24,154 nt of DNA from Myxococcota bacterium (GTDB lineage: Bacteria; Myxococcota; SpSt-1050). This document shows, in pieces, positions 1 to 24,154 of the stretch (positions are counted from its first letter, which is position 1; every line of letters begins with the position of its first letter). The position numbers were made by a program, and so were the translations under genes. The DNA is taken from contig JBMFOP010000050.1 in the NCBI GenBank assembly GCA_049969675.1, positions 1 to 24,154 on the forward strand, read 5' to 3'. The notes beneath the pieces were generated by a model, which was not told where the DNA came from, did not search any database, and worked only from the letters and a program-made list of their open reading frames with translations.

Positions 1-142
1 TTCAGAGAAGAGGCGGAACATAGTAAAATCTGAGGTGATAAAACTGAGGAGCCGCACATCTAAGGGTAAGAAATAGATTTTTATTTTATTCCACCACGAA
101 TTAAGGTTGGCGATATTTACAAAACGACGCAGACCCCCGCAA

Positions 143-155
143 ATACAACAAGTTA
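143..155 (+). other. Second attI-like motif (ATACAACAAGTTA), inverted relative to the site at 504-538
   Basis: Matches the minus-strand ATACAAACAAGTTA at 507-520 except for one A. It lies immediately after the stop codon of the 156-365 pseudogene. Confidence 0.45.
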
Positions 156-365
156 TCACCCCAATCCTTTGCGAATAGAATAAAAAGTCTTGCCAGGATA
201 TTTCTTTTATGCCTCATTGAGTGCTTCCGTTAATGTTCTACCTAAAAAATATTCGCCTGTTTCTGGTTCTATTACACCTTTTTTCTCTCTAAGCGAATGA
301 ATCTTTGCTAAGGTTCTTTTGAGGGTTTTTTAGCCTCTGGTATTTTTATTTTTCATCACCTTCAT
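156..365 (-). pseudogene. Decayed small cassette-type gene (resembles small DUF5678-like proteins)
   Basis: Manual translation from ATG 365: MKVMKNKNTRG*KTLKRTLAKIHSLREKKGVIEPETGEYFLGRTLTEALNEA*KKYPGKTFYSIRKGLG*. In-frame TAA at 330-332 and 207-209. The IEPETGEYFLG..L.EAL..A.KKYP...FY.IR pattern recalls DUF5678-type proteins (family call from memory). Confidence 0.55.
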
Positions 366-366
366 T

Positions 367-480
367 TTAGTTAAGTTGTGCCATTTCCGATAACGTTTTC
401 AGCATATACGACGTTATCGAAGGTAATGTCCAGAAGGGCAAGGGCAATAGCCCAATAGGGAATTTTAGTAAGCGCCACAT
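367..480 (-). pseudogene. Truncated first-cassette ORF (37 aa) running into the attC-like remnant
   Basis: Strong SD AGGAGG (487-492) and ATG 480 directly after GTTAGGC. Translation MWRLLKFPIGLLPLPFWTLPSITSYMLKTLSEMAQLN*. Most of the ORF overlaps repeat or hairpin sequence, suggesting an internal deletion. Confidence 0.35.
381..429 (-). other. attC-like remnant (3' part), ending ...GAAAACGTTATCGGAAATG
   Basis: 9-bp inverted repeat CGATAACGT (388-396)/ACGTTATCG (411-419). Overlapping C-GAA-G hairpin ACGTTATC-GAA-GGTAATGT (411-429). The GTT crossover-like triplet lies about 30 bp upstream of the next cassette ATG. Confidence 0.5.
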
Positions 481-503
481 CTATTACCTCCTAATTTTGT
501 TTC

Positions 504-538
504 GCCTAACTTGTTTGTATCCGAATATGTTTCGGATA
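504..538 (-). other. attI-like recombination site downstream of the integrase
   Basis: Perfect 8-bp inverted repeat TATCCGAA (518-525)/TTCGGATA (531-538), followed on the minus strand by CAAACAA-GTTAGGC (GTTRRRY core, 504-510), then SD and ATG. Confidence 0.55.
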
Positions 539-1274
539 TATCCCTAATTTTGGGGTGATAGCCGAAGCACTTCTGATATCCCGACTCTGGCGGAAGGCCA
601 GCGAGTCCATTTCTTTTGAGACTTTTTGTCATTTATCCTCCACTTTTGTCAAGGTTCAAATTGTCTAAGGGACTTCTTATCTTTCCAATACTTTTGGTGC
701 TCACATGCGTATAAATTTCTGTTGTTTTACTGCTTTTATGCCCAAGTATTTCTTGAATATATCTTAAACCAACTCCACTTTCTAAAAGATGGGTTGCAAA
801 ACTATGTCTTAGACTGTGAACCGATACATCTTTAGTAACATTTGCTTTCTCTTTCGCTTGTTCAAATATTGCCTGCACCGTTCTTGTTGAAATATATCTT
901 CCATCTCTCGCACCCTCAAAAAGCCATCCCCTTGGCTTATATTCATTCCAATATCTTCTCAAAACATTCAAAGCTCTCTCTCTGACAAGAGTGTATATCT
1001 ATCCTTTCTTCCCTTTACATCTTTAATATGGATAAGCATTCTTTTGTCATCAATATCTTCTGATCTCAATTTTACTACTTCACCAACCCTTAACCCAGCA
1101 GAATAAACTAGCATCAGGATTGCTTAATGCTTTAGATTATCCACTGAATTAAGAATTTTTGCAACCTCCTCCAGACTTAAAACAACAGGTAGTTTTTTAT
1201 CTTTTCAGGGTCTTTTGACCTCATAGACAAAATTTTTTTTTAAGCATTGTGCCATAATAAAACTTCGGGGCATT

Positions 1275-1358
1275 TACCCCGTTAGAGATCAATGCACACT
1301 CATGATTATGCCTTCCAGATTCGGCATATTTAAGTTTATTAAGATTTCTAATGGGGTG
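1275..1358. mobile_element. 84-bp MITE-like insertion with terminal inverted repeats, in frame within the integrase
   Basis: ACCCCGTTAGAGAT (1276-1289) and ATTTCTAATGGGGT (1344-1357) are 12/14 inverted repeats. The insert adds 28 aa (HPIRN...SNGV) that split the conserved STLNQxI-NAxKFYY helix. Confidence 0.75.
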
Positions 1359-1773
1359 AATTACCTGATTTAATGTAGAAGTAGCAGATTGTTTTTCTTT
1401 GGCAAGGTAAACCAGGTAGTTCTTTATGTCGTTATCATTTATATCATTGGGGGATTTGCCTCTAAAATTTAGAAGGTCTCTGTTGTAATAGATGTAGCCT
1501 TTGATTGTCCTATAACTGTATTTTCTTGAGAGGATCTCTCTTTTCAGGTCGTCTAAGGGTGTTGCAGATAATTTTTTATCAGAGAATCCCTCATAGCCCA
1601 TCTTTGCCAGAGAAGGGTCTTCCTGAGATTGCTTCGGCCCTTTGATATGCCCAGGATACCTTTTAATGACAGAGGTAGAGGTTTTAACTTGAAGTGCTGG
1701 GTCTATGTGAATTTGTTCGCCATCAAAGGCTTTTAGAATCTTTTCAGGTGTGCCGTTAGTGTCTGAAAAACTC

Positions 1774-1803
1774 CCCGCCTGCAAAGGCGAAGCGGCGGGC
1801 AGG
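1774..1803. repeat. 30-bp GC-rich REP-like palindrome inserted in frame in the integrase
   Basis: CCCGCCTGCAAAGGCGAAGCGGCGGGCAGG, with arms matching 7/9. It is a GC island in AT-rich DNA. Removing 30 nt restores KYWSFS. Confidence 0.65.
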
Positions 1804-1999
1804 TAGTATTTCCCTTCTGAATGCCAGCGTTTTCCTTTGATACTTTTTCTCCTTTCCACAAGTTGAGGATTATATGGAAATATAACTTTGATAAACCTAT
1901 TTCCCTTTCTAACCTGAATCATTTCGTTAATCACAGGTTTAGTTTAATTATATTATTCTTTCAAAATCAAGCAAAATATTCTGGCATAGTATTTCCACC

Positions 2000-2029
2000 C
2001 CTGTCTGTGCCGAGGCTCCGACATGCAGG
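2000..2029. repeat. Second degenerate 30-bp CCTG...CAGG REP-like palindrome
   Basis: CCTGTCTGTGCCGAGGCTCCGACATGCAGG, with arms matching 7/9. Same length and similar ends as 1774-1803. Confidence 0.5.
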
Positions 2030-2350
2030 TAAAAGAAACCCAGCACTTATTTTCACTGCTAAATGAAAATTTGGTGTGTCAATCGCAGGAGGTTTGTTTC
2101 ACCAACTGCAAAGTGGTTGGCTCTGCCAATTAGAATTTTTCTACGAAAACTAATGGATTGTCAAAAGATAATGCATTCACCTCTTATAGATGGATGTCCA
2201 ATTGGACGGGATATCTATTTGTAGGAAGCCACCTTCTGTGTTTTTGTTTGATAAAATAGTTTCAACTTACAGAGGCTTCCATATTAAAAAAATCTATTTT
2301 TACAGATGTATTTATACTTTTTTTACTTGAAAATAGTTTTTATCTATATT

Positions 2351-2406
2351 AAAAGTCAGACCCCTGATACTTGTTAAGAAAAGTCAGACTCCTGATACTT
2401 GTTAAG
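2351..2406 (+). repeat. 28-bp tandem duplication upstream of the DedA-family gene
   Basis: AAAAGTCAGACCCCTGATACTTGTTAAG (2351-2378) and AAAAGTCAGACTCCTGATACTTGTTAAG (2379-2406), one mismatch. Confidence 0.95.
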
Positions 2407-2415
2407 AGAGGTATT

Positions 2416-3057
2416 ATGTCCGATTCAACTAATGTAGATGTTATGAGCTGGTATAGATTGCCTTTTTATTATATGAAAAGGCTTTATGATTGGGTATTAC
2501 ACTGGGCAGAGACCCCCTATGGTGCACCAGCGCTATTTCTGATTGCATTTGCAGAATCCTCCTTCTTCCCTATACCACCAGATGTACTCCTGATCGCCCT
2601 CTGTCTGGGACTTAGAGGCAGGTCATTCTGGTTTGCCCTTATCTGCACCATTGGCTCTATTGCCGGTGCATTTCTTGGATATTACATTGGATATGCATTA
2701 TGGGAGGAATTAAATCTCAAGGCATTCTTCTTTAAATATATCTTCTCAGAGGAGGTCTTTAATATTGTTGTAAAGAAATATCAGGATAATGCCACACTGG
2801 CAGTATTTACAGCGGCATTTACTCCAATCCCCTACAAGGTCTTTACAATAGCAGGCGGAGTCTGTAAGATCTCTTTGCTCTCACTCTTCCTGGGCTCACT
2901 TGCCGGAAGGGCAGGTAGATTCTTTCTTGTAGCAGGATTGATATATATCTTTGGTCCACCAATTAAGAAGTTTATTGATAAATACTTTGACCTCCTTGCT
3001 ATCCTCTTTACCATCCTTCTGATTGGTGGCTTTATAGTAATCAAGAAATTTATGTAA
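2416..3057 (+). CDS. YqaA/DedA (VTT domain) family membrane protein
   Basis: FAESSFFPIPPDVLL, FTPIPYKVFTI and GRAGRFF motifs with hydrophobic segments. ATG 2416 follows GAGAGG and is preferred over the TTG at 2371, which lies inside the tandem repeat. Confidence 0.9.
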   Translation: MSDSTNVDVMSWYRLPFYYMKRLYDWVLHWAETPYGAPALFLIAFAESSFFPIPPDVLLIALCLGLRGRSFWFALICTIGSIAGAFLGYYIGYALWEELNLKAFFFKYIFSEEVFNIVVKKYQDNATLAVFTAAFTPIPYKVFTIAGGVCKISLLSLFLGSLAGRAGRFFLVAGLIYIFGPPIKKFIDKYFDLLAILFTILLIGGFIVIKKFM

Positions 3058-3543
3058 ACTCAAATCTGTCCAAAATAATTCTTTCTGGATAAGAAAAGTC
3101 CGATAGGATAAGATTATTTTGTCAATCAAAAACTCTGAAAGCTGGACTCCTATGAGTAAGTATAGTCTGCATCTCTGAACAAATCTATGATTGGAGTAAG
3201 CAAATTTTAATTGGAATAAGAAGACCTCTGGTTGGCGAAGCAAATTCTACAGATATTTTCTAAGAGTATATTGTATAAGGCAAAGGGAGGGGAAGAGAGA
3301 GTAATAGAGGGATTTATCTCTTAAAGGTAATTCGTAGCCGTGTTATCCTGTCAATTTGGACTCATTGTTTTACAAATGGTTAAATTCTCAACTCAGATTA
3401 TTTTAACAGCAGTTCAGTTAGATAATCTCTCACTTTTTACCTTCTGTTTTCTATTTCTGTGAACTATGGATTATCAATCTTTAATTAAAAAAGGTACTTG
3501 CAAAATTTGATAATATTGCGTATTGATAGTTCAGGAGTTTTTT

Positions 3544-4632
3544 ATGGGTTTTAAGTGTGGTATCGTTGGTCTTCCCAATGTGGGGAAGTCCACTCTCTTT
3601 AATGCCCTTACAAATGGGAATGTCCCATCAGAGAACTACCCATTCTGTACGGTTGAACCGAATGTGGGGATTGTAACTGTCCCTGATGAGCGTCTTAAGA
3701 GTATTGTAAAGATAGTAAAACCGGAGAAGATAACCTACAACATACTTGAGTTTGTAGATATTGCTGGACTTGTAAAAGGGGCATCTAAGGGAGAGGGACT
3801 CGGGAATAAATTTCTCTCACATATCAGGGAGGTAGATGCCATCTGCCACATTGTGCGTGGATTTGAGGATGACAGGATAGTCAATGTCAATACAGATGTC
3901 AATCCAGTGCGCGATGCTGAGATTATAAATACAGAGTTAATCCTTACAGACCTTGAAACGGTCTCCCGCAAGATTGAAAAGATAAAGAATGCAGCGAAGA
4001 GCGGGGAGAAAGGTGCGGTATCCGAGATGGAGATGCTGAGGGAGATTGAGAATGTTTTGAATGAAGGGCGGCTCCTCTCAAACTCAAATCTCAAAAAAGA
4101 GATAAAGGATTATGCGAGAAATTCATTTCTTCTAACCATAAAACCTATGTTCTATGTCCTTAATATATCTGATAGGTCACAAAATCAGTCTATCCTCTCC
4201 TCATTTGAATCATTTGTAAATAGAGAAGGTTTCAGATATATAAAGATCGCCTGCAAATTTGAATCTGACCTTATGGAGTTTGAGGAGAGGGAGAGAATTC
4301 AGATGCTCAAAGAGGCCGGCTTTGAGGAGAGCGCTCTATCAAAGATTATAAAAACCGGCTATGATATATTAAATCTTCTGACATTTTATACCATCGTTGG
4401 AACAGAGACGAGGGCATGGTCAATTAAGGCGGGTAGCAGGATAATTGATGCCGCTGCTAAAATCCATACAGATATGGCAAAGGGATTTATTAAAGGGGAG
4501 GTAATCCATTATTACGATTTTATGGATTGTAAAGGGGAGGAAGGTGCAATAAAGAAAGGGAGATTGCTAATAGTTGGAAGGGACTATGTAATTCAGGATG
4601 GTGATATAATAAAGATAAGATTTAATGTATAG
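3544..4632 (+). CDS. ychF: Redox-regulated ATPase YchF (Obg family)
   Basis: GIVGLPNVGKST, NYPFCT, VDIAGLVKGASKGEGLGNKFL and a C-terminal TGS-like IHTD...YVIQDGD. ATG 3544 follows CAGGAG. Confidence 0.97.
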   Translation: MGFKCGIVGLPNVGKSTLFNALTNGNVPSENYPFCTVEPNVGIVTVPDERLKSIVKIVKPEKITYNILEFVDIAGLVKGASKGEGLGNKFLSHIREVDAICHIVRGFEDDRIVNVNTDVNPVRDAEIINTELILTDLETVSRKIEKIKNAAKSGEKGAVSEMEMLREIENVLNEGRLLSNSNLKKEIKDYARNSFLLTIKPMFYVLNISDRSQNQSILSSFESFVNREGFRYIKIACKFESDLMEFEERERIQMLKEAGFEESALSKIIKTGYDILNLLTFYTIVGTETRAWSIKAGSRIIDAAAKIHTDMAKGFIKGEVIHYYDFMDCKGEEGAIKKGRLLIVGRDYVIQDGDIIKIRFNV

Positions 4633-4641
4633 AGGTACACA

Positions 4642-5349
4642 ATGAGAATTGATTCAAGGGCAAATGATGAGATCAGAAAGATAGAGATTCATACAGATGT
4701 AAATAAATACGCTGAAGGCTCTGTTATAATCTCATTTGGAGACACAAAAGTACTTATTACCGTCTCTCTTGAGGAGAAACTTCCCCAGTGGCTAAATGGA
4801 AAGGAGATGGGATGGATAACTGCTGAATACAATATGCTCCCGAGGGCAAATCAGAGAAGAACACCAAGGGATTCAATCCTGAAATCCGGCAGAACTTATG
4901 AGATTCAAAGATTGATTGGCAGGTCTATCCGCGCTGTTGCAGACCTGACTGTATTAAAGGACAAATCAATAATAATTGATTGCGATGTCCTTCAGGCAGA
5001 TGGGGGAACCAGAACCTGTTCTATCACCGGAGCTTACATTGCCATTCAGAATGCCCTCAAACGTCTTTATAATATGGGTGTAATCAACAGGATGCCACTA
5101 AAGGAGCCGGTAGCGGCTGTCTCTGCTGGTATTGTGAAGGGTGAGATGCTTCTGGATTTGAATTATTTCGAAGATTCAAATGCCGAGCTGGATATGAATC
5201 TTGTAATGACAGAGAGCGGCAGGATTGTGGAGATTCAATCTACCTCCGAACAGAGGCCAATTTCAAAGGATGAGCTGGATAACCTCTTTTTGCTTGCTCA
5301 AAAAGGGATTATGGATATAATAAAGGTCCAGAAGACTTTTTTTATTTAG
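4642..5349 (+). CDS. rph: Ribonuclease PH
   Basis: GWITAEYNMLPRA, GRTYEIQRLIGRS, DCDVLQADGGTRT and LLDLNYFEDS. Confidence 0.97.
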   Translation: MRIDSRANDEIRKIEIHTDVNKYAEGSVIISFGDTKVLITVSLEEKLPQWLNGKEMGWITAEYNMLPRANQRRTPRDSILKSGRTYEIQRLIGRSIRAVADLTVLKDKSIIIDCDVLQADGGTRTCSITGAYIAIQNALKRLYNMGVINRMPLKEPVAAVSAGIVKGEMLLDLNYFEDSNAELDMNLVMTESGRIVEIQSTSEQRPISKDELDNLFLLAQKGIMDIIKVQKTFFI

Positions 5350-5356
5350 AGAAATT

Positions 5357-7420
5357 ATGGATTATTCAAACAGGCGAAAAGATGAGAGAGTAAAATACCC
5401 ACTTTTAATAAGATTTGCCAGTGAAGAAGGCGGAACGAGGAAGGACTTTGCTGTCAATCTATCAAAGGGCGGATGCTTTGTTCATACCCATACACCACCT
5501 GAAGTAGGTAAGACTGTTATATTTGATATACTCAGGAACAATGGGGAGGTGCTCTTTTCTGGCGAGGGTGTCGTGGTATGGAGGAAGACAGAGAAGGATG
5601 ATTCAAAGGAGCACGGCTGTGGTATAAAATTTACAAGGCTCACACCGGATGCCGCGAAGATTGTAGAAGATATAGTAGCACAGGAGATTGAAAAGGGTGG
5701 CGCTATCAAGGAATTCAAAGACGGAAAAGAGATTGAACCAAAGGCCCCAAAGGATATCGGAATAAAAAAATCACGCAAGGTAATAGGAATTGATCTGGGC
5801 ACAACCTTCTCATGTGTCTCCACTGTAATAAACAATAAGGCGATAGTAATTCCATCAAGGCAGGGATACAGGACAGTGCCATCAATAGTGGCAATCAACG
5901 ATAAAGGTAAGTTGCTGGTAGGGAATCCAGCCCGTGAGCAGTTGCTCATTAATCCCAAGAATACTGTATATGGTGCAAAGAGATTAATTGGGAGAAAATA
6001 CAGGTCAAAGATAGTGCAGGAAATAAAGAGCAGATTTGCTTATGAGATTCTGGAAGGGGACAACGAAAATTGTGTAGTAAAAATTGCGGATACCATATTT
6101 ACGCTTGAGGAGATATCATCTTTTATACTCAAAGAGTTGAAGGAGATTGCTGAGACATTTTTTGGGGAAGAGGTTTATCGTGCGGTGGTCACAGTTCCCG
6201 CATATTACAACGAATCTCAAAGACAGGCGGTAAAAGAGGCTGGAAGACTTGCAGGGCTTGAGGTAGAAAGGATACTCAATGAACCGACTGCCGCCGCCAT
6301 TGCATTTGGCTTTTTCAAGGGTATGAAGAAACGGGTGATGGTATATGACCTCGGTGGTGGCACCTTTGATGTCTCAATAATGGATATTCACGATAATGTA
6401 TTTGAGGTCCTCTCTACAGGTGGTGATACATTTCTGGGTGGAGTTGATTTTGACAACAGAATTGTTTCATACATTGTAGAAGAGTTCAAAAAGCAATACG
6501 ATGTTGACCTCTCAGGTGATATAGTGGTTATGCAGAGATTACTATTTGCCGCTGAAAATGCAAAGATAGAGCTTTCAAGTGTACAGGAGAAGGAGATTCA
6601 TATCCCATTTGTCTCACTTATCAATGGAAAGGCAGTTGACATCAGACAGCGGTTGACGAGACAGAAGGTAGAGGAGCTCACCTCTGACCTCGTAGATAGA
6701 ACGATCATCGTCTGTGAAGAGGTCCTGAATGCAAAAAACATAGATATCAGAAGCCTGGATGAGATACTGCTGGTAGGTGGACAGAGCAGGATGCCACTTG
6801 TCAGGAAGAAGATTGTGGAATATCTGCATAAAGAGCCGCATAAAGGGGTGCACCCGGATGAGGCGGTGGGGATTGGGGCGGCAATGCTTGCTGATTCAAT
6901 TCTTAGAAATGAGAATGTCCTGCTAATTGATGTGCTTCCAATGTCAGTTGGAATCTCTCTTGATGGAAAGAAATATCTAAAAGTAATTCCTCGCAACTCC
7001 CAGCTCCCAACAGAGAGGTCAATCACACTTCTCAATCAGAGAGATTTCCAGTCCGAGATGAATCTTGCAATCTATCAGGGTGAATCACCATTTATAGAGG
7101 CAAATGAAATAGTAGGTGAACTATCAATTAAAGACCTCCCGAGGGCACCCAAAGGGAATGTAAGGATTAATGTAAAATTCTCTGTAGACCCTGAATCAAT
7201 CTTCAAGATACAGGCAATTGATTTGAAGAGCGGACAGAGACTCCCTGTCAGCTTTATAAATTATACCAACAGACCGGATCTCATTAAGGTAAAAGTCCCT
7301 GAGACTCAACAAGGTACCTCACCGATAAATATAACCAATGAGATAAATAATCAGAAATCCGGTCTATCACAGAAAAGAGGATTTTGGGGGTGGTTAAAAG
7401 GGCTCTTATCAAAATCCTGA
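5357..7420 (+). CDS. PilZ (TIGR02266-type) domain fused to an Hsp70/DnaK-like chaperone
   Basis: N-terminal RKDER (RxxxR) and NLSKGG (NxSxxG). Hsp70 motifs GIDLGTT, TVPAY, NEPTAAA, YDLGGGTFDVS, LVGGQSRMP and PDEAV, linker VLLIDV, then a beta substrate-binding domain. No helical lid. Confidence 0.93.
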   Translation: MDYSNRRKDERVKYPLLIRFASEEGGTRKDFAVNLSKGGCFVHTHTPPEVGKTVIFDILRNNGEVLFSGEGVVVWRKTEKDDSKEHGCGIKFTRLTPDAAKIVEDIVAQEIEKGGAIKEFKDGKEIEPKAPKDIGIKKSRKVIGIDLGTTFSCVSTVINNKAIVIPSRQGYRTVPSIVAINDKGKLLVGNPAREQLLINPKNTVYGAKRLIGRKYRSKIVQEIKSRFAYEILEGDNENCVVKIADTIFTLEEISSFILKELKEIAETFFGEEVYRAVVTVPAYYNESQRQAVKEAGRLAGLEVERILNEPTAAAIAFGFFKGMKKRVMVYDLGGGTFDVSIMDIHDNVFEVLSTGGDTFLGGVDFDNRIVSYIVEEFKKQYDVDLSGDIVVMQRLLFAAENAKIELSSVQEKEIHIPFVSLINGKAVDIRQRLTRQKVEELTSDLVDRTIIVCEEVLNAKNIDIRSLDEILLVGGQSRMPLVRKKIVEYLHKEPHKGVHPDEAVGIGAAMLADSILRNENVLLIDVLPMSVGISLDGKKYLKVIPRNSQLPTERSITLLNQRDFQSEMNLAIYQGESPFIEANEIVGELSIKDLPRAPKGNVRINVKFSVDPESIFKIQAIDLKSGQRLPVSFINYTNRPDLIKVKVPETQQGTSPINITNEINNQKSGLSQKRGFWGWLKGLLSKS

Positions 7421-7545
7421 TTGGATGTAGGTCAAACCAGAGTCAGTAAAATCTTCTGCTTAAATTTTTATTGAAGTTGCAATTAGAAAATCCTGATTAA
7501 ATTCTCTGAATAATTCTGGTGAAAATGTCTATAAAAACTTCCATT

Positions 7546-8709
7546 CTACCATCCGAATATATCTTTCCACACTTTATATCCCAGCTTTTCAGTCCCATCC
7601 CTTTTAATTAGCCCGATTGTATCTTTCTCATCCAGGTCTACAAACCATGCCCATCCTATAAGATATAAATTAATACCCCTATCTTTTGTAAGTCTGCCTG
7701 CAATCTGCATCAAGAAATCGGCCTGTCCCTGCTCTCCACCGAAGACATCAAGTGATGGCCAGGCAACTTCACTGAAACCAAAGGGCCTGTCTGGAATATA
7801 ACTGGCAACAGCAGAATAATAATCATTTTCAATCTTTGCCGGCCTGCTTCTACCGGTTGCATATGGATAACTGGTAATTACAAGTAAATCCAGTTTTTCT
7901 GGGTTAAAAAGCTTTATAACACTCATATCTGCTACACGATTCTTTGAGACAATCTCTCTTGCAAAAACACAGTAGACCTTTGTATCCGGGGATAGTTTTT
8001 TTACCTCATCGTATATCTCCTCGTAGAGACTTATATAGTGGCTGAATCCATTTTCACCATCCATTCCATATTTTTCATACCACCTGTTTACTTCGTTGCC
8101 GAGTGAAAAGAGGAGTGGATGAGATGCCTTTACAATATCAATTGCTGCCTTTTTATATGCCGCCCTCCACATTGGATTGCTCAGGGTGGCATTGCCAATC
8201 TCCGGTGGAGATATAAGAGTAATGTCCTTGTGAGTAATGTCCTCGTCAATAAAAGACATATTAATTAGAGGAAACATCCTGTTACCACGAATATATCCAT
8301 CTACGAACTCCTCACCCCAGCTACCACTTAAAACCTCAGCGAGGGCATAAAAAGGGGTAGGCTGACCCCAGACAGGGACAAATTCGGAGTATCCTGACTG
8401 TTTTGCATAGGCATCGGCAAATGATTCACCGTTTGTCGGAACTGGCAGCCCACCCATAAAGAATCCCCTTGATGGAGTCTGAGGTGAATCATAGGGAGTT
8501 ATCAATTCTTCTCCCTGAATATCAGAAATATCTTCTGAATAAGTATCACCAATTTCATACATTACATCCAGACTTATATCTCTATAAGAAGAGATTTCTT
8601 CAATATCTAAAATATCACCTTCCACTATGTCCAGCATCTTACTATCAGGATTATTGCAATACACAGGTAAAAATGAAGTTAACATCATTACATAAAGGTA
8701 TCTTTTCAT
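7546..8709 (-). CDS. Putative exported/lipoprotein glycoside hydrolase, clan GH-A-like TIM barrel
   Basis: Signal-like N-terminus ending in Cys and an acidic D/I-rich spacer. SLGNEVN (acid/base Glu), TSYPY and FGFSEVAWPS (nucleophile Glu). SD AAGGAGG. Confidence 0.7.
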   Translation of the reverse strand: MKRYLYVMMLTSFLPVYCNNPDSKMLDIVEGDILDIEEISSYRDISLDVMYEIGDTYSEDISDIQGEELITPYDSPQTPSRGFFMGGLPVPTNGESFADAYAKQSGYSEFVPVWGQPTPFYALAEVLSGSWGEEFVDGYIRGNRMFPLINMSFIDEDITHKDITLISPPEIGNATLSNPMWRAAYKKAAIDIVKASHPLLFSLGNEVNRWYEKYGMDGENGFSHYISLYEEIYDEVKKLSPDTKVYCVFAREIVSKNRVADMSVIKLFNPEKLDLLVITSYPYATGRSRPAKIENDYYSAVASYIPDRPFGFSEVAWPSLDVFGGEQGQADFLMQIAGRLTKDRGINLYLIGWAWFVDLDEKDTIGLIKRDGTEKLGYKVWKDIFGW

Positions 8710-8732
8710 AAAACCCTCCTTTTTGAATTGTC

Positions 8733-8761
8733 ATTATACTATAAGTGAAAACTATTGTAAA
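8733..8761 (-). promoter_or_regulatory. Sigma70-type promoter for the glycoside hydrolase gene
   Basis: Minus strand TTTACA (8756-8761), 17-nt spacer, TATAAT (8733-8738), then AAGGAGG and ATG 8709. Confidence 0.75.
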
Positions 8762-8765
8762 GGTT

Positions 8766-10964
8766 TTATTCTATTATGGAGCAGGAACATCCCGAATCAG
8801 ATTTGCTCAATCCATCAGAGGCATTTTCATCTGTAGTCCTATCGCCACTATCGGAATTCTTGAGGATAAAATAGACAGTAATTGTAGCATCACTATTTAA
8901 GACAATCCCACACTCCCTGTTCTGTCCACAGGAACTGAAATTCCATCCACCAAAGTTACTATTTGTGGATGGATTTGCATATAGTTTTACTGTGCTCCCT
9001 TTGATAAACCATCCAGAGCAATCAGATTTACAGGATAGACCTGCTGGATCACTTGTAACTGCGCCTGAACCATTCCCGGAATATTTTATTGAAAGCTTCA
9101 CATATTCCTTATTTTGACTCGCTGGTTTAAATACTGCAGAGATACCGTGATTTGCGACTACATTTTTAAATGTATATGAGCTGACACTCCCAACCGAAAT
9201 TCCATCTACAATTACATCGTCTAATACATATCCACTATCGGGTGTCATAGTAAAGGTCTGTGAGGCACCTTTTCGCACAACAATTGAGCCCTCGGGTTGG
9301 ATTTTTCCTCCATTTGAAGCGGAGGCAACTATTGTATATGTCGGTATTGAGTTTGAGATAAACTTTGCATAGATTGTATGGTTTGCAGTCACATTGCTAA
9401 ACACATATTTTGTAACTGCCCCGACTGATATATTATCAACGAGCACATCCTCTACCGAGTATCCATTGTCCGGGAGAATATCAAATGCCTGAGAACCCTT
9501 CTCCGGCACTGATATTGCACCAGATGGGAGAATCTTCCCATTTGCACCTGCTGAGGCATTTATTGTATAGGTCTTAACAGTCGCCTTCTCAAAATTGGCG
9601 GTAATAGAGAGTGGCTCTGTAACTGTAAATTTTAATGGATTTGTGGTGCTGCTTATATCCCCGCTCCAATTCTTAAACTGGTAACCCGAATTTGGGATTG
9701 CCGAGAATGTAGCACCTGTCCAGTAATCAATCCAACAACCAGATGAGCAATCAGGGTCCACCCTCCCAAATGTGGTGTTATTCACAGAGGTCTTAAAGAG
9801 ATATTGCAACTTATAACTCCACAGGATAGAACTGTCATTTGAAGGGATTACAACATTATCATTGATTCCCTTCCCATCAGAACGGTTGTCAAAGATGTAA
9901 CGAGTCTTCCCGTCTGATTCTGTAAAGATATTATTAACGCTCACTGTATGAGAAGAGCCAGCAGGGAGGCTATAAACAACCGGTGTGGTAATGGAATAGC
10001 CATCAAACCTGATAGACTTCCCACCCGGATCCGTTGCCAGCATAGTCTGCACATAATCAGTGGCGGTCACATTCCCGTACGCCACAGCAGAATATCCAAA
10101 GTCTGTATCACCACTCACCTCGGAATATGCAATCCTGAAATATCCACTCTCACCCCATGCGGTTGAGAAGCTGTTCTTTACTATAAAACAGCTCTGTGAA
10201 TCATCCCACCCCACTATCAGGACTGCATGTGCACCCTCCTGAGAGCCACTCCTGTGAGAATAGACTCCACTTTGATAGTATTCAAAATCCTGATACACCA
10301 TCATAGCTACGGGAATAGGCCCATAGTTATAGACTGCCTCTTTCAGTGCGGTTACAGACTGGCTCACATACTGATAGGAAGAGATCTTATAGACATATGT
10401 CCCATAAAGATTACAGGCATAGGCACAGGATGTATCAGCCTTTTTATATGGATAACAGGATTCATCATATGTTCCGGTATTTTTCAAGAATTTTGCTGCA
10501 TCATCCAGATACCCTCCATTACAACCGCCTCCAAAATTATTACAGGAGATTAGAATCTGCTCAGAGAGGTCAAGCAAATTATTATATGCCTTCCCTGTCT
10601 GAATAAGATACTTTGATTCAAGGGCAGCAATGGATGCGAATGCCCAGCATGCACCACAATCATCCTGAAATTTAACTGGAGTTACAAAATTTTTCCCATT
10701 GTTATTTCTCCAGTCAAACTTTGAGGGGACAGCCCCCAATCCGCCCTTAAATACATCCGGACCATCCTGCGGTGTTCTGATAATGCTGGAAGAGAAGAGT
10801 CTTCTTTTTACTTCCTCTGGCAACTTTGAGATATTAGTCTCACCAGCCGTCCAGGTAGCATTACTCTCCCTTAGAATCTTCTGTAATTCCTCAAGAGAGA
10901 GCCTGTCTGAATAAGAGTATCCGCTTGTTGATAGGAATATAAATATCAGTAAAATTTTTTTCAT
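8766..10964 (-). CDS. Secreted papain-family (C1A) cysteine peptidase with InlB B-repeat-like domains and a C-terminal GCSCS tail
   Basis: Signal peptide, FDWR, QDDCGACWAF (catalytic Cys), LSEQILISC, GCNGG, HAVLIVGW (His) and VKNS (Asn). Beta-rich repeats with GYQFKNWSGD. Ends SGCSCSIIE*. Confidence 0.92.
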   Translation of the reverse strand: MKKILLIFIFLSTSGYSYSDRLSLEELQKILRESNATWTAGETNISKLPEEVKRRLFSSSIIRTPQDGPDVFKGGLGAVPSKFDWRNNNGKNFVTPVKFQDDCGACWAFASIAALESKYLIQTGKAYNNLLDLSEQILISCNNFGGGCNGGYLDDAAKFLKNTGTYDESCYPYKKADTSCAYACNLYGTYVYKISSYQYVSQSVTALKEAVYNYGPIPVAMMVYQDFEYYQSGVYSHRSGSQEGAHAVLIVGWDDSQSCFIVKNSFSTAWGESGYFRIAYSEVSGDTDFGYSAVAYGNVTATDYVQTMLATDPGGKSIRFDGYSITTPVVYSLPAGSSHTVSVNNIFTESDGKTRYIFDNRSDGKGINDNVVIPSNDSSILWSYKLQYLFKTSVNNTTFGRVDPDCSSGCWIDYWTGATFSAIPNSGYQFKNWSGDISSTTNPLKFTVTEPLSITANFEKATVKTYTINASAGANGKILPSGAISVPEKGSQAFDILPDNGYSVEDVLVDNISVGAVTKYVFSNVTANHTIYAKFISNSIPTYTIVASASNGGKIQPEGSIVVRKGASQTFTMTPDSGYVLDDVIVDGISVGSVSSYTFKNVVANHGISAVFKPASQNKEYVKLSIKYSGNGSGAVTSDPAGLSCKSDCSGWFIKGSTVKLYANPSTNSNFGGWNFSSCGQNRECGIVLNSDATITVYFILKNSDSGDRTTDENASDGLSKSDSGCSCSIIE
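9129..9572 (-). repeat. Two tandem 71-aa beta-rich repeat domains in the protease
   Basis: TYTINASAGANGKILPSG...NVTANHTIYAKF (9360-9572) and TYTIVASASNGGKIQPEG...NVVANHGISAVF (9129-9341) align without gaps. Confidence 0.9.
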
Positions 10965-11122
10965 AAAAATCCTCCGTGCAGATGAGGCCTTTATATTATA
11001 TCAATAAGGCTATATAAAATCCATAATTAAAATAATTCCGTTCTATTGCGAAAAATGTCATAGTATCTTTTCTGCAATCAAGACAAATATCAATCAGAAT
11101 AGAATAATCTCATATAATTTTG

Positions 11123-11151
11123 TTGATAAAAATATACTAAAAGTCTATATA
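11123..11151 (+). promoter_or_regulatory. Candidate sigma70 promoter giving a leaderless transcript
   Basis: TTGATA (11123-11128), 17-nt spacer, TATATA (11146-11151). ATG 11158 starts 7 nt after the -10 and has no SD. Confidence 0.4.
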
Positions 11152-11157
11152 GTCAAT

Positions 11158-12249
11158 ATGCCTTCTTATCTTTCTGAAATCAATCTGGATATTTTGTTAT
11201 TTAAGGAGTTAATAGTCTTTATTATAATACAGATATCAACAATATGTTTACTCTTCCTGATATATCTTAGAAACCTATTTTCAAATCTCTTACATCAATA
11301 TGTGGTGGAAAAATATGAATATTATATAATGGAGGCGGCACTCGGAAAGGTTGATAGAAAATCCCCAATCTTCAAGACCGCACCATTTATAAGAAATATC
11401 CTGAGGATGATAATTATCAACAAGATTATGTCTGTCGGAGGGGATGCGAGGAAGGGGTTAATTGAACTTTATAAAGACCTTGGATTTGATGAGAGAGATA
11501 AGAAACTCCTGAACTCTTCAAAGTGGTATCATAGACTTAGTGCAATCACCACTCTTATGATTACAAAGTCAGATTTATTAAAAGATTCTGTGTGCAGGAT
11601 TCTTCAGGATACAAATCTGTCAGTCAAAGTCGCAGCAATTAAGGCGATATCAGTCTTGAATATCGCCGAGCACATAAATAAAGTAATTGGTTGTATGTCC
11701 ACAATGCCAGATTGGGTAAATGATAGAATTCTCCCTCTACTTTTCAAGATGGATAAAAGGCCATATGCAGAGATATTTGAAATATTCAACAGGAGCCCCA
11801 GGAGAGTTAAGCGATTTATTGTGCCATTACTATTTGAGATAGACAGCGAACAGGCTCTATGGGACCTGACAAATAATTTTAATGAGTACGATTTTGAGAC
11901 ACAGATAGCCATAGTAAAATCTTTACACAGGAATGGGAATATAGAGAAGATATTGGGTTTTGCTGAAAACATTATGAACTCAACAAAATGGGAGCTCAAA
12001 TCTCAACTCGTAAAATCTATGGGGATAATTCATGATGAGTCTGCCCTACCCTTCCTTATCAATGGTCTGGATGATAAGAACTGGTTTGTGAGATATAATT
12101 CCGCAATAGCAATTGCCTCATTTGGTGAGAAGGGTATCAATATATTGCGTGAATTCGCCTCTCAGAATTTAGGATTTAAGTCAGATATATCCAGATATAT
12201 ACTTGAGCTTACAGAATATGGCTTTTTGAGTGAGGAATTGAAGATATGA
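11158..12249 (+). CDS. HEAT-repeat protein with N-terminal transmembrane helix
   Basis: N-terminal hydrophobic helix. HEAT-like units KWYHRLSAI, DTNLSVKVAAIKAI, WELKSQLVKSMG and LDDKNWFVRYNSAIAIASFG. Confidence 0.85.
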   Translation: MPSYLSEINLDILLFKELIVFIIIQISTICLLFLIYLRNLFSNLLHQYVVEKYEYYIMEAALGKVDRKSPIFKTAPFIRNILRMIIINKIMSVGGDARKGLIELYKDLGFDERDKKLLNSSKWYHRLSAITTLMITKSDLLKDSVCRILQDTNLSVKVAAIKAISVLNIAEHINKVIGCMSTMPDWVNDRILPLLFKMDKRPYAEIFEIFNRSPRRVKRFIVPLLFEIDSEQALWDLTNNFNEYDFETQIAIVKSLHRNGNIEKILGFAENIMNSTKWELKSQLVKSMGIIHDESALPFLINGLDDKNWFVRYNSAIAIASFGEKGINILREFASQNLGFKSDISRYILELTEYGFLSEELKI

Positions 12250-13445
12250 TGGCTTTGCTTATAATCTCAACTATTGTAATACTCCTCCTGTCAACTTACT
12301 ATTTAATGCGTGTGGTGATTATAGCATTCAAAAGTATATTTGAATCTTCAAGAAAATTATATGAGGTTGAGGCAGAGAGACTCCTCCTGTCAAATATAAA
12401 AGTACCCGTCAGCATTATCATTCCACCAGCAGAGGAGTATGAGAATCTAAAGAGGGTTATTGAGGCTACACTCAATGTCAATCACCCCTTATATCAGGTA
12501 ATAGTGATGCTCTGGAAGAATTGCAGTTATACAAAGAGACTGATTTCAGATTTCAATCTTGTAAGTCTGAACGCCGTATATAGAATGGTCTTAAAATCTG
12601 CAAAAGTTCTGCATACATACAGAAGCACAACAGACAAACGATTATCCGTTATAATCGCTGATTCTGAGGATATAGCCTCAATTATCAATACTGGCTTTGA
12701 TGTCTCAATGTATCCATTTGTCTGTCTATTCTCAGAGGATTATATCCCGACAAAAGATATGCTTTTACAGCTTGAACCTGTGGTAATTGAAAAAGAGGGA
12801 CTGGAATATGGCTCAATCTGCTCTGCATCCTTTTATGAGGGTATGAAAGTATCACAGTATTATATAAGGAGCATTTTTTCATTTTCGTACCTCTTTTCAC
12901 TCTCCATCCCATCTGATTTTGCAATTCTACTCAAGAAACATTTTGTTATAGAGAAGGGTGGGCTAAAAAGGGGCGAACCGATCCCGATATTTTTAAGAAG
13001 GATGATGAAAAAAGGCCTCAAACTCAAATATCTACCTGATATTGGACTCTCTATTGTAAAAGGTGGAACCTTTCTAAATTTCGTATGGTGGTACCTCAAA
13101 AAGTTAATCTGTGACTTCAAACTCTCCACATATACCGTTCTTATAAACGATATATATTATGTGGCTTTTTTAATATTAAATATCCTCTTTTTCTACAATC
13201 TTATAAATAATAATTCTTCCACGATTCAGCTCTTTATCCCGATGCTATCAATATTTGTAATTATCCCTCTTAAAGATTTAATCGTTCTGATGAATGAGAG
13301 CTTTATAAGGAAGAAGATAGAGAATCCATTTATGGTAAAGGCACTCCTGCTCTCTATATTTAAGCAGTTTGGAGTTGAACAGATTATATCAATTCTTTTT
13401 CTCACACATAGCCTGAGAAGATTTGTTCTCAGATGGAGGGGATAA
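12246..13445 (+). CDS. Glycosyltransferase family 2-like membrane protein, degenerate active site
   Basis: ATGA overlap with the HEAT gene. N-terminal TM, PVSIIIP, YQVIV, INTGFDVSMYPFVC and C-terminal TMs match the HEAT-associated GT2 layout, but the catalytic motifs are not recognisable. Confidence 0.7.
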   Translation: MMALLIISTIVILLLSTYYLMRVVIIAFKSIFESSRKLYEVEAERLLLSNIKVPVSIIIPPAEEYENLKRVIEATLNVNHPLYQVIVMLWKNCSYTKRLISDFNLVSLNAVYRMVLKSAKVLHTYRSTTDKRLSVIIADSEDIASIINTGFDVSMYPFVCLFSEDYIPTKDMLLQLEPVVIEKEGLEYGSICSASFYEGMKVSQYYIRSIFSFSYLFSLSIPSDFAILLKKHFVIEKGGLKRGEPIPIFLRRMMKKGLKLKYLPDIGLSIVKGGTFLNFVWWYLKKLICDFKLSTYTVLINDIYYVAFLILNILFFYNLINNNSSTIQLFIPMLSIFVIIPLKDLIVLMNESFIRKKIENPFMVKALLLSIFKQFGVEQIISILFLTHSLRRFVLRWRG

Positions 13446-14182
13446 TGCCATATTTTCTCGTTTTACTTTCATTTCTGATTTCTGGTGCATCAAATCAGAT
13501 ACAGAAGGAGATTGATATATCTATCTGTGAGAAGAGAGATAGTAAGCTCTGTGCAGAGTATATCAAATCTCTGTATCAAAAGAACAGGACTAAGGAGGCA
13601 GAGGAGGTAGCAAAGAAGTTTTGCTCTGAGAAGATGGTAGATGTATGTATTGCCGGCGCAACAGTATCATCATTCCTATACCACTATGAAGAATGTACTC
13701 TCTTACTCAAGGGGGTCTGCAGTGAAAAAGAACCTGTAGCCTGTGCCATTCTCTCAGACTGTCTATTTGAACTGGGCAGGGTAGAAGAATCACTAATTCC
13801 AGCAAAGACCGCCTGTGAGAAGAATATCTACGATGCCTGCTCTACAGTAGCGGCATATTATTTGAATAAAAATCTAAAAGGTGAGGCGATTATCTGGGCA
13901 AGGCGAGGATGTGAGGGAGGCTCATCTATGTCCTGTGGGGCAACATCCGCACTATTTGTCTCAGACGGCGAATTTAAGGAGGCATTTGAATTTGCCAGAA
14001 AGGGGTGCCTTCTCAATGATAGAAACTCCTGCAAGGCGGCAGGTCTCTGCTGTACAAAATTAAGATACGGCTGTGAACAGGAGTACTATGAAAAGTGCTG
14101 TAAATTGAAAGATAAGGAATGCTGTAATCTGATTAAGAAGACTGAAATAGATAAGAAGAAAGGCGATTCAGATTTTAAATAA
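13445..14182 (+). CDS. Exported Cys-rich Sel1-like (Hcp-type) repeat protein
   Basis: TAATG overlap and GGAGGG SD favour ATG 13445. Signal peptide, 21 Cys and seven C-x7-C units (e.g. CEKRDSKLC, CEKNIYDAC, CLLNDRNSC). Confidence 0.8.
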   Translation: MPYFLVLLSFLISGASNQIQKEIDISICEKRDSKLCAEYIKSLYQKNRTKEAEEVAKKFCSEKMVDVCIAGATVSSFLYHYEECTLLLKGVCSEKEPVACAILSDCLFELGRVEESLIPAKTACEKNIYDACSTVAAYYLNKNLKGEAIIWARRGCEGGSSMSCGATSALFVSDGEFKEAFEFARKGCLLNDRNSCKAAGLCCTKLRYGCEQEYYEKCCKLKDKECCNLIKKTEIDKKKGDSDFK

Positions 14183-14248
14183 AATTATAGACAGAATTCA
14201 TTTTATTATGTATGCTTGGTGTTTTATTAGATATTAAGGAGTTTATGA

Positions 14249-15526
14249 GTGCTGAGAGTGACCGGAGATAACAGACTGATTGATTTGTTCAAACTTCTAC
14301 TGATTCTATTCATCCTCTCTTCAGCAACTGTACAGGCATCAGAGGGAGATAGTGAGACAATAAAGGATAAAAGGGGAGAGGAAGAATCAATAACAAATTC
14401 TGTATCCAATAAAGGGTCTTTAGAAAGGACAGATGAATCAGAGATACAGGAGGAAGGTGAGGAGGGAGAAGAAGAGGAGGAAGAGATTGCTGAGCCATCT
14501 ACTCATATCGGTAACTACATATATAGTGCTGACATTTCAGATGAGATGCTTCAGAAGTTATTTGCGGAGGATCCGGAGGCACTCGGGTCTATATCGGTTG
14601 GACATGCAAATCTTGGAAGACTGATAAATGGTGTAAAATTTCCAGAGGGTAAGGAATGGGTCATTGTCAATCCATCCAAATCCTATGGCACAGAAGAGGT
14701 AGTAAATTATTTGATTACGGTTGCCAAATCTATGAGGGAGAAGTTTCCAGATGCCCCGCCGCTTAGAATAAATGACCTGAGTGCAGAGAAGGGCGGCTAT
14801 ATCAGACCACATAAGAGCCATCAGAGTGGAAGAGATGTGGATATTGGATTTTACTATATTTACGACAGCAAGAATCCAAAACAGAGGCGGTTTGACCTTG
14901 AGAAGAACTGGGAATTTATTAAGGCAGTTATTACCAAAACAGATGTTCAGGTAATCCTTGTGGATAGAAGAATTCAGAAACAGCTCTATGAATATGCCAG
15001 AAGTATAGGAGAGAATGAGGAATGGCTCAACTCAATTTTTAAGTCTAATGAGCACGCACTCATTAAACACGCAAGAAGACACAGGGGTCACTTCCATATA
15101 AGATTCTACAGTCCGCGAGCACAGGAGCTCGGTAAGAGGATTCACCCTATTCTGGATAAAGCAAAGGAGGAGGAGCGGGTTGCAATTCATAAGGTCAGGC
15201 GCGGTGAATGCCTTGGAAATATTGCAATTAAATACAACTCTCGTATTGATCTTATAAAGAAGGCAAATCATCTCAAATCAAATAGCATAAGGGCTGGCAT
15301 TACACTCTTTGTTCCACTCCTTGGACCCTGTCACAACTGCCCCGAACCGCCAGATGTTATCATACCGAAGAGAAGACTCCCTGAAGATTTTATTAAACCA
15401 TTTACAGAAGGTGCAATAGCGATTGATAAAAATGTTAAGGATATACAGATTCCAATCTATTACTACTTTAATTCATATCCATTCTCACGAATAAATAGCT
15501 TCTGGCTCAAACTGGATAAATATTAG
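14249..15526 (+). CDS. Penicillin-insensitive murein endopeptidase (MepA/M74-like) with LysM domain
   Basis: GTG start 7 nt after AAGGAG. Signal peptide and Glu-rich linker. SVGHANLGRLING, HKSHQSGRDVD and HRGHFHIRF Zn motifs. LysM HKVRRGECLGNIA...IRAGITLFVP. Confidence 0.88.
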   Translation: MLRVTGDNRLIDLFKLLLILFILSSATVQASEGDSETIKDKRGEEESITNSVSNKGSLERTDESEIQEEGEEGEEEEEEIAEPSTHIGNYIYSADISDEMLQKLFAEDPEALGSISVGHANLGRLINGVKFPEGKEWVIVNPSKSYGTEEVVNYLITVAKSMREKFPDAPPLRINDLSAEKGGYIRPHKSHQSGRDVDIGFYYIYDSKNPKQRRFDLEKNWEFIKAVITKTDVQVILVDRRIQKQLYEYARSIGENEEWLNSIFKSNEHALIKHARRHRGHFHIRFYSPRAQELGKRIHPILDKAKEEERVAIHKVRRGECLGNIAIKYNSRIDLIKKANHLKSNSIRAGITLFVPLLGPCHNCPEPPDVIIPKRRLPEDFIKPFTEGAIAIDKNVKDIQIPIYYYFNSYPFSRINSFWLKLDKY

Positions 15527-15529
15527 ACT

Positions 15530-16225
15530 TTATTTCCCGCTTCTTATTTCATATGAACTTTGAGCATTCTCACCTGTCTTGTAAGCATATTCTTCTATAC
15601 TATATATAGAATTGAAGCACACAAAGGCTATGTCCTTCATCCATTCTATATCCAATTCTTTTTTCCCAAAATCAGTATTAAATAAACAATTAAGTAATTG
15701 GGAAAATTTACATATCTCTGGATTTAACGCAAAATCATTGAAATCAAAATTATAACCCAGATCGATATCATGAAATAAACCAGTAAATATATTACTCCAT
15801 ATTGATATATCACACAATCCATAGTATTGAGATGAAGAGATAAAGTAATTACCTGTGTAGGAAAACCCAATTGGGTATATTGAGACATACAAAATCTCAT
15901 CTTTATCATTTTTAATTGATATTATATTTTTGGCACCATCCATAGTGGTGGCAATGAGTATTCTATCATCTGGCGAGAACGAATAAATGTGTTTAATTAA
16001 AGAATCATCATTTTTCTCAATATTTTTACGAGAATAAGAAAGTGAAGATTTTTGCTGACAGATTGTAACCTCATCATTAAGACATAGATGCTTTTCTGAA
16101 TTATTATAAAAGTAGAGAAATTCTGTATTGCTCAACTTTAGATAGACCTGATTATAGTTTATGCCTTCGCCATTTCCACATGATAGAATGGGCAATATAA
16201 GTAAAACAAATAGTTTTTTCATCAT
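15530..16225 (-). CDS. Hypothetical lipoprotein
   Basis: MKKLFVLLILPILSC-G lipobox-like signal. 231-aa ORF downstream of, and co-directional with, the barrel gene. No recognised domain. Confidence 0.7.
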   Translation of the reverse strand: MMKKLFVLLILPILSCGNGEGINYNQVYLKLSNTEFLYFYNNSEKHLCLNDEVTICQQKSSLSYSRKNIEKNDDSLIKHIYSFSPDDRILIATTMDGAKNIISIKNDKDEILYVSIYPIGFSYTGNYFISSSQYYGLCDISIWSNIFTGLFHDIDLGYNFDFNDFALNPEICKFSQLLNCLFNTDFGKKELDIEWMKDIAFVCFNSIYSIEEYAYKTGENAQSSYEIRSGK

Positions 16226-16244
16226 CTTACGCTCCCTTATTTAA

Positions 16245-16748
16245 TTAGAAATAGAATGTTGCAAAGAGTTGAGATGAACTTGTCCCAATTTGTACTGCTG
16301 GTGAGACGGGTGCTGCAAGAAGTGCCTCACCACCAATTGCAAACTCTCTGGTTACAAAGAATGAGAGACCAATGCCCCCTACAAGTGTCACATATACATC
16401 ATCATTATTCTTATTCAGGTCACCAAAATTTTTGGCAAAGGCAAGACCCCCTTTAATATAAGGTGCAACCCTTCTTTCAAACAGATACTTATCCACAAAG
16501 ATACCGAGCTTTATACCTCCTCCCTCTACCTGATTATCATCCTTATCCTCTACCTGATATCCAAAGCCAAACTCCATCTGCAATGCAAGTAGATCTTCTA
16601 TATGAAATCTGCCAGATACGGACGCCGCAAGTGATGATGGTATCTGAAACTCCAGCCCAGATTTCCCTGCCCTGAGCGATGTCTCATCTCCATAGACAAT
16701 ACCCATTAAAGCGATAAAAGACAGAACTGAATAAATCACCTTTTTCAT
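16245..16748 (-). CDS. Small outer-membrane beta-barrel protein
   Basis: Signal peptide, alternating amphipathic strands (APYIKGGLAF, GGIGLSFFV) and a C-terminal FATFYF beta-signal. SD GGAGGA. Confidence 0.8.
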   Translation of the reverse strand: MKKVIYSVLSFIALMGIVYGDETSLRAGKSGLEFQIPSSLAASVSGRFHIEDLLALQMEFGFGYQVEDKDDNQVEGGGIKLGIFVDKYLFERRVAPYIKGGLAFAKNFGDLNKNNDDVYVTLVGGIGLSFFVTREFAIGGEALLAAPVSPAVQIGTSSSQLFATFYF

Positions 16749-16778
16749 AATTTATCCTCCTCTGATAAGATTGAAATT

Positions 16779-16806
16779 ATTCTACTTTCTACTTATAATC
16801 TGTCAA
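16779..16806 (-). promoter_or_regulatory. Sigma70-type promoter for the 16245-16748 gene
   Basis: Minus strand TTGACA (16801-16806), 16-nt spacer, TAGAAT (16779-16784). Confidence 0.55.
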
Positions 16807-16840
16807 TAAAAATCTGTTAATTGCTTATGGTAAAAACTGA

Positions 16841-16869
16841 TTGACCACTCCGACCAAAAATGATATGAA
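16841..16869 (+). promoter_or_regulatory. Sigma70-type promoter for the 16902 gene
   Basis: TTGACC (16841-16846), 17-nt spacer, TATGAA (16864-16869) with an extended TGn. SD AAGGAGG downstream. Confidence 0.45.
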
Positions 16870-16901
16870 AAAAGGGTGAAGTAGAAAAAGGAGGTTTTAA
16901 G

Positions 16902-17654
16902 ATGAAAAAGGTCCTTTTTATTTTAGTGATTCAATTTGCACTTGCTACAACTCTCTATGCCCAGTCAGAGCTGAGTGGCAGATATGGTATAGGGTTGGGG
17001 TGGAGTTACTTAAACATTTCGGGGATTATGCTGCTAAAGCTTGCAGATGATGATATTGTAATGGAGAATGGCTCTATTATTGACATCCCCAAGATTATCG
17101 TAAACAAATTCGGGATTACAGAGAGGCTTGCAATTGAACCAACCATCGCAATCATATATTATCACGATAAGATAACAGGGACGGATAGAAATAATGACTC
17201 AGTTGTAAACTCAGAGGATGAAAGGAACAGAAATGTTGTATTGACATCTCTCACACCAATAATCTCATATGCATTATTGCAAAAGGAGAAGGTGAATTTT
17301 TATTTAAAAGGTGGAATATCTCTTACATACTTAGATTTAGGGCTCACATACTATAAGAAAGGGATTAAAGAACCAGAAGAGGAAGAACATTCAGATGGTA
17401 TAGCATTCTCTATACCGCTCGGGATTGGAATTGAATGGTGGGTTCTGGATGAACTCTCATTTGATATAACTACCTCAATGAATCTATTCGGGTTATATTC
17501 AAAAAAATATAAAAATGATTATACAACCATGATATATGACCCAAAGACAGGGGATACGACTAAAGTCAGAAAGACTGAGAGGAAAGATGATAGCGGAATC
17601 TTTGCAACATTTGGAAATTACTCTGCATCTTTTAATCTCGTCTTCTGGTATTAG
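16902..17654 (+). CDS. Outer-membrane beta-barrel protein with long loops
   Basis: Signal peptide (LYA-Q), amphipathic strands NFYLKGGISL and PLGIGIEWW, aromatic C-terminus FNLVFWY. Confidence 0.78.
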   Translation: MKKVLFILVIQFALATTLYAQSELSGRYGIGLGWSYLNISGIMLLKLADDDIVMENGSIIDIPKIIVNKFGITERLAIEPTIAIIYYHDKITGTDRNNDSVVNSEDERNRNVVLTSLTPIISYALLQKEKVNFYLKGGISLTYLDLGLTYYKKGIKEPEEEEHSDGIAFSIPLGIGIEWWVLDELSFDITTSMNLFGLYSKKYKNDYTTMIYDPKTGDTTKVRKTERKDDSGIFATFGNYSASFNLVFWY

Positions 17655-17734
17655 ATTCTTTAGTCGCAACTTCTACATAAAATGCAGAGAAGATTTTTCA
17701 ATGATTTTGGTTTCAGTTATGCCAAATTAGGTGC

Positions 17735-18955
17735 TTAAAAGGATAGATAAGACCTGAGATAATATATCCCTTTTAAGATCTCAATTGAGAGTTCTCTGCC
17801 AGCCGACATAGATATCTCATATTTGTAGAGCTCCTTCTCTCTAAATTCTTCGGGAGAGAGGATATAACCGAGCTCGTCATTACAGAGTGAAAGGATAAAT
17901 ACATCCCTGATATCTGAAAATCTTCCCCTTATCTTAAATCCCATTGAAGGCAGGAGTTCTCCTGGCACACCATATAATACCACATCGCCTATTCTTATAA
18001 GATTGATCTCTGTCTGAATGCTATTATCAATAATATCCCTCTTGAAAATCCCAAGCTTTTTCAATAATAAAAATTTTGGATTATCAATCTTTATCCTGAA
18101 TCTGTGTGTAATATGATTTACAAGTATAGATTCTACCTTCCTCAGACTACATTTCTCATTCAATATCAAATCCCCCAGCCTCTCTCCCATAAGGACAGTA
18201 TATTTCAGGCGGTCTGCGAATATGGCATCCTCCTCAATATTTGGAGTGACCATTCCACCGAGTGCACCGGAGAAGAATATACCATCTCCTCCGCCCCTAT
18301 CACTAATATATTTAAGCATTATCCCCGGATAATCTGAACTTATCAAGGTATTCTGAGCCCATAGACCTTCTGGATGGCAGCCGAAATTTATAAGATATCC
18401 TTTTGTGGTCCCATCTCTCTTCTGAAATTTCAAAAATCCAATTCTATCGTCCTTATACCCATATTTTCTAATATTCTCCGTTAGATATGAGGGGGCATAG
18501 GTGTAACCGGCATATATCTCCACATCCTCAGCAGAGCTCCTCGCATTTATTGCCGCTCTCTTAATATGTTCACGGAGCAGACCGAGATACTCTGTATCAA
18601 TACCACTTATTACAGGTATATTAAATAATGCCCTCCCCCAATATCCCATTGTATCCGGTCCCTGATGATTGTGTGTAGAACATATCACAATATGATTGGA
18701 TTCCCCAAACTCAGACCTGAGCTCCTCCTTCGTCCTGCTTACAAACTCATTGAAGAGACCTATTACATCACAGGCGAGAAGAAATACTTCATTTGTGCCA
18801 TCGCTGATATAAATTGCTCGGGCATAGATAGAGTGCAATACCCCAGTAGATTTGCGATTGAAATCAAATCCCCCCATAAAGATGCTCTTCCCATAAGGAG
18901 TTATGTCAACCTTTGATATCCCTACCTTAAAATATCTTACTCCTCCTCCATCCAT
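17735..18955 (-). CDS. Neutral/alkaline ceramidase-superfamily hydrolase
   Basis: VGISKVDITP, IYARAI, STHNHQGPDT (cf. THTHSGP), NFGCHPE, ISSDYPG, PGELLP and NDELGYI. No signal peptide. Confidence 0.82.
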   Translation of the reverse strand: MDGGGVRYFKVGISKVDITPYGKSIFMGGFDFNRKSTGVLHSIYARAIYISDGTNEVFLLACDVIGLFNEFVSRTKEELRSEFGESNHIVICSTHNHQGPDTMGYWGRALFNIPVISGIDTEYLGLLREHIKRAAINARSSAEDVEIYAGYTYAPSYLTENIRKYGYKDDRIGFLKFQKRDGTTKGYLINFGCHPEGLWAQNTLISSDYPGIMLKYISDRGGGDGIFFSGALGGMVTPNIEEDAIFADRLKYTVLMGERLGDLILNEKCSLRKVESILVNHITHRFRIKIDNPKFLLLKKLGIFKRDIIDNSIQTEINLIRIGDVVLYGVPGELLPSMGFKIRGRFSDIRDVFILSLCNDELGYILSPEEFREKELYKYEISMSAGRELSIEILKGIYYLRSYLSF

Positions 18956-19887
18956 GTCCTATCCTTCTCCTCTTTCTCATAGACAAAAGATGCCTCAAGT
19001 GCAATCAGGTAATCCTTATAGAGTTCAAGCAGAATCTTATCAGGGACATTCTTTAGTTTAAATATCTCATACTTTCCGCGCTTCCCCTGTCCTGAAAATG
19101 GTGAGAGGTACTTTCCAACATTTCCAGCCTGTGAGATATCTGATGGGAGCATCTTGATTATCTTACCGGATGGGTCAAATGAGATGCCTATCTGAATATT
19201 ACCGAGTGATTTTACATTAAAGAAGACCAGATATCCGAGTTTGAGAGGCTTTTTTAAGACATCCATCTTATTCGGGTCCTGCGGGATATACTCTGCCCCT
19301 CCTATATGGGGCTTATCTGCCCTGAACACTGTATAGACAGTAACTGTCTCCTCCTCCTCAGAGATCTTCTCCTTTATCACCTTCTCAATTCGTTCCTTCC
19401 CGAGACTGGCAATCCTGTAATCTTTGGCAATATAATAGGCGGCGTTGGGGAAGAAGTTGTCAATCTTTATATGAAGAGACCTGAGGTAGGCTACCACATC
19501 CCATATATCCAGATCACTATATCCGTTTCCAAATGCGGGCATAAACGACTCCCTGCCGAGCACCTTCTTTCCTCCGTTCTTTATGATATTAAAGATCTGG
19601 CTATTCTCCCTCATATTCATTACCTTGGGGTCTCTAAAATTGATTGGTGGTGGACTGAGTGTAGAGGCGGCAAAGCCATCCCCTGTCCCACTTATTCCAT
19701 GACAGGAGAAACAGTCCAGTCTGAATCTCTTCTCACCAGCCATAATATCTCCATAAGAGGCGGATGCAGGGGTTGAGGGAGTTACAACCTCTCTCCTCTC
19801 CTCCTTTGGCTTCTTTGCCTTCTCCTTTGCCAGGGTAACAGAAATACAGAGTAAGAAAATTATTAAAAATGAAAGAAACTTCCTCAT
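18937..19887 (-). CDS. Exported monoheme c-type cytochrome with uncharacterised C-terminal domain
   Basis: ATG 19887 lies 6 nt after GAGGAGG. Signal peptide, CFSCHG (19699-19713), G.GDG..A..L.PPP.NF, MPAF axial Met and WDVVAYLRSL. Confidence 0.9.
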   Translation of the reverse strand: MRKFLSFLIIFLLCISVTLAKEKAKKPKEERREVVTPSTPASASYGDIMAGEKRFRLDCFSCHGISGTGDGFAASTLSPPPINFRDPKVMNMRENSQIFNIIKNGGKKVLGRESFMPAFGNGYSDLDIWDVVAYLRSLHIKIDNFFPNAAYYIAKDYRIASLGKERIEKVIKEKISEEEETVTVYTVFRADKPHIGGAEYIPQDPNKMDVLKKPLKLGYLVFFNVKSLGNIQIGISFDPSGKIIKMLPSDISQAGNVGKYLSPFSGQGKRGKYEIFKLKNVPDKILLELYKDYLIALEASFVYEKEEKDRTWMEEE

Positions 19888-19901
19888 ATCATACCTCCTC
19901 A

Positions 19902-20846
19902 TCACTTAGATTTATATTTATCTGAATCTGCATTTTTGAATCTATATTTGAGGTGCCCCCTCATAATAACATTGTAATTGACCTTCTTGATCGCCTCTAC
20001 AACAGCCTTCTCATCCTTTGAATCAGCCGCAGATGCAATCGCCTCAAAACCCACTATCAGGTCTATAATATACTGTGAAAATTCACTATCCTTATCCTTT
20101 GTTATTGTCCCCTGCTCCTTCTTCAGATATTCTGCTATTCTCCTTGATTCACGGGCAATCCCGTTTGTATCCAACTTCTTATTTGGGACAAATATATCCT
20201 TTACTATATACTGCCAGGTCCTTCCGAGCTCTCTCATCACCCTCTTTATATCAGACTCAGACTCTTTTACGCTCTCTGTTGCATTGGCTCCACCAGGGCC
20301 CACAGGGCCAACAGACTTCTTCATTATCGGCTTCCCGTTTTCATCTTTTGGTATCTGGTCAATCTCCTCACCCTGAGGCAGTGGCCATACACCTACATAT
20401 ACACCGAATGTCGCTGTAACTATATCCTGTTCAGGTGACATAATGTCAAGTTTTACCATATATCTGCCTACCTGCTGCGGAAAGAAGTGAAAGCCAAATG
20501 AACCCGCATCAGAGAGCGGTTGAACAATATATTTATAAGTTGCCTCTGGAAGCTTCTCGTAATAGACATTTGCAGAGAGTTTCACATCCATAACCGGAGA
20601 TAAGTTTCCATAGACAGGGTCTGCCACCTTCATCTCTTTATAAATTTCAAATGACAGCTCCACCACCTCCTGCGGTTCAGGTATACCCGGAGATATCTTC
20701 ATAAGTATCAGATAGTCAGACGCCCTTGCAAAGAGCATCCTCTTATCTGGCTTTTTTGGTATGTTGCTCTGTTGTATCTTCTCCTCAGAAAATCCGCTAA
20801 ATGAAAATAACAGAATAGTTACCAATACAATCAATTTTCTTATCAC
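19902..20846 (-). CDS. Exported protein: Ig-like (YtkA/FixH-like) N-domain plus cytochrome c'-like helical C-domain lacking CxxCH cysteines
   Basis: Signal peptide, beta-rich N-domain (GSFGFHFFPQQVGRYMV) and Pro/Gly linker. Helical C-domain starts VMRELG and ends VIMRGHLKYR. Confidence 0.6.
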   Translation of the reverse strand: MIRKLIVLVTILLFSFSGFSEEKIQQSNIPKKPDKRMLFARASDYLILMKISPGIPEPQEVVELSFEIYKEMKVADPVYGNLSPVMDVKLSANVYYEKLPEATYKYIVQPLSDAGSFGFHFFPQQVGRYMVKLDIMSPEQDIVTATFGVYVGVWPLPQGEEIDQIPKDENGKPIMKKSVGPVGPGGANATESVKESESDIKRVMRELGRTWQYIVKDIFVPNKKLDTNGIARESRRIAEYLKKEQGTITKDKDSEFSQYIIDLIVGFEAIASAADSKDEKAVVEAIKKVNYNVIMRGHLKYRFKNADSDKYKSK

Positions 20847-20967
20847 CTTATAAACCTCCTGTAAGATGGCTTGAAAAAATATATCAATAAACCGATACCA
20901 AATTCAATAAAAAAATCAGTAAAATTTTTCACTATCTCAACCGATGGTAAAGAGGTTGATTTTTTGT

Positions 20968-20996
20968 TTGTCTTAATATCCTTTTAAATGTATATA
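20968..20996 (+). promoter_or_regulatory. Candidate promoter for hsp20-lon
   Basis: TTGTCT (20968-20973), 17-nt spacer, TATATA (20991-20996). Confidence 0.35.
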
Positions 20997-21008
20997 AGGT
21001 AGAACAAT

Positions 21009-21040
21009 GAGGGTGCAGTACCCTCCACTATTCGGAGGTA
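21009..21040 (+). promoter_or_regulatory. Structured 5'UTR with alternative hairpins, one occluding the SD
   Basis: GAGGGT/ACCCTC hairpin (21009-21025) overlaps TAC(C)CTCC-ACTATTC-GGAGGTA (21019-21040), which pairs the GGAGG SD. Confidence 0.5.
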
Positions 21041-21043
21041 TAT

Positions 21044-21496
21044 ATGGGCTCAATATCCCGAGAATCTTACGAGAGGATACTTCTTATTAAGAGGGAGCTT
21101 AAGAGATTGATAGATGAAGTTTCTGGGCTTGATTCAGACCTCTTAAATGAAGTTAGCAGCGTCTCCATCCCTGTGGATATATTTGAGGTAAAAAACGAGG
21201 TCTTTATTCAGGCAGAGCTGCCGGGACTAAAAAAGGGCGATTTGAAGGTATTTGTAAGCAGAAATAAGCTCTTAATAGAGGGTGTAAAACCAGATAACAC
21301 CAGGGCTGAGAAGGTTAATTATATATGGATGGAGAGGCCTTATGGGAATCTCAATAGGATAATAGAGCTCCCTCAGGCCTGTGATACGAGAACAATCTCT
21401 GCCGAATATAAGGGCGGTATTCTCACAATAAGACTCAAGAGGATTGAGGAGAGAAGAGGCGAGAAGAGAGAGATAGAGATCAACTTTGAGGAATAG
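21044..21496 (+). CDS. Hsp20/alpha-crystallin family small heat-shock protein
   Basis: PVDIFE, AELPGL, ERPYGNLNRIIELP, AEYKGGILTI and a C-terminal IEI motif. Confidence 0.95.
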   Translation: MGSISRESYERILLIKRELKRLIDEVSGLDSDLLNEVSSVSIPVDIFEVKNEVFIQAELPGLKKGDLKVFVSRNKLLIEGVKPDNTRAEKVNYIWMERPYGNLNRIIELPQACDTRTISAEYKGGILTIRLKRIEERRGEKREIEINFEE

Positions 21497-21499
21497 ATT

Positions 21500-23848
21500 A
21501 TGGATGAGAGATTTGAAGACACCTTTAGTATTCCCGAGGAGATTGTAGCACTCCCTGTAAAAGATATTGTAATCTTTCCATATATGCTGGTTCCACTTGT
21601 AGCCTCAAGGGCGGTCTCTTCAAGGGCAATAGATGAGGCACTATTAAAAGGGAGGATGATTCTCTGCCTCACTCAGAAGGATAGCAATGTTGAGGAGCCA
21701 TCATCTCAGGACATCTATCGTGTAGGGACTGTATGTATTATTCAAAGAATGAGAAAGCTTCAGGATGGGAGGACAAGGATAATCTTACAGGGGATTGCAA
21801 AGGCGAGGGTGGTGGAGTTTCTATCTGAAAATCCTATCTTTAAGGTAAAAATAAGTATTATTAGAGAGCTTCCGGTTGCAGATTTCTCAGTTGAGACAGA
21901 GGCACTCGTCAGAACCATAAGAGACAACCTGAAACAGATGGAGTCAATGGGGAGGCAGTTCTCACAGGAGTTTATGTCGCTTGTTCAGACCATAAATGAC
22001 CCGGGCAGACTCGCTGATATCATAATCCCAAATCTCACTGTAAAGATTGAGGATGCACAGCTCATCCTTGAGGAGCCAGACCCGATAAAGAGACTTAAAA
22101 AGGTAAACGAGTTTATTCTGCGAGAGAATGAGGTATATCAGGTTCAGCAGAAGATTCAGGATAGGGTCAAGGAGGAGATGGATAAATCCCAGAGACAGTA
22201 TCTGCTTATGGAACAACTCAGGGCGATTCAGAAGGAGCTGGGCATAGGTGGAGAGATAAGCGATATTCAGGAGCTCAGAGATAAGATAATGCAGATGAAT
22301 TTGCCCGATGAGGTGAGAAAGGAACTTGAAAAGCAGATCAACAGACTTGAGACCATGCACTCCGATTCAGCAGAGGCAAGCGTAATTAGAAATTATGTGG
22401 ATTGGGTCATCTCACTCCCATGGAATATCTACACAGATGACAATATAGTACTCAAGGATGCAAAGAGGATACTTGATGAAGACCACTACGACCTTGAAAG
22501 GATAAAGGAGAGGATATTAGAATTTTTGAGTATCAGGATGGTCAAGAAAGACCACAAAGGTCCTATCCTCTGCCTTGTCGGGCCTCCGGGTGTAGGCAAG
22601 ACCTCCCTCGGGAGGTCAATTGCGCGTGCAATGGGTCGTAAATTTGTAAGAATTTCACTCGGTGGAATCAGAGATGAGGCAGAGATTCGTGGACATAGAA
22701 GGACATATGTAGGGGCACTACCCGGTAAGATAATTCAGGGATTAAAGTCCGCTGGTTCTGCCAATCCGGTATTTATGCTGGATGAGGTAGATAAGATAGG
22801 TCTGGATTATAGGGGGGATCCATCCTCCGCACTCCTTGAGGTGCTTGACCCTGAACAGAACTACTCATTTGTGGACCACTTCATAGGTCTGCCGTTTGAC
22901 CTCTCAAGGGTACTCTTTATTACCACCGCAAATCACCCCGATACAATCCCCGAGCCACTCAAAGATAGAATGGAGATGGTCTTTCTCTCCGGATATACCG
23001 AGGAGGATAAGATAGAGATAGCTAAAAGACATATTATCCCCAAACAGATTTTAGAAAATGGCGCCCTGAACCTGAACCTCAAAATTACAAAATCCGCAAT
23101 AATTGAGATTATACGATACTACACAAGAGAGGCTGGGGTCAGAAATCTGGAGAGAGAGATAGCCTCAGTAATAAGGAAGGTTGTAAGAGAGAAGATTGAG
23201 AAGGAGAGATACCCAATCTCCATCAATGCAAAGGTTGTAAATAAATTGATGGGGGTTAGAAAGTTCAATTTTGACCTCAAAGGAGAATTCAGTGAGGCTG
23301 GAATTATCCACGGGCTTGCCTGGACACCTTTTGGTGGGGAGATTCTAACTATTGAGGCAGCGATTATGAACGGGAAGCCCGGACTCACTTTGACCGGACA
23401 CTTAGGCGATGTGATGAAGGAATCAGCACACACCGCCCTTACCTTCTTAAGGTCCAACTCTGAAAGTCTCGGATTAAGTCCAGATATCTTTTCCTCAAGA
23501 GAGATTCATGTCCATGTCCCGGCCGGTGCAGTTCCAAAGGACGGGCCATCTGCTGGGCTTGCAATAGCGGTATCTATCTATTCACTCTTAAAAAATAGGC
23601 CGGTATCTACTGATGTGGCACTAACAGGTGAGATTACAATTAAAGGTAGAGTACTACCCGTGGGTGGTATCAAGGAGAAACTCCTCGCAGCCACAAGGTC
23701 CGGGATAAAGACTGTAATTATTCCGGAAGAGAATCAGAAAGACCTCATAGAGATCCCACCAGTCATCTTAAAGAGGCTCAAAGTAAAACCGGTAAAATCT
23801 GCCACAGAGGTAATAGGTTATCTATTTCAAGAGGTCGTGAATTTATAA
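21500..23848 (+). CDS. lon: ATP-dependent protease La (Lon)
   Basis: LON N-domain, Walker A GPPGVGKTS, IRGHRRTYVGA, LDEVDK, PKDGPSAG (catalytic Ser) and GGIKEK. Confidence 0.97.
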   Translation: MDERFEDTFSIPEEIVALPVKDIVIFPYMLVPLVASRAVSSRAIDEALLKGRMILCLTQKDSNVEEPSSQDIYRVGTVCIIQRMRKLQDGRTRIILQGIAKARVVEFLSENPIFKVKISIIRELPVADFSVETEALVRTIRDNLKQMESMGRQFSQEFMSLVQTINDPGRLADIIIPNLTVKIEDAQLILEEPDPIKRLKKVNEFILRENEVYQVQQKIQDRVKEEMDKSQRQYLLMEQLRAIQKELGIGGEISDIQELRDKIMQMNLPDEVRKELEKQINRLETMHSDSAEASVIRNYVDWVISLPWNIYTDDNIVLKDAKRILDEDHYDLERIKERILEFLSIRMVKKDHKGPILCLVGPPGVGKTSLGRSIARAMGRKFVRISLGGIRDEAEIRGHRRTYVGALPGKIIQGLKSAGSANPVFMLDEVDKIGLDYRGDPSSALLEVLDPEQNYSFVDHFIGLPFDLSRVLFITTANHPDTIPEPLKDRMEMVFLSGYTEEDKIEIAKRHIIPKQILENGALNLNLKITKSAIIEIIRYYTREAGVRNLEREIASVIRKVVREKIEKERYPISINAKVVNKLMGVRKFNFDLKGEFSEAGIIHGLAWTPFGGEILTIEAAIMNGKPGLTLTGHLGDVMKESAHTALTFLRSNSESLGLSPDIFSSREIHVHVPAGAVPKDGPSAGLAIAVSIYSLLKNRPVSTDVALTGEITIKGRVLPVGGIKEKLLAATRSGIKTVIIPEENQKDLIEIPPVILKRLKVKPVKSATEVIGYLFQEVVNL

Positions 23849-24007
23849 GCAACTGCCATTAGTTTACAACTTAGACCTAATCCGGCATAGCCGAGACCAA
23901 AATCCATAAAAATTAAGTATCGTCTCCCCTTTGACCCAAAAGATGAAATCTGGTTTGAAATATTCTTATGAATTTTCCCTAAATAATTATTCTACCAGGC
24001 TAAAAAC

Positions 24008-24154
24008 TTAATGAATAACAGATTCTAAACTATGTAGAACAACTTCAAAGTCATCTGGGAATAGATTTTTTAAATCTTCTTTTCTACCAATTATTTGTTC
24101 ATATACAGGAGACGAAAAAATATCATCTGGATTTAATCTTTTGTTTTTAACATA
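24008..24154 (-). CDS. 3' end of a gene entering from the right edge (partial), unknown; weak resemblance to type I restriction R-subunit C-termini
   Basis: Open frame from the edge: YVKNKRLNPDDIFSSPVYEQIIGRKEDLKNLFPDDFEVVLHSLESVIH*, stop at 24008-24010. Confidence 0.5.
   Translation of the reverse strand, partial: YVKNKRLNPDDIFSSPVYEQIIGRKEDLKNLFPDDFEVVLHSLESVIH

Follow-up and report, generated by a model that had tools for sequence, protein, structure and literature searches.

The window is a 24,154-nucleotide stretch of DNA that makes up one contig (C50) of a 3.05-Mb assembly in 188 contigs, with 39% GC and 99.9% completeness. On its minus strand, at 633..1934, lies a pseudogene of an integron-like tyrosine recombinase that lacks the IntI insertion and carries a HARP-like N-terminal domain followed by Phage_int_SAM_4 and Phage_integrase domains. 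The coding sequence is split over three frames. Relative to intact homologues it contains insertions at about 1802-1770 and 1346-1263, frameshifts in an A run near 1230 and an AG repeat near 975, and in-frame stops at 1207 and 1126. Nevertheless, the catalytic R-K-H-R-H-Y motifs survive, and the pieces match PF13495 and PF00589 in Pfam, as do 66 of 66 homologues. A first-pass annotation of this DNA had described IntI-like motifs and a short segment between WLFEG and HSLRH; all four motifs are present on the minus strand, distributed over two frames, and the segment is as short as described. The insertion at 1770-1802 is palindromic and of a 31–33-bp type also found inside attC left arms elsewhere in the genome (C46:11338-11368 and C82:13401-13429). 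The insertion at 1263-1346 is 84 bp long, in frame, and has inverted ends, and a recombinase copy on C46 carries an insertion with similar ends.

Downstream of the recombinase, at 507..586 on the minus strand, is an attI-like insertion site of two tandem palindromic units (580-557, imperfect, and 538-518) with the crossover triplet GTT at 510-508, delimited by an HMM, by alignment of relatives, and by the divergence of contigs. The palindrome plus GTTAGGC reported earlier does exist, as an 8-bp inverted repeat with a 5-nt loop at 538-518, 95 nt past the stop at 633, followed after 7 nt by GTTAGGC at 510; that palindrome is, however, only the second of the two units, and the site is the whole of 586-507. 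An HMM built from 37 relatives, with the window excluded, scores 586-507 at 53.4 bits (E 5.6e-14 for the whole genome), and the site is beyond chance. The relatives derive from 80 metagenome loci, 71 of which have a locatable gene end; 53 of those are distinct, and 49 have at least 150 nt downstream. A GTT-ending insertion site lies downstream of the recombinase in 43 of these 49 distinct close loci and was not called in the other six. The relatives' sites have two, sometimes three, tandem palindromic units, and the genes behind them vary in content, as the first-pass annotation had anticipated. Compared with attI1-type sites, the site here is palindromic and sits downstream of the gene. 5' of GTT, the insertion site carries a motif similar to that of attC right arms. 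In seven groups of loci the same 45 nt precede GTT and different sequence follows it, and two loci (L113 and L115) have one common first cassette start on different platforms.

Past the crossover triplet stand the remnants of two cassettes on the recombinase strand. Cassette 1 (395..510, minus strand) is reduced to 116 bp; most of its gene and the left arm of its attC have probably been deleted. The SD-ATG pair of the first-pass annotation is there (GGAGG at 491-487, ATG at 480), but the 37-codon frame that it opens crosses the attC remnant, has no Pfam match, and makes no recognisable gene. The attC-like site itself (388..454, minus strand) retains its right two-thirds, namely the loop, the L' arm, the spacer, and GTT at 394, and scores 26.1 bits with the hairpin profile model R1 described below. 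An intact attC in a relative (L122) aligns through its right two-thirds with positions 454-391, at 87.5% identity over 64 nt (E 3.6e-16), and four further relatives (L154, L163, L118, and L123) have sites that match as well. The attC-like hairpin proposed earlier, a 9-bp stem over 421-386 around GTTATCGG at 394, can be drawn, but only the right two-thirds of a longer attC remain, the left arm is gone, and the stem rests on two substitutions in the loop region. Compared with intact attC sites, the 9-bp stem with the R' box arises from these two substitutions, which lie within 415-421 and are of a kind that a template-switch mutation might produce. The GTTRRRY consensus that had been invoked does not extend to this junction, where the sequence is GTTATCG.

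Cassette 2 (156..394, minus strand) consists of a cassette start and a small broken gene. The second small gene claimed on the same strand can thus be recognised as a reading frame from 365 to 156, but it has two in-frame stops, and a closing attC is absent. Pfam gave nothing useful for this gene, and its best Atlas score was 0.78; it may resemble DUF5678. A promoter scan for a Pc gave six promoter-like matches against 6.1 expected, which is chance level. The surviving array ends in a short repeat (112..170, minus strand) that recurs on C138, C36, and C5; a reading of 170-112 as a second attC was rejected, since a right arm is missing and copies of the repeat turn up in unrelated settings. A multi-copy element at the contig end (1..96), common to the ends of C128, C122, C141, and C105, bounds the array. 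No transposase gene was found in the window between 632 and 1. Farther along the window, at 5357-7420, a PilZ domain is fused to Hsp70.

Short contigs from run X1, which is labelled as a hot-spring metagenome and is possibly the source sample, show this locus in more than one state. One X1 contig is identical to 228-477, base for base. Another has one difference over the 210 bases of 507-716 and then, from GTT, a different cassette. In X1 record 5, cassette 2 follows a 16-nt sequence that reads as the right arm of another attC, and two further contigs (X1, X2) diverge from the platform at 505. Both GTT junctions of the window are thus seen as exchange points. It is only this population evidence that the copy at the locus adds.

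The N-terminal piece of the pseudogene, used as query, has 276 relatives, with 65 full-length proteins among the 120 matches listed; among the matches listed, the closest named proteins come from Nitrospirota, WOR-3, and Thermodesulfobacteriota. Queries with the C-terminal piece returned mostly distant enzymes, with one contig scan covering 1 of 64 parts. The span from KGxKxR to HxLRH is 65–68 residues in 64 of the 65 full-length homologues (the one exception is a regex artefact), compared with 106–107 residues in seven IntI loci. By this measure, the recombinase is one without the ~41-residue IntI insertion, which comprises the I2 helix and lies near patch III. VchIntIA (2A3V) is the best PDB match, and the match of protein P0008 to it splits across the insertion region. 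The first-pass annotation had set its proposal against an ordinary IntI or XerD, and all six intact homologues fall below the corresponding cut-offs: they score 170–227 bits with TIGR02249 (cut-off 265) and 129–204 bits with the XerC and XerD models (cut-offs 330–335). Five of the six pass the archaeal XerA model NF040815.

In a FastTree phylogeny of 151 recombinase cores, the pseudogene nests in a clade of its own with 51 close relatives (support 0.964). The IntI clade (support 0.956), the main Bacteroidota clade, and the IS91-linked clade, which includes 17 insertion-less recombinases that adjoin an IS91 transposase and have no array, are all separate from it. IS91-linked recombinases are the sister group in this tree, whose root is unreliable; as the Xer outgroup is not monophyletic, we claim neither a root nor an order of events. 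Identities are 54–78% to the close relatives, 34–46% to the IS91-linked enzymes, 32–35% to IntI, and 37–50% (median 44%) to 29 Bacteroidota homologues in their separate clade.

The 70-residue N-terminal domain resembles HARP, a fold that binds branched DNA. Pfam detects the resemblance at E ≤ 0.01 in 19 of 66 homologues, the top Foldseek match is SMARCAL1 HARP (E 0.13, TM 0.56), and the VIA Z values are 6.2 for UvsW, 5.7 for XPB, and 4.7 for HARP. With scores this middling, HARP would be a weak call for the identity of the domain. The full-length structure model (pTM 0.49) served for domain calls only. Some site-bearing relatives are without the N-terminal extension (L027, 278 amino acids).

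To describe the sites that close the cassettes of relatives, a training set of 14 hairpins, chosen for pairing, was aligned around a 7-bp R stem and an 11-bp L stem. In this set 90% of cells pair, against 26–42% in slid controls, and for 14 of 18 pairs both partners vary, a number that none of 500 shuffles attains. Model R1 took the place of two home-made hairpin finders, whose output was dominated by noise (33 downstream matches versus 14 shuffled). R1 detects 81 sites, spread over 59 of the 80 loci, with 79 on the recombinase strand; 70 are downstream of the recombinase, seven upstream, two in loci without a gene end, and two are reverse readings of the same sites. Where at least 3 kb of downstream sequence is available (19 distinct loci), 18 loci have at least one site and 13 at least two. 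The R''-L''-variable loop-L'-R' hairpin architecture is thus present in relatives, and it recurs elsewhere in this genome; the window holds only a partial site. With the arms fixed, site length ranges from 58 to 157 nt, and for 68 of 70 sites the bottom strand gives the better fold. The attI HMM and R1 were both trained on this clade, and because they are clade-specific the blanks among the distant loci, where R1 gives 13 matches in 84, do not mean absence. In a Patescibacteria locus (L060:249-5854), seven R1 matches lie upstream of and divergent from a recombinase fragment, as in a classical integron.

Two properties of these sites bear on how cassettes might move. First, after duplicates, gapped boxes, and non-GTT boxes were dropped, 57 of 69 junctions were kept, and in 38 of these the left box matches its own cassette start at 4/4 positions, whereas a match to the next cassette start occurs in eight; permutation gives a mean of 5.3 and a maximum of 13 in 5000. 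The own-start count is conservative because R1 was fitted to the opposite pairing. As the left box adjoins its own start only in an excised circle, this complementarity suggests circles with folded sites. In the window the signature is unscorable, since cassette 1 is without a matching left box and cassette 2 without a closing attC. Second, among 57 sites outside the training set, the L stem runs unbroken over 6–12 bp in 49, and the surplus bases lie on the L'-R' spacer, a geometry toward which detection leans; the surplus is 4 nt in 32 sites, 3 nt in 14, and 2 nt in three.

The rest of the genome contains further debris of the same kind. Four more recombinase remnants lie on C46, C138, C59, and C37, with an additional piece on C91, and the attI HMM detects one more insertion site in the genome, which follows the remnant on C37. 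The search for further cassette ends that had been suggested yielded at least five more R1 sites with 150 of 354 candidates scored. No intact platform copy was found in this 99.9% complete assembly, and Rfam at gathering thresholds gave no matches in the window or in six loci of the same genome. Among three genomes of the same genus (G001–G003) there was no orthologous array for comparison; two have no platform within ~1.5 kb of the neighbouring membrane-protein gene, and G003 has recombinase pieces elsewhere. On C46 (L001, C46:9000-12000) a second decayed platform carries an HNH-like plus methylase fusion, a PIN-like gene pair, and three attC-like sites. On C37 (L003, C37:27356-27620) the recombinase is cut to its first 40 codons and is followed directly by an intact insertion site, and the first cassette start resembles that of L114. 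On C138 (L002:1582-1752, minus strand) a methylase fragment is inverted upstream of the recombinase remnant, and it begins like the first cassette gene in L113 and L115.

From its sequence, the locus is a decayed integron-like cassette platform whose recombinase lacks the IntI insertion, and the copy here is dead. We consider it likely that the conserved insertion site, the arrays, the replacement of cassettes exactly at GTT, the complementarity of left boxes to their own starts, and the loss of the insertion are best explained by the decayed head of an integron-type cassette array, in which cassettes are exchanged at a GTT shortly after a tyrosine recombinase gene of the same orientation, with the insertion-less recombinase as the probable enzyme. 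That the adjacent recombinase catalyses the exchange is what we infer. The original suggestion of a decayed cassette-capture system run by a different recombinase subfamily is therefore supported, with a conserved site, variable cargo, and homologues below the IntI, XerC, and XerD cut-offs. The platform would be a variant of the integron with putative recombination activity. We do not file it as a canonical integron because, while its working is integron-like, it lacks two defining features, the IntI insertion and the extrahelical bases. By analogy with integrons, cassettes would leave as circles and attC would fold as a single strand, the recombinase would cut both partners, the folded site and the double-stranded insertion site, at GTT, and the resulting junction would be resolved by replication. 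More speculatively, because the L stem is without extrahelical bases, we propose that the one-sided 3–4-nt spacer bulge and the HARP-like domain might set strand choice, replacing the I2 helix.

Alternatively, the same recombinase could act on ordinary double-stranded sites through the L'-spacer-GTT half, with the hairpins serving at the RNA level as terminators or stabilisers. The enzyme is indeed without the I2 region, which in IntI is tied to single-strand recognition in the accessible literature, the insertion site and the attC right arms resemble each other in the motif preceding GTT, and IntI can still recombine double-stranded sites (PMC4792948, in the parts available). However, the left box complements its own start in 38 of 57 junctions, a start to which it is adjacent only in the circle, and the partner with which it would pair in a transcript in only eight of 57; moreover, site length varies over 58–157 nt between fixed arms. 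We therefore regard purely double-stranded exchange as unlikely.

It seems more improbable still that the recombinase is a linked bystander and that a canonical IntI, or the Xer enzymes of the host, mobilise the cassettes in trans. The genome does encode two intact XerC/D-like proteins (on C23 and C105), the available text of PMC4792948 describes XerCD recombining the folded CTX-phi strand without I2, and an assembly in 188 contigs could be missing a gene. Against this, the 99.9% complete assembly has no match to the IntI insertion segment, the site keeps its fixed place after the recombinase gene in 43 of 49 relatives, and the extrahelical bases that IntI reads are missing, the stem being unbroken over at least 6 bp in 49 of 57 sites. 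Least probable of all, and largely refuted, is a dead IS91-linked or Xer-type recombinase beside chance hairpins. The short stem first seen is partly accidental, and both the sister-group position of the IS91-linked recombinases and the passing of the XerA model are in keeping with such an origin, but there is no downstream transposase, and chance accounts poorly for the E values of the site and of the attC homology or for swaps at both GTT junctions.

The reading that we prefer, exchange of cassettes by the insertion-less recombinase, invites comparison with several known systems. With integrons the platform shares SAM_4 and catalytic domains, a GTT crossover, promoterless co-oriented cassettes closed by hairpins of variable length, and a left box that complements the cassette's own start. 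It differs from them in having no IntI insertion, in scoring below the TIGR02249 cut-off (6/6), in forming a separate clade, and in its HARP-like N-terminus; further, its insertion site is downstream and palindromic, and its attC sites have an unbroken L stem and a one-sided 3–4-nt bulge. According to the portions of these papers available to us, canonical attC has two or three extrahelical bases on the left (R''-L'') arm (PMC2727003), and these are read by the integrase (PMC2095811). Likewise, in its accessible text, Cury et al. 2016 (PMC4889954) tied integrons to intI_Cterm, dismissed 21 insertion-less neighbours of attC sites, and reported a group of integrons with an inverted integrase in Treponema.

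The layout corresponds to that outlined for rAID-1 of gut Bacteroidales, which the available descriptions (Ross et al., 10.1101/471110; PMC12247911) present as Bacteroidales-restricted immunity-gene arrays in which a XerD-like recombinase lies 5' of co-directional short genes, a motif follows the recombinase stop codon, and repeated intergenic motifs are called reminiscent of integrons. Compared by description, the two share the co-oriented recombinase-array layout, the post-stop motif, and the repeated intergenic motifs, and the layout is, as far as those texts go, outlined in print as rAID-1 only; it is thus not wholly unreported. Those texts give neither a structure for att sites nor a mechanism. 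Membership of rAID-1 calls for a recombinase more than 44% identical to BF9343_RS08045, at least two co-directional downstream genes, and a downstream GC of 41% or lower. The window's enzyme belongs to a clade apart from the 29 Bacteroidota homologues. Behind its recombinase stand one gene-less remnant and one pseudogene, whereas relatives have arrays. Its 37% GC downstream of the recombinase falls within the limit but is uninformative because the genome itself has 39%.

Smyshlyaev et al. (10.1101/542381), in the text accessible, recognise an Integron-like subgroup of tyrosine recombinases with members that lack the helical insertion, including IS91-associated ones. These are likewise IntI relatives without the insertion, and the IS91-linked ones are the sister group here; the present system differs in having a cassette array, and no transposase, after the gene, and that text does not credit members without the insertion with any cassette function. 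The chemistry that we infer has a precedent in XerCD at CTX-phi: the available part of Escudero et al. 2016 (PMC4792948) describes how enzymes without I2 recombine a folded single strand that is free of extrahelical bases. CTX-phi differs in that it hijacks host enzymes at dif, whereas here a dedicated gene heads its own array. In literature searches that left subscription journals mostly outside their scope, no account was found of att sites or a recombination mechanism in this clade, nor of an activity assay.

If our reading is correct, its consequences extend beyond this genome. The IntI insertion is what defines integrons and what their detection relies on. The joint origin of I2 and extrahelical bases has been called a chicken-and-egg paradox (Escudero et al., PMC4792948, in the part seen), and a cassette system without either would make that paradox testable with natural enzymes. 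It would also supply rAID-1 with a mechanism and imply an uncounted pool of mobile cassettes; a homologue occurs in 48 of 101 sampled genomes of one Bacteroidota order, in part of which sites were scored. As a tentative extension, which we find possible but somewhat short of probable, these platforms could constitute a second widespread class of integron without I2 and extrahelical bases that uses a HARP-like structure-specific DNA-binding domain and a one-sided bulge, represents a pre-I2 form of the integron, has rAID-1 as its gut branch, and includes a flavobacterial branch in which tet(X3) was acquired as a first cassette, the fragment later being brought into Acinetobacter by ISCR2.

Some named loci relate to the last element of this extension. 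Protein P0008 shares 54% identity with the xerD/tnpF gene that precedes plasmid-borne tet(X3) and tet(X5), and the xerD/tnpF genes before tet(X3) and tet(X5) in L190:5043-7230 (FJ012881.1) and L191:4043-6942 (NZ_CP044520.1) are 5'-truncated. Directly before tet(X) stand a 9-bp inverted repeat, 7 nt, and GTT, which is the geometry of the window's site. tet(X3) as a clean single cassette was rejected, as an attC-left-arm-like stretch after it matches the cassette start at one of four variable positions, and with a 3' junction that fits poorly the tet(X) link stays a lead. That this enzyme family and this site geometry lie directly before tet(X3) and tet(X5) may be relevant to the initial capture of the two genes. 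Finally, an intact-looking family member is borne on a Rufibacter plasmid (L193:5626-10773, NZ_CP012644.1) from a cultured host, together with at least six cassettes and clear hairpin sites.
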